Assembly: GCA_903851445.1 (NCBI GenBank)
Contig: CAINOH010000009.1
Coordinates: forward strand, 261,784-325,783
From: an uncultured Candidatus Micrarchaeota archaeon
Lineage (GTDB): Archaea > Micrarchaeota > Micrarchaeia > Norongarragalinales > CAINOH01
Length of the DNA: 64,000 nucleotides
Direction: 5' to 3'
Positions 1 to 64,000 of this stretch are shown here, piece after piece. Made by a program: the position numbers and the translations under genes. Below the pieces are notes generated by a model. It was given only the letters and a program-made list of their open reading frames with translations. It made no database searches and was not told the origin of the DNA. Each line of letters begins with the position of its first letter. Positions within the stretch are counted from its first letter, which is position 1.

Positions 1-1139
1 ATGCCCCAGCGCGTCATCTCCTGCACGCCGATGCGCACCCCGCTCGGGTTCGCCACCTTGCTTCCTGCGTCGAATGGCAGGAGGTTGAAGTTGAGGATGA
101 TGTTGCTCTCCTCAAGCTTGTTGGCTGCCTGCTTGCCTCCGCCCTGCGGGTTCATATCTACCATAACCTGGTGCGACTCAGTATAGCCGAATTCTTCGGC
201 CTGCACCTTGAAGCCCTCCTTTGCAAGAGCTTGGGCAAAGAACTTGGCGTTCTTGGTGACCTGGGTAGCGTAGGATTCGCCGAATTCCAGCATCTCGGCA
301 AAGGCTATTGCAAGTGCCGGGAAGCGGTGCAGGTGGTAATTCGAGAGCACTCCGGGGAACACGTAGGGCCGGTACCTCTTCCACTGGTTCTCCTCCATGT
401 TTGCAAGCATCAGCCCGCCCTGCGGCCCGAAGAAGGTCTTGTGAGTTGAGGACACCATTATGTCCGCGCCCTCGGCAAGCGGCTGCTGGAACTTCTTGCC
501 AGCAACAAGCCCGAGCACGTGCGCGGCGTCGTACGCCACAGTAGCGCCCTGGTCCTTGATTACCGGAGCAAGCTCCTTCACAGGCTGCGGGAATAGGAAC
601 ATCGAGCACCCGAAGATTGCAAGCGAGAAGCGGTTGCGGAGGTCCTTTCCAGTTTTCTCGATGGTCTTTTTTGCCGCGTCCACGTCGATGTGGTATCCAT
701 CCTCGGTTGTTGGGAACGAAACCTGGTTGTTCCCCAACAGGCCAACTGCGCCCATCTTGTTGTGCGAGATGTGACCGCCGCCCGAGGCGGAGTTGGAAAT
801 TACTGTGCTGGTGGGCTGCGTGAACATTCGCACCATGGCCATGTTGGCGACTGTTGCCGAGATGGTCTGGCAGTTTGCCATCTTTGCGGAAAAGAGCTTC
901 TTTGCAAGCTCGTTGCAGATGGGCTCAATCTCGTCAACGTACTTCGTTCCGTTGTAGAATCGCTTTCCCGGCTCGCCTTCGGCATAGCGGTGGGAAAAGT
1001 CCGACTGGTACGCCGCGTCAACTAGGGGCGACGTGACGTTTTCCGAGGCGATGAGGTTTATGCATTCCTTCTTCCGCCACTGGTTCTGCTTTTTTACGAT
1101 GCTTTGGACCTGGCCCACTACCTTGCTGTACTCGCCCAT
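1..1139 (-). CDS. glyA: Serine hydroxymethyltransferase, archaeal type (3' end runs off the window)
   Basis: Not in the ORF track because it has no stop in the window. Manual translation from ATG 1139 gives INLIASENVTS, YAEGEPGKRFYNG, YDAAHVLGL, SSTHKTFFGPQGG (PLP lysine), TESHQV and PSGVRIGVQEMTRWG. Confidence 0.95.
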   Translation of the reverse strand, partial: MGEYSKVVGQVQSIVKKQNQWRKKECINLIASENVTSPLVDAAYQSDFSHRYAEGEPGKRFYNGTKYVDEIEPICNELAKKLFSAKMANCQTISATVANMAMVRMFTQPTSTVISNSASGGGHISHNKMGAVGLLGNNQVSFPTTEDGYHIDVDAAKKTIEKTGKDLRNRFSLAIFGCSMFLFPQPVKELAPVIKDQGATVAYDAAHVLGLVAGKKFQQPLAEGADIMVSSTHKTFFGPQGGLMLANMEENQWKRYRPYVFPGVLSNYHLHRFPALAIAFAEMLEFGESYATQVTKNAKFFAQALAKEGFKVQAEEFGYTESHQVMVDMNPQGGGKQAANKLEESNIILNFNLLPFDAGSKVANPSGVRIGVQEMTRWG

Positions 1140-1277
1140 TTTCCATTCGCCCCCACAAAAACCGCCAGTTGAAAACCGGATTTACAAACTATTTCTTGCC
1201 CCGCACGTTTTTTATTTTGTAGCTGGCACAAACAATCCACTGCCCGAAGGGCAAAATCAACGGAAGGTTTATACACA

Positions 1278-1709
1278 ATGGAATGGCAAACTCCACAGAA
1301 GCCGGCGACCACGCAGCAGACTGCGGTATTTCCGCCGCAAAGCCAGGAAACGGGGAAACCGGCAAAGCCGCGCATCTCTTACGACGATTTTGCAAAGCTT
1401 GACCTGCGCGTCGCAAAAATCCTCGATGCCGAGCCGGTCGAAGGCTCGGACAGGCTCCTGAAGCTGAAAATCCGCGTGGGGTCGGAAGAGCGCCAGCTTG
1501 TCGCTGGAATCGCGCAGCACTATGCGCCTGACGAGTTGCTTGGAAAGAAAATCATAGTCATCGCAAACCTGGAGCCGCGAAAGATACGCGGGGTCGAGTC
1601 ACAAGGGATGCTCCTTGCAGCTTCCGAGGAAAAAGACGGGAAGCTTGTCAAGCTCTGCCTGGCAACAGTTGATGACTCTGAGTTCCCGGACGGCTCGGCA
1701 CTTTCGTAA
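1278..1709 (+). CDS. Stand-alone tRNA-binding OB-fold protein (MetRS C-terminal/Trbp111/CsaA-like)
   Basis: ISYDDFAKLDLRVAKI, SDRLLKLKI, RQLVAGI, ANLEPRKIRGVESQGMLLAA. Confidence 0.9.
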   Translation: MEWQTPQKPATTQQTAVFPPQSQETGKPAKPRISYDDFAKLDLRVAKILDAEPVEGSDRLLKLKIRVGSEERQLVAGIAQHYAPDELLGKKIIVIANLEPRKIRGVESQGMLLAASEEKDGKLVKLCLATVDDSEFPDGSALS

Positions 1710-1763
1710 TTACCGGAAACGGGGTCTGCGATCGCTTTTTATGCCAAATTTTCTGGGACTAGT

Positions 1764-2480
1764 GTGGAAAGCCAGCTAATCGTCGGCATTGACGACAGGG
1801 AACTGCGGAGCGCTACAGCAAGAAAGCTCTACGAGCTGGGCTGCAGGTTTGACTCCCAGCGCCTTTCTGTCGGAGATTATGTTGTCAGCGGACGCTGCTG
1901 CATCGAACGAAAGAACGACTCTGATTTCGAGCAGAGCATAATGGACGGCCGGCTCTTTACACAGGCGTCCGAACTCTGCTCGGCTTACAAGGCGCCGGTA
2001 ATCGGCATTGTTGGCAATGGCTTTTGCAGGCTGGACCGCAAGGCAATACGCGGCGCGCAGGCAAGCCTGGCTGTTGATTTTCGCATTCCCGTGTTCTTCT
2101 TCCCAACAGAGGAGGAGTTCGCCGAATTTGTTTATGCGCTGGCTTTCCGGGAGCAGGCAACTGGAAACGGTCCGCCGCGGATGCAGACTGCAAAAAAGGA
2201 AGTCGCCCTTGCGGATTTGCAGCAGCTTGCAGTCGAGTCCCTTCCCTCAATAGGCCCTGTTCACGCGCGGGCCCTGCTTTCAAGGTTCGGCTCGGTTGCG
2301 AAAGTGTACAACGCTGCGGTTGAGGAGCTTGTGCAGGTCGAGGGCGTCGGGAAAGTACGCGCGGAGAGGATGAGAACGGTCATCGACTCTGCCTACGCCG
2401 ATTCGAAGGCGAAAGAGGCAACGGCAAAAGCAGCTACAGCATTAGCATCAGCTGACGCGGAAGACCCGCGCGTCGCCTGA
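1764..2480 (+). CDS. xpf: Short XPF/ERCC4-type structure-specific nuclease with HhH2 domain
   Basis: IDDRE, GDYVV, IERK..SDF..SI.DGRLF.Q, C-terminal LPSIGP and VEGVGK helix-hairpin-helix motifs; no helicase domain. GTG start. Confidence 0.88.
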   Translation: MESQLIVGIDDRELRSATARKLYELGCRFDSQRLSVGDYVVSGRCCIERKNDSDFEQSIMDGRLFTQASELCSAYKAPVIGIVGNGFCRLDRKAIRGAQASLAVDFRIPVFFFPTEEEFAEFVYALAFREQATGNGPPRMQTAKKEVALADLQQLAVESLPSIGPVHARALLSRFGSVAKVYNAAVEELVQVEGVGKVRAERMRTVIDSAYADSKAKEATAKAATALASADAEDPRVA

Positions 2481-3980
2481 GTCGAAGAGAAGGTCGAGCT
2501 CGGAGGAGTTGCCGGGGTACAGGAATGCCTTTGAGAACGTGTTTTCTCCTGCCCCGAAAACGCCCTGCGTCTTGTTGTCAAAGTATATGTAGCCCGCGCC
2601 GTACTTTTTCGCTATCCTGTCCACTGCCGCGCTGTCGCCGGTTGAAAAGAGCGCCTGCACGTCCGTCACTTTCTCATCAAGCCTTGGCTCGAACTCGAAA
2701 TAGCCATCCACCACGACCTGCTTTTTGGAAATTTCCGCAATCGGGTGCCCCCGGTCCCACAAGGCAATCACCGGCGCCTGCGGGAGGCCTGACAAGTATG
2801 CAAACCCGGCAAGCTGCTGCATAGAATATTGTCCGGACTGGATGTTGAGCGCGCAATACACTGAGGCGAGAACCGCGATTCCGCACACCAACCACACGAC
2901 CGGGGCATAGTTTTCGGTCTTGGCGTCGGCCTCGCACAGTCCGAAAGCGGCAAGGATTGCGAGCGGGGCTGCTGCGTAGACGATGTTCCTGCTTGCAAAG
3001 AACAGCAATGCAAACGAGACTACCGATGCCGCAACGAGCCAGTGGCTCCTGATAATCCGCGGCTTTTCAGGGAAGCCGAACGCCTTGAGCACGGCTATAG
3101 CGCAGAGAATCAGCACGGGCCCGGTGATTTGCACGACGCCAATAGGATTGCTCGGCTGCATCTCGGAAGATGTGCGGAAAGTGCTGGCTGTTGTGAAGTC
3201 CATAAGCGGAAGCCGGAGGTAGTACGTTGCAGCAGCAAGCGCGGAGAGGCCGAAAACGGCAAGCAGCAGCAAGGCCTTCGAATGAAAGAAGTCGGATGCT
3301 GTTGCGGCCAACCTTTGCTTTGGCTTTCTTTTCAAGGCAACAAAAACCGGCTCGGACTTACAGAAAAACGCCGAGAGATAATCAACAAATACCGCCATCA
3401 TGAGCAGGCAACCAACCACGGCCAGCGAATACGGGTGCAGAAGCGCAAGGAACGCGCCAAGAACTACCATCCCGAATGTGTTCTTTTTCAAAAGGAACAT
3501 GATTGCAAGAGCGATTGCCGCCGGAGCAAAAGCATCCGGCCTGGCGTATAGCCCCTGGCGAAGGAAAAAAATCGGGAGCAGGGCAGCGGATAGTGCGGAA
3601 AAAAGGGCGGCATCGGTAGGGAGGCCGCTGCGCTTTAGCGCAGCCCTTGCGGCGCAGTAAACCGCAAGAACCGCCAGCAGGGAAAAAAGCAGGGATACCA
3701 GTGCATATGACCAGAGCGCAGGAACGCCGAACAGCACCGCAAGCGTGCCGCCAATCACGTGGAAAAGCGGGTAGTAAGTGTAAGCGCGGCCGAGGTTGGA
3801 AAGCTCGTCAAAAGTCCTTACCTGGCCTTCCTGCGCCACGTATTCCATCTGCCGCAGGTGGTAGTAGTGGTCCGGGTCGGGAAACGAGTCAAGGAAAGCA
3901 GGATAGATGCGGACAGAAAGCGTGGCAAGGACTAGCAGCAAGAGCAGGGATAGCTGCAGTTGGCATTGCTTTTCGTTCAT
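2448..3980 (-). CDS. AglB/STT3-like membrane glycosyltransferase (divergent)
   Basis: Many TM segments, DPDHYYHLR near the N-terminus, and LWDRGH where WWDYG is expected. Start set at ATG 3980, which overlaps the upstream stop (ATGA). The 3' end overlaps xpf convergently by 33 bp. Confidence 0.7.
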   Translation of the reverse strand: MNEKQCQLQLSLLLLLVLATLSVRIYPAFLDSFPDPDHYYHLRQMEYVAQEGQVRTFDELSNLGRAYTYYPLFHVIGGTLAVLFGVPALWSYALVSLLFSLLAVLAVYCAARAALKRSGLPTDAALFSALSAALLPIFFLRQGLYARPDAFAPAAIALAIMFLLKKNTFGMVVLGAFLALLHPYSLAVVGCLLMMAVFVDYLSAFFCKSEPVFVALKRKPKQRLAATASDFFHSKALLLLAVFGLSALAAATYYLRLPLMDFTTASTFRTSSEMQPSNPIGVVQITGPVLILCAIAVLKAFGFPEKPRIIRSHWLVAASVVSFALLFFASRNIVYAAAPLAILAAFGLCEADAKTENYAPVVWLVCGIAVLASVYCALNIQSGQYSMQQLAGFAYLSGLPQAPVIALWDRGHPIAEISKKQVVVDGYFEFEPRLDEKVTDVQALFSTGDSAAVDRIAKKYGAGYIYFDNKTQGVFGAGENTFSKAFLYPGNSSELDLLFDSGDARVFRVS

Positions 3981-4441
3981 CTTGCAGCCTCGATTGCCAT
4001 CTTTTCCATTGCCAGGCCGCACAGGGGATAGCGCTTGAGCGACTCCTCTGAAAGCCCGTAGTATGCAGAGAGGAACTTGCTGTCGCATTCCTTGCAGGAG
4101 GCCTCGCCCCTGATGCCCAGCTCCTTTTTCAGCCCTGCCGGAAATGCCTTGGTCGAGGCAATGGCAACCGGCTCGCCGGGCACAGGTGCGGTTGCCTTGA
4201 GTGCGGTCTGGACGTTGGAGTCAGAGGCGAGCCTGCACAGCCATTCAAGCTCCGGCGTGCGGGCTCTGTTGCTGCCAATCTGGAAGGATTTTAAACTTAA
4301 GAATAGGGAATAATAGAGTAGCTTACTACAGCCAAAGCTTCGCCTGACGATGACGGCCAGGGCGCCCGGACAGCTTTTCCTTATGCATTCCAAGGCAGCC
4401 TGAACGTTTCCAACAGGCAGGGCGGAATAAACGTAAATCAT
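3977..4441 (-). CDS. cgi121: KEOPS complex subunit Cgi121-like
   Basis: RARTPELEWLCRLASDSNVQTALK and C-terminal AMEKMAI resemble Cgi121; size about 154 aa. The start may extend to 4465. Confidence 0.7.
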   Translation of the reverse strand: MIYVYSALPVGNVQAALECIRKSCPGALAVIVRRSFGCSKLLYYSLFLSLKSFQIGSNRARTPELEWLCRLASDSNVQTALKATAPVPGEPVAIASTKAFPAGLKKELGIRGEASCKECDSKFLSAYYGLSEESLKRYPLCGLAMEKMAIEAAR

Positions 4442-4542
4442 GAAACGATTGGCAACGTAGGGCAATATATTTTCATTGAAAGCGTGCCGCGGCCGAATGG
4501 ACGCAACAGCTGAAATTTTTCATTCCTGGAGGGAAAATCACA

Positions 4543-4962
4543 ATGGTACAATATCACGCAAAGAGGCTCTCAAAGACTTCGGGCTCGGGCGGCAAGCTCA
4601 AGTCCTCGGCTGACAAGAAGCGCGCCCACATCGGCGGCTTTTTCGCACGCACCAAGGTGCTGCGCCCCGACGACGTAAAGCCGGGCCAGGAGCCCAAGGA
4701 AGTGCGCAAGACCTTCCGCTCAAAGGGCGGGAAGAAGAAGCTCGCGCTCGACTACGCGCTCTTTGCCAACGTGACCGGCCTCGACGGCAAGACCAAGAAG
4801 ATGCGCATCATCAACGTGCTCGAGAACAAGGCCGACAGGATGTACTCGCGCGAGAACGTCATAACCCGCGGCTCGGTGATACAGGTCGAGGCAGGCAAGG
4901 CCCGCATCACAAGCAGGCCGGGCCAGAACGGCGTGGCAAACGCGGTAATGCTCAAGCAGTAA
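4543..4962 (+). CDS. rps8e: 30S ribosomal protein S8e (eS8)
   Basis: SKTSGSGGK, KTFRSKGG, NVLEN.AD..YSRENVITRGSVI, ARITSRPGQNGVANAV. Confidence 0.95.
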   Translation: MVQYHAKRLSKTSGSGGKLKSSADKKRAHIGGFFARTKVLRPDDVKPGQEPKEVRKTFRSKGGKKKLALDYALFANVTGLDGKTKKMRIINVLENKADRMYSRENVITRGSVIQVEAGKARITSRPGQNGVANAVMLKQ

Positions 4963-5074
4963 GCCCCCTTTTCTTTTCCAACTTTTCGCGCCGGTTTGTT
5001 TTTGCGGCAAGATTCTCTTTTTATTCTTCCTTTTGCACTTAGCATGTGGCAGCCAACCCGCCAAGTGCAATCCT

Positions 5075-5560
5075 ATGGGAATACTCGACATCTTCAAAAA
5101 GAACGACTCCGAACTCCACTCCCCCGACGTGCGAAAGCGCGTGGATAGGGGTGTGGAGATAGTGAAGGCGGCACTCAAGCAGCATCCTAGCTACAGGATT
5201 GGAAGGCACGCGTACTCGTACAAGAAGAACGATATGGTGGAGCAAATCGTCGACAGCGAGGTTGCCAACCAGGGCGGAATAGAGCTTTACGCGCCTGGCG
5301 AAGAGAAGCCCGAAGCGCTGGTGCACTTTGAGACGGGCTTTCCGAACAGGCCGATAATATTCGTAAAGAAGGGCAGGATTACGGGCACCGAGTGCAAGGC
5401 GTGGAAGAGCATACAAAAGGCGCTCCAAAAAGAGGGCAAGTACCCCGGGATATTCGCGCCCAACATACGGCTTGTTGACCGCAAGCACTCGCTTTCGGTG
5501 GATCACTTTTACGACTCTAGAGCGTGCGCGCGTGATGGCCAGACCAAACCGAAGTATTGA
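5075..5560 (+). CDS. Hypothetical protein (orphan)
   Basis: 161-aa ORF with host-like codon use; no recognised motif. Confidence 0.65.
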   Translation: MGILDIFKKNDSELHSPDVRKRVDRGVEIVKAALKQHPSYRIGRHAYSYKKNDMVEQIVDSEVANQGGIELYAPGEEKPEALVHFETGFPNRPIIFVKKGRITGTECKAWKSIQKALQKEGKYPGIFAPNIRLVDRKHSLSVDHFYDSRACARDGQTKPKY

Positions 5561-5614
5561 GCCGCGGAAAACCAGGGGGCAAACGATTTAACGATTCGGA
5601 CTAGGGAGATTTTT

Positions 5615-5923
5615 TTGGCAATAGCATACAGGGGCGGGCGTGAAAAGTACGAATACGGGCTTGAAAACCACCCATTCAAACCGGGAAGCCAGATGCTTGT
5701 CAAGAACTTCGGCCACGAGGGGGCGGTGCCGGTGCCCATAGGTGACGTAATCAAAGTCATACCGGGCAAGGCAAAGGCAGTCTTTGACGCTGCCGCCAAG
5801 AGCAACAAGAAGCTTGGTTACGACGTAAAGCGCGGCGCCGAGAGCATATACGTAATCAACCCATACAACCAAAAACAGCAGGAAATAGTTGCATCCGCGC
5901 TCGGAAAACTTCGCAAGAAATAG
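5615..5923 (+). CDS. Hypothetical small basic protein (orphan)
   Basis: 102-aa ORF with TTG start and host-like codon use; no recognised motif. Confidence 0.6.
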   Translation: MAIAYRGGREKYEYGLENHPFKPGSQMLVKNFGHEGAVPVPIGDVIKVIPGKAKAVFDAAAKSNKKLGYDVKRGAESIYVINPYNQKQQEIVASALGKLRKK

Positions 5924-6069
5924 TCCGTTTTCCCTCCTTTTATAGCCAAAAAGAATATAAGCTTAATTGGGAATAGATTTAAATACGTTTTACTTTCGGA
6001 AGCGAATTTTGGGTATCCAACGGATTTTTCAAGCCTAGGGCACCTAGCGCTCTCTTTCGACGCCTGCCG

Positions 6070-6282
6070 GTGTATGGATTGGCCTACTCAGTTGTCAAAA
6101 AATGCGACGACGGCACGCTGGTCCTCCGGCCGGATTCGAAGGGCCCAGTGCAGAAGGGCACGGCAATTCACTTCGGGATTGAGAAGGCAGGCGCAATAAT
6201 AGAGACCATCGGCAGGGTGGAAGACCCGCTCGTGTTGACGCAGGTTGCGAAGAAGTTCGCGGACGAAAAGGAATTCCAATAG
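6070..6282 (+). CDS. gar1: H/ACA RNP protein Gar1-like
   Basis: 70-aa beta-rich protein with GAIIETIGRVEDPLV; lies directly upstream of tfb, a common archaeal arrangement. Confidence 0.75.
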   Translation: MYGLAYSVVKKCDDGTLVLRPDSKGPVQKGTAIHFGIEKAGAIIETIGRVEDPLVLTQVAKKFADEKEFQ

Positions 6283-6315
6283 GAAAGTCATGTTTTTGAA
6301 AAAAGGTGAGTAGGA

Positions 6316-7224
6316 ATGATTTACAGCAAGTGCACTGAATGCGGAAGCTCAAACCTGAAGCGCGACTCCGACCGCGGCGAGATAGTCTGCCAGAACTGCG
6401 GCCTCGTAATCGAGGAGAACCTCGTGCAGGAGGGGCCGGAATGGCGTGCTTTTGACGCCGAACAGAGGGCAAGCAGGGCAAGGACGGGCGCGCCGCTCAA
6501 GTACATGTCCCCAAACAAGGGCCTAGTCACCGAGATTGACCAGTACAACCGCGACGTGCGCGGCGGGAAGATTGCGCCAAGCCAGCAGGCTCAGCTTTAC
6601 AGGATGCGCAAGTGGCACAAGCGCGCAAGCATCTCCAACTCGGTTGAGAGGAACCTTGCGATTGCATTGACCGAGCTTAACCGCGTTGCCTCGCACCTCG
6701 GCCTGTCCGAGAGCATCCGCGAGGCTGCCGCGCTCCTTTACCGCAAGTGCGTCGAGCGCGGGCTTATCCGCGGACGCCAGATTGAGAGCGTAGTCTCCGC
6801 GGTCATCTATGCGATTTGCAGGCAGTTCGGGATTCCCCGCACGCTTGACGAGATTGCCGCTGTTGCCGAGATTCCGAAGAAGGAAATCGGCCGCACCTAC
6901 CGCCTCATCACCCAGGAGCTTGAGCTCAAGGTGCCGCTCACGAACCCGCGCTTCTACATAACGCGCTTCGTGACCGCACTCCGCCTCTCAGGCCAGACGC
7001 AGGAGAAATCGGTTGAGCTTCTGGACCAGGCAATCGAGAAGGGGCTCATCTCCGGACGCGGCCCTATGGGCGTGGCAGCAGCTGCTGTGTACATCGCAAG
7101 CGTGCTTACCGGCGAGCGCAGGACGCAGAAGGAAGTTGCTGACGTTGCAGGAGTGACCGAGGTCACCATCCGCAACCGCTACCGCGAGCTGAAGAAGGCG
7201 CTTGGCCTGAAGGTAAGCATCTGA
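6316..7224 (+). CDS. tfb: Transcription initiation factor IIB
   Basis: Zn ribbon CTEC..CQNCG, GPEWRAF, SVERNL..AL, GRQIESV, TQKEVADVAGVTEVTIRNRY. Confidence 0.98.
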   Translation: MIYSKCTECGSSNLKRDSDRGEIVCQNCGLVIEENLVQEGPEWRAFDAEQRASRARTGAPLKYMSPNKGLVTEIDQYNRDVRGGKIAPSQQAQLYRMRKWHKRASISNSVERNLAIALTELNRVASHLGLSESIREAAALLYRKCVERGLIRGRQIESVVSAVIYAICRQFGIPRTLDEIAAVAEIPKKEIGRTYRLITQELELKVPLTNPRFYITRFVTALRLSGQTQEKSVELLDQAIEKGLISGRGPMGVAAAAVYIASVLTGERRTQKEVADVAGVTEVTIRNRYRELKKALGLKVSI

Positions 7225-7269
7225 GCAGTGGCAGCAAAGCGGCTTTTGGGGCTTTCGCCAGCTTTTGCC

Positions 7270-7350
7270 CGTTTTCCTTTTTCTTCTTATTTTTGTTTTT
7301 TTTTCTTTTCCTCTTCTTATTTTCGTTTCTTCTTTATTTACTCTTTTTTT
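7270..7350 (+). terminator. Long T-rich tract after tfb (candidate archaeal U-tract terminator)
   Basis: About 80 nt that are almost all T/C, starting about 45 nt after the tfb stop. Confidence 0.4.
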
Positions 7351-7468
7351 GCCGCATCCGCTGCTTTCACAGCAATAGCCTTCCCAGCGGCCTTTGGCAT
7401 AACGGTATTATACCCAAAAACCCTAATGCAACAAACGGTTTTGTATGGTCATCAAGCGGTGATTTGAT

Positions 7469-8170
7469 TTGGCAAAGGCAAGGAAGGCATCGAAAAAGCG
7501 CGTCGCAAGGCGCGGCCACAAGCGGGCAGCCAAAAAGCTCGCTCCGAAGGCAGCGAAGGGAGCATTCTCCGACATGAACTTTGTTGGAATCTTCGAACTT
7601 TGGAAGGCCGCCTTGATCAAACCCGAAAAGATTATTTCGGACCAAGCCAGTAAGGCAGGCTACGCCAAGGGCGTCCTGATGCTGTGCCTTGCAGGAGCGC
7701 TGTATGCCGTAATCTCGGCAGTTCTGACCGCGAACTTCTTCGTGCTCGCGCTCGGGCCAGCCATGTTTGCGGTGATGGTGCCCCTAGTTGTGCTGGTGGG
7801 CGCTGCTGTGGTGTTCGCGTTCGCAAAGATACTGGGAGGAAATGGCGGGCTTCGCGAGCAGTTCTATCTCAGCGCAGTTCTTCTCTCGCCAATCATCCTG
7901 TTGATGGCGTGCGCCAAGGTACTTTACATAATACCGATAATCGGCTTCTTGTTCGAGGCTGCTGTGGTGTTCGTGATCGAGGTGTACGCGCTGTACCAGA
8001 TTACCCTTGCTTTGCGCTCGGTCCACGACTTCAGCACGATCAGGGCGATCCTGTCATGGTTCCTGCCGCTTTTGATTGTGACCATAATCGTCCTGGTTTT
8101 TGCGCTGATTGTGGTAGCGGCAATCCTTGCGTTGGTGCCAGCAGCGGTCCTTGTCGGCGTCCTCAGCTAG
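7469..8170 (+). CDS. Yip1-domain membrane protein with basic N-terminal tail
   Basis: LIKPEKII lead-in, about 5 TM helices, AKILGGNGG..EQF, ALRSVHDFST.RA; N-terminal 31 aa rich in K/R/A. TTG start. Confidence 0.75.
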   Translation: MAKARKASKKRVARRGHKRAAKKLAPKAAKGAFSDMNFVGIFELWKAALIKPEKIISDQASKAGYAKGVLMLCLAGALYAVISAVLTANFFVLALGPAMFAVMVPLVVLVGAAVVFAFAKILGGNGGLREQFYLSAVLLSPIILLMACAKVLYIIPIIGFLFEAAVVFVIEVYALYQITLALRSVHDFSTIRAILSWFLPLLIVTIIVLVFALIVVAAILALVPAAVLVGVLS

Positions 8171-8212
8171 GGGCCGGCAAACCTTTTTCTTCTTTTTTGT
8201 TTTTCTTAGCTC

Positions 8213-9346
8213 TTAGCCGCAGGCCATCTTCAGCAGTTCAGAAGCAGGCGCGTCGGTCTTGAGCCCGGTTGGCGCATAGTGCGTGCGCGAGACTTCGAAT
8301 CCCTTTCCGCGCAAGGCCTCCATAATCCACTCGGTCTTCTTTCCTACCGGCTTTTTGTTTGCGCTGCAAAGCTCGTGCAGGTCAAGGTAACCGGGAGCAA
8401 AGCCGTTCTCCTCCAAAAGAAGCCTGATGAACTCGGAGTGCGCTGCTGTTGCGTAGCGCGACTTCTGGCTTATTGCAAGCATCGATTCGAGCGTTGAGTT
8501 GTCGCTTGTCTTTCCAAGCCACAGCGGGCCGCAGCGCTCAAGCCTGGAGCCACATTTTTTGCATTCCGAGGCATTCTGGTAGAATGCAAAGCACTTCCTG
8601 CAAAAGCCAAGCATTCCGACCTTGGAGTACGCCTCGTCAGCGGCCTTTGCCGATGAGGTGAGCGAGCCTATTGTCTTGATGTGGTGGCCAGAATAGAAGC
8701 TTACCAAGGGCGTGAACGCGTTTGCGTGGACCGCTGCGCTTCGCACCACCCTTCCAATCATGATGCGAAGTGCTGTTTCGTGGCAGTAGTAGTTGTGCGA
8801 GGGCGCGGCGTCGTACTCGCGCCTGCACGGCTTTGGCCGCGCGCCGCACAGGTTCGCAAGGTCGGTTGCGGTGACCGAGAGGAAGGCGTTCCTTGCGCAG
8901 GCGCGGACTGCGGAGTCGAGGAAGTTGGTCGGAGTGCCGAACGGGTCAAGCTCGACGAAATCGTAGTCGTGGCTTGTCGCCGCCTCTATGTGGAAATCCT
9001 TGGAGGAGAAGGTTGAGCCCTTGAGCTTGTTTAGCGCCGCGTTCTTCTTTGCATACGCAATCGCAAGCTCGTTCGCGTCGTTGAACGTGACTCGTGCTTT
9101 GCCGGCCTCGAGGTAGTAGCGCACGCCCCGCGCGCCTGTTGAGCACAGGCCGTCCAGTATCTTGGGGTTTGCCGGGAGCCTTGGCTTCAATGCCTGGAGG
9201 GCGATGCTTGATATCGTGCGCGAGAACTCCATCACGGGGTTGAAGAAGACCATGCAGTGGTGCGGGTCGGAATAGCAGTCCTTCGGCACGTAAAGGCTGG
9301 CCGCCTGCTCGCGCACCTTTATAGCGTTTAACCTAGCTATTTTCAT
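8213..9346 (-). CDS. trm1: tRNA (guanine-26 N2) dimethyltransferase Trm1
   Basis: VFFNPVM, ILDGLCSTGARGVRY, VELDPFGTP, VTATD, HETALRI, Zn finger, GPLWLG, RTHYAPTGLKTDA. Confidence 0.95.
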   Translation of the reverse strand: MKIARLNAIKVREQAASLYVPKDCYSDPHHCMVFFNPVMEFSRTISSIALQALKPRLPANPKILDGLCSTGARGVRYYLEAGKARVTFNDANELAIAYAKKNAALNKLKGSTFSSKDFHIEAATSHDYDFVELDPFGTPTNFLDSAVRACARNAFLSVTATDLANLCGARPKPCRREYDAAPSHNYYCHETALRIMIGRVVRSAAVHANAFTPLVSFYSGHHIKTIGSLTSSAKAADEAYSKVGMLGFCRKCFAFYQNASECKKCGSRLERCGPLWLGKTSDNSTLESMLAISQKSRYATAAHSEFIRLLLEENGFAPGYLDLHELCSANKKPVGKKTEWIMEALRGKGFEVSRTHYAPTGLKTDAPASELLKMACG

Positions 9347-9404
9347 ATAAAACTATTGTCAGCCCAAGCATAATAATTCCTCCTCCCAATCCGCCTGCGC
9401 TTTG

Positions 9405-10535
9405 ATGCAAATGGACCTCCTTTTCGACGACGAATGCATGCGTTCGCTCCTTCCGGAGATCGAGTCGTGCGCAGCCGCAATCCGCGCGTGGCTTGACGAA
9501 AAGCGCCTGCTTTGCGTTCGCTACAACGACGACTGCGACGGCGTCACCTCCGGGCTTGAAATCTACGCAGCTGCAAGGGCGTACGCAAAGGAGAAGCTGC
9601 TTCCGGAAGGGAACGTGACCGGCTTCCAGGTGCCTTCTGCGGTCTACTCAAAGCGCGACGCGTTCGACGACGTGGTGCGCGCCCGCGATGCAGGAAAGCC
9701 GCTTGCCGTTGTGATTACCGACCTTGGCGCCAATGCCGAGAGCGTGGATGGATTAAAGGCACTCAAGGATTCGGGAGCAATGGTGTGCATAATCGACCAC
9801 CACCCGCCGAATGCCGATGCTGTCGGCCTTTGCGACGTGTTCGTGACCTCGCACACTTACGACAATTCCGGGGCGCACACCGCAGGCCTGGTTGCCTATG
9901 AGGTTGCAAGGCGGATTGGCGCGGGTGCCGCAAAATCCGAGTGGGTCAGCTGGTCACTGCAGTCCGACAAGAGCACGCTTGCAAGCGGCGATTACCCGCA
10001 GGCGAAGGCGCTTGACTACCTCGCGCACTTTTCCGAGCCCGCGGTCTCCATTGACGATTATTACGAGAAGGTCTCGGACGAGCACATGCTCAAGCTTGCC
10101 ACCGACCTTGCAATCAAGGGCGAGGACAAGGCGCTCAAGATTATGAAGGACCACGCCACAACGCGCAAAATAGGCGAAACCGCGCTGCTGATTGTGGCGG
10201 ATATGTCCAAGGCGACCTCCAAGACCTCCTACCCGCCCAAGGGCAGGGCGCTTAATCTGGTGCAGGACTACTATTGCGCCCGCTTTCCTGACAAGGCTAT
10301 TGTCTCAATGGGCTATTCTGATGATTCAATCAGCATCCGCGCAAACGCAAAGGCGCGCGAGGCAGGTTTCGACTCAAACCCAATCATCGCCACGCTCAAG
10401 TCCGAGCTTCCGCACGCAATCCGAAGCGGCGGCGGGCACTCCGCTGCGGCTAACGTGCGGGTTGAGCTTGAGTTCGGCGAGAGCGTGCGGAAAAGGATGG
10501 AAGAGCTGATTGCCGAGGCTCTTGCGAAGAATTAG
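9405..10535 (+). CDS. DHH/DHHA1 phosphoesterase (RecJ-like)
   Basis: NDDCDG, ITDLG, IIDHHPP and C-terminal GGGHSAAA motifs. Confidence 0.85.
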   Translation: MQMDLLFDDECMRSLLPEIESCAAAIRAWLDEKRLLCVRYNDDCDGVTSGLEIYAAARAYAKEKLLPEGNVTGFQVPSAVYSKRDAFDDVVRARDAGKPLAVVITDLGANAESVDGLKALKDSGAMVCIIDHHPPNADAVGLCDVFVTSHTYDNSGAHTAGLVAYEVARRIGAGAAKSEWVSWSLQSDKSTLASGDYPQAKALDYLAHFSEPAVSIDDYYEKVSDEHMLKLATDLAIKGEDKALKIMKDHATTRKIGETALLIVADMSKATSKTSYPPKGRALNLVQDYYCARFPDKAIVSMGYSDDSISIRANAKAREAGFDSNPIIATLKSELPHAIRSGGGHSAAANVRVELEFGESVRKRMEELIAEALAKN

Positions 10536-10585
10536 CTGAAACCAAGAAGAAGCAAAAAGCGCAAATGAAAAGAAACAGGAATAAC

Positions 10586-12304
10586 TTAGCTGTTTATGGT
10601 TGCCGAGTCTCCGGCTTCCTTGTCGGCGTCCTTTGCCTTTTCCTTCGCATTCGTGGAAGCGGCGTCCTTCTTGTTTGGCTGGCCGGCATTGTCCGCCTTC
10701 GGTGCCATTGCCGCGGAAACCTTCTGCCCGATTTCCTCGCGCGCGTAGAGGAGCACGACTATCGCGGCTCCGATGAGCATTGCGATTATGTATGATAGGT
10801 TCGAGCCAACTGTCTTTGTGAAGAAGCCGGTGATTCCGCCGCTAACGGTGTTGAGCGTGATTGCCCGCTGGCCGACTATCTTGCCATTCTGTGAGCGGAG
10901 CACGAGCACCCCTGCGGCTTCGCCTTGCGCGTCTGCCGGAGCGGTGACTGAAAGCGTGATGTTTATCGAGCTGCCGGGCGCGACGTCCTGCGGGCCCTCC
11001 TTCTGCTCCACCACGAACCCCGTTGGCAGGCCTTCGATGGTGCCGGTCACGCCGTAGATTGTCTGGTTGGACGGGTTGGAGAAGCGCTCGGTGGCTGTGA
11101 ATGTGTGCGTCTCGGATGAGATAACGTTCCTGTCTGCGCACTCGGAGGCGCGCACGCTGGTGACAACCGTTTCGCTGAATGGCTTGTTGTCCGCGCCTGC
11201 AAGGCGGCTGCCAGTTACTGTGACGCCAACGTCCTGCGCAAATCCAAGCTTGCTCGCGTTAACTGTGACCGTTGTCGATTCCGAGTCGCCGGCCTGGACC
11301 GTGACTTTGGAGGGCGCGATGCGCACAGCGTCATTATTTGAGGTGAACGTGAATGTGTTTGCGAAGGCGCCGGTGTTCTGCACGCTGATTTGGTAGGTGG
11401 CGTCCTTTCCGCACTCGCCCGAGCCCGCGCTTGCCGGTCCGTTTACCGTTGCGGTCGTGGCCTCGAAAACGGAAAAGCACGCAGTCCTGCGCTCGACTTC
11501 AACTCCGCGGCGGGTGGCGACCACGTCAAGGCACCGCTCTCCTGAAGTTGACGACCCCGGGTTTACTGAAAGCCCAATTACCTTGGACTCCGAATCCCCA
11601 AGGCCAACGGAATAATCCTGGAGCGCCGCCCCAAGTTCGGCTGCGTCGCCTTCGAGCGAAAGGTCAAGAGTGACTGGCACGCCCCGGTTCTCTATTTTGA
11701 TGTCCGTCTGGAGGCTTGAACCCGCATCCAGTTCATAGTGCTCGCTGGCAAAAGAAATATCTGCCGTGATGTCGGAAGGCTCGTAAGCCTGCTCGAAATA
11801 AACGTTCGATACCAGCGGCTGGCTGCATCCTGCGCCCGTGCAGGTGCTGGCTGCTGGCGCGTAGTTGTCAACTGCCGGGAGGTGCTGCTCGATATAGCTT
11901 GTGCAGGCGGTGCAGGGCTCGACAATCATCCGGACCGTCTTGGTCATCTGGGTGCAGGTGCTGAAAGTGGCGTTCCTGCAGATGTTGAACTGGATGATTA
12001 CGTCCTCGTCTCCCTTGAAGCACCCCGGTGAATAGACGTTGATTTTGGTCCCCCTGCTTTGGTATGCGGGAAGTGGCTGGATTGGGCAGGTGACGCTGCC
12101 ATAGATGTAGTTTCCAAAATAGGCGTTGACTGAAAGGGTTGCGTCGGCGCCTTCGGTGTTCTCGGCATAGGCGTAAACCTGGCCGCGGGAGCAGGAGGTC
12201 ATCCTGATAGTGGAGACGTCCGTTGCGGCGGTGTAGGCCCCGACAAGCGGGAGCATAAGCAGGAATATGGACAGTGCAAGGGCGATTTGCCTTTCCGGTT
12301 GCAT
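10586..12304 (-). CDS. Secreted, membrane-anchored surface protein with tandem Ig-like (NEW3/CARDB-like) domains
   Basis: N-terminal signal peptide, Cys-rich first domain, repeated I.N.G beta-sandwich starts, C-terminal ITGFF + TM helix + charged tail. Confidence 0.8.
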   Translation of the reverse strand: MQPERQIALALSIFLLMLPLVGAYTAATDVSTIRMTSCSRGQVYAYAENTEGADATLSVNAYFGNYIYGSVTCPIQPLPAYQSRGTKINVYSPGCFKGDEDVIIQFNICRNATFSTCTQMTKTVRMIVEPCTACTSYIEQHLPAVDNYAPAASTCTGAGCSQPLVSNVYFEQAYEPSDITADISFASEHYELDAGSSLQTDIKIENRGVPVTLDLSLEGDAAELGAALQDYSVGLGDSESKVIGLSVNPGSSTSGERCLDVVATRRGVEVERRTACFSVFEATTATVNGPASAGSGECGKDATYQISVQNTGAFANTFTFTSNNDAVRIAPSKVTVQAGDSESTTVTVNASKLGFAQDVGVTVTGSRLAGADNKPFSETVVTSVRASECADRNVISSETHTFTATERFSNPSNQTIYGVTGTIEGLPTGFVVEQKEGPQDVAPGSSINITLSVTAPADAQGEAAGVLVLRSQNGKIVGQRAITLNTVSGGITGFFTKTVGSNLSYIIAMLIGAAIVVLLYAREEIGQKVSAAMAPKADNAGQPNKKDAASTNAKEKAKDADKEAGDSATINS

Positions 12305-12325
12305 CAAAAACCACCTAAAAATAAC

Positions 12326-12344
12326 GTAACTACTATCTAGTTAC
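12326..12344. promoter_or_regulatory. Perfect 7-5-7 palindrome GTAACTA-CTATC-TAGTTAC (candidate TrmB-family operator)
   Basis: Lies between the minus-strand TATA (plus-strand TATTTAAA, 12352-12359) and the surface-gene start. An imperfect copy, GTTACTA-TTGTC-CAGTAAA, is at 12370-12388. Confidence 0.65.
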
Positions 12345-12465
12345 AACATACTATTTAAACTTATCATTTGTTACTATTGTCCAGTAAATACATATAAATA
12401 TTGGCTCGCACAATAAATCCCTGTGAATGCGAACGCAAAGGCGCCTAAAGGTGGCATTGTTACTA

Positions 12466-13314
12466 ATGGCTGAGGAAAACAACCCGGATAGGTTTAAAAG
12501 CGTTCGAAATCCCAAGATTTCTGACATGGTAAGGCAGAACGCCGACGCTCTAAACCATCTCCGGCAGCTCGGTTTGAACCAATACGAGGCACAGGCATAC
12601 CTAGCCCTGTCGCTGGCAGGCCACGGCACCGCAGGCGAGCTTGCCGAGAACGCGGAACTGCCCAGGCCCCGCGTCTACGACGTCCTGGACAAGCTCCAGG
12701 AAAAGGGCTTCGTGGTGATGAAACCCGGCCGCCCCGTACGTTACGCTTCGCTCCCGCTGCAGGAGGCAATCAAGACCCTCAAGAACCAGAGGCAGACCTC
12801 GCTTGCGGAGGAAATGACGCAGATTGACGAGATATCCGAAAAGCTCGCGTCCAAGCTCAAGCAGAACAAGGCCTCGCAGACCGGAAAGTTCGAGCCCGAC
12901 TCGCACGTGTGGACCCTCAAGGGCCGCGAAGCCATCTATTCCAAGCTCGCAAGCATGGTACACGACGCGTCAGACCGCGTCATAGTCTCAAGCGACCCTG
13001 CCGGCGTTGCATCCTAGCTCAAGGCGCACCTTGCGGAGTTCGAGGCCGCAAAGAAGCGCGGAGTCCACGTGTCTTTCGTTTCTCCTGTTTCCGACAACAA
13101 GGAACTCTCAACGGACCTTGCAAACGTCTCAAACCGCGTGGTGTCCAAGAAGATGCCGACCCGCATGGTGCTTGCAGACGACCAGGCCCTGATGTTCCTC
13201 ACCGGCGAGAACACCCACCCGGACGAGGAAATCGGCCTGTGGGTCAAGAGCCCGCACCTTTCACAGACGCTTGAGAACTCGCTCGGGCTGCCTGCGGTTA
13301 AGGCTAAGGCATAA
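12466..13314 (+). pseudogene. trmB: TrmB-family transcriptional regulator interrupted by one in-frame TAG (13015-13017)
   Basis: LGLNQYEAQAYLAL, ELPRPRVYDVLDKLQEKGFV (TrmB wHTH). The same frame stays open after the TAG to TAA 13314 and encodes the rest of a TrmB C-terminal domain. Confidence 0.75.
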
Positions 13315-13359
13315 ACCGCTCCTCTTGAGTTTTTAATAATTGACACCATAGTATGCGCT

Positions 13360-14040
13360 ATGGAACCTCAAAAGCCGTCAACTGAACTATATTACGGCAT
13401 CCTGAATGAGAAGTCCAATGCCTACGAGGAAAATTATCGCCACATGATGCTCCATAACTACGAGAAAAGCCATTATCACATAGCAGTAGGCTCGAAAGAA
13501 GGGCTAAGGGAGTGGGAGACGGATTTACAAGGCAGGGGCAACCTGGTTCGTATAAAGAAAATCTCCTGCCTGCCCGAGGGGATGGCCGAGGCAATGAAAA
13601 GGCATTACTTGGACTATCCTGAAGAACAACACGACAGCCACGTGGCTCCTCTTGGTTATATCCGTTTTGAGGTCTATGACAACAAAGAAGGAAAAGTTGC
13701 ATTCGCAGAATATTACACTCCGATGGAGTATTACCTAAAGAGCCGAAATGAACGCGAGAAAAGAGGCTCGGGAATCAACGCCTCACTACTTGAGGCCGAG
13801 TGCCTCGAACACCTTCGAGCTTCTGCAGGCGCCACGCACATAACAACCATTTCCGGCTACTATGAATCCAGTTGCCATCGGGGAGGCACCAACCAAAATC
13901 GGCGCAACCAGCTCATCGCGCGCGGAATCGACCCGATGAAGACATATCCCATAGGCGAATGGATTGCAAGGCTGCGCTCGGTGCCGGATTACTCAAGGGT
14001 CAAGAACGGACTGAAAGCCCCAGAAAAGGCCGAGACGTAA
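13360..14040 (+). CDS. Unknown family, paralog 1 (divergent GNAT-like)
   Basis: Shares LGY/H.F.V, VA.A..Y.P, GSGINA.LLEAE.L.HL, TH.TT and RR.QL.A.GI.P..TYPI.EWI..LRS.PDYS with the next two ORFs. Confidence 0.8.
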   Translation: MEPQKPSTELYYGILNEKSNAYEENYRHMMLHNYEKSHYHIAVGSKEGLREWETDLQGRGNLVRIKKISCLPEGMAEAMKRHYLDYPEEQHDSHVAPLGYIRFEVYDNKEGKVAFAEYYTPMEYYLKSRNEREKRGSGINASLLEAECLEHLRASAGATHITTISGYYESSCHRGGTNQNRRNQLIARGIDPMKTYPIGEWIARLRSVPDYSRVKNGLKAPEKAET

Positions 14041-14093
14041 ACTGGAACTTTTCCTGCAAGAGATTAAATTGTTGACCGCTTAGTGCATACTCT

Positions 14094-14720
14094 ATGGAGT
14101 CGCGGAAAAACCCGGTCGAAGGCCTGCACTACGGAATAGCCAAGACCACCTTGGGCACATTCAAGAGGGACCTGGAATCCTCCCGACACCAATACCTGCT
14201 CGGCGTCGGCTCAAAAGAGCAGCTCCAAGACTGGGCGAAGGACGACCAGCTCATAACAATGAAGGACATCTCTTCACGCAGGAAGCTCATGACAAGCGAG
14301 GCGGTTGCGCACTTCCAAAAGCGCATGAAGGACGGAGCGGGCCGGTCGGCGAACCTGGGGCACATCGGTTTCCAAGTACGCAAAAAAGACGGCAAGGTGA
14401 TTGCGTACGCGTACCACTACTACCCCAAGGAGACCGTGAAGGAAATCCGCAGCGACAAGCGCGGCAGGGGCACCGGCATAAGCGCCTCGGACATGGAGGC
14501 GGACTGCCTGGAACACCTCATGGTCAATTTCGGCATCACGCACGTGACTACAAGCGACGGCTACAACACTCGCGGAGAATACATACCGTGCGAGGACACC
14601 AGCAGGGAACGCCGCGACCAGCTCGAGGCACACGGCATCAAGCCGCTCGAAACCTACCCGATAAGGGAGTGGATTGAAAAGCTGCGCTCGAAGCCGGATT
14701 ACTCAAAAATCAAGAAATAA
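14094..14720 (+). CDS. Unknown family, paralog 2 (divergent GNAT-like)
   Basis: RGTGISASDMEADCLEHL, GITHVTTSDG, RRDQLEAHGIKPLETYPIREWIEKLRSKPDYS. Confidence 0.8.
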   Translation: MESRKNPVEGLHYGIAKTTLGTFKRDLESSRHQYLLGVGSKEQLQDWAKDDQLITMKDISSRRKLMTSEAVAHFQKRMKDGAGRSANLGHIGFQVRKKDGKVIAYAYHYYPKETVKEIRSDKRGRGTGISASDMEADCLEHLMVNFGITHVTTSDGYNTRGEYIPCEDTSRERRDQLEAHGIKPLETYPIREWIEKLRSKPDYSKIKK

Positions 14721-14785
14721 GCCCGCACCTTTCAAAGACGCTTGAGAGCTCGCTCGGGCTTCCGGCAAGGAAGGAAAAGGCATAA
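14721..14785 (+). repeat. Diverged direct copy of the last 20 codons of trmB (13250-13314)
   Basis: 55/65 identical by hand alignment; translates PHLSKTLESSLGLPARKEKA* versus PHLSQTLENSLGLPAVKAKA*. Confidence 0.92.
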
Positions 14786-14843
14786 TTCTATCCAGTCCGG
14801 CTTGCAAAAGCGATTATAATTTTGATTGCTTAGTGCATACCAT

Positions 14844-15467
14844 ATGTCCATTGGGAACGCACCGAGAGCCAGCAGTAACCTTCACTACAGCATAGTCGAC
14901 GAAATGCCGAATGACGGTACGCATAACGTGTTTTTAGCCGTAGGCCCAAAGAAAAAGCTGTACGCGGGCCGCAACCTCTTGGCGCAAGACGGCAAGCTTA
15001 TGGCATTGGAAAAAATATCGGCGTTTCCCGAAAACATGGCTTTGGGGATGAAGGCGCATTTCCGCGAATATACCCAGAAATATAACACCGGCCTGGCCCA
15101 GCTTGGTGCCGTTGAACTCAATGTCCGTAAAGTCGGCGCAAGGAAAGTGGCGTATGCAATCGAGTACCACCCAAAGGGGCACGTACGTGATGGGATTGAG
15201 ATAAAGAAAAACTCCGGAATAAACGCCGCACTGCTTGAGGCGGAAATCCTGAAGCACCTCAAGGCGAGCGGAGTCACGCACATGACTACCACCGACGGGT
15301 TCAGGCGGGCGGACGCAAGGGGCTTGAAAAAGAAAAAAACGAACGAGAAACGAAGGGCCCAACTGTTGGCGCGCGGAATCGACCCGGCCAAGACTTACCC
15401 TATAGATGAGTGGATTGCAAAGCTGCGCTCTGTCCCGGATTATTCAAAAATAGGGCCGAAAAACTAG
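14844..15467 (+). CDS. Unknown family, paralog 3 (divergent GNAT-like)
   Basis: NSGINAALLEAEILKHL, GVTHMTTTDG, RRAQLLARGIDPAKTYPIDEWIAKLRSVPDYS. Confidence 0.8.
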   Translation: MSIGNAPRASSNLHYSIVDEMPNDGTHNVFLAVGPKKKLYAGRNLLAQDGKLMALEKISAFPENMALGMKAHFREYTQKYNTGLAQLGAVELNVRKVGARKVAYAIEYHPKGHVRDGIEIKKNSGINAALLEAEILKHLKASGVTHMTTTDGFRRADARGLKKKKTNEKRRAQLLARGIDPAKTYPIDEWIAKLRSVPDYSKIGPKN

Positions 15468-15517
15468 TTGTAACGAATAAGATAAAAATTAAGAAAAAGA
15501 TTGGAAAAACCCAGAAC

Positions 15518-16231
15518 CTACGCCGTTGCCGGCTCTTCCTCGGCCTTCTCTTCGACTTCGGTTTCTGCCTTCGCCTGTTCAGTCTCGTCGCCCGTGATGA
15601 CCTTGGGCGCCTTTTCGGAGTCCTTTCCGGGGAGCGCGACAACGTCCTCGGTGTCGAAGTCCTCCTTTAAGGTGGTCTTGCTGATTTCGACGCGGCGGAT
15701 GCTTGCGCGCTTGCGAAGCACTCCGGTAAGCTCCATGGCAATCTTTCCGTAGACGATGTCGTGGACGATGTCCCCAAGCTCGGTCTTCTTGGCGCGCTCG
15801 GTGAGCGTGTCGATGACAATTTTTCGCATGTCGGTCTTGAGCGAGTTGGAGCAGAGGTTGTTGGTGACAACCACCACCTTGACGCGCAGTTCGGAAGTGT
15901 CAGCTGCCTTGACGGAGAACACGAGGTTTATCACGTCGCGGCGGCGCCTCACAAGGGTGCGTAAATACTCGCGCGAGACCTGGTGGCCGATGAACTTTGT
16001 GTAAGCGGTCTTTCCCTTGACCTCGAACACGCGCAGCTTGACCGCATAGTACATATGGCCGATGTCCTGCGTGATGTCCTTGAGGGGGACGATTATGATG
16101 CGGTTGATTATGTGCTCGTCGTCAAGCGCGGGCACCTGGCCTATCTCCTTTTCGGAGAGGAACTTGGGCGCCATGAGCTTGTACCAGCTCTTTGCCTTGA
16201 ACGTGTCTACGAGTTTCTTGCCTGCTGCCAT
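15518..16231 (-). CDS. rps3ae: 30S ribosomal protein S3Ae (eS1) with acidic tail
   Basis: DTFKAKSWY.LMAP, INRII, TKFIGHQVSREYLRTLVRRRRD, IRRVEISK. Confidence 0.95.
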   Translation of the reverse strand: MAAGKKLVDTFKAKSWYKLMAPKFLSEKEIGQVPALDDEHIINRIIIVPLKDITQDIGHMYYAVKLRVFEVKGKTAYTKFIGHQVSREYLRTLVRRRRDVINLVFSVKAADTSELRVKVVVVTNNLCSNSLKTDMRKIVIDTLTERAKKTELGDIVHDIVYGKIAMELTGVLRKRASIRRVEISKTTLKEDFDTEDVVALPGKDSEKAPKVITGDETEQAKAETEVEEKAEEEPATA

Positions 16232-16250
16232 CAAAAATTCACCGTAAGAT

Positions 16251-16703
16251 TTACTTGACTAATAGCTCCGCCTTCTCCGGGTCGTACTTCCAGTCCGCAG
16301 GCAGCTTGTTGCCGCGGTAGTACTTGACCAGTCGCTTTATCTTTGCCTCGACGTGCGAGAGCTTCTGGCGGTTGTGAGCGTCCTTCTTGTTCGCGACGAT
16401 GTGCTTGTTCATGCGGACGGCGCGGCGGATGAGCGACATCAAGTCAGCGGGATACTTCGGGGCCGAGCCCTTCTCTTCCATTATCTCGACCACGCGCTTT
16501 CCGGTCATCACCTTTGCAGAGGGGATGCCGTACTGGTCGCGGAGCACCTGCCCGATTCCGGCCGGGGTCTTCCCCTCGCGCGCGAGCTTGTCAACGAGCG
16601 AGGTAATCTCGTCCTTGGACAGCTTGACCCAGGTGGGCACTGTCTTTACTGCCGGTTTCCGCGACTTGGCTGCTCCGCGCTTGCGGGTGTGAAGTCTTGC
16701 CAT
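16251..16703 (-). CDS. rps15p: 30S ribosomal protein S15 (uS15)
   Basis: MARLHTRKRG, IGQVLRDQYGIP, PADLMSLIRRA, KIKRLVKYYR, WKYDPEKA. Confidence 0.97.
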   Translation of the reverse strand: MARLHTRKRGAAKSRKPAVKTVPTWVKLSKDEITSLVDKLAREGKTPAGIGQVLRDQYGIPSAKVMTGKRVVEIMEEKGSAPKYPADLMSLIRRAVRMNKHIVANKKDAHNRQKLSHVEAKIKRLVKYYRGNKLPADWKYDPEKAELLVK

Positions 16704-16914
16704 TCAAAACGCAACTCCTAAGTATTTATTGTAAAAGCCGTTTAAGGGCGACTGGAATTTGCCTTTAAAAGCCGTACAGGCAAACGGACAAAGTCGTCCC
16801 TTGCTTGTGGAATTCTTTGTGCCGGCCAAGGGATTTAAAGGTGACGGGAAAGGGGAAAAGGATTAGCTTGGGCAAAAAAGGCAGGATTAATAATCGACAG
16901 GATGTTCCTTGAAT

Positions 16915-17589
16915 ATGGATATTAAAGACTACGCTCCAAACCGGGATAACTTACTAGTCGCACTGAAGTTATTCCTCGTGACGTATGCCATACCCATCAT
17001 CGCAGTTTCCTACACTGTCATTGCAATGTGGTTTGATGCAAATGCCATCGGGACGCCGCTCGAAGGCCCGCTTAGGCTGTTGCTGTGGCCTGCTGCTCTG
17101 CTTACGGCTTTGGCCAGCATTCCTCTCTATTTCCTTTTCAACATCGTGTATGCAAGCGGGATATCAATACCCTTATTCCTTTTCACATACGGCATAACGG
17201 TTGCAAAAGTATCCGCATTGCTTGGCCTACTGGTCATCACCGTGTTGTTGGCGTTCTTCTTTGCCGCAAGAATATCCGCCGGGAGCGAATGGAAAAAAGA
17301 GACGCTCAAATACTGCGCTGCGCTTTTGGTCGCATCGCTTGCAACCGGTTTCCTGTTGGGTGCGTACAATGACACAATTGGAAGAAGTTGCACCGCCGTG
17401 ACGGATTGCAAAGTATATTGCGGAAGCGGCGGGTCCGTCGGTCCCGATTACCTTAACCTGCCGGCTCCATTCCTAGGCATGTCCGGCATGTGCTCACCGA
17501 CATTGAACGACTACGCGCTGACCTGTAACTCCGGAAAATGCGGGGTGGAAAAACAACCGGGATCGCACGTTGAGATTAACTGGCGCTAA
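16915..17589 (+). CDS. Hypothetical multi-pass membrane protein with Cys-rich C-terminal domain
   Basis: About 5 hydrophobic segments, then C..VTDC..YC..C......C..GKC; AT-richer codon use than the flanking genes. Confidence 0.7.
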   Translation: MDIKDYAPNRDNLLVALKLFLVTYAIPIIAVSYTVIAMWFDANAIGTPLEGPLRLLLWPAALLTALASIPLYFLFNIVYASGISIPLFLFTYGITVAKVSALLGLLVITVLLAFFFAARISAGSEWKKETLKYCAALLVASLATGFLLGAYNDTIGRSCTAVTDCKVYCGSGGSVGPDYLNLPAPFLGMSGMCSPTLNDYALTCNSGKCGVEKQPGSHVEINWR

Positions 17590-17632
17590 AAGGCATAGCG
17601 CGATTAGATAAAAGAAAAAGGACGGATGGAGG

Positions 17633-20092
17633 TTATTCAATCTCAACTTTGAGCCCTTCCGCATTTGGCACAACTATTGCCTCAACCAGGCCGATTTTCC
17701 CGACTGCCTTAAGCTCGGGCTCGTAGTCGGCAAGTTCGCGGATTTCAGCGTCGTTTCCGGACACTTTGACCTTCGCAAGCGGCTCGTTTAAGGCCATCGC
17801 CTTTCCTGCCTTGTACTTGCGCACCTCGGTGAGCACGAAGTGCATTCGTTCAACAGCCTGCTCTGCAGAGTCGTTCTCCATCTCGGAAGCGGGCTTTGGC
17901 CACGCGGTCTGGTGGATGCTCTGCACGCCCTCTTCTGACTCTTCCCTGTCAAAGCCCATCCCAAGGTATATTGCCTCGGAGATGTAGGGCGAGATTGGCG
18001 CGTTGAGCTTGAGGCAGGTCGAGAGGACCTCGTGAAGGGCGTATTGCGCGGCCTTCTTGCTGCGGGCGTCCTCGCCGTAGATGCGGTGCTTGACGTCCTC
18101 TAAATAGTTGTCGCAGAAGTCGTGCCAGAAGAATGACTGCAATGCGCAGATTGCGCCGTAGTAGTCGTACAGGTTCATCGAGTCGGTGCACTTGTGCACG
18201 AGCCGCGCAAGCTTGCTTAAAATCCACTTGTCCGTGACCAGAAGGCCGAGCTCTTCTCCGGGCCTCTTTGAGTCGCCTTCCACAATCTGCGTGAGCGCCT
18301 CGGCGTGGTTGTAGCCTTCCAAGGCCATCTCGACGAACTTTGACGCGTTCCACATCTTGTTCAAGAATGACTGGGCGTAGTTTACGTCCTTCCAGGAGAA
18401 CACTATGTCCTTCCCTGTGATTCCTGAAAGCGCAATCCACTGCCGCAAGGCGTCAACTCCGGTTTTTGCGATGACTTCCTTTGCTTCTACATAATTGCCA
18501 AGGGACTTGGACATCTTCTTTCCGTCCGAGCCGCATACCATGCCGTTGACCAGCACGTCCTTCCAGGGTTTTTCGCCCGTGAGCATCAGCGAGCGGTAAA
18601 TCGTGTAGAACGCCCAGGTGCGGATGATGTCGTTGCCCTGCGGCCGCATCGCAGTCGGGAACAGTTTCTTGAACATCTCCTCGTTGTCGGGCCAGCCGCA
18701 GATGATAAGCGGGGTTATGCTTGAGTCGACCCAGCCGTCGCAGATGCTCTTCTCTCCAATGAGCGCACCGCCGCACTCGCAGGCCGCAACCGGCGGCTTG
18801 TCCTTTGTCGGGTCAACCGGGAGCTTCTTCTCGTCGTAAGTGTATGTCTTGCCGCACTTTTCGCAGTACCAGAAAGGCAGGGGGATGCCGAACACGCGTT
18901 GCCGCGAGATGCACCAGTCCCATTCCAGGCCGTCCACCCAGTCTATCAGGAGCTGCTGGGTGTATGCCGGGGTCCAGGACATCTGGTGAGCCGCCGCGCG
19001 GACCTTGTCCTCGAAGCCCTTGAGCTTTGCGAACCACTGTGTTGAGCGCAAAAACTCAATCGGCTTCTTGCACCGGTCGTGTATCTTGAGCACCTGGTCG
19101 GTTGGCCTCTGCTCAACTAGCACGCCCTCTTCCTTGAGCGCGGTGATTACCTTTTCCTTTGCATCGCGAAGCTGTATTCCGTCGAACTTTCCGCTGTTCT
19201 TTATGAACCCGGCGCCGTCGCAGGCGTCGATTATCTCAAGGTGGTGCCTGTAGGCCCACACCACGTCCTGCTTGTCGCCGAACGTGCAGACCATCACCGC
19301 GCCGCTTCCGAACGTCTTGTCAACGTCCTCGTCAGCTATGATTGGCACCGCCTTGTTGTAAAGCGGGACTATGGCCTTGCTTCCGACGAGCTTTTCATAC
19401 CGCTCGTCGTAGGGGTTCACCATCACCGCGACGCACGCGTGCAGCAGCTCCGGCCGGGTCGTTGCAATCAGGAGCTTGTCCTTGGTGCCCTCGAGCCCGA
19501 AGTGGAGGTAGTTGAGCATTGCTTTGTTGGGCAGGTCCTCCGCCTCCGCTTTCGTGATTGCGCTCCGGCAGTACGGGCACCACAGCACGGGGTGCTCCTG
19601 GCGGTAGACAAGGCCTTCCTTGAACATCCTTACGAGCGAAACCTGGACCTTGCGGTGGTATTCCGGGTCGATGGTGTAATACTCGTGGGCCCAGTCTATC
19701 GAGTAGCCCATCTGCTTCATCTGCACCTTCATGGATGCGATGTTGCTCTGGGTGTATTCAAGGCACTTTTGCCGGAAATCTTCCCGAGGAAGGCCTTTTC
19801 CGAACTTCTTTTCGACCTTGGTCTCGGTCGGGAACCCGTGGCAGTCCCAGCCCTGCGGGAACAGCACCTCGTAGCCCTGCATCCTCTTGTAGCGCGCGGC
19901 GAAGTCTATGTAGCCCCAGTTGAGCGTGCTTCCGGTGTGGAACTCGCCGGTGGGGAATGGCGGGGGCGTGTCTATGACATAAAACGGTTTCTTGGTGTTG
20001 TTCACGTTGAACTTGTGTATTCCCAGCTCGTCCCAGCGCTGCTGGAACTTGGCCTCCATCTCGTGCCCGTTGAACTTCTTCTCAAGTGCCAT
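17633..20092 (-). CDS. valS: Valyl-tRNA synthetase (archaeal type)
   Basis: DTPPPFPTGEFHTG (HIGH variant), WCISRQR, DIIRTWAF, KMSKS. An alternative ATG lies at 20137. Confidence 0.97.
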   Translation of the reverse strand: MALEKKFNGHEMEAKFQQRWDELGIHKFNVNNTKKPFYVIDTPPPFPTGEFHTGSTLNWGYIDFAARYKRMQGYEVLFPQGWDCHGFPTETKVEKKFGKGLPREDFRQKCLEYTQSNIASMKVQMKQMGYSIDWAHEYYTIDPEYHRKVQVSLVRMFKEGLVYRQEHPVLWCPYCRSAITKAEAEDLPNKAMLNYLHFGLEGTKDKLLIATTRPELLHACVAVMVNPYDERYEKLVGSKAIVPLYNKAVPIIADEDVDKTFGSGAVMVCTFGDKQDVVWAYRHHLEIIDACDGAGFIKNSGKFDGIQLRDAKEKVITALKEEGVLVEQRPTDQVLKIHDRCKKPIEFLRSTQWFAKLKGFEDKVRAAAHQMSWTPAYTQQLLIDWVDGLEWDWCISRQRVFGIPLPFWYCEKCGKTYTYDEKKLPVDPTKDKPPVAACECGGALIGEKSICDGWVDSSITPLIICGWPDNEEMFKKLFPTAMRPQGNDIIRTWAFYTIYRSLMLTGEKPWKDVLVNGMVCGSDGKKMSKSLGNYVEAKEVIAKTGVDALRQWIALSGITGKDIVFSWKDVNYAQSFLNKMWNASKFVEMALEGYNHAEALTQIVEGDSKRPGEELGLLVTDKWILSKLARLVHKCTDSMNLYDYYGAICALQSFFWHDFCDNYLEDVKHRIYGEDARSKKAAQYALHEVLSTCLKLNAPISPYISEAIYLGMGFDREESEEGVQSIHQTAWPKPASEMENDSAEQAVERMHFVLTEVRKYKAGKAMALNEPLAKVKVSGNDAEIRELADYEPELKAVGKIGLVEAIVVPNAEGLKVEIE

Positions 20093-20301
20093 TTGATTGA
20101 ATACAACTCCGTTGACAGACTTGCGGCGTGAATACATCCGTTAGTCTTTTTCGGCTGATGGTTCTTAAAACGCAGGGCGCTTGTAAACGCGCCGTCGTCC
20201 GCGGCAAGCCGTTGTGCCACGTTGGTTCCTTGCAATTATTCCGGAGGCTGAGGAATAAAAAATGAGCGTTTAACTGACAGAGTAGCGAACGTTTCAGACA
20301 A

Positions 20302-21099
20302 CTAGGCAGTTATTCTCGTTCCGACTACTTTCCTTCCAATCATCGCATCCCGCAGCCTGCCGGGAACGAGGCCATTGATTATGATGACTTCGGTCTTGGT
20401 CTTCTTTGCAAGCGAAAGCATGCAGTCTACTTTTGAGCGCATCCCGCCGGTGACGTCGGTGGATGTTGAACCCCGAAGGCACTTGCGGATTTCAGCGTAG
20501 TTCTTGGGGCTGATTTCCTCAACGAGGTCGGTGTTGTTGGGGTAGTCGCGCCACACCCCGTCCTCCTTCGTGGCAATCACGATGCGCTTGGCCTTGAACT
20601 TCTTCGAAATCGCTTCAAGGACAGTCTCCGTTGAGACTATCGCGCAGCCCTGCTTCTCGTCAAAGGTAACGTCGCCATATGGAACGGGGGTGATGCCTTT
20701 TGCGAGCGCAATCTTCATAGGCTCAAGGAAGACTTTCCACGGCCTGCCCCTTTCCGTGACCATGAAAGAGGACGGCGAGAAGGAGACTGCATTCACGTCG
20801 GCATCAATCAGCGCGCGTACCACAATCCTGTTGAGCCGCGACGCCGCGTGCTGGACTTCGGAAACGCCGATTGCGCTTTCGGCATTGTGGAAACCGTTTG
20901 CAGTGCCGTACTTGTGGGCCGGCCTGTGTGGGAAGCTCCCGCCGCCGTGGCCAATGACTGCCCTGAGGTTTCCCTCCTGTTTTGCGGACTGCACCTCGCG
21001 TGCCAGGCGCCGAATTTCCTCCTGCCGGGGAAGCTCCTGAGCGGTCTTGTCAGTAATCAGGCTGCCGCCAAGCTTTACGAACACAAGTTCCGAGGCCAT
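20302..21099 (-). CDS. ipk: Isopentenyl phosphate kinase
   Basis: VKLGGSLITDK, HGGGSFPH, PVPYGDV, DVTGGMRSK; sits in the mevalonate cluster. Confidence 0.93.
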   Translation of the reverse strand: MASELVFVKLGGSLITDKTAQELPRQEEIRRLAREVQSAKQEGNLRAVIGHGGGSFPHRPAHKYGTANGFHNAESAIGVSEVQHAASRLNRIVVRALIDADVNAVSFSPSSFMVTERGRPWKVFLEPMKIALAKGITPVPYGDVTFDEKQGCAIVSTETVLEAISKKFKAKRIVIATKEDGVWRDYPNNTDLVEEISPKNYAEIRKCLRGSTSTDVTGGMRSKVDCMLSLAKKTKTEVIIINGLVPGRLRDAMIGRKVVGTRITA

Positions 21100-21122
21100 A
21101 AGAGTATCAACAGGGTGTTACG

Positions 21123-21521
21123 CTATCCTATTTCGACTATTCCTTTGTCTGCATCAACTTTGACTTTCATCCCGGTCTTTATGTTCTCAACCGGATTCTT
21201 ATCCAACCGGTCGACCATCGGGATTTCCGAGATGATTGCGCCGACTGCAATGATTATTTCGGATTCCAAGTTTATTACCGCAGCGGGAGCGACCCCGTTC
21301 TTCTTAAGCTGGTAAAGAACGTAGGTGCCTACTGTGGAACCCTTTCCCCTGGGAATCACTAGCACTTTTCCTGCAATGCTCTTTCCAAACAGCGGGTTTT
21401 GCCTGTCAATGACCTTGCCGGTCTTCGGGTCAACCCCGCCAAGGAAGGAAATTGCCTCGGTTCCGACTAGCGCTTCGCCGGATGCCTTTCCCTTTGAAAT
21501 AGTTCTTCCGTGGAAAATCAT
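21123..21521 (-). CDS. Phosphomevalonate dehydratase small subunit (DUF126, AcnX swivelling domain)
   Basis: ISFLGGVDPKTG, GKVLVIPRGKGSTVGTYVLY, AVGAIISEIP. Confidence 0.92.
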   Translation of the reverse strand: MIFHGRTISKGKASGEALVGTEAISFLGGVDPKTGKVIDRQNPLFGKSIAGKVLVIPRGKGSTVGTYVLYQLKKNGVAPAAVINLESEIIIAVGAIISEIPMVDRLDKNPVENIKTGMKVKVDADKGIVEIG

Positions 21522-21544
21522 GTTTTGAAATCACTGACTCAAAT

Positions 21545-22741
21545 CTAATTCAACAATTCCTCGATGTCCGCAAACTTCACTCGCTGGCCGCAGAGTGATG
21601 GAAGGTATGTTGCCGCCTTTCCCGAATTCACCGCGGTGGATTTGAAACCCATCTCCTCAAGCGGCGCAACCACCATGCAGGTGTCGGCAACCACGAGGCC
21701 GCCGGCTTTTTCGATTATTTTGGAAAGACCGAGCTTGTCCGCCTCGTCTTTTGTCTTTCTTGAAGTGCAAACCCACAATTTCATTGCAAGCGATTTTCCA
21801 GCCGGCCGCGATTCCAGCTTCTTTGCAATCTCCCTGATTTCGCCAATCGAGCAGTGCGGGCAGCCGATTGCAACCAGGCCCACAGCGCCCTTTTCGGTTT
21901 GCATCACTGCCTTCTGCTCGTCGACTATGTCCTGTGAAACTTCAATCGTTTCAATCGGGGTGCCCTTCTCGACGTTCCACTCCGGAGTGATGTCCTTTGC
22001 AAAATACAATGCAACCGAGCCGGTTGCGGCCATTGCCGCTCCAAGGGACTTCATCCGCTCCTCGGTTGCTTTCGTCCTAGGAATTCCGATGAACGCGGGG
22101 TTGCGATCCCTTGCAATTTTTCCAACAATCGCGCCAAGCGCTCCAAAGTCGGTCATTTTTTCCATCCTTGCCGTGACAGCGACTATGAATCCCGCCTTGC
22201 GGTTCTCTTCCAGGTGCAGGCCGAAGTTGGGCGTCTTGCCTATGATTGCCGATGCAAGCGCGGAAACTGCGCTCTCGCGGTTCGTCCTGGCCCCAAGCAT
22301 CGAGTTTGCAAAGGAGATTGCATTGGATTCGCTCCAGGCAACGTGCTCGCCAAGAGCGGGCCGTATTCCAATGTGGTAGGGCGCACAGGTGCAGGTGGGC
22401 GAGATGCCGATTTTTGTGTAAGAGGACATGATTTGGAGTTGTTTTTCTGCGAATTTTTTCGGGACGCCCATCCTCTTCCAGTCCTTCAGGTCCATTCCCG
22501 CAGGGTTGAGGTACGCTGGGATGGTTGCCTTCGCGCCCTTGGATGCAAAGTCTTCAAGAAATTCGAGGCCGGCATCGCCTATTGTCTTGTAGCTTACTCC
22601 GGCAACCTGCGCGCTGGTAACCGGAATGAGCTTATCCGCGCCGTAAATATTTCCAACAGCCTGCAATATGGCCATTGCCTTTGCAGCTGCCTCGCCTTCC
22701 TCGCCGTCGAGGGTTTCCTGCTCCTGCCTGGAAAGGTCCAT
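21545..22741 (-). CDS. Phosphomevalonate dehydratase large subunit (DUF521, AcnX)
   Basis: AQVAGVSYKTIG, PTCTCAPY, WSESNA..FANS.LGARTNRE, IGCPHCS, DTCMVV, NSGKAA.Y. Confidence 0.93.
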   Translation of the reverse strand: MDLSRQEQETLDGEEGEAAAKAMAILQAVGNIYGADKLIPVTSAQVAGVSYKTIGDAGLEFLEDFASKGAKATIPAYLNPAGMDLKDWKRMGVPKKFAEKQLQIMSSYTKIGISPTCTCAPYHIGIRPALGEHVAWSESNAISFANSMLGARTNRESAVSALASAIIGKTPNFGLHLEENRKAGFIVAVTARMEKMTDFGALGAIVGKIARDRNPAFIGIPRTKATEERMKSLGAAMAATGSVALYFAKDITPEWNVEKGTPIETIEVSQDIVDEQKAVMQTEKGAVGLVAIGCPHCSIGEIREIAKKLESRPAGKSLAMKLWVCTSRKTKDEADKLGLSKIIEKAGGLVVADTCMVVAPLEEMGFKSTAVNSGKAATYLPSLCGQRVKFADIEELLN

Positions 22742-22766
22742 AGTGTAGTGCCTAACTTACCTGAAT

Positions 22767-24104
22767 TTACTTGAACTTGCCGATGTCGATTTTCCTGTAA
22801 TCATGCCTCTTGAACTTCGAAGCCGGGTGCTTCGGGTCCGAAAGCGGTATTGTGGCGTCCAGGCCCATCTTCGCAACGCGCGCCTTTTGTCCTGGCGGCT
22901 TGTCCGCAATCGGGTCAAGCGAGGATGAGGGCTGGTCCTTGAAAACATAGAGCCGCGAGTCAGCCCGGAAGCGCGTCGCAATCGCCCACTCCACCTGTTG
23001 CGGATTGCAAATGTCAATGTCATCGTCAACGATTACGCAGTGCTTGAGCGAGCCGTGGCCCCGAAACGCCGCATCAATTGCCTTTTTGGGCTCGTCGTCG
23101 CTCTTCTTCTTGATTTGCACGACTCCGTGGAACCACGAGCACCCGCCGAGAGTGAGCGCGACGTCCTTGCACTCGCAGACCTTGCTCACTTCGCGGTAAA
23201 TAGTAGGCTCGCGGGGCATTCCCATCAGCAGCTTGTGCTCGGTCATTCCCGGCAAAAGCGTCTGGTAAACCGGGTTCTTTCGGCGGGTGATGCAGTCAAT
23301 CTCGACGATTGGCTGCTTGCGGATTATGTCATTGGTCTCGGTAAGGTCGACAAACGGGCCCTCGTCAGCATCCTTCAGTGTGATGCGGCCTTCGAGGATG
23401 ATTTCACTTTCAGCCGGCACTAGCAAGTCATTTGTCTTGCATTTTACCATCGGCGTGTCGTCAAGCGTGTTGGCAATGGCCATCTCGTCAACGCCGGTTG
23501 GCGCGGAGATTGCCGCTGCGAGCATCACTGCAGTTGAGTTTCCAATGCAGAACGCGACTTCAAGTTCCTTGCCCTTTGCGAGCGCCTTCTGGTACGCGGC
23601 GTGCGTGTGCCTTCCTTCCACAAGCCGGGCGGTGAATGTGTTCTTGCCAATCTGCATCAGCCGGTGGAAGCAGGCGTTTGGGCCGCTGTCCGGGTCGCGG
23701 ATGATTGCGACTGCGGAGGTCACGTAGCGGCCGCCGTCAGAGGGAAAATAACGGAGGAGTGGAAGCGAATCAAGGTCGACTTTCTCTTCGACCACTTCCT
23801 GGCAGGGCGCAACCGCGCCTTTTTGGGCAAGCAACTTGGGCTTCTTCGGGTTGTCAATTGCCTTTGAAAGCGTTGGAAGGATTTTTTGAACCGGAATCCC
23901 AAGCGCCTCTGCTACAAGCTCGCGCGATGAGACCAGTCCGGCTGCAACGCGATACCGCTTTGAGGAAACATTCTCAAAAATCACCGGTTGCTCCCCAAGG
24001 CCGTTGATTACTGCGGCCGCTTCCAGGTCCTGCGAAACGGGCTTTGGGATTTTTTGGAGCTTGCCTTCCTTTTCCAGCTTTGCGATGAATGTGCGGAGGT
24101 TCAT
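22767..24104 (-). CDS. ubiD: UbiD-family decarboxylase (anhydromevalonate phosphate decarboxylase)
   Basis: DGGRYVTS, FHRLM, EIILEG, EGPFVD, EHKLLMG, VDDDID, VEWAIATRF, KMGLDAT; adjacent to the AcnX genes. Confidence 0.9.
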   Translation of the reverse strand: MNLRTFIAKLEKEGKLQKIPKPVSQDLEAAAVINGLGEQPVIFENVSSKRYRVAAGLVSSRELVAEALGIPVQKILPTLSKAIDNPKKPKLLAQKGAVAPCQEVVEEKVDLDSLPLLRYFPSDGGRYVTSAVAIIRDPDSGPNACFHRLMQIGKNTFTARLVEGRHTHAAYQKALAKGKELEVAFCIGNSTAVMLAAAISAPTGVDEMAIANTLDDTPMVKCKTNDLLVPAESEIILEGRITLKDADEGPFVDLTETNDIIRKQPIVEIDCITRRKNPVYQTLLPGMTEHKLLMGMPREPTIYREVSKVCECKDVALTLGGCSWFHGVVQIKKKSDDEPKKAIDAAFRGHGSLKHCVIVDDDIDICNPQQVEWAIATRFRADSRLYVFKDQPSSSLDPIADKPPGQKARVAKMGLDATIPLSDPKHPASKFKRHDYRKIDIGKFK

Positions 24105-24166
24105 TTTGATTTCCACCTCTTGTAAAGCGTGTTCTTTGCTTGCCTGATAAAAGAAGGAAAGGAAAT

Positions 24167-24634
24167 TCAGCCTTTTGAGACTGTCGGCTTCGGCGTCTTG
24201 GCGGGCTTGTCTGTCTTTGCGGATGATGCCGCGTCCTCAATCAGAGCGAACTTGTAGCCGTAAGAGATTGCGCTCTCCTCATCGTCGTCGCCGACCCTGC
24301 GGAAGCGCATCTGCACTCGCGAGCCTATCCTGATTTTTTCCATCGGAGCGTCGATGATTTGCGCAAGTATCTTTACTTTGTTGTCAAGCTCGATGATTGC
24401 AAGCGGGTAGGGCACCTCGAACTCAAAGCCGGATGGAGGTGCGGAGACTTCGGTGAACGAATATACCGTGCCTGTTGTAGGCATGCGCTTTTCAGACACC
24501 TTGCCAAGGCGCCTGCAGTTCGGGCAAATCTGGCGGAACGGGAAGAAGTCGTTCTTGCAGGTCGCGCAGTGAGAGCCCATCAGGTAGTACTTTTCCGGAA
24601 TCATTCTCCAGATGAGCGGTAGCGGGTGTTTCAT
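24167..24634 (-). CDS. DUF35 Zn-ribbon/OB-fold scaffold of the thiolase-HMGS complex
   Basis: C..C...FFPFR..CP.C, GTVYSFT, PYPLAIIELD, YGYKF. Confidence 0.92.
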   Translation of the reverse strand: MKHPLPLIWRMIPEKYYLMGSHCATCKNDFFPFRQICPNCRRLGKVSEKRMPTTGTVYSFTEVSAPPSGFEFEVPYPLAIIELDNKVKILAQIIDAPMEKIRIGSRVQMRFRRVGDDDEESAISYGYKFALIEDAASSAKTDKPAKTPKPTVSKG

Positions 24635-24701
24635 TTTCAGTTCACCATAGACAAAATTTCAAATGTTTTGTGTACTTTTCTGCCTTTTGGCATTTCGCCA
24701 T

Positions 24702-25862
24702 TCAGAGCCTCTTGTAAATGTTCACCACTGCGGTTGCGCCGCTTCCGCCAACGTTGTGGGTCATCCCTATTTCGGCGTCCTTTACCTGGCGCTTGTCCGC
24801 CTTGCCCTGGAGTTGCCACATTATCTCAACAGCCTGCTTGATGCCAGTTGCGCCAACAGGGTGGCCTGTTGCCTTCAGTCCGCCGCTGGTGTTGATTGAG
24901 ATTTCGGAGTTGAGCGCAGTGAGGCCTTCAAGCGACGCCGGGCCTCCCTTGCCCTTATCGAAGAACCCGAGGTCCTCGATTGCCATTATTTCCGCTATTG
25001 AGAAGCAGTCGTGCACTTCGGCAACGTCAATGTCCGAGGGCTTCAGGTTTGCACGCCTGTACGCGTCCGCTGCCGCGACCTTGGTCGCGTGCAGCTCGGT
25101 CATGCAGTGCCTGTTTGAAAGCGAGATGGTGTCCGATGCCTGCGAGCTTGCGATTATCTCAACGGGGTCCTTTCGGAACTTCTTTGCCTTCTCGGAAGCG
25201 CAGAGTATGACCGCTGCTGCGCCGTCGGTTATTGGCGAGCAGTCAAGCAGCTTGAGAGGAGAGGCGATGTAACCGGAGTTCATCACGTCCTCAATAGTAA
25301 TCTCATTGTGGTATTGTGCGTAAGGATTGTGAACCGCGTTCTTGTGGTTCTTCACTGAGCACGATGCCATCATCTCCTCGGTTGTGCCGTATTCGAGCAT
25401 GTGCCGCCGTGCCATGAGCGCGTAGAGTGCCGGGAAAGTCGCTCCGAAGAAGAGCTCGTGCTCCATGTCGCCTGCTCCGCCAAGGGCGATTGCAACATCA
25501 GCGGAGTCGAAGTCGGTCATCTTCTCAACCCCGCCTACGGCGACCACGTCATACATTCCGCTTGCAACAGCAAGGTAACCTGCGCGCAGGGCGACTCCGC
25601 CTGATGCGCACGCTGCCTCGCAGCGCGTTGCCGGAATCGGGTTGAGCCCGAGGAAGTCTGCAAATAGTGCGCCAACGTGCTCCTGGCCCACCAGCCTGCC
25701 GGATGACATGCACCCGCCGTAAATCGCCTGGATTTCGCGGCCCTCTATTCCTGCGTCTATGACCGCGGCTGTACCTGCCTCCACCACTAGGTCGCGGAAG
25801 CTCTTGTCCCAGCGCTCGCCGAACTTGGAAAGCCCGCCGCCAATGATTGAAACGGATCTCAC
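24702..25862 (-). CDS. Acetoacetyl-CoA thiolase (archaeal)
   Basis: EAACASGG, GVEKM, DCSPITDGAAA, EVHDCF, NTSGGLKATGHPVGATG, HNVGG. GTG start after a GGTGAT SD. Confidence 0.95.
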   Translation of the reverse strand: MRSVSIIGGGLSKFGERWDKSFRDLVVEAGTAAVIDAGIEGREIQAIYGGCMSSGRLVGQEHVGALFADFLGLNPIPATRCEAACASGGVALRAGYLAVASGMYDVVAVGGVEKMTDFDSADVAIALGGAGDMEHELFFGATFPALYALMARRHMLEYGTTEEMMASCSVKNHKNAVHNPYAQYHNEITIEDVMNSGYIASPLKLLDCSPITDGAAAVILCASEKAKKFRKDPVEIIASSQASDTISLSNRHCMTELHATKVAAADAYRRANLKPSDIDVAEVHDCFSIAEIMAIEDLGFFDKGKGGPASLEGLTALNSEISINTSGGLKATGHPVGATGIKQAVEIMWQLQGKADKRQVKDAEIGMTHNVGGSGATAVVNIYKRL

Positions 25863-25876
25863 ATGAATCACCGAAA

Positions 25877-26938
25877 TTACATGCTCTTAATTTTTCGCCT
25901 GTGCTTGGCGTAAGTCGCGTAGTCCACGTACGTCTTGTTGTTGATAAGCTCGAAGAAGTGTCTTGCCTTGGCCGGACGCTTCTGGTCAATCAGGTCGTTG
26001 ACCGTGATTATGAACCCGTCCGAGCCTGCTCCGCTTCCGTAGGAGGTCACGAGGATGCGCTGGCCGGGCTTTGCAATATCCAATATCGCAGAGAGGCCAA
26101 TCATTGCAGCTGCGCTGTACGTGTTTCCGATGAAGGGCGTCACGAGCGCGGGCTTGACCTGCGCCTCTGTAAACCCGAGCAGTTTTGCAACGCGAACCGG
26201 GAACTTGCCGTTGGGCTGGTGGGGCACGAAATAATCAAAATCTTCGGGTTTTGTGCCGGTGCGCTTCATTATTTCGCGTGCGCATTCTGCTACGTGCTTG
26301 AAGTATGCCGGCTCGGCTGTGAAGCGTCCTGCGTGCATCGGGAATTCCGCGTGCGACCTGCGCCAGAAATCAGGAGTGTCTGTAGTGTAGGAGTACGTCT
26401 TCTCGATTGTCGCAATCTGCTCTTCCTTCTTGGCGCTGATTACGTATGCCGCTGCTCCAGCGCCTGCGGTCATCTCAAGGGCGTCGTTGGGCCTTCCCTG
26501 CGCCGCGTCCGAGCCTATGGCAAGGCCAAGGTCAATCATCTGGGCAATGCACAAGCCCATGCAGGCCTGTATGCCTGCTGTCCCTGCCTTGCAGGCGAAC
26601 TCAAAGTCAGCAGCAGTAAGGTGGGGCGTCGAGCCGAGGGCCTCCGCGACTATTGATGCCGTTGGCTTTACTGCGTAGGGCTTGCTTTCGCTTCCGACGT
26701 AAACCGCCTCAACCCGCGCCGGGTCGAGTTTGCAGTGCTCGAAGGCCCTGCGGCCAGCCTCGACTGCGAAAGTGGCCGAGTCCTCGTCAATCGCGCCGAG
26801 TGCCTTCTCATAGACGCCCAGGCCGCGTGCGGCCTTGTCACCGTCCTTTCCCCAGACCTTGGCGATTTCGGGAATCTTTATCCTCATGTAGGGCACGTAT
26901 ACGCCGTACCCAGCTATTCCTGCGTGTACCATAAGCAT
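25877..26938 (-). CDS. HMG-CoA synthase (archaeal)
   Basis: [61 protein letters not shown]. Confidence 0.96.
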
Positions 26939-27091
26939 CTACCGATAAATGTCAACCCCGTCTATTGACTTAAGTAGGCCTGTTTGAAATAGTATTCGGC
27001 TGCCTGCCATTAAAAAAGCCGCCCCAGTTCGACAGGAAGCGAAGATGCAAATCAATTAGAAACCCCGGCTTTCCAATAACCTTTGGTAAAT

Positions 27092-27625
27092 ATGACCCGC
27101 GCGCTCTTCATCGGACGGTTCCAGCCAATACACGAGGGCCACCTTTCCGCGCTCAGGGAAATCCTCTCAAAGTACGACGAGGTTGCCATAATCGTAGGCT
27201 CTTCTCAGGAAAACCTGACCGGACGCAACCCGCTGACAACCGGCGAGCGAATCGAGATGATTTATGCCGTCCTTCGAGCGAACGGCTTTGCAGACCGCGC
27301 GTACGTAATCCCAGTGCCTGACACTCCCGAATCCGGTTTGTGGCCAGCACGCGTGCTTTCCTACGCACCCAAGGTGGATGCGGTCTTTACTGCGAACGAT
27401 TACACCGAGAGCCTGTTCAAGATTTACAACGCGAGCGTGCATGACGGAATCAAAATCATCAACCAGACCGTCGTTGGGAAGATTTCCGCAACTGCGATAC
27501 GCGAAAAGATAATCAAGGCAGATTCCTCCTGGGAAAAGATGGTTCCGGAGGAGGCTGTTGCATTCCTGAAAAATAATAAGTTGGATGCTAGAATAAAGAT
27601 TCTTGCAGACTCCACCATCGGGTAA
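27092..27625 (+). CDS. nadM: Nicotinamide-nucleotide adenylyltransferase
   Basis: FIGRFQPIHEGH, GSSQ...RNPLTTGERIEMI, ISATAIR. Confidence 0.85.
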   Translation: MTRALFIGRFQPIHEGHLSALREILSKYDEVAIIVGSSQENLTGRNPLTTGERIEMIYAVLRANGFADRAYVIPVPDTPESGLWPARVLSYAPKVDAVFTANDYTESLFKIYNASVHDGIKIINQTVVGKISATAIREKIIKADSSWEKMVPEEAVAFLKNNKLDARIKILADSTIG

Positions 27626-27658
27626 TTTTTCGTCTTTACAATCACGGGTGTTTTTACT

Positions 27659-28906
27659 ATGACTTCTTTCTCCGGGTTCTACAAATTATCACGAAAGGAA
27701 CGGCTTGCAAAAATAAAGGAATTCGCCGGCCTTTCAGACGATGAAATCAAGACCCTCGAATCAGCAGATGCCCTTGGCTTTGAGACCGCTGACAGGATGG
27801 TCGAGAATGCAATCGGGACCTTCCAGCTTCCCCTCGGAGTCGCGGTCAATTTCGTAATCAACGGCCAGGAGAAGGTGGTCCCGATGGCCACCGAGGAGCC
27901 GTCGGTGATTGCTGCTGCAAGCAACGGCGCAAAGCTCGCGCTTCCCGAAGGGTTCAAGACAGGCTCAACTGATCCGATTATGATTGGCCAAATCCAGCTT
28001 GTCAACGTGCCTGACGCAAGGAAGTCGGCAAAGGAAATCATCGCCAAGAAGGGTGAAATCATCAAGCTTGCAAACAGGCCCGACGCGCCGATGGTCAAGT
28101 ACGGCGGCGGGGTAAAGGACCTTGAATGCAAGGAGTATGACACCCCGCGCGGGAAGATGCTCGTGGTTTATCTTTTCATCGACTGCCGCGACGCGATGGG
28201 AGCGAACGCGGTGAATACTTTTTGCGAGATGCTTGCCCCGGAATTTGAGAAGCTTACCGGAGCGAAGGCCCGCTTGCGCATACTCTCAAACTTCGCCACC
28301 CAGAGAGTCGCAAGGGCAAGGGCAGTCTGGAAAAAGGAAGTAATCGGCGAGGATGCAATCGAAGGGATACTGGACGCCTACGAATTCGCCGCAGCGGATG
28401 CCTACCGCGCTGCAACCCACAACAAGGGCGTGATGAATGGCGTTGACGCTGTTGTGATTGCAACCGGGAACGACTGGCGCGCAGTCGAGGCTGGCGCGCA
28501 CGCTTACGCTTCAATGAGCGGCCGGTGCCTGCCGCTTACAAGATACAAGAAGACCAGGCAAGGAGACTTGGAAGGCGAAATCGAGCTCCCGATGGCAGTT
28601 GGCCTTGTTGGCGGCGCAACAAAGACGCACCCAGTTGCAAAGCTCGCTGTCAAGATGCTTGGCGTAAAGTCAGCAGGCGAGCTTTCGCAGGTCATCGCCG
28701 CAGTCGGGCTTTCACAGAACTTTGCCGCACTCAAGGCGCTCTCAACAGAGGGAATCCAGCGGGGGCATATGGAGCTTCACGCGCGTAACGTGGCCGTTGC
28801 AGCAGGCGCGAAGGGAAAGCAGGTTGACGAGATTGCCGAGAAGATGATTGGCGAGAAGAACATAAGGCAGGAAAGGGCAACCGAGCTTTTGGGAAAGAAG
28901 AACTGA
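27659..28906 (+). CDS. hmgA: HMG-CoA reductase, class II
   Basis: ENAIG, PMATEEPSVIAA, DAMGAN, THNKG.MNG, NDWRAVEAG, GIQRGHM. Confidence 0.95.
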   Translation: MTSFSGFYKLSRKERLAKIKEFAGLSDDEIKTLESADALGFETADRMVENAIGTFQLPLGVAVNFVINGQEKVVPMATEEPSVIAAASNGAKLALPEGFKTGSTDPIMIGQIQLVNVPDARKSAKEIIAKKGEIIKLANRPDAPMVKYGGGVKDLECKEYDTPRGKMLVVYLFIDCRDAMGANAVNTFCEMLAPEFEKLTGAKARLRILSNFATQRVARARAVWKKEVIGEDAIEGILDAYEFAAADAYRAATHNKGVMNGVDAVVIATGNDWRAVEAGAHAYASMSGRCLPLTRYKKTRQGDLEGEIELPMAVGLVGGATKTHPVAKLAVKMLGVKSAGELSQVIAAVGLSQNFAALKALSTEGIQRGHMELHARNVAVAAGAKGKQVDEIAEKMIGEKNIRQERATELLGKKN

Positions 28907-28954
28907 TTTGAAAAAAGCAAGAGAAAGACTGGCGCCGAATACTGAACTACCCAA

Positions 28955-29989
28955 TCAGAAGTTCATGAATATCCCACTGGTCACGCTGGTGGCCACCTGG
29001 AAGACGATTATGGACCCTATTGCCAGCAGTGGGAAGTACTTGATGCCGTAGAGGATTTTTCCGCGCGAGATCACGCCCATCAGGACGGATGCGAAGAACG
29101 CGGTGCCAACGAGTGTCAGGTAGGTTATGAAGATGGCGTAATCGGAGTTGATGGTCACCTTGCCGGAAAAGAACGGCAGCGAGTAGCCCTGGATTGCCTC
29201 ACCGGAAAACTGGCCCTTTATGCCGGAGTATATGTTCAGAAACTGCGCGGAGACCGCAAGCAGGCAGGGGCTGACTATGAGTATGATGAAGAACAGGAAT
29301 ATGGTGTACGAGCGGGTTGACGTGATGAGGTCGGCCTTCAGCTCCTGGTTCCTCCGCACCTCCTCCGAGATTGCAGTGAGCAGCTCGGCAAGCTGGCCTC
29401 CCGATCGCACGCTCTTTTCAAAGAGCGCGATGGTGCGCTCAAGTATGTCCGAGTCAATCCTGTCCGAGATTGAGTTCAGCGCCTCGGCAAGCGACTGGCT
29501 TGACCCGGCCTTCACTGCCGCAATCTGAATCTCCTTCTCAAGGGGCCCGAGCTCGGATGTTGCGGAGCGGCGGAAGGCGTTGAACGGGGTCATTCCTGCG
29601 CGCAGGTTGGCCGCAATCATCAGCAAAAACTCGGGCAGCACGTGTTCGACCTGCTCCGCCCGCGAGACTATGGCATAGTAGATTATCAGGTAGAACGCGG
29701 TAAGTCCTATTGCCGTGCCTATGAAGAAGAACCAGATGCACAGCACGCCGACAAGAGCCGGCGAGAAAGCGCCGAAGTCGATTATCGAAAGCTTCAGGTC
29801 AAAAAGGTAGAACGCGAACGGGAGGATGAAGAACAGGATGCCGACGATTACGGAATAGATTACGCGTTTTCCAAGCCAGCGCGAAGCGTCCTCCGAACCG
29901 CCGGCCTTGTTTATCTTGTCCTGCAGTACGTTGCGCTGCTTTAATGGCAGGAACTCGCCTATGCGCCTGTAAAACGAACCTAGCTTCAT
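28955..29989 (-). CDS. Type II secretion system F / TadC-like pilus platform protein
   Basis: LPEFLLMIAANLRAGMTP..A, LGPLEKEI, KSVRSGGQLAELL, plus TM segments. Confidence 0.88.
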   Translation of the reverse strand: MKLGSFYRRIGEFLPLKQRNVLQDKINKAGGSEDASRWLGKRVIYSVIVGILFFILPFAFYLFDLKLSIIDFGAFSPALVGVLCIWFFFIGTAIGLTAFYLIIYYAIVSRAEQVEHVLPEFLLMIAANLRAGMTPFNAFRRSATSELGPLEKEIQIAAVKAGSSQSLAEALNSISDRIDSDILERTIALFEKSVRSGGQLAELLTAISEEVRRNQELKADLITSTRSYTIFLFFIILIVSPCLLAVSAQFLNIYSGIKGQFSGEAIQGYSLPFFSGKVTINSDYAIFITYLTLVGTAFFASVLMGVISRGKILYGIKYFPLLAIGSIIVFQVATSVTSGIFMNF

Positions 29990-30870
29990 ACTGCTGGCCT
30001 CGAGGAATTGATGTAACCGATAAGGCCTATCTGGCCCAAGAGCGTACCGAAGAGGATGACGAGATACGCCTCCTGGCCCAGGCCGATGCCTGAGAACGTC
30101 GAAAGGAGGATGAGGAACGTCATGCCAATGGACGGGATTGCGGCTGCCACGAGCATGTACATGAGCATAAGGAAGTTCAGGCTTGCAGAGAACTCCTTGA
30201 CGACCTGCCGGCGGTCCACCATCAGGTTGTCCACAATCTTCTTGAGCGTGTCGTTGAGCGGCGCACCCGAGTCGAGCGCGGTAAGGAGCTGCCAGACTAT
30301 TTTTTTCATGTATTCGCTCCGGCTGCGCAGGGCCATGCGCTCAAGCGCCTTCTTTTCGGTAACTCCGTTGTTGATGTCGCGGACCGTGACCGCAAAGGCG
30401 CGAGATGCATAGCCGTAGTTGCCCTGCGCCACGTTGAGCATGGCGTTGTAGAGCGTGACCCCGGACTCTATCTGCAGCGAGAGCTCGCGCAGGGCGAACA
30501 CGAGCTCGTTGTCGGTCATCTGGGCGATTTTCCGCAACTGTATGGTCGGGTAGTAAAGGTAGAACGCAAGGGCAGAGGCGAAGGCGAGCGCGAACATCCC
30601 GCCAATGAAAAGCGGGCCAAGCTGTGCGCCCACCAGCGTTATGCAGAAGAACATGAACCCGAGGAAGAACCCGATTATCCCCGCGGACACCAGCGCTGCC
30701 GCGATGTAGTCCTCGGGGTCGAAGGCCTCGAAAAGCTGCACGAGGTCGTTGCGCACGCCCGGAACGAGCATGAGCATGTTGGATGCTATGTTGTGCATCT
30801 TGTGCGAGAAGCCGCGCCGCGGCTGTATCAGCAAGAAAGGTATGCGCGCCTGCTTGACCTGCTGTATCAT
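29986..30870 (-). CDS. Type II secretion system F / TadB-like pilus platform protein
   Basis: ELVFALREL..QIESGVTL, NYGYAS..F, WQLLTALDSGAPL. Start set at ATG 30870, just after the ATPase stop. Confidence 0.88.
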   Translation of the reverse strand: MIQQVKQARIPFLLIQPRRGFSHKMHNIASNMLMLVPGVRNDLVQLFEAFDPEDYIAAALVSAGIIGFFLGFMFFCITLVGAQLGPLFIGGMFALAFASALAFYLYYPTIQLRKIAQMTDNELVFALRELSLQIESGVTLYNAMLNVAQGNYGYASRAFAVTVRDINNGVTEKKALERMALRSRSEYMKKIVWQLLTALDSGAPLNDTLKKIVDNLMVDRRQVVKEFSASLNFLMLMYMLVAAAIPSIGMTFLILLSTFSGIGLGQEAYLVILFGTLLGQIGLIGYINSSRPAV

Positions 30871-30875
30871 GCGCC

Positions 30876-32600
30876 TCAGACCTTCTCCGGCGAGACATTC
30901 TTCTCGACCGCGTCTATTATCGCCGCCTCGTCCGCGTAGTAGGCCTTCATTACGGCGCCGACCTTGTCCGCGCTGTTCCACTTCCATTCGTTCATCCACT
31001 CGAGGATGGCGGCCTTGTTCTGCTGGTCCTCGATTATCTCGCGCTCGATGAGGCCGGTGTGCATGTTCATGTAGTCGTAGTAGCGCGAGGGCGCCTTGAC
31101 GAACTCGTACTCGTCCGAGCGCGGCCTCCACAGGTACACGTGGTTCAGGTCGGGCATCCCGTCAGTCGGGACGACTTCGGAAATCTCGAGCGTGCGGCGG
31201 ATGTTCTTGCGCCTGTCGCGGTACTGCATCACGATCAGGTTGATGGCCTCGAGCTCGTTCTCGGGAATCTCGATCGGCGGGTGCGTCAGGCGGTTGATTA
31301 GCTGCACGCCGGTATCCGCGTGCACGGTAGACAGCACCGAGTGGCCGGTGTGCATCGCCTCGAACAGCACTTCCGCCTCCGCTTTCCTGCGGATTTCTCC
31401 GAGTATTATGCGGTCGGGCCGCATGCGCAGCGCGTTAATCATGAGGTCAAGCGTGGTGACCTCTCCTTTTCCTTCCTGGTTTGCCGAGCGGGAGATTAGC
31501 GGAATCCAGTTCCACTCGTACTTTGCCGGCATCAACTCGCGCGTGTCCTCAATGGTGACCACGCGCTGGTGGGGTTGGATGAGGGAAAACAGCGCGTTGA
31601 GCATGCTGGTCTTGCCGCTTGCAGTCCCGCCGCCTATTAGCACGTTGAACTCGTAGTGCACTGCCTGCCATATGAGCGCGGCCATCTCAGGCGAGAGCGT
31701 CTTGTTTGCGCCATACGTCAGGTTCACTATTGTCCACGGATCGCGCGAGAACTTGCGGATGGTGAGCGTGTTCCCGGCAGACGACACAGGCATCAGCGTG
31801 GCGTTCACACGGTCGCCGGTGTCAAGCTGGGCGTCCAGGAGCGGGAAGAGGATGCTGACCTGCTTTCCAGCTCGCCGGCTGATAAGCGACGCGATGTTGG
31901 AGACGTCCTCGTCGGTCCCGACGAAGAGGTTGGTGTGCATCCAGCCGTACTTTCGGTGGTACACGCCGATGGGCTCCTCGCCCTTGTTGATTATGATTTC
32001 CTCAGTATTGGCATCCTGCATGAGCACGTCAATGTCTCCAAGGCCGTACATCGAGCGCGTGATGATTCCCGCAAGCACCGGAAGGTCATTGTCTTGTGGC
32101 GCAAGCTCCGCCTTGATCTTTGCGCTTACCATCGCGTACTTCTCCGCGGGCGTCTGGCCCTTCTTGGAGCCGAAGGCGCCTTGCGCGTCAGCCGGCGCCT
32201 CCTTCGCTATCTCATCCTGAAGGTATGAAAAATATATCCGGCTGTAGGGGCTGACCGATGGCACGTCAATGTGGTACACCGGCCTGCGGGAGAAGTCGTC
32301 GAAGAAGACCTTGACCGTGGTGACCAGGTTGCCTTCCTCGGACTTTATCTGGTAGGAGTCCACCATGTCGGAGGTAGGTTTGGGGATTGCGCGCTCGGTA
32401 AGCTCGGTCTTGAGGGTGACAACCGGGTCTTCTGCGATGTTGAGCGGGTAGTACAGGTCCACTACGGAATGGGCTTCGAGCAGCTTCACTATTCGGTCAA
32501 CGGCATCTGCAGACCAGTCTAGCCGCTTTGCCGCCTCGCCTACTGTAAGGTCGCCCAGCTTGATGAGGTCGATAAGGTCGTCAATCTTGGTCCGGATCAT
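30876..32600 (-). CDS. Type IV pilus / TadA-VirB11-family assembly ATPase with N-terminal HTH-like domain
   Basis: GGTASGKT Walker A, IEDTRE, ALRMRPDRIILGEIR, AMHTGHSVLSTVHA. Confidence 0.93.
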   Translation of the reverse strand: MIRTKIDDLIDLIKLGDLTVGEAAKRLDWSADAVDRIVKLLEAHSVVDLYYPLNIAEDPVVTLKTELTERAIPKPTSDMVDSYQIKSEEGNLVTTVKVFFDDFSRRPVYHIDVPSVSPYSRIYFSYLQDEIAKEAPADAQGAFGSKKGQTPAEKYAMVSAKIKAELAPQDNDLPVLAGIITRSMYGLGDIDVLMQDANTEEIIINKGEEPIGVYHRKYGWMHTNLFVGTDEDVSNIASLISRRAGKQVSILFPLLDAQLDTGDRVNATLMPVSSAGNTLTIRKFSRDPWTIVNLTYGANKTLSPEMAALIWQAVHYEFNVLIGGGTASGKTSMLNALFSLIQPHQRVVTIEDTRELMPAKYEWNWIPLISRSANQEGKGEVTTLDLMINALRMRPDRIILGEIRRKAEAEVLFEAMHTGHSVLSTVHADTGVQLINRLTHPPIEIPENELEAINLIVMQYRDRRKNIRRTLEISEVVPTDGMPDLNHVYLWRPRSDEYEFVKAPSRYYDYMNMHTGLIEREIIEDQQNKAAILEWMNEWKWNSADKVGAVMKAYYADEAAIIDAVEKNVSPEKV

Positions 32601-32732
32601 AGCAGCACATTACCGTTGGGAAATAGAGGCCATTTCATTACTTTTCCGGGCTATTTCATTGTTTAGGTTGTTAAGGGGGCGGCCCGATAAATCAGCAAAC
32701 AGGCCGGTGGCTGTCGGCGTTGCTGCCTGCGT

Positions 32733-34259
32733 CTAAATCATGTCGAGGATTATCTTCTCGATTTCAATGACCGGGTACTGGTCGATGCGCGAGCACACGT
32801 ATGATAGCGCGCGGGGGGATGACGAGTACGCCTCGAAGAGGGCGTCGCCCTTCCTGATGCGCTGCTCCTTGCGCACCTTGAGGATTATGCCCGCCTTCTT
32901 GTCCGACGGCGCGCCAAGGGCGCGGCAGAGCCGGAAGATGGCCTTGTTGTCAATGTGGCCCACCTTGCCGCTTGAGCTTGACCTGATGCAGGTCTTTTCC
33001 TTGGAAAGCTGGATTTGCGATGCCTTCACGTCCGGGTTGCCGCCCTGTGCTCCGATAATCTCGCGGAACTTCTCCTCGGCCTTTCCGGACTCGAGCTGCT
33101 TTCGCGCAAGGCCATAGGCCTTGTCCTTGTCCATCTTCTTTGCCATCTGCAGGATGACCGAGCTCATTATCACTGCCTTCTCGGCAAGCTGGGCGTTTGA
33201 CTTTCCGCCATCGGCAAGCGTTTCAAGAATGGCCCTGGCCTCGAGGCTGGGGCCTATTGAGTTCATGGCCGGCTCGGAGCCGTCGGTGATTATGCAGTTG
33301 AGGCTCATGCCAAGCCGCGATGAGAGCATCTTGAAGCTGTTCGCAAGCGAGTTCGCTTCCTTCAGGTCGTCAATCTTGCTCCCGCGGCCAACAGGGATGT
33401 CCAACAGGACGTGCTTTGCGCCTTCGGCCTTCTTCTTTGCAAGGATGCTTGACAGGAGCAGGCCCGAAGGGTCGAGCCGCAGCGGGTGGCGCACCTGGAT
33501 GAGCTTGTCGTCGGCAATGGCGATGTTGACCCCGCCGCCCCACGCGAGCGCGCCGCCGGTCTTTTTCGCCACGTTCTCCACCTGCTGGCGCGAAAGGTTG
33601 ACGGGTGCAAGGACCTCCATCGCATCAGCGGTTCCGCTTGCCGAGCTGATGGCGCGCGAGGCGGTCTTTGGTATGGTGATTCCGCACGAGGCGATTATTG
33701 GCACGATCAGCATGGATACGCGGTCTCCCGCAACCCCGCCGATGCTGTGCTCGCTTGCGACAACAGAGCTCTTTGGAAAATGCATCGTTTCGCCCGAGCG
33801 CACCATGGCCCTGGTAAGGCCGACGATTTCATCAGGGGTGAGGCCGCGGATGTATACCGCAGTTATGAATGCCGAAAGTTCGGCTATTGAGAAGTTCTCG
33901 ACCATCAGGTCGTCGATTATCTGGCCGATTTCGGGTTCGGTGAGGCTGATTCCGTCAAGTTTCTTGCGGATGTAATCAAGGCTCTGCGGCCGCTGGGCCT
34001 TCTCCACGCAAACTTGCTTGCCCTCGCACTTTCCGAGCTTGGAGGACACGTCCGCAAAGAGGCTGATTTCGCCGGTGCCGACATACTTGTCCGAATAGTC
34101 TGCGAGCGCGAGCACCTTTTTCCTCCCGTAGGAGATGAGTATGCGGTCGCCCTTCTCGATGTTGAGCTTGCGCGCAGTCTCGTCATTGAGCACCGCAACG
34201 TTAATCCCGGCCTCCACGTCGAAGCAGCGGGCCTTGTAAGTGTTGATGCAGGCAGGCAT
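32733..34259 (-). CDS. deoA: AMP phosphorylase (thymidine phosphorylase family)
   Basis: N-terminal double-psi barrel, HSIGGVAG, PKTASRAISSASGTADAME, IDIPVG-like LLDIPVG, IGPSLEA, APSDKKAG. Confidence 0.92.
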   Translation of the reverse strand: MPACINTYKARCFDVEAGINVAVLNDETARKLNIEKGDRILISYGRKKVLALADYSDKYVGTGEISLFADVSSKLGKCEGKQVCVEKAQRPQSLDYIRKKLDGISLTEPEIGQIIDDLMVENFSIAELSAFITAVYIRGLTPDEIVGLTRAMVRSGETMHFPKSSVVASEHSIGGVAGDRVSMLIVPIIASCGITIPKTASRAISSASGTADAMEVLAPVNLSRQQVENVAKKTGGALAWGGGVNIAIADDKLIQVRHPLRLDPSGLLLSSILAKKKAEGAKHVLLDIPVGRGSKIDDLKEANSLANSFKMLSSRLGMSLNCIITDGSEPAMNSIGPSLEARAILETLADGGKSNAQLAEKAVIMSSVILQMAKKMDKDKAYGLARKQLESGKAEEKFREIIGAQGGNPDVKASQIQLSKEKTCIRSSSSGKVGHIDNKAIFRLCRALGAPSDKKAGIILKVRKEQRIRKGDALFEAYSSSPRALSYVCSRIDQYPVIEIEKIILDMI

Positions 34260-34388
34260 TTTCCCAGACTCCGTTTTGCAAGCAGATTACTATGAGCGGG
34301 ATTAAAACGGTAATGCCGGCAGGCGCATTGGCGGGCCCGTCCGAATATCTGTCGCGCTTGAAGCGGTCACCAAGCTGCCCTTTGGCTT

Positions 34389-34766
34389 TTACTTGATGAC
34401 TTCCTCGATTGTCAGCCCGAACGCGGCATCTTCTGCCCGTAGCGTGTAGTTCTTCTCGCACTTTTGGAACATGGAAAGCGGCACGAACACTGGTTGCTTT
34501 CTGTTGTGCTTCCAGGCAACAAAGACCGGCATCCCGGTCACACGCTCCCAGTCCATCATCCGCTCCATCTTGGGCACCCCGATGGCCAGGTACGCGGATT
34601 CTATTGCCTTGCACTCTATTGCAAATTTCCTGGTGGTGCTTAATACGATCAGGTCCGGCGAGAGGCCGTCAACCCCGCTTCCTGCTGTCCGCACCACGTA
34701 GAAGCCGCGGTCGTTGAGCTTGGCGCGAAGTGAGCGCTCGAATGCATATCCTTTGTTGTAGCCCAT
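34389..34766 (-). CDS. hjc: Holliday junction resolvase Hjc
   Basis: KG..FER.L, VVRTAGSG, PDLI, IECK (PD-(D/E)xK). Confidence 0.9.
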   Translation of the reverse strand: MGYNKGYAFERSLRAKLNDRGFYVVRTAGSGVDGLSPDLIVLSTTRKFAIECKAIESAYLAIGVPKMERMMDWERVTGMPVFVAWKHNRKQPVFVPLSMFQKCEKNYTLRAEDAAFGLTIEEVIK

Positions 34767-34938
34767 GGAAGAAGTTCCGTGGTCGGATTATCAAGCTTTG
34801 CGCAAGGTCATTTCCGGTTTAGAGTCGTTGTATTTTTCCTCCCAAACCAAGCACTTTGTCGTCAATCGCCGTATTTTCAGCCTCTGGGGCTTAAATTTCT
34901 CCAACCGATTATATACCCTCCCGTGCATAATTTGTTCA

Positions 34939-35379
34939 ATGGACACAGGGATCAAAGTAGGAGACTGCATGAAGGCTCTACTGGTCACCATAAGTTATAA
35001 TGATACCGTCGAGAAGGCGGCCAAGCTCATGAAAAAGCACGATCTTGGCAGCGTCCTTGTTGCCGATGGCAGGAACATCGAGGCCATCGTCACCGAGGGA
35101 GACATAGTCCGGAACGCCGTTGCGAAAGGCAGGCTAGACATTCCCATAAGGAAGGTCGCAAGCAGGCCGCTTCTGTGCATCCGGGCTGACAAGGACCTTG
35201 TCGAGGCCGCAAAGGCCCTGGCAAGGAACAACATTAGGCGGTTGGCAGTAGTAGACAGTGCAGGGAAAGTCGTCGGGATGATATCCGAAAGGGATATCCT
35301 CAAAATCTCTCCAGCTTTATATGACCTGATTGCGGAACGCGAGCACCTTTCCGAGGAACAGAAACCCTCGTTGCGGTAA
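34939..35379 (+). CDS. CBS-pair domain protein
   Basis: KVGDCM, AAKLM..HDLGS, GIVT-like AIVTEGD, IRRLAVVD, GMISERD. Start set at ATG 34939. Confidence 0.9.
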   Translation: MDTGIKVGDCMKALLVTISYNDTVEKAAKLMKKHDLGSVLVADGRNIEAIVTEGDIVRNAVAKGRLDIPIRKVASRPLLCIRADKDLVEAAKALARNNIRRLAVVDSAGKVVGMISERDILKISPALYDLIAEREHLSEEQKPSLR

Positions 35380-35401
35380 AAGCTCTCATTCTGTATTAAT
35401 G

Positions 35402-35641
35402 TCCGCATAGGAACCCGGCGCAACCGCGAGGCTTGTAATCACACGATTTGCCTCTAATGGATAGGATAGTCCAGCGGAGCCGAAAAGCGCGTTTATTTTC
35501 GCCAGGAGGCTAAAGCATACTCCCTGCGCGACGGATGGCGCTGGCAGCAGCCCGGTCAACCCGTCTCCTGCAAGAAGGGCCCGGGAAGCGATGACCCAGA
35601 TGCCGACTATCGCGCTAGGGGGCTAAAGCGCCTTCCTGGCG
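35402..35641. ncRNA. Unclassified structured RNA candidate (two stem-loop domains)
   Basis: Nested complementarity. Domain 2: CGCCAGGA 35500/TCCTGGCG 35634, CCCT-GCGCGA 35522/TCGCGC-T-AGGG 35610, GGCA/TGCC, GGTCA/TGACC. Domain 1: TCCGC 35402/GCGGA 35474, GAGGC/GCCTC, AATC/GATT. No family-diagnostic motif matched. Confidence 0.35.
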
Positions 35642-35748
35642 TTTTCGCTAAAAACACAAACGGTTCCAAAGGAAGTCCGAAGGAAAATCGCAATCCAAGA
35701 CTCGCAAAGCAACCAAAAATATTACAACAAAGGAGTTGAGTTTTGCAT

Positions 35749-37215
35749 ATGGGCAAGACATATCTTGATACAGTAAAATACATGATCCGTTCGACCATCG
35801 AAGTCGACGGGATAGTCGAAAAGCCAGACCTAGTTGGCGCAGTATTCGGCCAGACCGAGGGGCTGCTCGGCGACGACCTTGACCTGCGCGAGCTGCAGAA
35901 GAACGGCCGAATCGGCAGGATAGAGGTCGACCTGCACAACAAGCAGGGAAAGAGCGAAGGCACGATAATGGTGCCTTCAAGCCTTGACATGGTCGAGACT
36001 TCAATCCTTGCGGCAGCTCTTGAGATTGTTGACCGCGTTGGTCCGTGCGAGGCGCGCATCACAGTAAACCGCATCGAGGACATCCGCAACGTCAAGCGCA
36101 AGAAGGTGCTTGACCGCGCGCGCAACCTGCTCCGCTCGCTGCTTACCGAGGAAATCCCGGAAAGCAAGGAGCTCACCGAGCTAGTCCGCGAGGACGTCAA
36201 GGTCGACGAGATAACTACCTACGGAGCTGACAAGCTTCCGGCAGGACCCGATGTCGCGAACGCGAACGAGATCATCTTCGTGGAAGGCCGAGCTGACGTG
36301 GTGAACCTTCTTCGCAACAGCATAAGCAACGCAGTTGCAATAGGCGGCGCGAACGTCGGGCCCACGATAATCAAGCTGGGCAAGGAGAAGGAGGTCACGG
36401 TGTTCCTTGACGGGGACCGCGGCGGGGACATCATCCTCAAGGAGCTGATGGCGCAGACAGACATAGACTTTGTCGCGCGCGCGCCAGCAGGAAAGGAAGT
36501 CGAAGAGCTCACGCGCAAGGAACTCATCAAGTGCCTGCGCCGCCGCGTGCCAACGGACCAGGCCGAGGCGGGCTCGTACAACAAACCTGACCGCGACGAC
36601 GACGACTCGACGCCTAACATGCACGCGTACGACCGCTCAAAGCACATGGCGTTCCAGCAGGACCGCTCAAGGCCCGAGCGGGCACCAACACCGCAGGACC
36701 GCAGCGGCTCCGAGCGCGGCCAATACGGCCAGCGGCCGGCAAGGCCGATGGACCAGAGGCCGGCATTCGACTCGCCGCGGCCATCGTTCGAGCAGAGGCA
36801 AAGCACGCAGCCCGCACAACCGTTCGAGCAGCAGGCAAACGGGATCGTGAACGCCGAGTCTTCGCCGTCCGACAGCCAGCCCGCCACCGGATTCGGGCAG
36901 AAGGCCGAGGAGCCAGCAGCACCCACATCGCCCGAGGATGCGAAGGCGCGTGCAGTGCTCAAGGAGCTTGAAGGCTCGCTCAAGGCAAGGCTCCTGGACT
37001 CCGAGTTCAACACCACTGCAGAGATTCCCATCCGCGAGATAATGAAGGCCCTCTCGGACGCACACGGTGTCCGCGCGATAGTGCTTGATGGTATCATCAC
37101 CCAGCGCCTCGTCGACCTTGCTGAGCAGAAGGGAGCAGAGTTCGTGGTGGGCGTGCGCGCAGGCAACATCTCGCGCAAGCCGCAGAACGTGAACATCGTC
37201 CTGGCGAACCCGTAA
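35749..37215 (+). CDS. dnaG: Archaeal DnaG (TOPRIM; exosome-associated) with long disordered insertion
   Basis: DGIVEKPDLVGAVFGQTEGLLG, IFVEGRADV.NL, DGDRGG, GIITQRL.D. Confidence 0.96.
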   Translation: MGKTYLDTVKYMIRSTIEVDGIVEKPDLVGAVFGQTEGLLGDDLDLRELQKNGRIGRIEVDLHNKQGKSEGTIMVPSSLDMVETSILAAALEIVDRVGPCEARITVNRIEDIRNVKRKKVLDRARNLLRSLLTEEIPESKELTELVREDVKVDEITTYGADKLPAGPDVANANEIIFVEGRADVVNLLRNSISNAVAIGGANVGPTIIKLGKEKEVTVFLDGDRGGDIILKELMAQTDIDFVARAPAGKEVEELTRKELIKCLRRRVPTDQAEAGSYNKPDRDDDDSTPNMHAYDRSKHMAFQQDRSRPERAPTPQDRSGSERGQYGQRPARPMDQRPAFDSPRPSFEQRQSTQPAQPFEQQANGIVNAESSPSDSQPATGFGQKAEEPAAPTSPEDAKARAVLKELEGSLKARLLDSEFNTTAEIPIREIMKALSDAHGVRAIVLDGIITQRLVDLAEQKGAEFVVGVRAGNISRKPQNVNIVLANP

Positions 37216-37229
37216 GGTTTTGGAGAATT

Positions 37230-37350
37230 TAGGCGGTTTTCCGTTTTCATCCTTTTTTTATTTCTTCTTTTTTTGTTTAAATCTCAAGTCTTTCTTCTTC
37301 TCTTTTTCCAATCGTTTAAGAAACTTTTTCAATCCTTTTTTCAATTCATC
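37230..37350 (+). terminator. T-rich tract after dnaG (candidate terminator)
   Basis: Extended poly-T/pyrimidine runs downstream of the stop. Confidence 0.4.
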
Positions 37351-37409
37351 TGTCCTCTAGAAGTCGCTGTTTTTTTAACTCCGTCCGGTTAATTGCTCCG
37401 GTGGGTTTT

Positions 37410-38795
37410 ATGCGTGGCCAGGGTGCATTCGAGTATCTTTTGATTATAGGCGGAAGCGTGCTGCTTGCGTCAATCACGCTAATGTTCGTGCAGGGAAACC
37501 TCAACACAATCTCGCCTAACATAAACGCAACCCGCCTGACAGCTGCAGTGGGGCTTTCGTGCTCGGACTGCGACGCGGTATTCGTCAACGAAGGCCAACC
37601 CAAGAGCATCACGCGGTCAATGCTCGCAGATGACGTCAACTTCACCTATACATCCATCTACAACTCGACCTGGAATGTGAGCGGCAACAACCAGTATTCC
37701 ACAGTGACAGGCAACGTCGGCATCGGCCAGTCCAGCCCCAGTTATAATTTAGATGTCGGTGGCAACGTTCACGCGACAGGAAATATGACGCTTGACTCCA
37801 GCGGGTGGTTAAACAGCAGCAGCGGTTTTGCGGATTCCGGCATCGATTTCGGTTACGGCTCCAAAATCACCAGGCGTGCGTTAGACGGCCGAATACAGTA
37901 CACGTCCCAGAGCGGCGTTCACGAATTCGTCGGCAGCGTCGGCATCGGAACTGCGAGCCCTTCAGGAAAGCTCGGCATCCAAGGAACTGGCGGGTCGTGG
38001 TCCTCGTATAATTTTGATAATACCCTGACTATAGATGCCAATGGGATTACACACACTGCTATAGGCGTTAAATCGGGCACCACTTACTATGCAATCGGGT
38101 TTGGGTACAGCGGTAGCGAGGTTGATTTCATGAGGATGCCTGCGTTCGGGAACACAACCGCGGCGCCGAAGTTTGACTTGGTTATTTCCAATGGCAATGT
38201 CGGCGTCGGCACAACGACTCCTGCGGTTCCTCTGGACGTCAGTGGTTATTTGCACGTTTCTGGTAATGCCAGTCCTGTGACAACGTCGCAAGGCGCCTAC
38301 CTGGATTGGAACGCGCTTAATGGCGGAACCGGGGAAACCGATTTCATCAACAACCAGGGCGGCGGTACGGGCGGGTTTGCCTTCATGAACACGAACTCAA
38401 CCGGCACGCCGCGCAACACGCTAGTTGTTATCAACGGGTCCGGATACGTGGGCGTCGGCACGACTTCTCCTGCGGCGAAGCTCGAGGTCAACGGCAAGAT
38501 TCTGATGGACAGCGCAACAGTTTCAACTGATTCCGCTACAACTGTTGCGACGAAGGGCTATGTGGATTCCAAGGTTTCATCTTATTCTGCCTCCGCGTGC
38601 GTCACTGTTAGCGTCACTAATCCTAATCCGTCCGGCAACTGCGCCTGCGTTGCCACTTGTCCGGCCGGGTATTATGTAACCGGCGGCGGAGGCTCTACTG
38701 GAACTTTGACCGCAAGCTATCCTACAAACAATAGTGCTTGGTTCATATCAGGCTATTGTCCCGTTATTATATGCTACGCGCGCTGCTGCCCATAG
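37410..38795 (+). CDS. Class III signal-peptide adhesin/minor pilin with tail-fibre-like repeats and Cys-rich C-terminal domain
   Basis: [15 protein letters not shown] prepilin cleavage motif, four G.VG(I/V)G..SP...L.V.G repeats, C-terminal CPAGYYVTGGGG...YARCC. Confidence 0.8.
   Translation: MRGQGAFEYLLIIGGSVLLASITLMFVQGNLNTISPNINATRLTAAVGLSCSDCDAVFVNEGQPKSITRSMLADDVNFTYTSIYNSTWNVSGNNQYSTVTGNVGIGQSSPSYNLDVGGNVHATGNMTLDSSGWLNSSSGFADSGIDFGYGSKITRRALDGRIQYTSQSGVHEFVGSVGIGTASPSGKLGIQGTGGSWSSYNFDNTLTIDANGITHTAIGVKSGTTYYAIGFGYSGSEVDFMRMPAFGNTTAAPKFDLVISNGNVGVGTTTPAVPLDVSGYLHVSGNASPVTTSQGAYLDWNALNGGTGETDFINNQGGGTGGFAFMNTNSTGTPRNTLVVINGSGYVGVGTTSPAAKLEVNGKILMDSATVSTDSATTVATKGYVDSKVSSYSASACVTVSVTNPNPSGNCACVATCPAGYYVTGGGGSTGTLTASYPTNNSAWFISGYCPVIICYARCCP
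37710..38500 (+). repeat. Four intragenic GNVGIG-type repeats
   Basis: Repeat starts near 37710, 37932, 38193 and 38442, with unrelated spacers between them. Confidence 0.75.
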
Positions 38796-38811
38796 CGCTG
38801 CATTTCTTTCC

Positions 38812-40134
38812 TTATTTTTTATTTTCCCTTTTCCCCGACACTTTGCTTTGATTTTCCTTTTCCGCAAGGCCCGAAAAGCGCGAGCCCTTGAAATCAAGCG
38901 TGGCGAAGTAGTCTGCCTCGGTCTCGGTCCGGCGAATAAGCTTGAACGCGCCGCCCTTCTGCAGCAGGAATTCCGCAGAGCGCAGCTTTCCGTTGTAGTT
39001 GAAGCCCATAGAGTAGCCGTGCGCTCCGGTCTCGTGGATTACAACCAGGTCTCCTGGCTCGATTTTCGGGAGCTTCCGCTGTATCGCGAACTTGTCGTTG
39101 TTCTCGCACAGGCTGCCGGTAACGTCATACAAACAGTCCTTGGGCGCGTTCTCCTTTCCAAGAACCGTAATGTGGTGGTACGCGCCATACAAAGCAGGTC
39201 GCATCAAATTCGCCATGCACGCGTCCAGGCCGACGTAGTCGCGGTACTTGTGCGCAACGTGCCGCACGCGCGAAACAAGGTAGCCGTGGGGGCCGGTGAT
39301 TGCCCTGCCGCTCTCCATTACGATGCGCACGGGCGCAAGCCCGTTTGCGACGATGATTTCCTCGTATGTTTTGCGCACCCCATCAGCATACAGTTCAATG
39401 TCAACAGCGTGGTCGTCCGGCTTGTAGGGAATTCCGATTCCGCCGCCGAGGTTAATGAAATCGAACCTGATGTCGACCTGCCTGTTGATTTCAACGGCAA
39501 GTTCAAAGAGCATCCGCGCAGTCTCGATGAGGTATTTCTCGTCGCGCATGTTGGATACTATCATCGTGTGCAGCCCGAACCTCTTTGCGCCTTTTTTCTT
39601 CGCAATCTCATACGCTTTGAAAATCTGCTCGCGGGTAAGCCCGTACTTTGCCTCAACCGGGTTTCCAATAATCACGTTTCCCTCGCGCAGGGGGCCGGGG
39701 TTGTAACGGAAGCACACTAGTTCAGGGATTCCAGCGGATTTTTCCAGAAACTCGATGTGCGTGATGTCGTCGAGGTTGATTATCGCGCCAAGCTCCCTTG
39801 CCTTTACGAATTCCCCTGCAGGCGTGTCGTTTGAGGTGAACATTATTTCCTCGCCGGACAGCCCGACAGCATCAGCAAGCATCAGCTCGGCTTGCGAGCT
39901 GCAGTCAGCTCCCATCCCTTCCTCCTTGAGGATTTGCATTATGTATGGGTTTGGGAGCGCCTTTACTGCAAAGTAATTCTTGAATCCGCCTGCCCCTACC
40001 CACGAAAAGGCCCTGTAGAGCCGCCTTGCGGTTGCCCTGATTGCCGGCTCGTCGTAGATGTGGAACGGAGTCGGGTGCTTTTTCTCAAGCTCCTCGATTT
40101 GGATTTTTGTAAAGGGGATTGGTTTCTCGGTCAT
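38812..40134 (-). CDS. lysA: Diaminopimelate decarboxylase
   Basis: FAVKALPN (PLP lysine), EAKYG, NLGGGIG, ESGRAI, TGSLCENND, GAHGYSMGFNYNG. Confidence 0.93.
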   Translation of the reverse strand: MTEKPIPFTKIQIEELEKKHPTPFHIYDEPAIRATARRLYRAFSWVGAGGFKNYFAVKALPNPYIMQILKEEGMGADCSSQAELMLADAVGLSGEEIMFTSNDTPAGEFVKARELGAIINLDDITHIEFLEKSAGIPELVCFRYNPGPLREGNVIIGNPVEAKYGLTREQIFKAYEIAKKKGAKRFGLHTMIVSNMRDEKYLIETARMLFELAVEINRQVDIRFDFINLGGGIGIPYKPDDHAVDIELYADGVRKTYEEIIVANGLAPVRIVMESGRAITGPHGYLVSRVRHVAHKYRDYVGLDACMANLMRPALYGAYHHITVLGKENAPKDCLYDVTGSLCENNDKFAIQRKLPKIEPGDLVVIHETGAHGYSMGFNYNGKLRSAEFLLQKGGAFKLIRRTETEADYFATLDFKGSRFSGLAEKENQSKVSGKRENKK

Positions 40135-40160
40135 TTCGAATCATCTTCGGAGCCATTCGT

Positions 40161-41390
40161 TCAAATCTTCAAGTTCTTTTTGATGCTCTCAACGGCATCC
40201 TCGATGTCCTTTCGGTGCCCGAACGCGCTCACGCGGATGAATCCTTCGCCGTGAGGCCCGAAGCCGGCGCCAGGCGTGGTGACTACGTGCGCCTGAGAAA
40301 GAAGCGCGTCAAAGAAGTCCCAGGATTTTTTGCCATCGGGCGTTTTTACCCACAGGAATGGCGCGTTCACTCCGCCGTACACTTTGAGCCCGATTGCGGA
40401 AAGGCCCTCGCGGATTATGCGGGCGTTTTCCATGTAGTATCCGATGGTATCCTGGCACTCCTTTTGTCCCTGCTCGCTGAGCGCGGCGATGCCGCCCTCT
40501 TGGGCGATGTTGGATGCTCCGTTGAAGAAAGTGCATTGCCGCCGGTTCCACATCCCATTGAGCTTTCCTGCAGCCGCGTCCTCGCATGCAAGTTCCATCG
40601 GCACAACAGTCCAGCCGAGGCGCACGCCGGTAAAGCCGGCTGACTTTGAGAAGCTGTTGACCTCGATTGCGCATTCCTTCGCTCCCTCGACTTGGTAGAT
40701 GCTTTTCGGGAGCGCTGGGTCGGAAATATATTGTGAGTAGGCTGAATCGAAGATGATTACTGCCAGGTTCTTTTTGGCGTAATCAACAAATTTCGCAAGC
40801 TGCTCCTTGGTTGCGGCCGCTCCGGTGGGGTTGTTTGGCGAGCACAGGTAAACCAGGTCAACCTTTTGCTTCGGCACTTGTGGAAAGAACCCGTTCTCCT
40901 CGGTGCAGGGCATATAGACTATCCGTTCATAGCGTCCCTTGGCGGCGTCGAATTTTCCGGCGCGGCCTGCAATCACGTTCGTGTCAACGTAAACGGGGTA
41001 GGCTGGGTCCTGTACGGCCACGACGCAGTCTTGCGAGAATATCGACTGTATGTTTCCGGCGTCGGGTTTTGCGCCGTCGCTTACGAAGATTTCCTTTTCA
41101 GTAAGCGCAATGCCTGACTTTGCGTATCGGCCCGCGATTGCGGCGCGCAGCCGCAACTCGCCCTGCTCGTCGCCGTACCCCGAATATGTCTCCACCTTCG
41201 CAAGCCTGTCCGCGGCCTTCTTCAGCCCGTCAACCACGAATGGTGAAAGGGGTTCGGTGGTGTTGCCTATCCCGAGCCGCAGGAGTTTTGTTGCGGGATT
41301 CTTTTCCTGGAATGCTTTCGCTCTCTTTGCAATCTCAGGAAAGAGGTATCCTGCTGCAAGCAGGCCGTAGTTTGCGTTTGTCCGTGCCAT
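40161..41390 (-). CDS. dapL: LL-diaminopimelate aminotransferase
   Basis: YLFPEI, LGIGNTTEP, YSGYGDEQG, SDGAKPD, CSPNNPTG, SFSKSAGFTGVRLGW, FNGASNIAQ.GG. Confidence 0.95.
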   Translation of the reverse strand: MARTNANYGLLAAGYLFPEIAKRAKAFQEKNPATKLLRLGIGNTTEPLSPFVVDGLKKAADRLAKVETYSGYGDEQGELRLRAAIAGRYAKSGIALTEKEIFVSDGAKPDAGNIQSIFSQDCVVAVQDPAYPVYVDTNVIAGRAGKFDAAKGRYERIVYMPCTEENGFFPQVPKQKVDLVYLCSPNNPTGAAATKEQLAKFVDYAKKNLAVIIFDSAYSQYISDPALPKSIYQVEGAKECAIEVNSFSKSAGFTGVRLGWTVVPMELACEDAAAGKLNGMWNRRQCTFFNGASNIAQEGGIAALSEQGQKECQDTIGYYMENARIIREGLSAIGLKVYGGVNAPFLWVKTPDGKKSWDFFDALLSQAHVVTTPGAGFGPHGEGFIRVSAFGHRKDIEDAVESIKKNLKI

Positions 41391-41591
41391 GGCTTTAGTA
41401 TTAGGGAGCAAAAGGCATAAATGCCGCTCGCTACGAAATTCGTAGTAAAGTAGTGGTTTTATATGCTTTTATGGCCATTTTTCTTAGATTTTCGTGGAAA
41501 GTCTTGCGAATGTCGTTTGGGCGTTTCGCCCGCTGCTGCTTACTTGCAAGAAGCGATAATTTCCGGCTTTCCATCCTCGGGGGTCTTTGAT

Positions 41592-42614
41592 ATGAAAGGT
41601 TTATCCAGTTGTATGCCTGCGCTTGTCGTGCCGTTCTCGGCCGGCGAAGTCGACTATGAGTGCTACCGCGGCCTGCTTGAGTTCCAAAAATCGCAGGGCA
41701 CCACGCACGCCATAGTCAATGGCACAACAGGCGAGAGCCCGACTCTTACAGATGCGGAGCAGGACAAGCTCGTGTCTTTGGCGTCCACGCAGCTTTCCGT
41801 TGTCGCGGGAACCGGGAGCAACAGCACGGAAAAGGCGTTGAAGAGGAGCGCGGAGGCGCTGGAGCTTGGCGCATCGGCGCTTCTTTTGATGGACCCGTAC
41901 TACAATGGCCCGTCCTCGCTTGAGATAAGAAAGGAATACTACGAGCCGGTTGCCGAGAAGTTCTCCTGCCCGATAATCCCATATGTGATTCCGGGGCGGT
42001 GCGGGTGCGAGCTTTCGGTGTACGACCTTGCGCTCCTTTCAAAGGAGCACAAAAACATATTTGCAGTAAAGGAGGCCACTGGCAACCTTGAGCGGATGAA
42101 GCTTACGCGCTCGCTATGCCCCGACTTGATGATTTACTCGGGTGACGACGACCTTACCTTCAGGATGATTTCCGACAAGGCCATAGCCGCGGCTGGTGTC
42201 ATCTCGGTTGCGACAAATGTATTCCCTGCAGCTGTACGCAAGATGGTGGACCTGGCGCTTGCGGGAAAAACCGAGGAAGCATCCGCGCTCAACGCCGCGA
42301 TGTCTCCGCTGTTTTCCGCGCTGACTGTCAAGTCAACGGTCAAGGAGCCATACGGCTATCCTGGCGAGGTAGTCCAGAAGTTCCGCAACCCGCTAGGCTA
42401 CAAGACGCTGATGGCCGGGCTTGGGATGATGGAGTTCGGGTGCCGCAGGCCGCTTGGAAAAATGGACAAGGCAGGGGTGGAGTTCGTGCGCGCAGCAGCG
42501 CGCAAAGTGTGGCAGAACAACCCGGAAATCCTTTCGCCGCTTGAGTCCGCGTTCGACGTCGACCTGACTGCCCGGATAGAGGACGACGCAAACTGGGGAA
42601 TGTACTATGGTTAG
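41592..42614 (+). CDS. dapA: 4-hydroxy-tetrahydrodipicolinate synthase
   Basis: GTTGESPTL, GTGSNST, PYYNGP, AVKEATG, YSGDDD, GVISVATN. Confidence 0.92.
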   Translation: MKGLSSCMPALVVPFSAGEVDYECYRGLLEFQKSQGTTHAIVNGTTGESPTLTDAEQDKLVSLASTQLSVVAGTGSNSTEKALKRSAEALELGASALLLMDPYYNGPSSLEIRKEYYEPVAEKFSCPIIPYVIPGRCGCELSVYDLALLSKEHKNIFAVKEATGNLERMKLTRSLCPDLMIYSGDDDLTFRMISDKAIAAAGVISVATNVFPAAVRKMVDLALAGKTEEASALNAAMSPLFSALTVKSTVKEPYGYPGEVVQKFRNPLGYKTLMAGLGMMEFGCRRPLGKMDKAGVEFVRAAARKVWQNNPEILSPLESAFDVDLTARIEDDANWGMYYG

Positions 42615-43299
42615 GATTTGCATTTTGGGATATGGAAAGATGGGCCGGGCGATTGCCGAGGAAGTTGCGAAAGGCAAGGATGCCAAGGTCACGGTAATTG
42701 TCGACCGCTCCGAGGAGGCGCCAGGAATAGTCCGGCCGGAGAACATCGCGTCCAAGCTTTCCGATTTTGACGTAATCATAGACTTCAGCTCCGCAGTGTC
42801 CAACCCCGTGCTTGTCGAGTGCGCAAAAGCAGGCAAGAGAATCGTAGTTGGCACAACTGCGCGGACAGCAGCTCAGGATGCCGAGCTTGCAGCTGCGGTA
42901 AAGGCAGGAAAGTCAAGCGCGGTGATGGCGCCAAACTTCTCAATAGGGATGAACGCGCTCTTTGCGCTCCTTTCGCAGGCGGACAAGCTCCTTCCGGGCT
43001 ACGACCGCGAGATTGTTGAGGAGCACCACAACCAGAAAAAGGACGCGCCGTCCGGCACCGCAAAGAAGCTCGCGTCAATAATCAACCTCGACCAATCGAA
43101 GGTGCACGCAATCCGCGCTGGCGAGATTTTCGGCGAGCACGAGATAATTTTCGCTGCAAACGGCGAGGTGGTGCGGCTTTCGCACTCCGCACTTTCGCGC
43201 AGGTGCTTTGCAAACGGCGCAGTACGCGCGGCACTATGGCTTCCCAACAAGTCCGACGGCAAGGTCCATTCTTTTTCGGAGGTTCTGGGGATTGAATAG
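42607..43299 (+). CDS. dapB: 4-hydroxy-tetrahydrodipicolinate reductase
   Basis: GYGKMG, DVIIDFS, VVGTT, APNFSIG, EEHHNQKKDAPSGTA, FANGA. Confidence 0.95.
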   Translation: MVRICILGYGKMGRAIAEEVAKGKDAKVTVIVDRSEEAPGIVRPENIASKLSDFDVIIDFSSAVSNPVLVECAKAGKRIVVGTTARTAAQDAELAAAVKAGKSSAVMAPNFSIGMNALFALLSQADKLLPGYDREIVEEHHNQKKDAPSGTAKKLASIINLDQSKVHAIRAGEIFGEHEIIFAANGEVVRLSHSALSRRCFANGAVRAALWLPNKSDGKVHSFSEVLGIE

Positions 43300-44701
43300 G
43301 AAGACCGTAGTCTGCAAGTTCGGAGGAGGCACGCTTTCCTGCCGCGAGGATTTCCTGCGCGCCTCCCGCATCATTTCCGCAAAGCCAGAGCGCGTCATCG
43401 CAGTCGTGTCAGCTGTGCAGGGAGTCACCGACAGGCTTGTGCGAAGCCTTGAGGAGAGCCGCAAGGCCGAAGGCTATGCAAAGGTCTTCTCCGAGGAGTT
43501 CTGCAAAACCCACAAGCAGGTTGCGGACATCCCCGAAATCGACATGCTTTCAGCGAAGCTCGAGTCCGCGCTTTTCAACTCCTATGCCGGCCACAGCCCG
43601 CGGCTTTCCGATTACGTGCTGTCCTTTGGCGAGCGCGCGTCAGCGGCGCTCCTGGGCCACTTTCTCGGGAAGTCCTGCAAGGTCCTTGACTCCGAGTCGG
43701 CAGGAATCGCGTCCAACGGAATCTACGGCAACGCGTCCTGCGACGTGGACAAGACGCGGGAGGGCTTTTGCGCGGCGTTGGATGCGGCAAAGGCCTCAAA
43801 AAACATAGTGGTCACCGGCTTTTACGGCATTGACCAGAACGGCAACGTGAACGTCTTCGGCCGGGGCGGCAGCGACTATTCCGCCGGAGTGATTACTGCG
43901 GTGTCCGGCGCGTCGCGGCTAGAGCTTTACAAGGACGTCGAGGGCTTCCTTGCAGCAGACCCGAAGATGGTCAAGAGCCCCCGGCTTTTGGAAGAGCTGT
44001 CGTTTTCAGAGGCGTCCGAACTAGGTTACTTTGGCGCCAAGATAATCCACCCCCGCACCTTCGACCCCATATCCGGGGCGAACGTGTGCGTGCAGATCCG
44101 GCCTGTTGCAAAACCCGAAAAGGTCGGCACAGTTATCCGCGAACGCGGGGAGGGTATGCACGTTGCCGCAATAGCGTCGCGCAAGGGTGCATCCCTTGTC
44201 GAGATTTATGGCGGCGGGATGGTGAATTCCTTCGGTGTCGCTGCCGAGATATTCACGCGCATGGCAAGGAGTCACATCAGCGTGGACGCAATAGCGACCT
44301 CGCAGACGAACATCTCCTTCACAATCGACCAGTCATCGAGCCTTCGCGCTTCGCAGGCTTTAGAGGCGCTCTCATTGGAACGGCCGGATGTGGTGTGGGT
44401 GTTCAAGGTCACCGACCACCAGGCCATGGTGTCGGTTGTCGGCGGCGCGCTCTCGGCCGAGTCAATCGCGCGCGCATTGCTCTGCCTGTACCGCGGGAAA
44501 ATCGGAATCAAGATGACTTCCTACGGCGCGTCCAAGATAAGCTTCTCGGCAGTGATTGACGTAAAGGATGAGCAGAAGGCTGTTGCCGCATTGTACTCCG
44601 AGTTCTTTTCAGGGGTAAAATCAGGCAGGGGTAATGCCGCCAGGATGGCTGTGCCTGCAAGGGCAGCCACTAAAAGGAAGCTGAAAAAGGCCGCGACCTA
44701 G
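43292..44701 (+). CDS. lysC: Aspartate kinase with ACT domains
   Basis: VCKFGGG, VVSA..GVTD, LSFGER.SA, FGRGGSDYSA, KDVEG...ADP, YFGAKIIHP. TTG start overlaps the dapB stop. Confidence 0.93.
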   Translation: MNRKTVVCKFGGGTLSCREDFLRASRIISAKPERVIAVVSAVQGVTDRLVRSLEESRKAEGYAKVFSEEFCKTHKQVADIPEIDMLSAKLESALFNSYAGHSPRLSDYVLSFGERASAALLGHFLGKSCKVLDSESAGIASNGIYGNASCDVDKTREGFCAALDAAKASKNIVVTGFYGIDQNGNVNVFGRGGSDYSAGVITAVSGASRLELYKDVEGFLAADPKMVKSPRLLEELSFSEASELGYFGAKIIHPRTFDPISGANVCVQIRPVAKPEKVGTVIRERGEGMHVAAIASRKGASLVEIYGGGMVNSFGVAAEIFTRMARSHISVDAIATSQTNISFTIDQSSSLRASQALEALSLERPDVVWVFKVTDHQAMVSVVGGALSAESIARALLCLYRGKIGIKMTSYGASKISFSAVIDVKDEQKAVAALYSEFFSGVKSGRGNAARMAVPARAATKRKLKKAAT

Positions 44702-44738
44702 GCAAACGTTGATTCTTCCAAGCAGGTGATTTTTTCAT

Positions 44739-45800
44739 ATGGACAAGTTGAATGCAGCAGTAGTCGGCGCAACGGGCATAGCAGGCCAGCAGTTCGTGGC
44801 AGCACTTGCAGGCCACCCGTGGTTTGAGGTTACCGCCCTTGCAGGCTCCGAGCGCTCGGCAGGAAAAAAGTACGTAGATGCGCTCTCCAAGGGAAGCTCG
44901 CTGCAGTGGTTCGCCGACGGCCCGGTGCCCGAGCAGATGCGCTCGATGGTGGTAGTGGATTCAAGCCAGCTTGACGCCTCTAAGTTCGACGTCATATTCA
45001 CCGCAGTCGAGTCCGAAGTTGCAAAAAGAATCGAGCCGCTCTACGCAAGGACAACACCCGTGTTCAGCACGGCATCCGCATTCCGCTACGAGCCCGACGT
45101 TCCGCTGATGATTTCCGGGGTGAACCTGGACCACGCAAGCCTCATCGAGGCGCAGAGAAAGAACCGCGGCTGGGAGGGGTTCGTCGCGCCAATTCCCAAT
45201 TGTACCACTACAGGAATGGCCGTGAGCCTGGCCCCGCTTGCAAAGTTCGGCATAGAATCGGTGGTGCTTGTATCGATGCAGGCAGTAAGCGGGGCCGGCC
45301 GCAGCCCGGGCGTGCTCGCCCTTGACATTACTGATAATGTGATTCCCTTCATCGACGGAGAGGAGGACAAGGTGATTGTCGAGACAAAGAAAATACTCGG
45401 CAAAGTCGATGTGGCGTCTGGCAAGGTTGCTGATGCGGAAATCGACGTGGCCACGTCGTGCAACCGCGTTGCAGTGCGCGAGGGGCACACCGAATCGGTG
45501 TTTGCGGTGCTTAAGGACCAGCCCGGACTAGACGAGGTTGCGAAAGCGTGGGAATCATTCGACCCCAAGCTCGGCGTCCCGAGCGAGCCCAGGCCGTTCA
45601 TCACATATCATCGCGACCCGTATAGGCCGCAGCCGCGGCTTGACCGCGACGCCTGCAACGGTCTTTCAACATCGGTTGGAAGGCTGCGAAAACCGGGCCG
45701 GTTCTATCAGTGGACCGTAGTGTCGCACAACACCAAGATTGGCGCTGCAAAGGGCGCGGTGCTCCTTGCGGAGTGCTTAAAGAAGAAGGGTTATTTGTGA
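44739..45800 (+). CDS. asd: Aspartate-semialdehyde dehydrogenase (archaeal type)
   Basis: VVGATG.AG, PNCTT, QAVSGAG, EEDK..ETKKILG, CNRV.V..GH, PQPRLDR, SHNTKIGAA.GA. Confidence 0.96.
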   Translation: MDKLNAAVVGATGIAGQQFVAALAGHPWFEVTALAGSERSAGKKYVDALSKGSSLQWFADGPVPEQMRSMVVVDSSQLDASKFDVIFTAVESEVAKRIEPLYARTTPVFSTASAFRYEPDVPLMISGVNLDHASLIEAQRKNRGWEGFVAPIPNCTTTGMAVSLAPLAKFGIESVVLVSMQAVSGAGRSPGVLALDITDNVIPFIDGEEDKVIVETKKILGKVDVASGKVADAEIDVATSCNRVAVREGHTESVFAVLKDQPGLDEVAKAWESFDPKLGVPSEPRPFITYHRDPYRPQPRLDRDACNGLSTSVGRLRKPGRFYQWTVVSHNTKIGAAKGAVLLAECLKKKGYL

Positions 45801-45849
45801 AAGCCACATTGAATTGGTGGCTATGTGGACAGACTAGAGGGATGCGGAA

Positions 45850-46257
45850 ATGGATGTGCTTGATTCGAGGATTCTTGCGCTTCTTTCAAAGAACTCAAGG
45901 CAGCCGAACAGCGCAATCGCAGCAGCCCTCGGCGTCTCGGAGGGCACGGTGCGCTCGCGGATACGCAACTTGGTGGAGGAAAAGCGGATCCGCAGGTTCA
46001 CAATCGAGACCGGCACCTACGGCTTCCGTGCGGTAATCCTCGTAAAGACCGACCCGTCCAAGCGCACCGAGGATGTACTCCACAGCCTGGTGCTGATGGA
46101 AGGCGTGCGCACCGCTTACGAAGTCAGCGGAAAGTGGGATGCTGTGCTCATCGCGTACTGCAAGGATGCAGAAGTATTCAACGACCTCATCGAGGCAGTG
46201 CGCACCAAGAAGGGCGTGCTTGAGACCGAGAGCTTGGTTGTGCTCAAGGCGCACTGA
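45850..46257 (+). CDS. Lrp/AsnC-family regulator
   Basis: DVLDSRIL..L..NSR, IAAALGVSEGTVRSRI..L, YEVSGKWD. Confidence 0.92.
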   Translation: MDVLDSRILALLSKNSRQPNSAIAAALGVSEGTVRSRIRNLVEEKRIRRFTIETGTYGFRAVILVKTDPSKRTEDVLHSLVLMEGVRTAYEVSGKWDAVLIAYCKDAEVFNDLIEAVRTKKGVLETESLVVLKAH

Positions 46258-46590
46258 TTATTTTTTCAGTTTCTCGTTGCTTGCCTGCATAGAGATTTCC
46301 TCGAGTGCCTTTTTGGCCGTGGCTATTGACTTGGGAGTCCATCCTTTGGCTTTGTTGGCCTCTATTGTCTGCCTTGCCTTGGTGATGTTTAGGGAAAGCG
46401 CCTCGGTCGCACGGTCGATGATTGATGGATGGACGTTCAATGCCATCGCCACGTCAAGGTGATGCTGGCCAAACCGGTTCTTTGCCGCCTCAATCTTTCC
46501 AAGGATTGCGCCTTTTTCGGGCCCGACATTGTGCAGTTTCAAGTAGCTCTCGACGTTATTCCTTCCTATAGCTTCCCTGCTTCCGGCCAT
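46258..46590 (-). CDS. Hypothetical small basic protein
   Basis: 110-aa ORF (alternative ATG 46614) that abuts the lrp stop convergently; no recognised motif. Confidence 0.55.
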   Translation of the reverse strand: MAGSREAIGRNNVESYLKLHNVGPEKGAILGKIEAAKNRFGQHHLDVAMALNVHPSIIDRATEALSLNITKARQTIEANKAKGWTPKSIATAKKALEEISMQASNEKLKK

Positions 46591-46640
46591 AACAAACCAC
46601 TCCACATATAGCATAATTGAATTTCTTTGCATCCTTGTCC

Positions 46641-48923
46641 TTATTTTTTCTTTTCCCCAATCTCGGAAAGGATTGACTTTTCGAACTTCTCAAGGGGCAC
46701 TCCGTTGTGCACCGAGCCGTCGCGCTTCCGCACCGAGACTGACTTTTCATCCTCTTCCTTCTTTCCGATGATGAGCATGTAGGGAATCTTCTGCAGCTGC
46801 GCGTTGCGGATTTTCTGCTCTATTTTTCCCTCGGACTCGTCGAAGAACACGCGGACTTGCTGCAAGGAAAGCGCGTCAACGACCTTCTTTGCATATGCTT
46901 TCTGCGCATCGGTAATCGGCATCACGCATACCTGCACCGGAGACAGCCACGTCGGGAGGTTGCCTGCGTATTTCTCAAGCAGGAATGCGATGAAGCGTTC
47001 GTACGAGCCGAGTATTGCGCGGTGGATGATGACGACGTTCTCCTTCTCGCCCTTTTCGTTGACGTAGACCAGGTTCATGCGCTTTGGTACCAGGATGTCC
47101 ACCTGCACCGTTGCGATGGTGTCCTCCTTTCCGAACGCGTTCCTGATCTGCACGTCGACTTTCGGGCCGTAGAACGCCGCCTCTCCCAGCTCTTCGGTGA
47201 ACTTCATCTTCTCCTTGTTCAACGCGCGGCGGATGTGTTCTGCCGCGTCCTCCCACTTTGCGCGGTCTCCACCGTACTTTTCGGGGTTGCGGTCAAAGTC
47301 AGGGAGCGAAAGCCGGTACCAGTAGTCCGAGATTCCCATGTCGTCGTAGACTTGGCGGAACAGCTTGAGCACTCCGACCACCTCGGCCTCGACCTGGGAG
47401 GCGGTGACGTAGATGTGCGAGTCGTTCTGGGTAAAGCACCGCGCGCGAATCAGGCCGTTCATGGTGCCGGAAAGTTCGTGGCGGTAGCACGTTCCAGCCT
47501 CTGCAAATCGCAGCGGCAAGTCGCGGTAGCTCGTGACCAGTTCCCTGAACATCATGTGGTGGTGCGGGCAGTTCATCGGCTTGAGGTAGTACTGTGCGCC
47601 GTCAATGTCAATCGGCGCGTACATCGACTCGGCATAGTATGGCAGGTGGCCCGAGGCGAAATAGAGCGAGCTTTTCGTGATTGCTGGCGACTGCACGTAC
47701 ACGTAGCCGTACTTTTCCTCGAGGTCGCGCATGTACTCGACTAGGAGGTGTCGAAGAACCTCGCCGTTTGGAAGCCACATCGGCAGGCCCATGCCCACTT
47801 CCTCGGCGAACATGAATATCTTGAGGTCCTTGCCGAGCTTTCGGTGGTCGCGCCTTTCGGCATCAGCTAGGTAAGCGAGGTAGTTGTCGCGGTCAGCAAG
47901 GCTGTCAAACGCGGTTCCGGTTACCCTCTGCAGCTGCCTGTTCTGGCTGCTGTTGAGCCAGTACGCGCCTCCCACTTTCGTTAGCTTGAATGCAACCATC
48001 TTGGATGCGTTGTCAAGCAGGTGGCTGTTTGCAAGGTCCGCAAAGCCGTTCATCTCGGCAATCCGGACCTTTGCGTCCTTTGGAACCTGTTCAAGCAAAT
48101 ATTTGTGATAGGGGTTATGGGCAAACTTTTTCTCGGCATCCGCAACCGAAACCACTTCCGTTGCAATTTTTGCCTTGGACTCGATGATTTTCTCCATCTC
48201 CTGCTCGATGCGCAAGATGTCCGTGTCCGAGAGCGTCTTGTCCGACTCGATGTCCACGAAGTATTCCTCGCCAACCGACGAGTCGGCAACCCTTGCCTTT
48301 GGGAACATCTTCGAAAGCGCAGCTGCGAGTATGAACTGGCAGGTGCTCTTTGCGAGCATCTTTTCGTCCTTTGCGTGCTTGTCGTGGGACGCGCCAGCAA
48401 CGAACTGCAGTATTTCGGGGTCAGCCACTGCCTTTGCGCCCGAATGGCCGTCAATCTTCTTTGCAGTGGTGAGGTTGATTACCTTTGCAATGTCCTTTTC
48501 ATCGCCGCTTCTAATCGTCTTGCTTAACTCAGCAAGCGGGTGGCCCTTGCACTTGAGTTCGAACTCCTTGTAGTAGCCGAACACGCCTTTCTTTGCGTCA
48601 GGCGCGAACTTTCGCACCTCCTTGTGCAGCTCGGCAAGGAGCACCTGCGCCTTGTCCGGCGGGCAGAGGTCGCTTGAAAGGTGGGCATAAGGATTGATGA
48701 AAACCGTTGCTGCCTTGACCTGCTCGAAGTTTTTCCTGATGGCCTCGGCTGCTGCCTGAACTGCCGCGTTGTCGTCTGTTGACTCCATTGTTGTGAAGAC
48801 GACAAGCGCGTTCTCAACGCGGTATCCTGCCTTCTCCTCCTCGGAAAGGTCAGGCAGGGACTTGATTGCCTTGGCCTTGGGCTTCTGGCTAAAGTAGTCG
48901 CAATGCAGTTCGAGTATTCTCAT
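46641..48923 (-). CDS. thrS: Threonyl-tRNA synthetase, chimeric (archaeal editing domain + bacterial-type body)
   Basis: N-terminal LHCDY, PYAHLSS, GYYKEF.LKCKGHPLAELSKTI; then a tRNA_SAD-like domain; RDHRKLG, KPMNCPHH, RARCFTQNDSH, EAAFYGPK, HRAILGSYERF. Confidence 0.96.
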   Translation of the reverse strand: MRILELHCDYFSQKPKAKAIKSLPDLSEEEKAGYRVENALVVFTTMESTDDNAAVQAAAEAIRKNFEQVKAATVFINPYAHLSSDLCPPDKAQVLLAELHKEVRKFAPDAKKGVFGYYKEFELKCKGHPLAELSKTIRSGDEKDIAKVINLTTAKKIDGHSGAKAVADPEILQFVAGASHDKHAKDEKMLAKSTCQFILAAALSKMFPKARVADSSVGEEYFVDIESDKTLSDTDILRIEQEMEKIIESKAKIATEVVSVADAEKKFAHNPYHKYLLEQVPKDAKVRIAEMNGFADLANSHLLDNASKMVAFKLTKVGGAYWLNSSQNRQLQRVTGTAFDSLADRDNYLAYLADAERRDHRKLGKDLKIFMFAEEVGMGLPMWLPNGEVLRHLLVEYMRDLEEKYGYVYVQSPAITKSSLYFASGHLPYYAESMYAPIDIDGAQYYLKPMNCPHHHMMFRELVTSYRDLPLRFAEAGTCYRHELSGTMNGLIRARCFTQNDSHIYVTASQVEAEVVGVLKLFRQVYDDMGISDYWYRLSLPDFDRNPEKYGGDRAKWEDAAEHIRRALNKEKMKFTEELGEAAFYGPKVDVQIRNAFGKEDTIATVQVDILVPKRMNLVYVNEKGEKENVVIIHRAILGSYERFIAFLLEKYAGNLPTWLSPVQVCVMPITDAQKAYAKKVVDALSLQQVRVFFDESEGKIEQKIRNAQLQKIPYMLIIGKKEEDEKSVSVRKRDGSVHNGVPLEKFEKSILSEIGEKKK

Positions 48924-49098
48924 CCAAGGTTACACCTTCGGGGCCGGTACGAATGGTCCCGTTCAAAATAGCTTACTCAAGTAGATTGTAGTGCAAGGTA
49001 GAAAAAGGGTGCGTAAAGGTGACGGTGTCCTTTGGTTGCAGGAAAAAGAAAAATAGGTTCCGGCCGAGTGGCATTGTGCACCCCAGCCGGCTTGGAAA

Positions 49099-49383
49099 CT
49101 AAACGACTATCTCTGCAGTTGCGAAGCGTTCGCGGACCGAGGTTATGCGCACCTTGACCTTGGTGTTCGCCTGGCCGCCTGGCACGAAAACGACGAAGTT
49201 GCTTATCTTTGCAATCCCGTCGCCGCGAGAGCCGACCGTGTCTATCGTTACTTCGTGCTCTTCCCCGACTTTCACGGGCTTCTCTGCTACCGGGCTGTCG
49301 TAGTCCCTTCTTGGCCTGTCTTGCCTTACTCCCCAATTGTTGCCTTCGCTGTCTTTCATTTCCTCATCCCTTCCGTATGTCAT
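49099..49383 (-). CDS. Single-TRAM-domain RNA-binding protein
   Basis: PVKVGEE..VTI..VG.RGDGIAKI.NFVVFVPG, FATAEIV. Confidence 0.92.
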   Translation of the reverse strand: MTYGRDEEMKDSEGNNWGVRQDRPRRDYDSPVAEKPVKVGEEHEVTIDTVGSRGDGIAKISNFVVFVPGGQANTKVKVRITSVRERFATAEIVV

Positions 49384-49400
49384 GTGCCCCTTCGAACCGA

Positions 49401-50735
49401 TTACGCTTCGAGGACCTTTGCGGCTATGTAACCCGGGTCAAACGGGACCAGGTCGCCGTACTCCTGTCCCACCCCGAAAAACATGATTGGCTTTGCAGCA
49501 TCGTGCGCGATGCTTATGGAGTTGCCGCCCTTGGCGTCGCAGTCCAGCTTGGTAAGGATTATCCCGTCAACCCCGACTGCGGCGTCGAATGACTTCACCT
49601 GCTCGACGAGCACGTGGCCCGCAAGGGCCTCGCCTATGAAAATCTTGAAGTCCGGCTTTGCGACGCGGTCAATCTTCTTCATTTCCTCGATGAGGTTGCG
49701 GTTGGTCTCCTGCCTTCCGGCAGTGTCTATGAGCACAACCGCCGCGCCCGCTGACTGCGCGTGCTTGATTGCGTCAAAGGCAACAGCAGCGGGGTCCGCG
49801 CCGTAGCTCTGCTTTACAAGCTTGACTCCAATCCTGTCCGCGTGTATTGCCGCCTGCTCGATTGCAGCAGCGCGGAAAGTGTCCGATGCCGAGATTACCA
49901 CGTCCAGGCCGTTCTGCTTGAACAGGCTTGCAAGCTTCGCAATCGTGGTGGTCTTGCCTGCGCCGTTCGGACCGAGGAACATTATCTTGAGAACTTCGCC
50001 CTTTGCCTTTTTTTCCCGCGCAAGGGCAATGATGTCCGGCGCTGGTGTAAACACCGACGTGATTGCATCTGCAATCGCGCCATTAATCGTCTTTTCAACT
50101 TCGCTCTTTGCGACCTTCTTGCCAACAAGGCTCTTTTTCAGCTCAAGCACAAGCGCCTGTGCGGTGTCAGACGAGACGTCGCTTTCAAGGAGCGCCATCT
50201 CAAGCTCGTCGAACATTGCCCGGGTCTCGGACTCGGTGATTTCGACTTGGTTTGTGAGCATTCCCTTGAGCTTGGAGAACAGGCCGAGGTCGGGCGCGAT
50301 GTCGCGCCTCTTCTCAACAGCGGGGATTACCGCCGGCTTTGGAATTGCAAATGTTTTTGGGGCTTCGGTGGCCTTTGGAGCAATAGTTGGTTTTTGAGTT
50401 TCAGCAGGTGGTTTTTCAACAGGCTTTGGAACGGCAACTGTTTTTGGAGCCTCGACAGTCTTTGGGGCAACCGTTGGTTTTGGAGTTTCAGCAGCAACTG
50501 GTTTTACAACCTCAACTGGCTTCGGGGCCTCGACAGCAATTTCTTTTTCAATAGCGGGAGTTTCAACTGGGGCAATAATTTCCTTCTCAACAGGTGTGGG
50601 AGTCTCTACTGGTGCGATGATTTCCTTTTCAACAGGAGCGATTTTTTCCTCTGCTTTCGGCTCCTCCCTTGCGCCGACTGCCTCGGTGATTCCCTTCACA
50701 AAGCCGGAGATTTTCTTCTTGAGCAGGTCGAACAC
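49401..50735 (-). CDS. ftsY: SRP receptor FtsY with repetitive N-terminal region
   Basis: GPNGAGKTTTIAKLA, DTFRAAAIEQ, DTAGRQ, TKLDCDAKGG, GVGQEYGDL. Confidence 0.97.
   Translation of the reverse strand: MFDLLKKKISGFVKGITEAVGAREEPKAEEKIAPVEKEIIAPVETPTPVEKEIIAPVETPAIEKEIAVEAPKPVEVVKPVAAETPKPTVAPKTVEAPKTVAVPKPVEKPPAETQKPTIAPKATEAPKTFAIPKPAVIPAVEKRRDIAPDLGLFSKLKGMLTNQVEITESETRAMFDELEMALLESDVSSDTAQALVLELKKSLVGKKVAKSEVEKTINGAIADAITSVFTPAPDIIALAREKKAKGEVLKIMFLGPNGAGKTTTIAKLASLFKQNGLDVVISASDTFRAAAIEQAAIHADRIGVKLVKQSYGADPAAVAFDAIKHAQSAGAAVVLIDTAGRQETNRNLIEEMKKIDRVAKPDFKIFIGEALAGHVLVEQVKSFDAAVGVDGIILTKLDCDAKGGNSISIAHDAAKPIMFFGVGQEYGDLVPFDPGYIAAKVLEA
50330..50640 (-). repeat. Intragenic imperfect tandem repeats in the FtsY A-domain
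   Basis: (P)VEKEIIAPVETP x2-3, then AET(P/Q)KPT(V/I)APK..EAPKT.A.PKP x2. Confidence 0.75.
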
Positions 50736-50811
50736 GGTCTTTGGATACCCCTTGTCCTTTGTTTTTTCCGTTTCCTTGCGCCCTCCGGGCGGTTCGGAAT
50801 ATTTTTTTTAT

Positions 50812-51252
50812 TTAGCGCGCTTCTTTTGGCTTTCGTGAAAGGGCCTCTGCCTGTGCGTTCAATTCGTTGGCCTTCCTTGAGATTTCCGCAAGCTGTTCCT
50901 GCGCCTTTGTAAGGCCGTCGCGGATTTTCTTCACGGATTCATCAAGGTCGGCTGACGCTTCCTCGCAGGTCTTCTCGACCATCACGCCTGCGCCGGCCTC
51001 GACAAGGAGTTTGTTCTTCTTCTCCGGCTTTGCCAGGACGAACACTCGCGCGCCAAGAGGGAATATTGTTGCGCCGTCTGCTTTTGAAAGCGCCTGCACA
51101 GCAGCCTGCGTGGACAGGGCCTCTTCAAGCGCCTCCTGGAGCATCTCAACATTGCGTTGGAGCTGTTTTGCCTGCGCCTCGTAGAACTGGAGCTGGTAAG
51201 CCATCTTGCGGATAGTCTCATCGCTTGTGTTTGTTGATGCAGTAGCAGTCAT
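50812..51252 (-). CDS. pfdA: Prefoldin alpha subunit
   Basis: Coiled coil - beta hairpin (IFPLGARVFV..LLVEAGAGVMVEK) - coiled coil; lies between eIF6 and ftsY as in other archaea. Confidence 0.92.
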   Translation of the reverse strand: MTATASTNTSDETIRKMAYQLQFYEAQAKQLQRNVEMLQEALEEALSTQAAVQALSKADGATIFPLGARVFVLAKPEKKNKLLVEAGAGVMVEKTCEEASADLDESVKKIRDGLTKAQEQLAEISRKANELNAQAEALSRKPKEAR

Positions 51253-51917
51253 ATTGAATCACCGAACAATGCCTCGTAAATGCGCTGGACCTCGAAGCCG
51301 CTTGTTGCGTGGCCTACAAGCGCGCCCTTTGAGTTTGCGACAACGCCCATGCCCACGAACGGCACTCCCATGTTGCAGGTGCCCACGTTGCCCCTGACTT
51401 TGAAGATGCGCTCAAGCTTCTTAAGCTCCACCTGGGGCATCTCGTTGTACGCAAGGAGGCCCGTGTTGGTCACCACGTTCACCGCGCCAACGGTGGAAAT
51501 CTTTGAAAGCAGGTCGTGCGCAAGCGCTTCAACCCCGAGCGCGTCGGAAATCTTCTTCGCCTCGGCCTTTGCAATGGTCGGGTGGAGTATTGCCGCGGTG
51601 TCGTTGCAGAGTATGCAGTTCCCGCACGCCTGGTGCGAGTCTATCGTCGCGACGTTTAGCCCCGTCTTTCGCAGTATCGCAAGCTCGTCGTCCTCGATGA
51701 ACGAGGGCACCACGCAGCCGTTTGAGTTCATTGCGACAAAGAGGCCAAGCAGGTCGGACTGGCTGACTGAAAGGCAAACGGGCGTTGCCGAGAGCGTGTT
51801 ATGCACTGTCTCCGCAAGCTTGCCCCCAAGCACCTTTGGCACGAGCACGAGGTCGTCGTTGGCCTTGAAGAACAGGCCCACGAACGGGTTCTTGTGCACC
51901 GAGAATTTGGTTATCAC
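51249..51917 (-). CDS. eif6: Translation initiation factor 6 (aIF6)
   Basis: NPFVGLF, LLGLFVAMNSNG, GNCILCND, GTCNMG.PFVG.GVVANSKGALVG..TSG.E. Confidence 0.95.
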   Translation of the reverse strand: MITKFSVHKNPFVGLFFKANDDLVLVPKVLGGKLAETVHNTLSATPVCLSVSQSDLLGLFVAMNSNGCVVPSFIEDDELAILRKTGLNVATIDSHQACGNCILCNDTAAILHPTIAKAEAKKISDALGVEALAHDLLSKISTVGAVNVVTNTGLLAYNEMPQVELKKLERIFKVRGNVGTCNMGVPFVGMGVVANSKGALVGHATSGFEVQRIYEALFGDSI

Positions 51918-51963
51918 GAAAATTCAACTTGCTTTGCTGCGCTTGGAAAAATAAAAGGAGAAA

Positions 51964-52476
51964 TTATTTGGAGAGCTCGGCAAGCACCGAGCCTTCCTTG
52001 TCCTTGGTGAGGCGTATCTTGATTTTCTTCTGGACCCAGCTTGAGCCGTGCGTGCGGATCTGCTCGTTGACCGAGGTGGCAAGCCGGACTTTTTCAAGCG
52101 GAGCCTTTGCGTGCCTTGCGGCGTACGCGCGGACAATCTTCACCGCCCGCGCAAGCCTCTTGTCCTTTGTCTTGTTGTAGACGTCGGTAAGGTTGACCGT
52201 GCACACGCGCTCAAGTACAATCTCGCGCTTCTTCTCGTCCTTTTTCTCAGCAGCAGGCTTCTTGCTTTCTGCCTTTGCCTTGGATTCAGCGGCCTTTCCT
52301 TTGGCTTCGGCTGCTTTTGCGGAGGCTTCAGCCTTCTTGGCCGGTGCAGCATCAGTCTTCTTTGCAACGGCGTCCTTCTTTTCAGCCGGCATTGTAGTTG
52401 CCACTGCCTTCTTTTCCTCGGCCGGCTTTGCAACAGCTAACGTTTCAGTGTTTTTGGTTGCGGTATTGTCTTCCAT
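51964..52476 (-). CDS. rpl31e: 50S ribosomal protein L31e with long Ala/Lys-rich N-terminal extension
   Basis: C-terminal ERVCTVNL, RLARAVKIVR..AARH, VNEQI..HG, KIKIR; conserved synteny with L39e and eIF6. Confidence 0.9.
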   Translation of the reverse strand: MEDNTATKNTETLAVAKPAEEKKAVATTMPAEKKDAVAKKTDAAPAKKAEASAKAAEAKGKAAESKAKAESKKPAAEKKDEKKREIVLERVCTVNLTDVYNKTKDKRLARAVKIVRAYAARHAKAPLEKVRLATSVNEQIRTHGSSWVQKKIKIRLTKDKEGSVLAELSK

Positions 52477-52486
52477 AGTGTTCAAC

Positions 52487-52651
52487 CTACTTTACCTTGA
52501 TTTTCATCTTCTCCGAGCGCCAGTTGCGCGTCTTGGAGTTGCGGCTGACCCTGCGCGCAGTGCGCGCGATGACGAAAATCGGCATGCGCCGGTTCTGCAG
52601 GAGCGCCTTTGTCAGGACAGCTTTCTTTGCTTTTGACCTGTTTCTTGACAT
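52487..52651 (-). CDS. rpl39e: 50S ribosomal protein L39e
   Basis: Below the ORF-track cutoff. Manual translation: MSRNRSKAKKAVLTKALLQNRRMPIFVIARTARRVSRNSKTRNWRSEKMKIKVK. Confidence 0.92.
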   Translation of the reverse strand: MSRNRSKAKKAVLTKALLQNRRMPIFVIARTARRVSRNSKTRNWRSEKMKIKVK

Positions 52652-52687
52652 ATATCAAAACACCTTTTGACTGTGAATATTTTTTTC

Positions 52688-52999
52688 TCAAGCCCGTCTT
52701 ATAGTCGTCTCGCGCCGCGTTGACAAAAGCTGCGATGCGACCTGCTTGACCTGTTCCTCTGTGACCTTTCCCGAGAGCTTTCCAGACTGGACTGCAGAGA
52801 CGAAGAACTGCACGATTTGCATGTACAGGTTCTCGTTCGACATCCGGATGTTGGAAAGCCTCGCGATCGCAGTTGGCTCGAAGACCTTGTTGACAATCGC
52901 CGAAAGCTGTGCCTGTGCAGCCTGCCTCTTTTGGAGTTCCTCAAGCCTGCGCTTCTGGGCATCCTTGTAGGCCGCGTTGTCCGCCTGGTTTTCGTCCAT
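52688..52999 (-). CDS. PDCD5/TFAR19-like DNA-binding protein
   Basis: EPTAIARLSNIRM, KVTEEQVK..L, RRETTIRR; lies between S19e and L39e. Confidence 0.9.
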   Translation of the reverse strand: MDENQADNAAYKDAQKRRLEELQKRQAAQAQLSAIVNKVFEPTAIARLSNIRMSNENLYMQIVQFFVSAVQSGKLSGKVTEEQVKQVASQLLSTRRETTIRRA

Positions 53000-53003
53000 C
53001 GCC

Positions 53004-53432
53004 TTACTGCTCCTTCTTGGTCCCAAGAGCCTTCGATATGAATGCGCGCCCTGCCGCAGTCACAACCCGGCCCTTGGGCTCGTTCTTCACAAAGCCTGCT
53101 GACTGGAGCTTCTGCATCGCAAGCCGGATTGCCTTTCCGCCCGCCTTCTTGTGGTGCGCGCGTCCGCGCGTGTGCTCCTGCCTGCCGCCGTACTTGTTGC
53201 GCATTCGCTGCGTGCCGATGGGGCCGCGGATTGCGATGGTGCGGAATATCGATGCCACGCGGTCGAACCACTGGTCGGCAGAGTCCGGGAGCCGCTCGTT
53301 TGCCGGCCCGCCCTTCACTGTTCCGAACCACTCCGGAGCTGCGAACTTCTCGTCCTCCTTGAGCTTGGCTGCAAGGATCTTGATGGCCTTTCCCGCCTCT
53401 ACAGTGTAGATCGGGTCTGCGGGTACTGACAT
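53004..53432 (-). CDS. rps19e: 30S ribosomal protein S19e (eS19)
   Basis: PEWFGTVKGGPANER.P, RVASIFR, MRNKYGGR, AMQKLQSAG.V, GRVVT..G. Confidence 0.96.
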   Translation of the reverse strand: MSVPADPIYTVEAGKAIKILAAKLKEDEKFAAPEWFGTVKGGPANERLPDSADQWFDRVASIFRTIAIRGPIGTQRMRNKYGGRQEHTRGRAHHKKAGGKAIRLAMQKLQSAGFVKNEPKGRVVTAAGRAFISKALGTKKEQ

Positions 53433-53592
53433 TACAAAATCACCTATTGAGCGCTAAACTAGGCTCTTGTTTTGTGTGCTTCAATTCGCGCCAGTCACGG
53501 CGCCAAAATCAAAGTCAAAAATGACTACTTATTAGTGCTGGAACTGGTTTAAAATCCCCGAAGTCTTACTGTCCCTTGCGCGGTTTTCGCCG

Positions 53593-55470
53593 TTGTCCTT
53601 TGGTGGTTTGTTGTTGTTTTTTCGTGGTCAAGGCGCCTTCGAATACCTCCTGATGCTTGGCGGCGTCGTGCTCGTCGCAGTTATCGTCATCGTGATGGTG
53701 CAAGGTTCAGCCCAGAACGCGAACAACACGCTCAACGCGTCAACCGGCAATTACCTGTCGCTAGTCCAAGGCCAGCTGGGTAATTTCCTTAACGGCTCGC
53801 CTACTGCAACTGCTTTGCCCTCGTCAACCCCCACGGTCAGCCCAACGCCATCCCCGACTCCTACGGCAAGTCCGACGCCCACTCCGACTCCAACGGCGAC
53901 CCCGACTCCCACGGCAAGTCCGACGCCTTCGCCCACGCCCACCCCGACTCCAACACCATTGGATGGTGCCTGCGGTTCATCCAACGGCACTAATGTCTAT
54001 ACCGCACCAACAGCCAACCTATGCGCAAATGGAACCAACTCAACAGTCACTGGCGCGGGGCCGTGGGCTTGGTTCTGCAATGGCACGAACGGCGGAGCTA
54101 ATGTGAGTTGCTCTGCATCCTTGAGCGTAGATGGCTCGTGCGGTTCGAGCAATGGTTCGGCGTTCTATTCCGCTCCTTCGGCTAACTTGTGCTCGAACGG
54201 GAGTTCGTCTTCGGTTTCCGGTTCCGGTCCGTGGAATTGGTTCTGCAATGGCACGAACGGCGGCACTAACGCGAGTTGCTTTGCAGTCTTGAAGGTGGAT
54301 GGCAGTTGCGGTTCGAGCAGCGGTCAGACCCTTTCAACTGCGCCCACGACCAACCTTTGCAGTAACGGCACCAATACGACGATAAGCTCAAACAGCACGG
54401 CGTGGACTTGGGGTTGCAACGGAGTGAACGGCGGTACCAGCACTTCCGCGACCGCGTGCTATGCGACAATACTGTACTACGTTCCGATAACGCTTACGAA
54501 TTCACAGTCTTCGGCCGTCACATCGGGTTTCCAGCAGAAGATAACCATCCCGTCGTCCTCGTACTCTTCGTATGAGAGCGCCGGGTTGCAGAATGTGGAG
54601 TTCACGAGCGGCGGCACCGCCGCAAACGGGGGTACTCCACTGTACGCGTGGTGTGAGGCCAACTGCACCAGCACCAACGCGTCTACTATATGGTGGGTTA
54701 ACCTCGGTTCAAACACGATAGCAGCCAGCGGCGGTACGCTGACCGTATACATGAACTTCATGCCTAGCGTGGTGATGTCCTCGACGTCCTCTTATACCGG
54801 AGAGGCGCCGCAGCTCTCGGGCACGTACGGGCAGTATGACAACGGGGCAAAGGTTTTCAGCAGCTATTGGGACTTTGTCGGAACTTCAACCCCGAGCGGA
54901 TTAGCTCTTTCAACCTCATCTGGAACGGCAACAGTAAGCAACGGATTACACCTATATACGACTACAGGAAGCGGTAGTGCGGCAGTTGGCACAACGTCAG
55001 CGATAACTTATTCAAACGTAGTTAGAGAAGCCGCATTAAATCTTTATGGCAGTTCTAGCAACAACATACGGGACAGAGTCAGCCCCAAACTGTCCGGGCA
55101 ATCTGTCGCAGATTATGGGTATTACGTAGTTAGTAGTACTACAAATTACGCACAGTATTTTTTTGGTAGTTATAGTGGAACGTATACCCCGACCTTTACG
55201 TCATCTTCATCCCCGTTAATTACAGACACTCTTTCATGCACTTCGTCCGGGACAGCATATTGGGCTTCTTACAATTACGGAACGTATGCCTCGCCAATCT
55301 ATTCAAACAGTTATTCCTTTACTCCGGGTTCGTCTTCCCTGGCGTTATATAGCGCAACATTAGATTCTGGACGTTCAGGCGAAAGCTCCGAATATATTTA
55401 TTGGATCAGGTTCCGCATCTACCCTCCCGGTGGCGTAATGCCGGCAGTTGTCTTCGGGAGCGTTGCGTGA
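53593..55470 (+). CDS. Class III signal-peptide adhesin: PT linker, three Cys-rich repeats, DUF2341-like domain
   Basis: [14 protein letters not shown]; PT-rich stalk; DG.CGSS.G repeats; [14 protein letters not shown]; [13 protein letters not shown]; C-terminal [13 protein letters not shown]. Start codon uncertain (one of several TTGs). Confidence 0.82.
53962..54465 (+). repeat. Three tandem 168-bp (56-aa) Cys-rich repeats
   Basis: DG.CG motifs start at 53962, 54130 and 54298, an exact 168-bp period; unit DGxCGSSxG...AP..NLCxNG...W.W.CNGxNGG...C. Confidence 0.9.
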
Positions 55471-55572
55471 CCGGATTTTGTTAAGGTTTCGCTAGGTATC
55501 CGTCAATATAGGCGAACTTTTGCTTTGTGCGCAAGTTACCTGCTTTTTCCACTTGCATCAGCTATGCGCTTT

Positions 55573-56625
55573 TCAAATCCTCTTTGCAACCTCGTCGCCG
55601 AACTTAGAGGTTGGCAGCCACGGCATTCCCTGCGCGATGTCGCCAGTCCTGCAACCATCAGCTAGTGCTTTTTGGACTGCGGCCTCGACTTTGCTTGCGG
55701 ACTTTGCCTGGCCCAGAAAGTCAAGCATCATCGCTGCGGAGAGTATAGCGCTTATCGGGTTTGCGATTCCCTTTCCTGCTATGTCGGGCGCGCTGCCGTG
55801 GATTGGCTCGAACATTCCCGTTTTGGTCTCGGGGTTGAGGTTCGCGCCAGCGCACAGCCCGAGCGAGCCGATAATCTGGGCGGTCTCGTCTGAGAGTATG
55901 TCCCCGAACATGTTGTCCGTGACAACCACCTGGTAGCGTTCGGGGCAGCGAATCAAGTACTGGCTCATAGCGTCAACGTAGATGCTCTCGGTCTCAAAGC
56001 CGGGGTACTCTTTTTTGATTTCCTCAAAACGCGAGCGCCAGTACTGCGAGGTGAAAAGGATGTTCGCCTTGTCAACCGAGGTGACCTTGGTCTTTCCTGC
56101 TTTCCTTGCGTAGTCGAAGGCAAAGCGGATGATACGGTCAACACCCCTCTTCGTAAACACGCTCTCGTCAGTAGCCCGGTCTGCAGTTTTTGTGCCCCTT
56201 CTTGAGTACAACCCTTCGGAGTTTTCGCGTACAATGGTCACGTCAAATCCCTTTGCAATGACCCTGTCCTTCAGCGGCGAGAGGTTTTCCATTCCGGGGT
56301 AGATTTTTGCAGGACGCAGGTTCACATAAAGGTCAAGCTCCTGCCGCGCGCGCAGGATAGCCTCGTGTTCAATCAGGCCCGGCGGCAGGTCGGGCACGCC
56401 AACAGGCGCCTTGAAAATCGCGTCGCAGTCCCTGTAGATTTTCAGAGTGTCGTCAGGCAGCGCGTTCCCGTACTTCTTGTAAGCAGCGCCACCGGAGGGC
56501 GCGTCCACGAACTCGACTTCTATGCGGTCAGTCTCACCGACTTTCTTCAGCACCTTGATGACTTCGGCAGTTATTTCCGGGCCGATGCCGTCGCCTTCCG
56601 TCACTGCAATCGAGAACTTTGTCAT
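55573..56625 (-). CDS. leuB: 3-isopropylmalate dehydrogenase family enzyme
   Basis: GDGIGPEI, LDLYVNLRP, VRENSEGLY, DKANIL, DNMFGDILSD, FEPIHGSAPDIAGKGIANP. Substrate specificity cannot be established from sequence alone. Confidence 0.85.
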   Translation of the reverse strand: MTKFSIAVTEGDGIGPEITAEVIKVLKKVGETDRIEVEFVDAPSGGAAYKKYGNALPDDTLKIYRDCDAIFKAPVGVPDLPPGLIEHEAILRARQELDLYVNLRPAKIYPGMENLSPLKDRVIAKGFDVTIVRENSEGLYSRRGTKTADRATDESVFTKRGVDRIIRFAFDYARKAGKTKVTSVDKANILFTSQYWRSRFEEIKKEYPGFETESIYVDAMSQYLIRCPERYQVVVTDNMFGDILSDETAQIIGSLGLCAGANLNPETKTGMFEPIHGSAPDIAGKGIANPISAILSAAMMLDFLGQAKSASKVEAAVQKALADGCRTGDIAQGMPWLPTSKFGDEVAKRI

Positions 56626-56662
56626 TCCATCAAAACCCCCTTGCGTTTCCATCTGCGGCGAT

Positions 56663-57700
56663 TTACTCGTCGTCCTCCTCGTTTTCCTTTTCCGGCTTGT
56701 TGGACGCGGCGGCCATGCCTTCCGACGCCGCTTCGAACAATTCCGAAACCAGCTTCGCCACCTTTCCTTTGCCGTCCTTTTCCTGCTCGTATTCAGTAAC
56801 GTGAAGGAAAGCAAGCCTGTCGCCCAGAGCCTCAAAGCAAGCGGCAATCTTGGCGCGGTCAAGCTTTGCGGGAATGCCCTTTTCGGCCATCTCGTTTGTT
56901 GCGAATTGGGCGTAGTCGCGGATTTCCCTTATTTTTCCCTCGTCAAGCCCGATTTTGTTCTTCTTTGCAAAGGCGATTCTTTCTTCCGCAAACTTTTCGA
57001 GTTGCTCGCCGAACTTCTCTTCATATTGCACGGCGTCGATTTTTTCAAAAGCGTCCAGGTCAACGTCAATGCCGACCCGGTTTTCAGGATTGCACAAAGC
57101 CAGGGCCTTCTCCAGGCCGTCGGCAAAATCCTTTATTTCGTCTGCGGGTATGATTTGGACTTGCGCTCCCATTTCCTCAAAAGTGCCGCCCTCTCTCCAG
57201 TCCTTTGCGAACTGCCTGTTGTACTCTGCGACCTTGCGGTTGTGCTCGCGCAAAATCAGCTCCTCGCTTGCGCGCGTTCCCACGAATATGATTTTTTCTA
57301 TGAATTCCTTCTCGTCCAGCACGCGAAACACAGTTGCCTTGGTAAGGCCGCTGTCCTGGTCCTGCGGGTAGATGTCAAGGTGCGCGTCAAAGACAACCAG
57401 CGAAAGGCCGACCGGGTCTTCCTGCGCAAAGGCCGCCATCTCGTGCCTTATTGCAATCGGGTAGGTTGCCGCGTGGTCGTTTGAGACAAAAAACTTGCCC
57501 GCGGGAAGATAATCTAGCGCCATCTCCTCGGTGCTTACGTAGTCCGGGCTCCTTGTGCCCGCTATTACGCTCCCAAAATCCTCCGGCCGGCTTATTGGAA
57601 GCTTCGCTCCCTTCTCCGCGACGTCGTACCAGTCCTCGCCGCCGTCGGTTACGAATATGGGAAGAATGTCGTGCATGATTTCATCAGAACCTCTTTTCAT
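56663..57700 (-). CDS. Divergent arginase/ureohydrolase-family metalloenzyme
   Basis: SNDHA (GGDH-like), FDAHLD, FVGTR, GIDVDLDAF, LHVTEY; helical insertion and acidic tail. Start uncertain (57676-57709). Confidence 0.7.
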   Translation of the reverse strand: MKRGSDEIMHDILPIFVTDGGEDWYDVAEKGAKLPISRPEDFGSVIAGTRSPDYVSTEEMALDYLPAGKFFVSNDHAATYPIAIRHEMAAFAQEDPVGLSLVVFDAHLDIYPQDQDSGLTKATVFRVLDEKEFIEKIIFVGTRASEELILREHNRKVAEYNRQFAKDWREGGTFEEMGAQVQIIPADEIKDFADGLEKALALCNPENRVGIDVDLDAFEKIDAVQYEEKFGEQLEKFAEERIAFAKKNKIGLDEGKIREIRDYAQFATNEMAEKGIPAKLDRAKIAACFEALGDRLAFLHVTEYEQEKDGKGKVAKLVSELFEAASEGMAAASNKPEKENEEDDE

Positions 57701-57729
57701 TTTTTTCAAGCCACTGGAGCCGCAGGGAT

Positions 57730-58449
57730 TTAGCTTTTGGCAGGCCCGGCCAAGTCGGCCGGTGCGTTTATTTTCCTGCGGAAAATGTGCATCCTGTCGG
57801 CACTGTCCCTAGTCTGGACGGTTATTTCCTGCCTTGCAAGCGCGTCCACAAGGGGTTGCCGTAGGAACCTCGTGGGCAGGCCGTAACTTATCAGCACGCC
57901 CCCCGGCCGCAGGGAGTTGAGCAGGTTCTGCAGCGCTTCGGCCTTTTCGAACGCGTGCGTGCTTGCATAGTGGTCCTGTATCACGTCAAAGAACCCCTCA
58001 TCCTTTCCCTTCTGCTTGAGCACCGTTGACTCGATGTGCCTGCGTATCCACCTTCCGCGGGGTTTTGGCGAAAGCTCGCCGGGGTAGTTCAGCCCCAGGC
58101 CGTGGCCTATTATGTTCGGCGAAATCTGCTGCGCATAGTGTATTTCCCAGCCGTCGCCCGGTCCGGCGTCAAGAAAGTGAACTGGTTTGTCTTGTTTCGC
58201 CCTTTCTTCAAGCTCAGCAGCGACTTCCTGTTTGAGTGTGCCTTTGGTGTTAGGGTAGAATTGCCCCAAAGCCCGCCTAGTCCTGTTCTTGACCTCCCGG
58301 CGCTGGTTCGGGTAAAGATTTTCTCTTGTGAAAGGCCGCAACCGGACTATTTCCATTTCCGGCCACGCCTGCGGGTTGTCGTGCAGCCTGAGCTTGAGGA
58401 CGTCCTGCCTTGTTTCCTGCGGTGTTTTCCTTATCATGCGCTCTTTCAT
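57730..58449 (-). CDS. Class I SAM-dependent methyltransferase
   Basis: FLDAGPGDG motif I, FFDVI, LNSLRPGGVL. Confidence 0.75.
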   Translation of the reverse strand: MKERMIRKTPQETRQDVLKLRLHDNPQAWPEMEIVRLRPFTRENLYPNQRREVKNRTRRALGQFYPNTKGTLKQEVAAELEERAKQDKPVHFLDAGPGDGWEIHYAQQISPNIIGHGLGLNYPGELSPKPRGRWIRRHIESTVLKQKGKDEGFFDVIQDHYASTHAFEKAEALQNLLNSLRPGGVLISYGLPTRFLRQPLVDALARQEITVQTRDSADRMHIFRRKINAPADLAGPAKS

Positions 58450-58828
58450 TCCGCCGGCTTCGGGCCCAGCCCGTTTGCCGTGCTATAATTTTGGCTGGAA
58501 CGGATAAAATCAGTGATGGTTGGCGGCAAGGTCGGAAGACTGCGTTTTTTTGTCGATGTACTGCAGCCGGCTTCCTGTCACGTTTCCGCTTGCGTTATAA
58601 ATCCGCCAATGCAAAACGATTCTATCCAAGTTCGATAACGGTGCTTTGAGGTGTACGGAAGGGCTTTCTTTATTGCAGGTATTGCCCAGTCGTACTTCTA
58701 GTCTTGCACGCACCCCCGAAACATCTTCTTATCTTCTTTCAAACCGCCTAGTCCTGCCCTTTTTCAGAATCCGGAAGGAAGCATTGGCCCGGAAAGCAGT
58801 CTTTTTACCATAACGGAGAGTGTGAACC

Positions 58829-60340
58829 ATGCAGGATGAACCGGTGAGCTTTTCAAAAGACTTTTGCGACGACATTTTGGTCCTTGACACCACGCTTCGC
58901 GATGGCGACCAGGCTCCGGGCACGCACCTTACGCCGGACAAGAAGCTTTGGCTTGCAAAAAAGCTTGACGAGGCGGGCGTTGACGTCATAGAGGCTGGCA
59001 ACGCGGCAGTAAGCGAGGGCGAGAGGGAGTCGCTGAAGGCGGTTGCCAAAGCCGGGCTTTCTGCGCAAGTGCTTTCGTTTGCGCGAGTCATTGCTTCCGA
59101 CATCGACGCCGCTGCCCAGTGCGGTGTTGACGGCGTGCACCTGGTCTTTCCAAGTTCGGCGCTGCACATCCGCGAGAAGCTTCGAAAGACCCCGGACGAG
59201 GCGCTTGGGGTAATCACTTCATGCGTGCGGCACGCCAAGTCACTTGGCCTGGCAGTCGAGCTTTCGGCAGAGGATGGCAGCAGGGCTGACCCCGAATTCC
59301 TCAAGAAAGTCTTTTTGGCTGGCGCCGCAAGCGGCGCCGAGCGTTTTTGCATCTGCGACACAGTTGGCGTATTGTCGCCGGAGGCGTCCTACTCCCTGTA
59401 TTCTGGCGTGAAGAAGGCGGTTGGCAACCGCGTTCTTGCGGTGCACTGCCACAACGACCTGGGCCTTGCAACTGCCAACACGCTTGCTGCGCTTTGTGCC
59501 GGCGCAGGGGAGTTCCACGCTACTGTGAACGGGGTTGGCGAGCGTACTGGCAACGCGGCTTTGGAGGAAGTCGCGGTTGCACTCGACTACTTCTACTCCA
59601 AGCCGACGCTGGAGCTTGGAAAGCTCTACGAGCTGTCCGTTCTTGCAAGAAACCTCTCCGGTTTCAGCCTTGCTTCCAACAAGCCCCTTGTTGGCGAGAA
59701 CGCGTTCTCCCACGAGTCCGGAATCCACGTCGACGGCCTTTTGAAGGACACGCTCACCTACGAAGCCATCCCGCCTTCGCTTGTTGGCCGCAAAAGAAAA
59801 ATCCTTCTGGGCAAGCTGTCCGGCCGCAAGGCCGTTGCGCTCAAGCTGGAGGAATTCGGCTTTGCCTGCGACTCTCCGACCCTTGAGAAGGTGTTTTTGC
59901 AAGTCAAGGCGCTTGGAGACAAAGGAAAAATCGTCACCGACGCCGACCTCTTTGCAATCTACCATTCGGTTTCCGGGGTTGGCAGTCCCACTGTGTTTTT
60001 GGAGGAGCTGACTGCCTCGACTGGAAATAATGTCAAGCCTTGCGCGCACGTGTGCCTGCGCCTGTCCGAGAACGGCTCCGATGAGATTCGCTGCGCAAGC
60101 GGCGAAGGCGACGGGCCCGTTGACGCCGCCCTGAACGCAGTCTACAAGGCGCTTGGCAAGGCCGACGTCTTGCTTACCGAGTACCACGTGGACGCGGTCA
60201 CCGGCGGGTGGGACGCGATGATAACTGTCAGCATAAAGATGCGGCGGGGAGAAAAGGAAATCTACTCCGGAGCCGCAGGCACGGACATAGTTTTGACAAG
60301 TGCGGAGGCAGCTGTAAAGGCGATAAATGCGCTGTTATGA
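58829..60340 (+). CDS. leuA: 2-isopropylmalate/citramalate synthase family enzyme with C-terminal regulatory domain
   Basis: DTTLRDGDQ, HCHNDLGLA, GERTGNA, HESGIH, GKLSGR, GDGPVDA. LeuA cannot be told from CimA by eye. Confidence 0.85.
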   Translation: MQDEPVSFSKDFCDDILVLDTTLRDGDQAPGTHLTPDKKLWLAKKLDEAGVDVIEAGNAAVSEGERESLKAVAKAGLSAQVLSFARVIASDIDAAAQCGVDGVHLVFPSSALHIREKLRKTPDEALGVITSCVRHAKSLGLAVELSAEDGSRADPEFLKKVFLAGAASGAERFCICDTVGVLSPEASYSLYSGVKKAVGNRVLAVHCHNDLGLATANTLAALCAGAGEFHATVNGVGERTGNAALEEVAVALDYFYSKPTLELGKLYELSVLARNLSGFSLASNKPLVGENAFSHESGIHVDGLLKDTLTYEAIPPSLVGRKRKILLGKLSGRKAVALKLEEFGFACDSPTLEKVFLQVKALGDKGKIVTDADLFAIYHSVSGVGSPTVFLEELTASTGNNVKPCAHVCLRLSENGSDEIRCASGEGDGPVDAALNAVYKALGKADVLLTEYHVDAVTGGWDAMITVSIKMRRGEKEIYSGAAGTDIVLTSAEAAVKAINALL

Positions 60341-60464
60341 AAATAATCCGGATTTTCAAGCCAATCGCATGCTTTGTTCTTTGCATTAGTTCTACTTTTT
60401 GCTGACTTCTTTTCTACCGCGCTGATTTATGCAGTTCTATCCGTTATTGCCTGCATGGGTTTGT

Positions 60465-60479
60465 CCCTAGAGTCTAGGG
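60465..60479. promoter_or_regulatory. Perfect palindrome CCCTAGA-G-TCTAGGG upstream of the pilin operon
   Basis: 7-bp inverted repeat with a 1-nt spacer, ending 19 nt before the GTG at 60499. Confidence 0.35.
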
Positions 60480-60498
60480 CATACGGGGTGGGGTAAAA

Positions 60499-60813
60499 GT
60501 GAGTAAGGTAGTGCCAAAGCTGTTCTGGGTATTGTTGCTGGCGCCTTTGGCGTTTGCGGAAGATCCAGCGGCGGTCATTCAGAGCAAGATTTGTACTCTG
60601 GTTTCACCAGCTTTGCAGGTAGCGGCAGCTGTTGCCCTTCTTTCGCTTATCTGGGCGGGAATAGAGTTCTTTTCGAGCGGCAACAACGTGATGCAGCGGC
60701 AGGGTGCGAAGCAAAACCTGATGTACATCCTCATGGGCTTGTTCATCATCGTTGTCGCGCCTTACTTGGTGGCGCTGTTCACCGGTTCGCAAGCCTGCCC
60801 GCTAATCCCCTAA
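60499..60813 (+). CDS. TrbC/VirB2-type T4SS pilin
   Basis: 104 aa; signal peptide, two hydrophobic helices joined by LIWAGIEFFSSG..QRQGAKQNL..ILMGL; flanking Cys pair. Confidence 0.8.
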   Translation: MSKVVPKLFWVLLLAPLAFAEDPAAVIQSKICTLVSPALQVAAAVALLSLIWAGIEFFSSGNNVMQRQGAKQNLMYILMGLFIIVVAPYLVALFTGSQACPLIP

Positions 60814-60834
60814 AAAGAGGCGCGTGGTTCTAGC

Positions 60835-62259
60835 GTGGATAATGTGACTTTGCTGGCTTTTGGTCTGTTGACCCAGCAACTGGTCGCCCCGCACGGCGCC
60901 CTTAGTGACTCGCCTTTTGGGGACGTGCTGTCGAACTTGTCGTGTTCCTCTTCGCTAGACGCTTCCCTACTCATCTGCGGGGACCTTATCAGCATCAAGC
61001 CGAGCGTCTTGCGGGAAAACGACAAGTTTGTGAACGCGTCCGGCCGGGGATTTTATTTTTCCGAGGCGAATTTTACCGTTCCGCCAGCGGTTTTTAGCGG
61101 TAATTGGTGCGACGTAAAGGCTTCTTTGGAAAGTTTTTACTGTTCGTATACTTTTTCGCTTGGGGGAAACGCGGTCTACTCCTCATCGTCAATGATGACC
61201 TACAACCAACCGGTTTTGTCCGGTCAGCCGATTCAATTATTGAACGGTTCAACCGGTTGGGTTAATTTTTCTTATTCCTCAGCCCCCGGAAGATGGGCGT
61301 TCTCATCGAAGTTTACGGGCGATGTCCGCGTTAAGGCAGATTATTACGCGTTAGTGTTGCACAAGCCCTGCTCGTGGGGTTGTAATGGGTGGTACTCCTG
61401 TGATTTCGCCCGTACGGCATATTATGATTATCCTGCGACGTTGGTTCAGAGCGACCCCCTGGTAGTGGAGCAGCCGGCCTTGAATTTTTCCATTGTTCTC
61501 GACCGGGATTACAACTCGTCTTGCCGGGTGGTTCTCGGAGTTTCTGATAGCTTGAACGCATCGAACTGGCAATTGGACTACGCTGGGTTCAAAGCTTGGA
61601 GCGAGCCTTCCACATATTTCATTTATCTGGACGGCCACGGCGCGCGGCAGATTTATTGGTCACAGAAGACGAGTTCGCCTGTCGGCGGCAATGAAACTTT
61701 TGCTTCGCTTGGCCAGGGTTACTGGGCGGCCTCTTTTCTCAGGCCGGGCGGTTGTTCTTCCCTTCCTCGGACCGGGTTGTTGAGCGTTGAAGGGAAGTTC
61801 GGAAACCACTCCCAAAACGTGCCAGTCACGCAACTTCGCCAGTCCGAGATTAATTACTCGGTTTTCCCGCAAAAGCCGAAAATAGGCGATAATGTTACCA
61901 TCGTCTTTTCCGTGAACAATTTCCGGCCAATCAGCGCGTTTCTTTGGGGCGTTTCAAGCGTTGTAGTGCCTAACTCCTCCGGCCAGGCGAACTATTCATT
62001 CATCCTAAGGGATTCCACCGCCCTTGTCGGGGCGTCGCAGGATTTTGGCGCGGGGTGGTCGTCTGCCGAGGTGGACGTGCCTTTCGCCAGTTATGATGTT
62101 GTCGGTTCTGTCTGGGACTTGGGTTGGCTGGCAATAGGCGTCACGCCTTTGTTGTACGGCTTTAATCGGGTGGTTCGGGCGTCAAATTCCCTCCCAGCGG
62201 CGTCTTTCAAGGCGGGCTTGCTGCTATTGGCTTTGTATGCACTGCTGGCCGTGATTTAG
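60835..62259 (+). CDS. Hypothetical extracellular beta-rich protein with C-terminal membrane anchor
   Basis: 474 aa, several Cys pairs, many N-x-S/T sites, two C-terminal hydrophobic segments; tightly spaced within the pilin operon. Confidence 0.7.
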   Translation: MDNVTLLAFGLLTQQLVAPHGALSDSPFGDVLSNLSCSSSLDASLLICGDLISIKPSVLRENDKFVNASGRGFYFSEANFTVPPAVFSGNWCDVKASLESFYCSYTFSLGGNAVYSSSSMMTYNQPVLSGQPIQLLNGSTGWVNFSYSSAPGRWAFSSKFTGDVRVKADYYALVLHKPCSWGCNGWYSCDFARTAYYDYPATLVQSDPLVVEQPALNFSIVLDRDYNSSCRVVLGVSDSLNASNWQLDYAGFKAWSEPSTYFIYLDGHGARQIYWSQKTSSPVGGNETFASLGQGYWAASFLRPGGCSSLPRTGLLSVEGKFGNHSQNVPVTQLRQSEINYSVFPQKPKIGDNVTIVFSVNNFRPISAFLWGVSSVVVPNSSGQANYSFILRDSTALVGASQDFGAGWSSAEVDVPFASYDVVGSVWDLGWLAIGVTPLLYGFNRVVRASNSLPAASFKAGLLLLALYALLAVI

Positions 62260-62269
62260 GTTGATCTAA

Positions 62270-63250
62270 ATGAAGTGGCTTCCTCTTGCAATGTGTTTTC
62301 TGTTGCTCGTTTCTGGCGTGCGGGCGGATACTCCTGGTGTTGATTCCAATTGCCAGGCGGTTTGCAGCAATCCTGCTGATATTTTTTGTTCGTTTTCTGC
62401 CTTAGGGGCGCAGATATTGTGTCAATTTTCCAAGTCTGCATCAGAGCAGGCGAACAGCGCAACTGACGCGGTAATCAACGTAACTTATGGCGTCGTTGTC
62501 TCCAACCCCCCAATTCAAGATAGTGTGCCTATCAAGGACGCGCAGGCGAGTATTGTCGGCATTCTTTGCGTTTTTTTTGTCCTGGTGTTGATTTGGAACG
62601 GTTTTGAGTTCGTCTTGTCAGGCTCCACGAGTTTTGTTTCCCGCTCGGCTACAAAGCAGAATTTCCAGAAGGCGGTCCTCGGCTTGTTCCTAGTATTTTT
62701 GAGCAGTTCAATCTATTTTCTGGCCTTAGACTTGTTCGGCGTTGTTGCGGATTCTTTGAAGCCGAGCGTGGCAGAAGTCCAGAGCCTGGCCGTGGCGCTT
62801 TTGAACTCCTTTGGGCTTCTTTTCAACATTTCGTTGTCGTTGTTCATGATAGTGGTCCTGATTGTCCTGGTTATCCGCTGGGTTCTGGTCATCGCCGGTT
62901 TTTTTCTCTTTCCCGTCGCGGTTTTTCTTGAGACGGTTTCCTTCACCCGCGGTTTTGGTGAGTCTTTGAACCGCTTGGTGCTGGGGAATTTCGTTGTCCA
63001 GATTGTTGACATCATCCTTCTGCGCACGGTAGTGATTATTGTTGCGAATTCGTCTTCCTTGTTGCCGGGCAGTGATTCAATTTTTTCCTTTGCAGCCGTG
63101 CTTTCTGTGCTTGTTTTGCTTGTTGTCATAAACGCCAAGTTTTATTTTGGCGCGATTGCGGGGACTGTGAAGAACGCGGTGGTTTACCGGGGCGTCGGGT
63201 CGGCGTTGGCTCCTAAATCCGATGGCTTTCCAAAGGCGTATTCGAAGTGA
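62270..63250 (+). CDS. VirB6/TrbL-like polytopic membrane protein
   Basis: Signal peptide, Cys-rich start, about 6 TM segments, LVIRWVLVIAGFFLFPVAVF (VirB6-like core). Confidence 0.7.
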   Translation: MKWLPLAMCFLLLVSGVRADTPGVDSNCQAVCSNPADIFCSFSALGAQILCQFSKSASEQANSATDAVINVTYGVVVSNPPIQDSVPIKDAQASIVGILCVFFVLVLIWNGFEFVLSGSTSFVSRSATKQNFQKAVLGLFLVFLSSSIYFLALDLFGVVADSLKPSVAEVQSLAVALLNSFGLLFNISLSLFMIVVLIVLVIRWVLVIAGFFLFPVAVFLETVSFTRGFGESLNRLVLGNFVVQIVDIILLRTVVIIVANSSSLLPGSDSIFSFAAVLSVLVLLVVINAKFYFGAIAGTVKNAVVYRGVGSALAPKSDGFPKAYSK

Positions 63251-63256
63251 GGGTTC

Positions 63257-64000
63257 GTGGGCGATAGTACTGGGCTTGTGATGGATGTTCCGGAGGAGCT
63301 TAGTTACGACGAGCGCGTTTTCTGGGTGTTCACCTTCAAGGAGAGCGTCATACTGGTGATTTTTGCCGTTCCGGCGTTGTGGGTTTTTTTCAATCTTGAG
63401 GCCGGTCTCAGCTTGCGTGCGATTGTGGCGGGCGCGATTCTTTTCCTGGGCTTGATATTGGCGAAGTTCAGGCCGGTCCAGGAGAATGTTTGGAACGGGG
63501 TTAACTACCTTTTCGGGTTTAGGAAGGCCAGTTGGACGGATTCTTCGCTTTTGCAGCGTTTTGTGCGCGTCAGGGACATTGATGGCGATTTCGTCCATCT
63601 TCAGGACGGCCGGGTGCTTTGCGTGCTTGGGGTGCGGCCGCTGGATTATTCTGTGCTGTCGGACGGCCAGAAGGCAGTCTTGGTCTATGGTTTCATGGAG
63701 TTCGTCAACTCCCTTTCATACCCGGTTCAGATTGTTATGCGCACTGCGCGAGTGAACCTCGTGGAGTATTTTGCCCGGGCCAAGCTGGCGATGTCCAAGA
63801 AGAGGGACGTTCAGGCGCTGGAGGAGATGGAAAAGTTCGAGGAGTTCGTGGAGTCCTACTTGGTAAAGCACAGCGTTCATGACCGTTTGTTCTACTTGGT
63901 CGTGCCCATGGCCCAGAGGACGGACGTAGATGCGGCTAGGCGCGAGTTGTCCAATCGCGTTGAGATTTTGCGGGATAAGCTGAATTCAATCGGTTTGGCC
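63257..64000 (+). CDS. PrgI/VirB3-like domain fused to a TraC/VirB4-associated domain (runs off the window)
   Basis: Not in the ORF track because it has no stop. Manual translation: VPEELSYDERVFWVFTFKE, two TM helices, then VRDIDGDFVHLQDGRVLCVLGV.PLDY.VLS..QK...FMEFVNSLSYPVQIVMRT..VNL.EY. Start is GTG 63257 or ATG 63281. Confidence 0.75.
   Translation, partial: MGDSTGLVMDVPEELSYDERVFWVFTFKESVILVIFAVPALWVFFNLEAGLSLRAIVAGAILFLGLILAKFRPVQENVWNGVNYLFGFRKASWTDSSLLQRFVRVRDIDGDFVHLQDGRVLCVLGVRPLDYSVLSDGQKAVLVYGFMEFVNSLSYPVQIVMRTARVNLVEYFARAKLAMSKKRDVQALEEMEKFEEFVESYLVKHSVHDRLFYLVVPMAQRTDVDAARRELSNRVEILRDKLNSIGLA

What the first reader, a model, noticed from the sequence alone, without database searches (positions are those of the whole stretch)
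46641..48923. ThrRS fusing an archaeal editing domain to a bacterial-type enzyme with a dead editing site
Seen: an intact archaeal N-terminal editing domain (PYAHLSS, KGHPLAELS), then an N2/tRNA_SAD domain where HxxxH reads KSTCQF and DLCRGPH reads DLANSHL, then a bacterial-type catalytic core. Known: Sulfolobus uses an editing-deficient bacterial-type ThrRS plus a free-standing archaeal editing protein in trans. Inference: this is a cis-fused version of that arrangement, an evolutionary intermediate.
Basis: partly seen in the sequence, partly recalled or inferred. Interest (0 to 1): 0.65.

Follow-up and report, generated by a model that had tools for sequence, protein, structure and literature searches.

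The report
Chimeric ThrRS with a dead second editing domain
The only threonyl-tRNA synthetase of this tiny Micrarchaeota (DPANN) archaeon carries two proofreading domains of unrelated folds, an intact archaeal one and a bacterial-type one that has lost its active site, and its parts appear to have different ancestries.

Summary
Window 46641-48923 (-) encodes a 760-aa ThrRS with four parts:
- an archaeal DTD-like editing domain (ED, residues 1-137) with every pocket residue intact;
- a roughly 50-aa linker, partly disordered in the model;
- a folded N2 domain (190-354) in which all four editing/Zn residues are replaced;
- a ThrRS-C ("bacterial-type") catalytic core and anticodon-binding domain with intact Zn ligands.

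It is the only ThrRS, and the only ED, found in the 1.09-Mb genome (81% complete).

The architecture is a conserved family rather than a one-off. There are 47 clusters at 90% identity, named Micrarchaeota/Micrarchaeia where named. At least 11 of 301 sampled genomes of the phylum carry it. All 47 lack the HxxxH/CxxxH pair. One basal relative (P0224) still keeps three of the four residues.

The "cis version of the Sulfolobus split system" reading holds as a functional analogy only. The ED is nearest to cis-EDs of Micrarchaeota ThrRS-R enzymes. The catalytic domain nests among DPANN ThrRS-C enzymes. The N2 and anticodon-binding domains group with a second ED+N2 clade. This incongruence points to an intragenic mosaic.

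I found no description of this architecture in the literature searched. I rate it a new variant of a known kind, of moderate interest.

The parts
46641..48923 (-). thrS: 760-aa chimeric threonyl-tRNA synthetase (P0001), stop codon included
   Evidence: ORF. TIGR00418 scores 600.8 bits against a cut-off of 383.65. It is the only ThrRS found in the genome.
48513..48923 (-). Archaeal DTD-like editing domain (NTD/ED), residues 1-137; predicted active Ser-tRNA(Thr) deacylase
   Evidence: PF08915 scores 125 bits. It scores 104 bits against P. abyssi NTD structures 2hl1/1y2q. pLDDT is about 93-97. It is the most conserved domain in the clade, with mean pairwise identity 0.84.
48672..48692 (-). ED pocket motif PYAHLSS (78-84), equivalent to Pab P80-F81-A82-H83
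   Evidence: P78, A80 and H81 are invariant in 43/43 ED+N2 proteins, and Y79 in 42/43. Their roles in PabNTD are described in PMC4491819.
48522..48581 (-). ED pocket segment FGYYKEF...KGHPLAELS (115-134), equivalent to Pab F117, Y120, K121, H130, E134
   Evidence: K119, H128 and E132 are invariant in 43/43, and Y118 in 42/43. Alignment to 2hl1.
48357..48512 (-). Linker between ED and N2 (residues 138-189); it replaces the TGS/N1 domain of ThrRS-C
   Evidence: pLDDT is below 50 for residues 140-163. Mean pairwise identity is 0.56 within the clade and 0.10 to clade A. No TGS hit.
47862..48356 (-). Degenerate N2 (bacterial-type editing) domain, residues 190-354; fold predicted to be kept, active site lost
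   Evidence: It aligns to N2 of S. aureus/E. coli ThrRS and to 1tje. pLDDT is about 90-97 with N2-like secondary structure. Foldseek aligns 583 columns to 1qf6_A. No PF07973 hit.
48333..48350 (-). Relic of the HxxxH motif: KSTCQF (192-197)
   Evidence: Active N2 domains read RHSxAH here. The window protein has S193 and F197 at the two His positions.
48018..48038 (-). Relic of the DxCxxxH motif: DLANSHL (296-302)
   Evidence: Cys becomes A298 and His becomes L302, while D296 is kept.
46959..47861 (-). Class II catalytic domain of ThrRS-C type (residues 355-655) with Zn ligands C452, H503, H634
   Evidence: PF00587. C452, H503 and H634 are invariant in alignment A1. The catalytic tree places it with DPANN ThrRS-C enzymes P0122/P0123 at 99/99. 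TMt is 0.93-0.94 to E. coli catalytic-domain structures.
46644..46958 (-). HGTP anticodon-binding domain (residues 656-760)
   Evidence: PF03129 scores 78 bits. In the ABD tree the window clade nests inside ED+N2 clade A at 98/96.

Best explanation
What it is. This is the housekeeping threonyl-tRNA synthetase of a Candidatus Micrarchaeia (DPANN) archaeon.

How it most likely works:
- The ThrRS-C-type catalytic core activates threonine and charges tRNA-Thr. This is inferred from the intact class II motifs and Zn ligands.
- Serine is occasionally mischarged. The 3' end carrying it is then handed to the N-terminal DTD-like editing domain, which sits on a flexible linker and hydrolyses Ser-tRNA(Thr). 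This is inferred from the strictly conserved pocket.
- The N2 domain between them has lost all four editing/Zn residues, so it does not edit. It is still folded and under constraint. It most likely serves as a structural spacer or acceptor-arm platform, as N2 does in the E. coli ThrRS-tRNA complex. This step is inference.

How it most likely arose:
- A Micrarchaeota ThrRS-C of TGS-N2-cat-ABD type had its TGS domain replaced by the editing domain of a co-circulating archaeal ThrRS-R.
- N2 then decayed because it had become redundant.
- In the window's lineage the catalytic domain was later exchanged for that of another DPANN ThrRS-C lineage, giving an intragenic mosaic.
For: Function:
- TIGR00418 is over its cut-off, with class II and anticodon domains.
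- Zn ligands C452, H503 and H634 are invariant.
- Only one ThrRS, one ED and no free N2/AlaX are found in the genome.
- ED pocket residues P78, Y79, A80, H81, Y118, K119 and E132 are invariant or nearly so (42-43 of 43). They match the seven PabNTD side chains within 6 A of the scissile bond.
- The ED is the most conserved domain (0.84 identity, against 0.81 for the core and 0.64 for N2).
- tRNA-Thr(UGU) has U73, the base thought to be needed by archaeal EDs (PMC11295145).
- The N2 tetrad is absent in 47/47 homologues.
- The N2 fold is predicted with confidence and superposes on 1qf6/1nyq.

History:
- In the core and catalytic trees the window clade lies inside DPANN ThrRS-C with P0122/P0123, far from clade A. 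AU tests reject one ED+N2 clade (p=0.0023 and p=1.6e-5).
- In the N2 tree all dead N2 domains fall on one side of a branch (98/98), and window+P0122/3 is rejected (p=1.4e-4).
- In the ABD tree the window clade nests in clade A (98/96).
- Identity to P0122/3 is 0.74-0.82 over residues 370-650 and falls to 0.39-0.54 in the ABD.
- EDs of ED+N2 proteins interleave with Micrarchaeota ThrRS-R EDs.
- P0224 keeps HxxxH plus Cys.
- The same-family genome G086 carries a TGS+active-N2 ThrRS of the clade-A sister lineage, near the same eIF6-prefoldin-FtsY neighbourhood.
Against: - There is no biochemical evidence at all. Charging, editing by the ED and inactivity of N2 are all inferred from sequence.
- PabNTD tolerates loss of several pocket side chains (PMC4491819). 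Residue conservation therefore shows constraint, not mechanism.
- The N2 grouping may reflect shared loss of constraint or long-branch attraction. treekit warned that long branches meet.
- For the ABD, the alternative window+P0122/3 clade is not rejected (AU p=0.093).
- The linkers of the window clade and clade A share no detectable similarity (0.10 identity). That fits independent fusions as well as it fits fast drift.
- I named the groups for the AU tests after seeing a preliminary tree.
- The genome is only 81% complete, so a second ThrRS or a trans-editing factor could have been missed.
Confidence: 0.72

Rival explanations
1. There was no intragenic recombination. The archaeal ED was fused independently to two different ThrRS-C lineages (clade A and the window clade). 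Each N2 then decayed on its own. The dead N2 domains, and to a lesser degree the ABDs, group together only by convergence or long-branch attraction.
For: The whole-core tree gives two well-separated ED+N2 clades, each with its own TGS+N2 sister. The linkers share no similarity. The ABD alternative is not rejected (p=0.093). treekit warned of long branches in the N2 tree. A third ED+ThrRS-C group without N2 shows that ED capture is recurrent in DPANN.
Against: The N2 constraint window+P0122/3 is rejected (p=1.4e-4) under a site-heterogeneous model. The ABD is functional in every protein, yet it also places the window clade inside clade A at 98/96. Identity to P0122/3 drops sharply at the catalytic/ABD boundary. 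The first His is replaced by Asn in most of the window clade and in much of clade A.
Confidence: 0.22
2. The N2 domain still has a catalytic job. This could be editing by a non-canonical mechanism or deacylation of another mischarged tRNA, so that the enzyme has two working editing sites.
For: N2 is folded. It is conserved at 0.64 mean identity within the clade. It keeps D296 and the GAYW and LQR motifs.
Against: All four residues of the HxxxH/CxxxH tetrad are gone in 47/47 proteins. The replacements differ between subclades (S/N, F/L, A/Y/L, L/A/F), as expected for a relaxed site. PF07973 is not detected. Editing-defective mutants at these positions in E. coli ThrRS are established knowledge (Dock-Bregeon 2000, 2004; C182 in PMC4041444, listed).
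Confidence: 0.05
3. Neither domain edits. The enzyme is an error-prone ThrRS of a reduced genome, and the ED is kept for another role such as binding.
For: Reduced genomes are known to tolerate editing-deficient synthetases (general knowledge; not tested here).
Against: The ED is the most conserved part of the protein, with an invariant pocket. Its sequence is 54-65% identical to the EDs of ordinary ThrRS-R enzymes in related genomes.
Confidence: 0.04
4. The gene is an assembly chimera of two ThrRS genes in a metagenome bin.
For: The genome is a MAG of 25 contigs. ThrRS-R and ThrRS-C both circulate in the group.
Against: The same collinear architecture occurs in 47 clusters from independent sources (NCBI, JGI, ENA, Logan). 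One sits on a 533-kb contig and another is an 89%-identical copy in a separate MAG. The ORF is uninterrupted and composition is even across it.
Confidence: 0.01

Closest known systems
Crenarchaeal split ThrRS system: ThrRS-cat plus free-standing ThrRS-ed (Sulfolobus, Aeropyrum; Korencic et al. 2004; PDB 3a31 and 4rr6)
   Same: Both combine a ThrRS-C-type catalytic enzyme that cannot edit with an archaeal DTD-like domain that supplies Ser-tRNA(Thr) hydrolysis.
   Different: Here the two activities sit in one polypeptide, and a full-length but dead N2 domain is retained between them. A. pernix ThrRS-1 matches the core only (187 bits) and has no N2. NF011500 (Ser-tRNA(Thr) hydrolase) matches only its ED part, at 146 bits against a cut-off of 362. 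The ED is nearest to Micrarchaeota cis-EDs, not to the crenarchaeal one.
Canonical archaeal ThrRS (ThrRS-R; e.g. P. abyssi, M. jannaschii; NF003068/PRK03991)
   Same: Both have an N-terminal DTD-like editing domain with the same pocket residues, followed by a linker and then a class II core.
   Different: The core here is of the other ancient type, ThrRS-C. NF003068 scores 335 bits against a cut-off of 484. ThrRS-R cores lie across a 100/100 branch. ThrRS-R has no N2 domain.
Bacterial/eukaryotic-type ThrRS (ThrRS-C; E. coli 1qf6, S. aureus 1nyq), also present in about 30% of archaeal genomes (PMC12003907)
   Same: N2, catalytic domain and anticodon-binding domain are collinear. The model superposes over about 583 columns. 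Identity is 46-48% to Woesearchaeota, CPR and Deinococcota enzymes.
   Different: TGS/N1 is replaced by the ED plus a linker. The N2 editing tetrad is lost.
DPANN ED+ThrRS-C enzymes without N2 (about 560-585 aa; Aenigmarchaeota, Woesearchaeota, Pacearchaeota, Nanoarchaeota MAGs)
   Same: Both join an archaeal ED to a ThrRS-C core. The cores are 53-61% identical to the window's.
   Different: They have no N2 domain at all. Their ED is a more distant type (60-115 bits against 150-180 for Micrarchaeota EDs). They form a separate clade in the core tree.
ThrRS 'homeoalleles' ThrRS-R and ThrRS-C (Andam et al. 2011, PMC3191353)
   Same: Both types circulate within one archaeal group, with one per genome. 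Here even a single genus (g9) holds both an ED+N2 enzyme and ThrRS-R enzymes.
   Different: That paper treats the two types as whole-gene alternatives that are unlikely to recombine, at about 29% identity. This protein joins a ThrRS-R module to a ThrRS-C body.

Membership tests
Threonine--tRNA ligase (TIGR00418 thrS) | Whole-protein profile score over the curated cut-off | tested here: met
   600.8 bits against a cut-off of 383.65, covering residues 195-754.
Threonine--tRNA ligase (TIGR00418 thrS) | Class II catalytic core with the three Zn ligands (E. coli C334, H385, H511), plus an HGTP anticodon-binding domain | tested here: met
   PF00587 and PF03129. C452, H503 and H634 are invariant in alignment A1.
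Threonine--tRNA ligase (TIGR00418 thrS) | Thr-tRNA(Thr) synthesis activity | not testable with these tools
   Indirect support only: it is the sole ThrRS found in the genome, which is 81% complete.
ThrRS-C (bacterial/eukaryotic-type ThrRS) | Catalytic core belongs to the ThrRS-C clade | tested here: met
   100/100 split from ThrRS-R cores. The window clade nests among DPANN and bacterial ThrRS-C enzymes.
ThrRS-C (bacterial/eukaryotic-type ThrRS) | N2 editing domain with the HxxxH and CxxxH residues | tested here: not met
   The fold is present, but the four residues are S193, F197, A298 and L302. No PF07973 hit.
ThrRS-C (bacterial/eukaryotic-type ThrRS) | N-terminal TGS (N1) domain | tested here: not met
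   No PF02824 hit. The N-terminus is PF08915 instead. Many CPR and DPANN ThrRS-C enzymes also lack TGS.
Canonical archaeal ThrRS (ThrRS-R, NF003068) | DTD-like N-terminal editing domain (PF08915) | tested here: met
   125 bits against a cut-off of 30.2. Alignment to 2hl1/1y2q over residues 1-138.
Canonical archaeal ThrRS (ThrRS-R, NF003068) | ThrRS-R-type catalytic core / whole-protein score over the cut-off | tested here: not met
   335 bits against a cut-off of 484. The core is separated from ThrRS-R cores by a 100/100 branch.
Archaeal ThrRS NTD editing module (PabNTD type) | Pocket residues within 6 A of the scissile bond (Pab P80, F81, A82, H83, Y120, K121, E134) | tested here: met
   The equivalents are P78, Y79, A80, H81, Y118, K119 and E132, invariant or 42/43 across ED+N2 proteins.
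Archaeal ThrRS NTD editing module (PabNTD type) | Ser-tRNA(Thr)-specific deacylation | not testable with these tools
   The tRNA-Thr(UGU) of the genome has U73, G1-C72 and C2-G71. This is compatible with archaeal ED specificity (PMC11295145).
Crenarchaeal split system (ThrRS-cat + ThrRS-ed) | Editing and charging are encoded by two separate genes | tested here: not met
   One gene carries both. PF08915 and ThrRS each occur once in the genome, in the same ORF.
Crenarchaeal split system (ThrRS-cat + ThrRS-ed) | ThrRS-ed protein (NF011500 Ser-tRNA(Thr) hydrolase): ED plus degenerate core plus ABD | tested here: not met
   146 bits against a cut-off of 362. Only profile positions 1-146 of 387 match.

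The most novel reading that the evidence does not exclude
ThrRS genes in Micrarchaeota/DPANN may evolve by domain-level recombination between and within the two ancient ThrRS types. The window's enzyme would then be a three-source mosaic. Its ED would come from a ThrRS-R enzyme. Its dead N2 and ABD would come from a resident Micrarchaeota ThrRS-C lineage. Its catalytic domain would come from another DPANN ThrRS-C lineage. The dead N2 would be retained because it has become an obligatory tRNA acceptor-arm platform or hand-off scaffold for a foreign editing domain. That would make it a natural case of one editing module being functionally replaced by a non-homologous one inside a single synthetase.
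Probability: 0.4. Interest if true: 0.7.

Novelty: new variant of a known kind. Interest (0 to 1): 0.55.

Why it matters
ThrRS is the textbook case of two unrelated editing solutions to one problem, the removal of Ser-tRNA(Thr). Recent work treats the N2 type and the DTD-like type as mutually exclusive alternatives across lineages (PMC12003907, PMC11295145). It treats the two ThrRS types as whole-gene "homeoalleles" that are unlikely to recombine (PMC3191353).

This family puts both editing folds in one chain, with one of them decayed. One basal relative (P0224) is only part-decayed. It therefore offers a natural record of non-homologous replacement of an editing site.

It also gives a direct experimental handle on two open questions. 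What does N2 contribute besides catalysis? How does a DTD-like domain reach the 3' end on a ThrRS-C body?

None of the domains is new, and the cellular function is ordinary tRNA-Thr charging with proofreading.

Tried and rejected
- Standard archaeal architecture: rejected. NF003068 is under its cut-off, and the core tree separates the core from ThrRS-R.
- Specific kinship with the crenarchaeal ThrRS-cat/ThrRS-ed pair: not supported. No crenarchaeal sequences were included in my trees, so this rests on scores only.
- A second ThrRS, a free ED or a free N2/AlaX in the genome: none found.
- A member with an ED and a fully intact N2, which would be a true dual-editing intermediate: none among the 47 clusters or the 50%-identity representatives. 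The best is P0224, with three of four residues.
- Shared linker homology or shared indels between the window clade and clade A, as proof of one fusion event: none convincing.
- ED tree as a test of one fusion against several: too few columns (140), and most deep forks are unresolved.
- Literature searches for the architecture (ThrRS+DPANN/Micrarchaeota, ThrRS-R/-C, PF08915, two editing domains) found no description. Korencic 2004 could not be opened.
- Promoter/terminator scan around the gene: nothing above shuffled expectation, and the sigma-70 model is not apt for archaea.
- Earlier scan notes: none concerned this architecture.
Full report
**1. What is there**

Window 46641-48923 (-) is one uninterrupted ORF of 760 aa, P0001. 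Pfam finds three domains:
- the archaea-specific ThrRS editing domain PF08915 at residues 1-137 (125 bits);
- the class II core PF00587 at 442-652;
- the HGTP anticodon-binding domain PF03129 at 664-752.

Pfam finds no tRNA_SAD (PF07973) and no TGS domain. NCBIfam thrS (TIGR00418) scores 600.8 bits, over its cut-off of 383.65. The canonical archaeal ThrRS model NF003068 scores 335 bits, under its cut-off of 484. The crenarchaeal Ser-tRNA(Thr) hydrolase model NF011500 matches only through the ED, at 146 bits against a cut-off of 362.

Against solved structures, residues 184-759 align collinearly with S. aureus and E. coli ThrRS from the first residues of N2 onward (454 and 367 bits). Residues 1-138 align end to end with the P. 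abyssi N-terminal editing domain.

**2. State of the two editing domains**

*The archaeal ED.* The seven side chains that lie within 6 A of the scissile bond in PabNTD are P80, F81, A82, H83, Y120, K121 and E134 (PMC4491819). Here they correspond to P78, Y79, A80, H81, Y118, K119 and E132. Across 43 ED+N2 proteins these are invariant or 42/43. The ED is also the most conserved domain within the window's clade. Mean pairwise identities are 0.84 for the ED, 0.81 for the catalytic domain, 0.73 for the ABD, 0.64 for N2 and 0.56 for the linker.

*The N2 domain.* Active N2 domains read RHSxAH...DLCxGPH. The window protein reads KSTCQF...DLANSHL. Under the MAFFT alignment, the two His, the Cys and the last His are S193, F197, A298 and L302 (numbering). 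HMMER places the first His at K192 instead. No His is there under either alignment.

All 47 long-form homologues (720-775 aa) lack the tetrad, and the replacements differ between subclades. The domain has nevertheless not dissolved:
- It keeps the GAYW and LQR(I/V)xG segments at its C-terminal end.
- AlphaFold2 on a 74-sequence alignment gives mean pLDDT 89.6. N2 scores about 90-97, and only residues 140-163 of the ED-N2 linker are disordered.
- Foldseek aligns about 583 columns to full-length 1qf6 and 1nyq.

The catalytic Zn ligands C452, H503 and H634 are invariant.

**3. Genomic setting**

The genome is a 1.09-Mb, 25-contig, 81%-complete assembly. An 89%-identical gene lies in a MAG titled Candidatus Micrarchaeia archaeon. 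Named homologues are Micrarchaeota or Micrarchaeia.

PF08915 and ThrRS each occur once in the genome, in this ORF. The only tRNA_SAD match is a 950-aa AlaRS-sized ORF. The enzyme is therefore the cell's only visible means of charging and proofreading tRNA-Thr.

Both tRNA-Thr genes found begin G1-C2-C3. The structure printed for tRNA-Thr(UGU) shows G1-C72, C2-G71 and the archaeal discriminator U73. U73 is thought to underlie the tRNA specificity of archaeal EDs (PMC11295145).

**4. How common**

- At 90% clustering there are 47 ED+N2 proteins.
- At 50% clustering about a dozen representatives show both domains.
- In 301 genomes sampled from the phylum, at least 11 have a single ORF that matches both the ED and N2.
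- The rest mostly have 620-660-aa ED+ThrRS-R enzymes, 560-585-aa ED+ThrRS-C enzymes without N2, or N2-type enzymes.

The distribution is patchy. Genus g9 contains one ED+N2 genome (744 aa) and two ThrRS-R genomes (632 and 633 aa). The only other sampled genus of the window's own family (G086) has a 640-aa TGS+N2 ThrRS with intact WHSASH and DMCRGPH motifs. That gene lies about 5 kb from the same eIF6-prefoldin-FtsY block that flanks thrS in the window.

**5. Ancestry of the parts**

I built careful IQ-TREE trees (LG+C20 PMSF). Core, catalytic-domain and ABD trees used 76 sequences, including named bacteria and DPANN archaea. The N2 tree used the 43 of them that carry an N2 domain.

*Core and catalytic domain.*
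- ThrRS-R cores are separated by a 100/100 branch.
- The window clade nests in a DPANN ThrRS-C clade (100/99). It groups with TGS+active-N2 proteins P0122/P0123 (100/97) and next with a TGS+N2 group whose named members are Diapherotrites.
- The other 30 ED+N2 proteins (clade A) form a distant clade with their own TGS+N2 sisters, P0041/P0095 (98/98). Bona fide bacterial sequences branch in between.
- Forcing all ED+N2 cores together costs 212 log-likelihood units (AU p=0.0023). For the catalytic domain alone the cost is 208 units (p=1.6e-5).

*N2.* All dead N2 domains fall on one side of a 98/98 branch. Window+P0122/3 is rejected (p=1.4e-4).

*ABD.* The window clade nests inside clade A (98/96). 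The alternative is not formally rejected (p=0.093).

*Sliding identity.* P0001 is 0.74-0.82 identical to P0122/3 over residues 370-650. This falls to 0.39-0.54 in the ABD, where clade A is equal or higher in three of four windows.

*ED.* The EDs of ED+N2 proteins interleave with the EDs of Micrarchaeota ThrRS-R enzymes and are far from the EDs of the N2-less DPANN forms. The 140-column tree is weak.

*A part-decayed member.* P0224 (710 aa) is nearest to the basal clade-A member P0049. It still has WHTSAH and DLCEGEF, which is three of the four N2 residues.

*Reading.* A Micrarchaeota ThrRS-C of the P0041/P0095/G086 lineage most likely had its TGS domain replaced by an ED taken from a ThrRS-R. 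N2 then decayed. The window lineage later swapped in a catalytic domain from another DPANN ThrRS-C lineage.

The main rival is independent fusion in two lineages, with the dead N2 domains attracted to each other in the tree. I cannot exclude it. The linkers share no similarity, long branches are in play, and I named the AU groups after seeing a preliminary tree.

**6. Mechanism**

*Shown.* Domain composition, residue states, predicted fold, uniqueness in the genome and conservation pattern.

*Inferred.*
- The ThrRS-C core charges tRNA-Thr.
- Ser-tRNA(Thr) is cleared by the ED, tethered on a flexible linker of roughly 25-50 residues.
- N2 is catalytically inert. It persists as a spacer or acceptor-arm platform. 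This draws on established knowledge that the N-terminal domains clamp the acceptor arm in 1qf6, and that N-terminally truncated E. coli ThrRS still charges tRNA but cannot edit (Dock-Bregeon 2000).

Why an ED should displace a working N2 is speculative. N2 editing depends on an oxidation-sensitive Cys (PMC4041444, listed), and the authors of PMC12003907 suggest the DTD-like fold is more robust.

**7. Comparison with what is known**

The enzyme works like the crenarchaeal ThrRS-cat/ThrRS-ed pair joined in cis, but it is not a member of that system. It has one gene rather than two, NF011500 is under its cut-off, the ED is nearer to cis-EDs, and A. pernix ThrRS-1 has no N2. It also fails one defining feature each of canonical ThrRS-R (core type) and canonical ThrRS-C (N2 tetrad, TGS).

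[quoted passage not shown] Five searches found no description of an ED+N2 enzyme. Databases annotate these proteins simply as threonine--tRNA ligase.

**8. Verdict**

This is a real, conserved and apparently undescribed ThrRS architecture. It is a new variant of a known kind, with an ordinary cellular role and an unusually legible evolutionary history. Interest is moderate (0.55). It would be higher if the mosaic history and a scaffold role for the dead N2 were demonstrated.

Noticed in passing
P0041 (808 aa, ENA metagenome protein; not in the window): This ThrRS-C has a TGS domain followed by two tandem N2 domains, both with HxxxH and DLCxGPH motifs. Pfam reports two tRNA_SAD stretches. It is the sister of ED+N2 clade A in the core tree.
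   Followed up: partly
P0137 (738 aa), P0160 (684 aa), P0035 (939 aa); related long ORFs in G245 (936 aa): These ThrRS proteins carry a YbaK/ProX-type editing domain (PF04073) inserted after the archaeal ED. P0035 has the order ED + PF04073 + dead N2 + core, that is three editing-type modules in one chain.
   Followed up: partly
P0063-P0212 (82 clusters; MAGs named Aenigmarchaeota, Woesearchaeota, Pacearchaeota, Nanoarchaeota): There is a large DPANN group of ThrRS proteins about 560-585 aa long, with an archaeal ED joined directly to a ThrRS-C-type core and no N2. In the core tree it is a separate clade nested among TGS+N2 and N2-only DPANN forms. That implies a further, independent capture of the ED.
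   Followed up: partly
G086:C1:225599-227278 (locus L089 7775-9697): The only other sampled genus of the window's family has a conventional TGS+active-N2 ThrRS that is 39% identical to the window's. It lies about 5 kb from the same eIF6-prefoldin-FtsY block, which suggests allele replacement near a conserved locus.
   Followed up: partly
G288, G284 (810 aa); G282, G215, G070 (786 aa); G264 (784 aa); P0238 (784 aa), P0309 (772 aa): Further ED-bearing ThrRS ORFs of 770-810 aa occur in the same phylum. In the alignment made here, P0238 and P0309 carry extra sequence between the ED and the core with a PC(R/K)xxH motif. Domain identity was not determined.
   Followed up: no
window 43208-46257 (+): Aspartate kinase (with ACT domains), aspartate-semialdehyde dehydrogenase and an Lrp/AsnC regulator lie next to thrS and converge on it. 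These are the first steps of the threonine/lysine/methionine branch, an unusual retention for a 1.1-Mb DPANN genome.
   Followed up: partly
window 46258-46632 (-): A 124-aa ORF starts 8 nt downstream of the thrS stop codon on the same strand. It has no Pfam match and is conserved at 70% identity at the same position in the related MAG (L008).
   Followed up: partly
window 49401-50735 (-): FtsY has an N-terminal extension of about 150 aa made of Pro/Val/Glu/Lys-rich repeats (PVEKEIIAPVETP and similar) before the SRP54 N and GTPase domains.
   Followed up: no
window 51964-52485 (-): The ribosomal protein L31e homologue carries a Lys/Ala/Glu-rich N-terminal extension of about 90 aa. The Pfam match covers only residues 92-161.
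   Followed up: no
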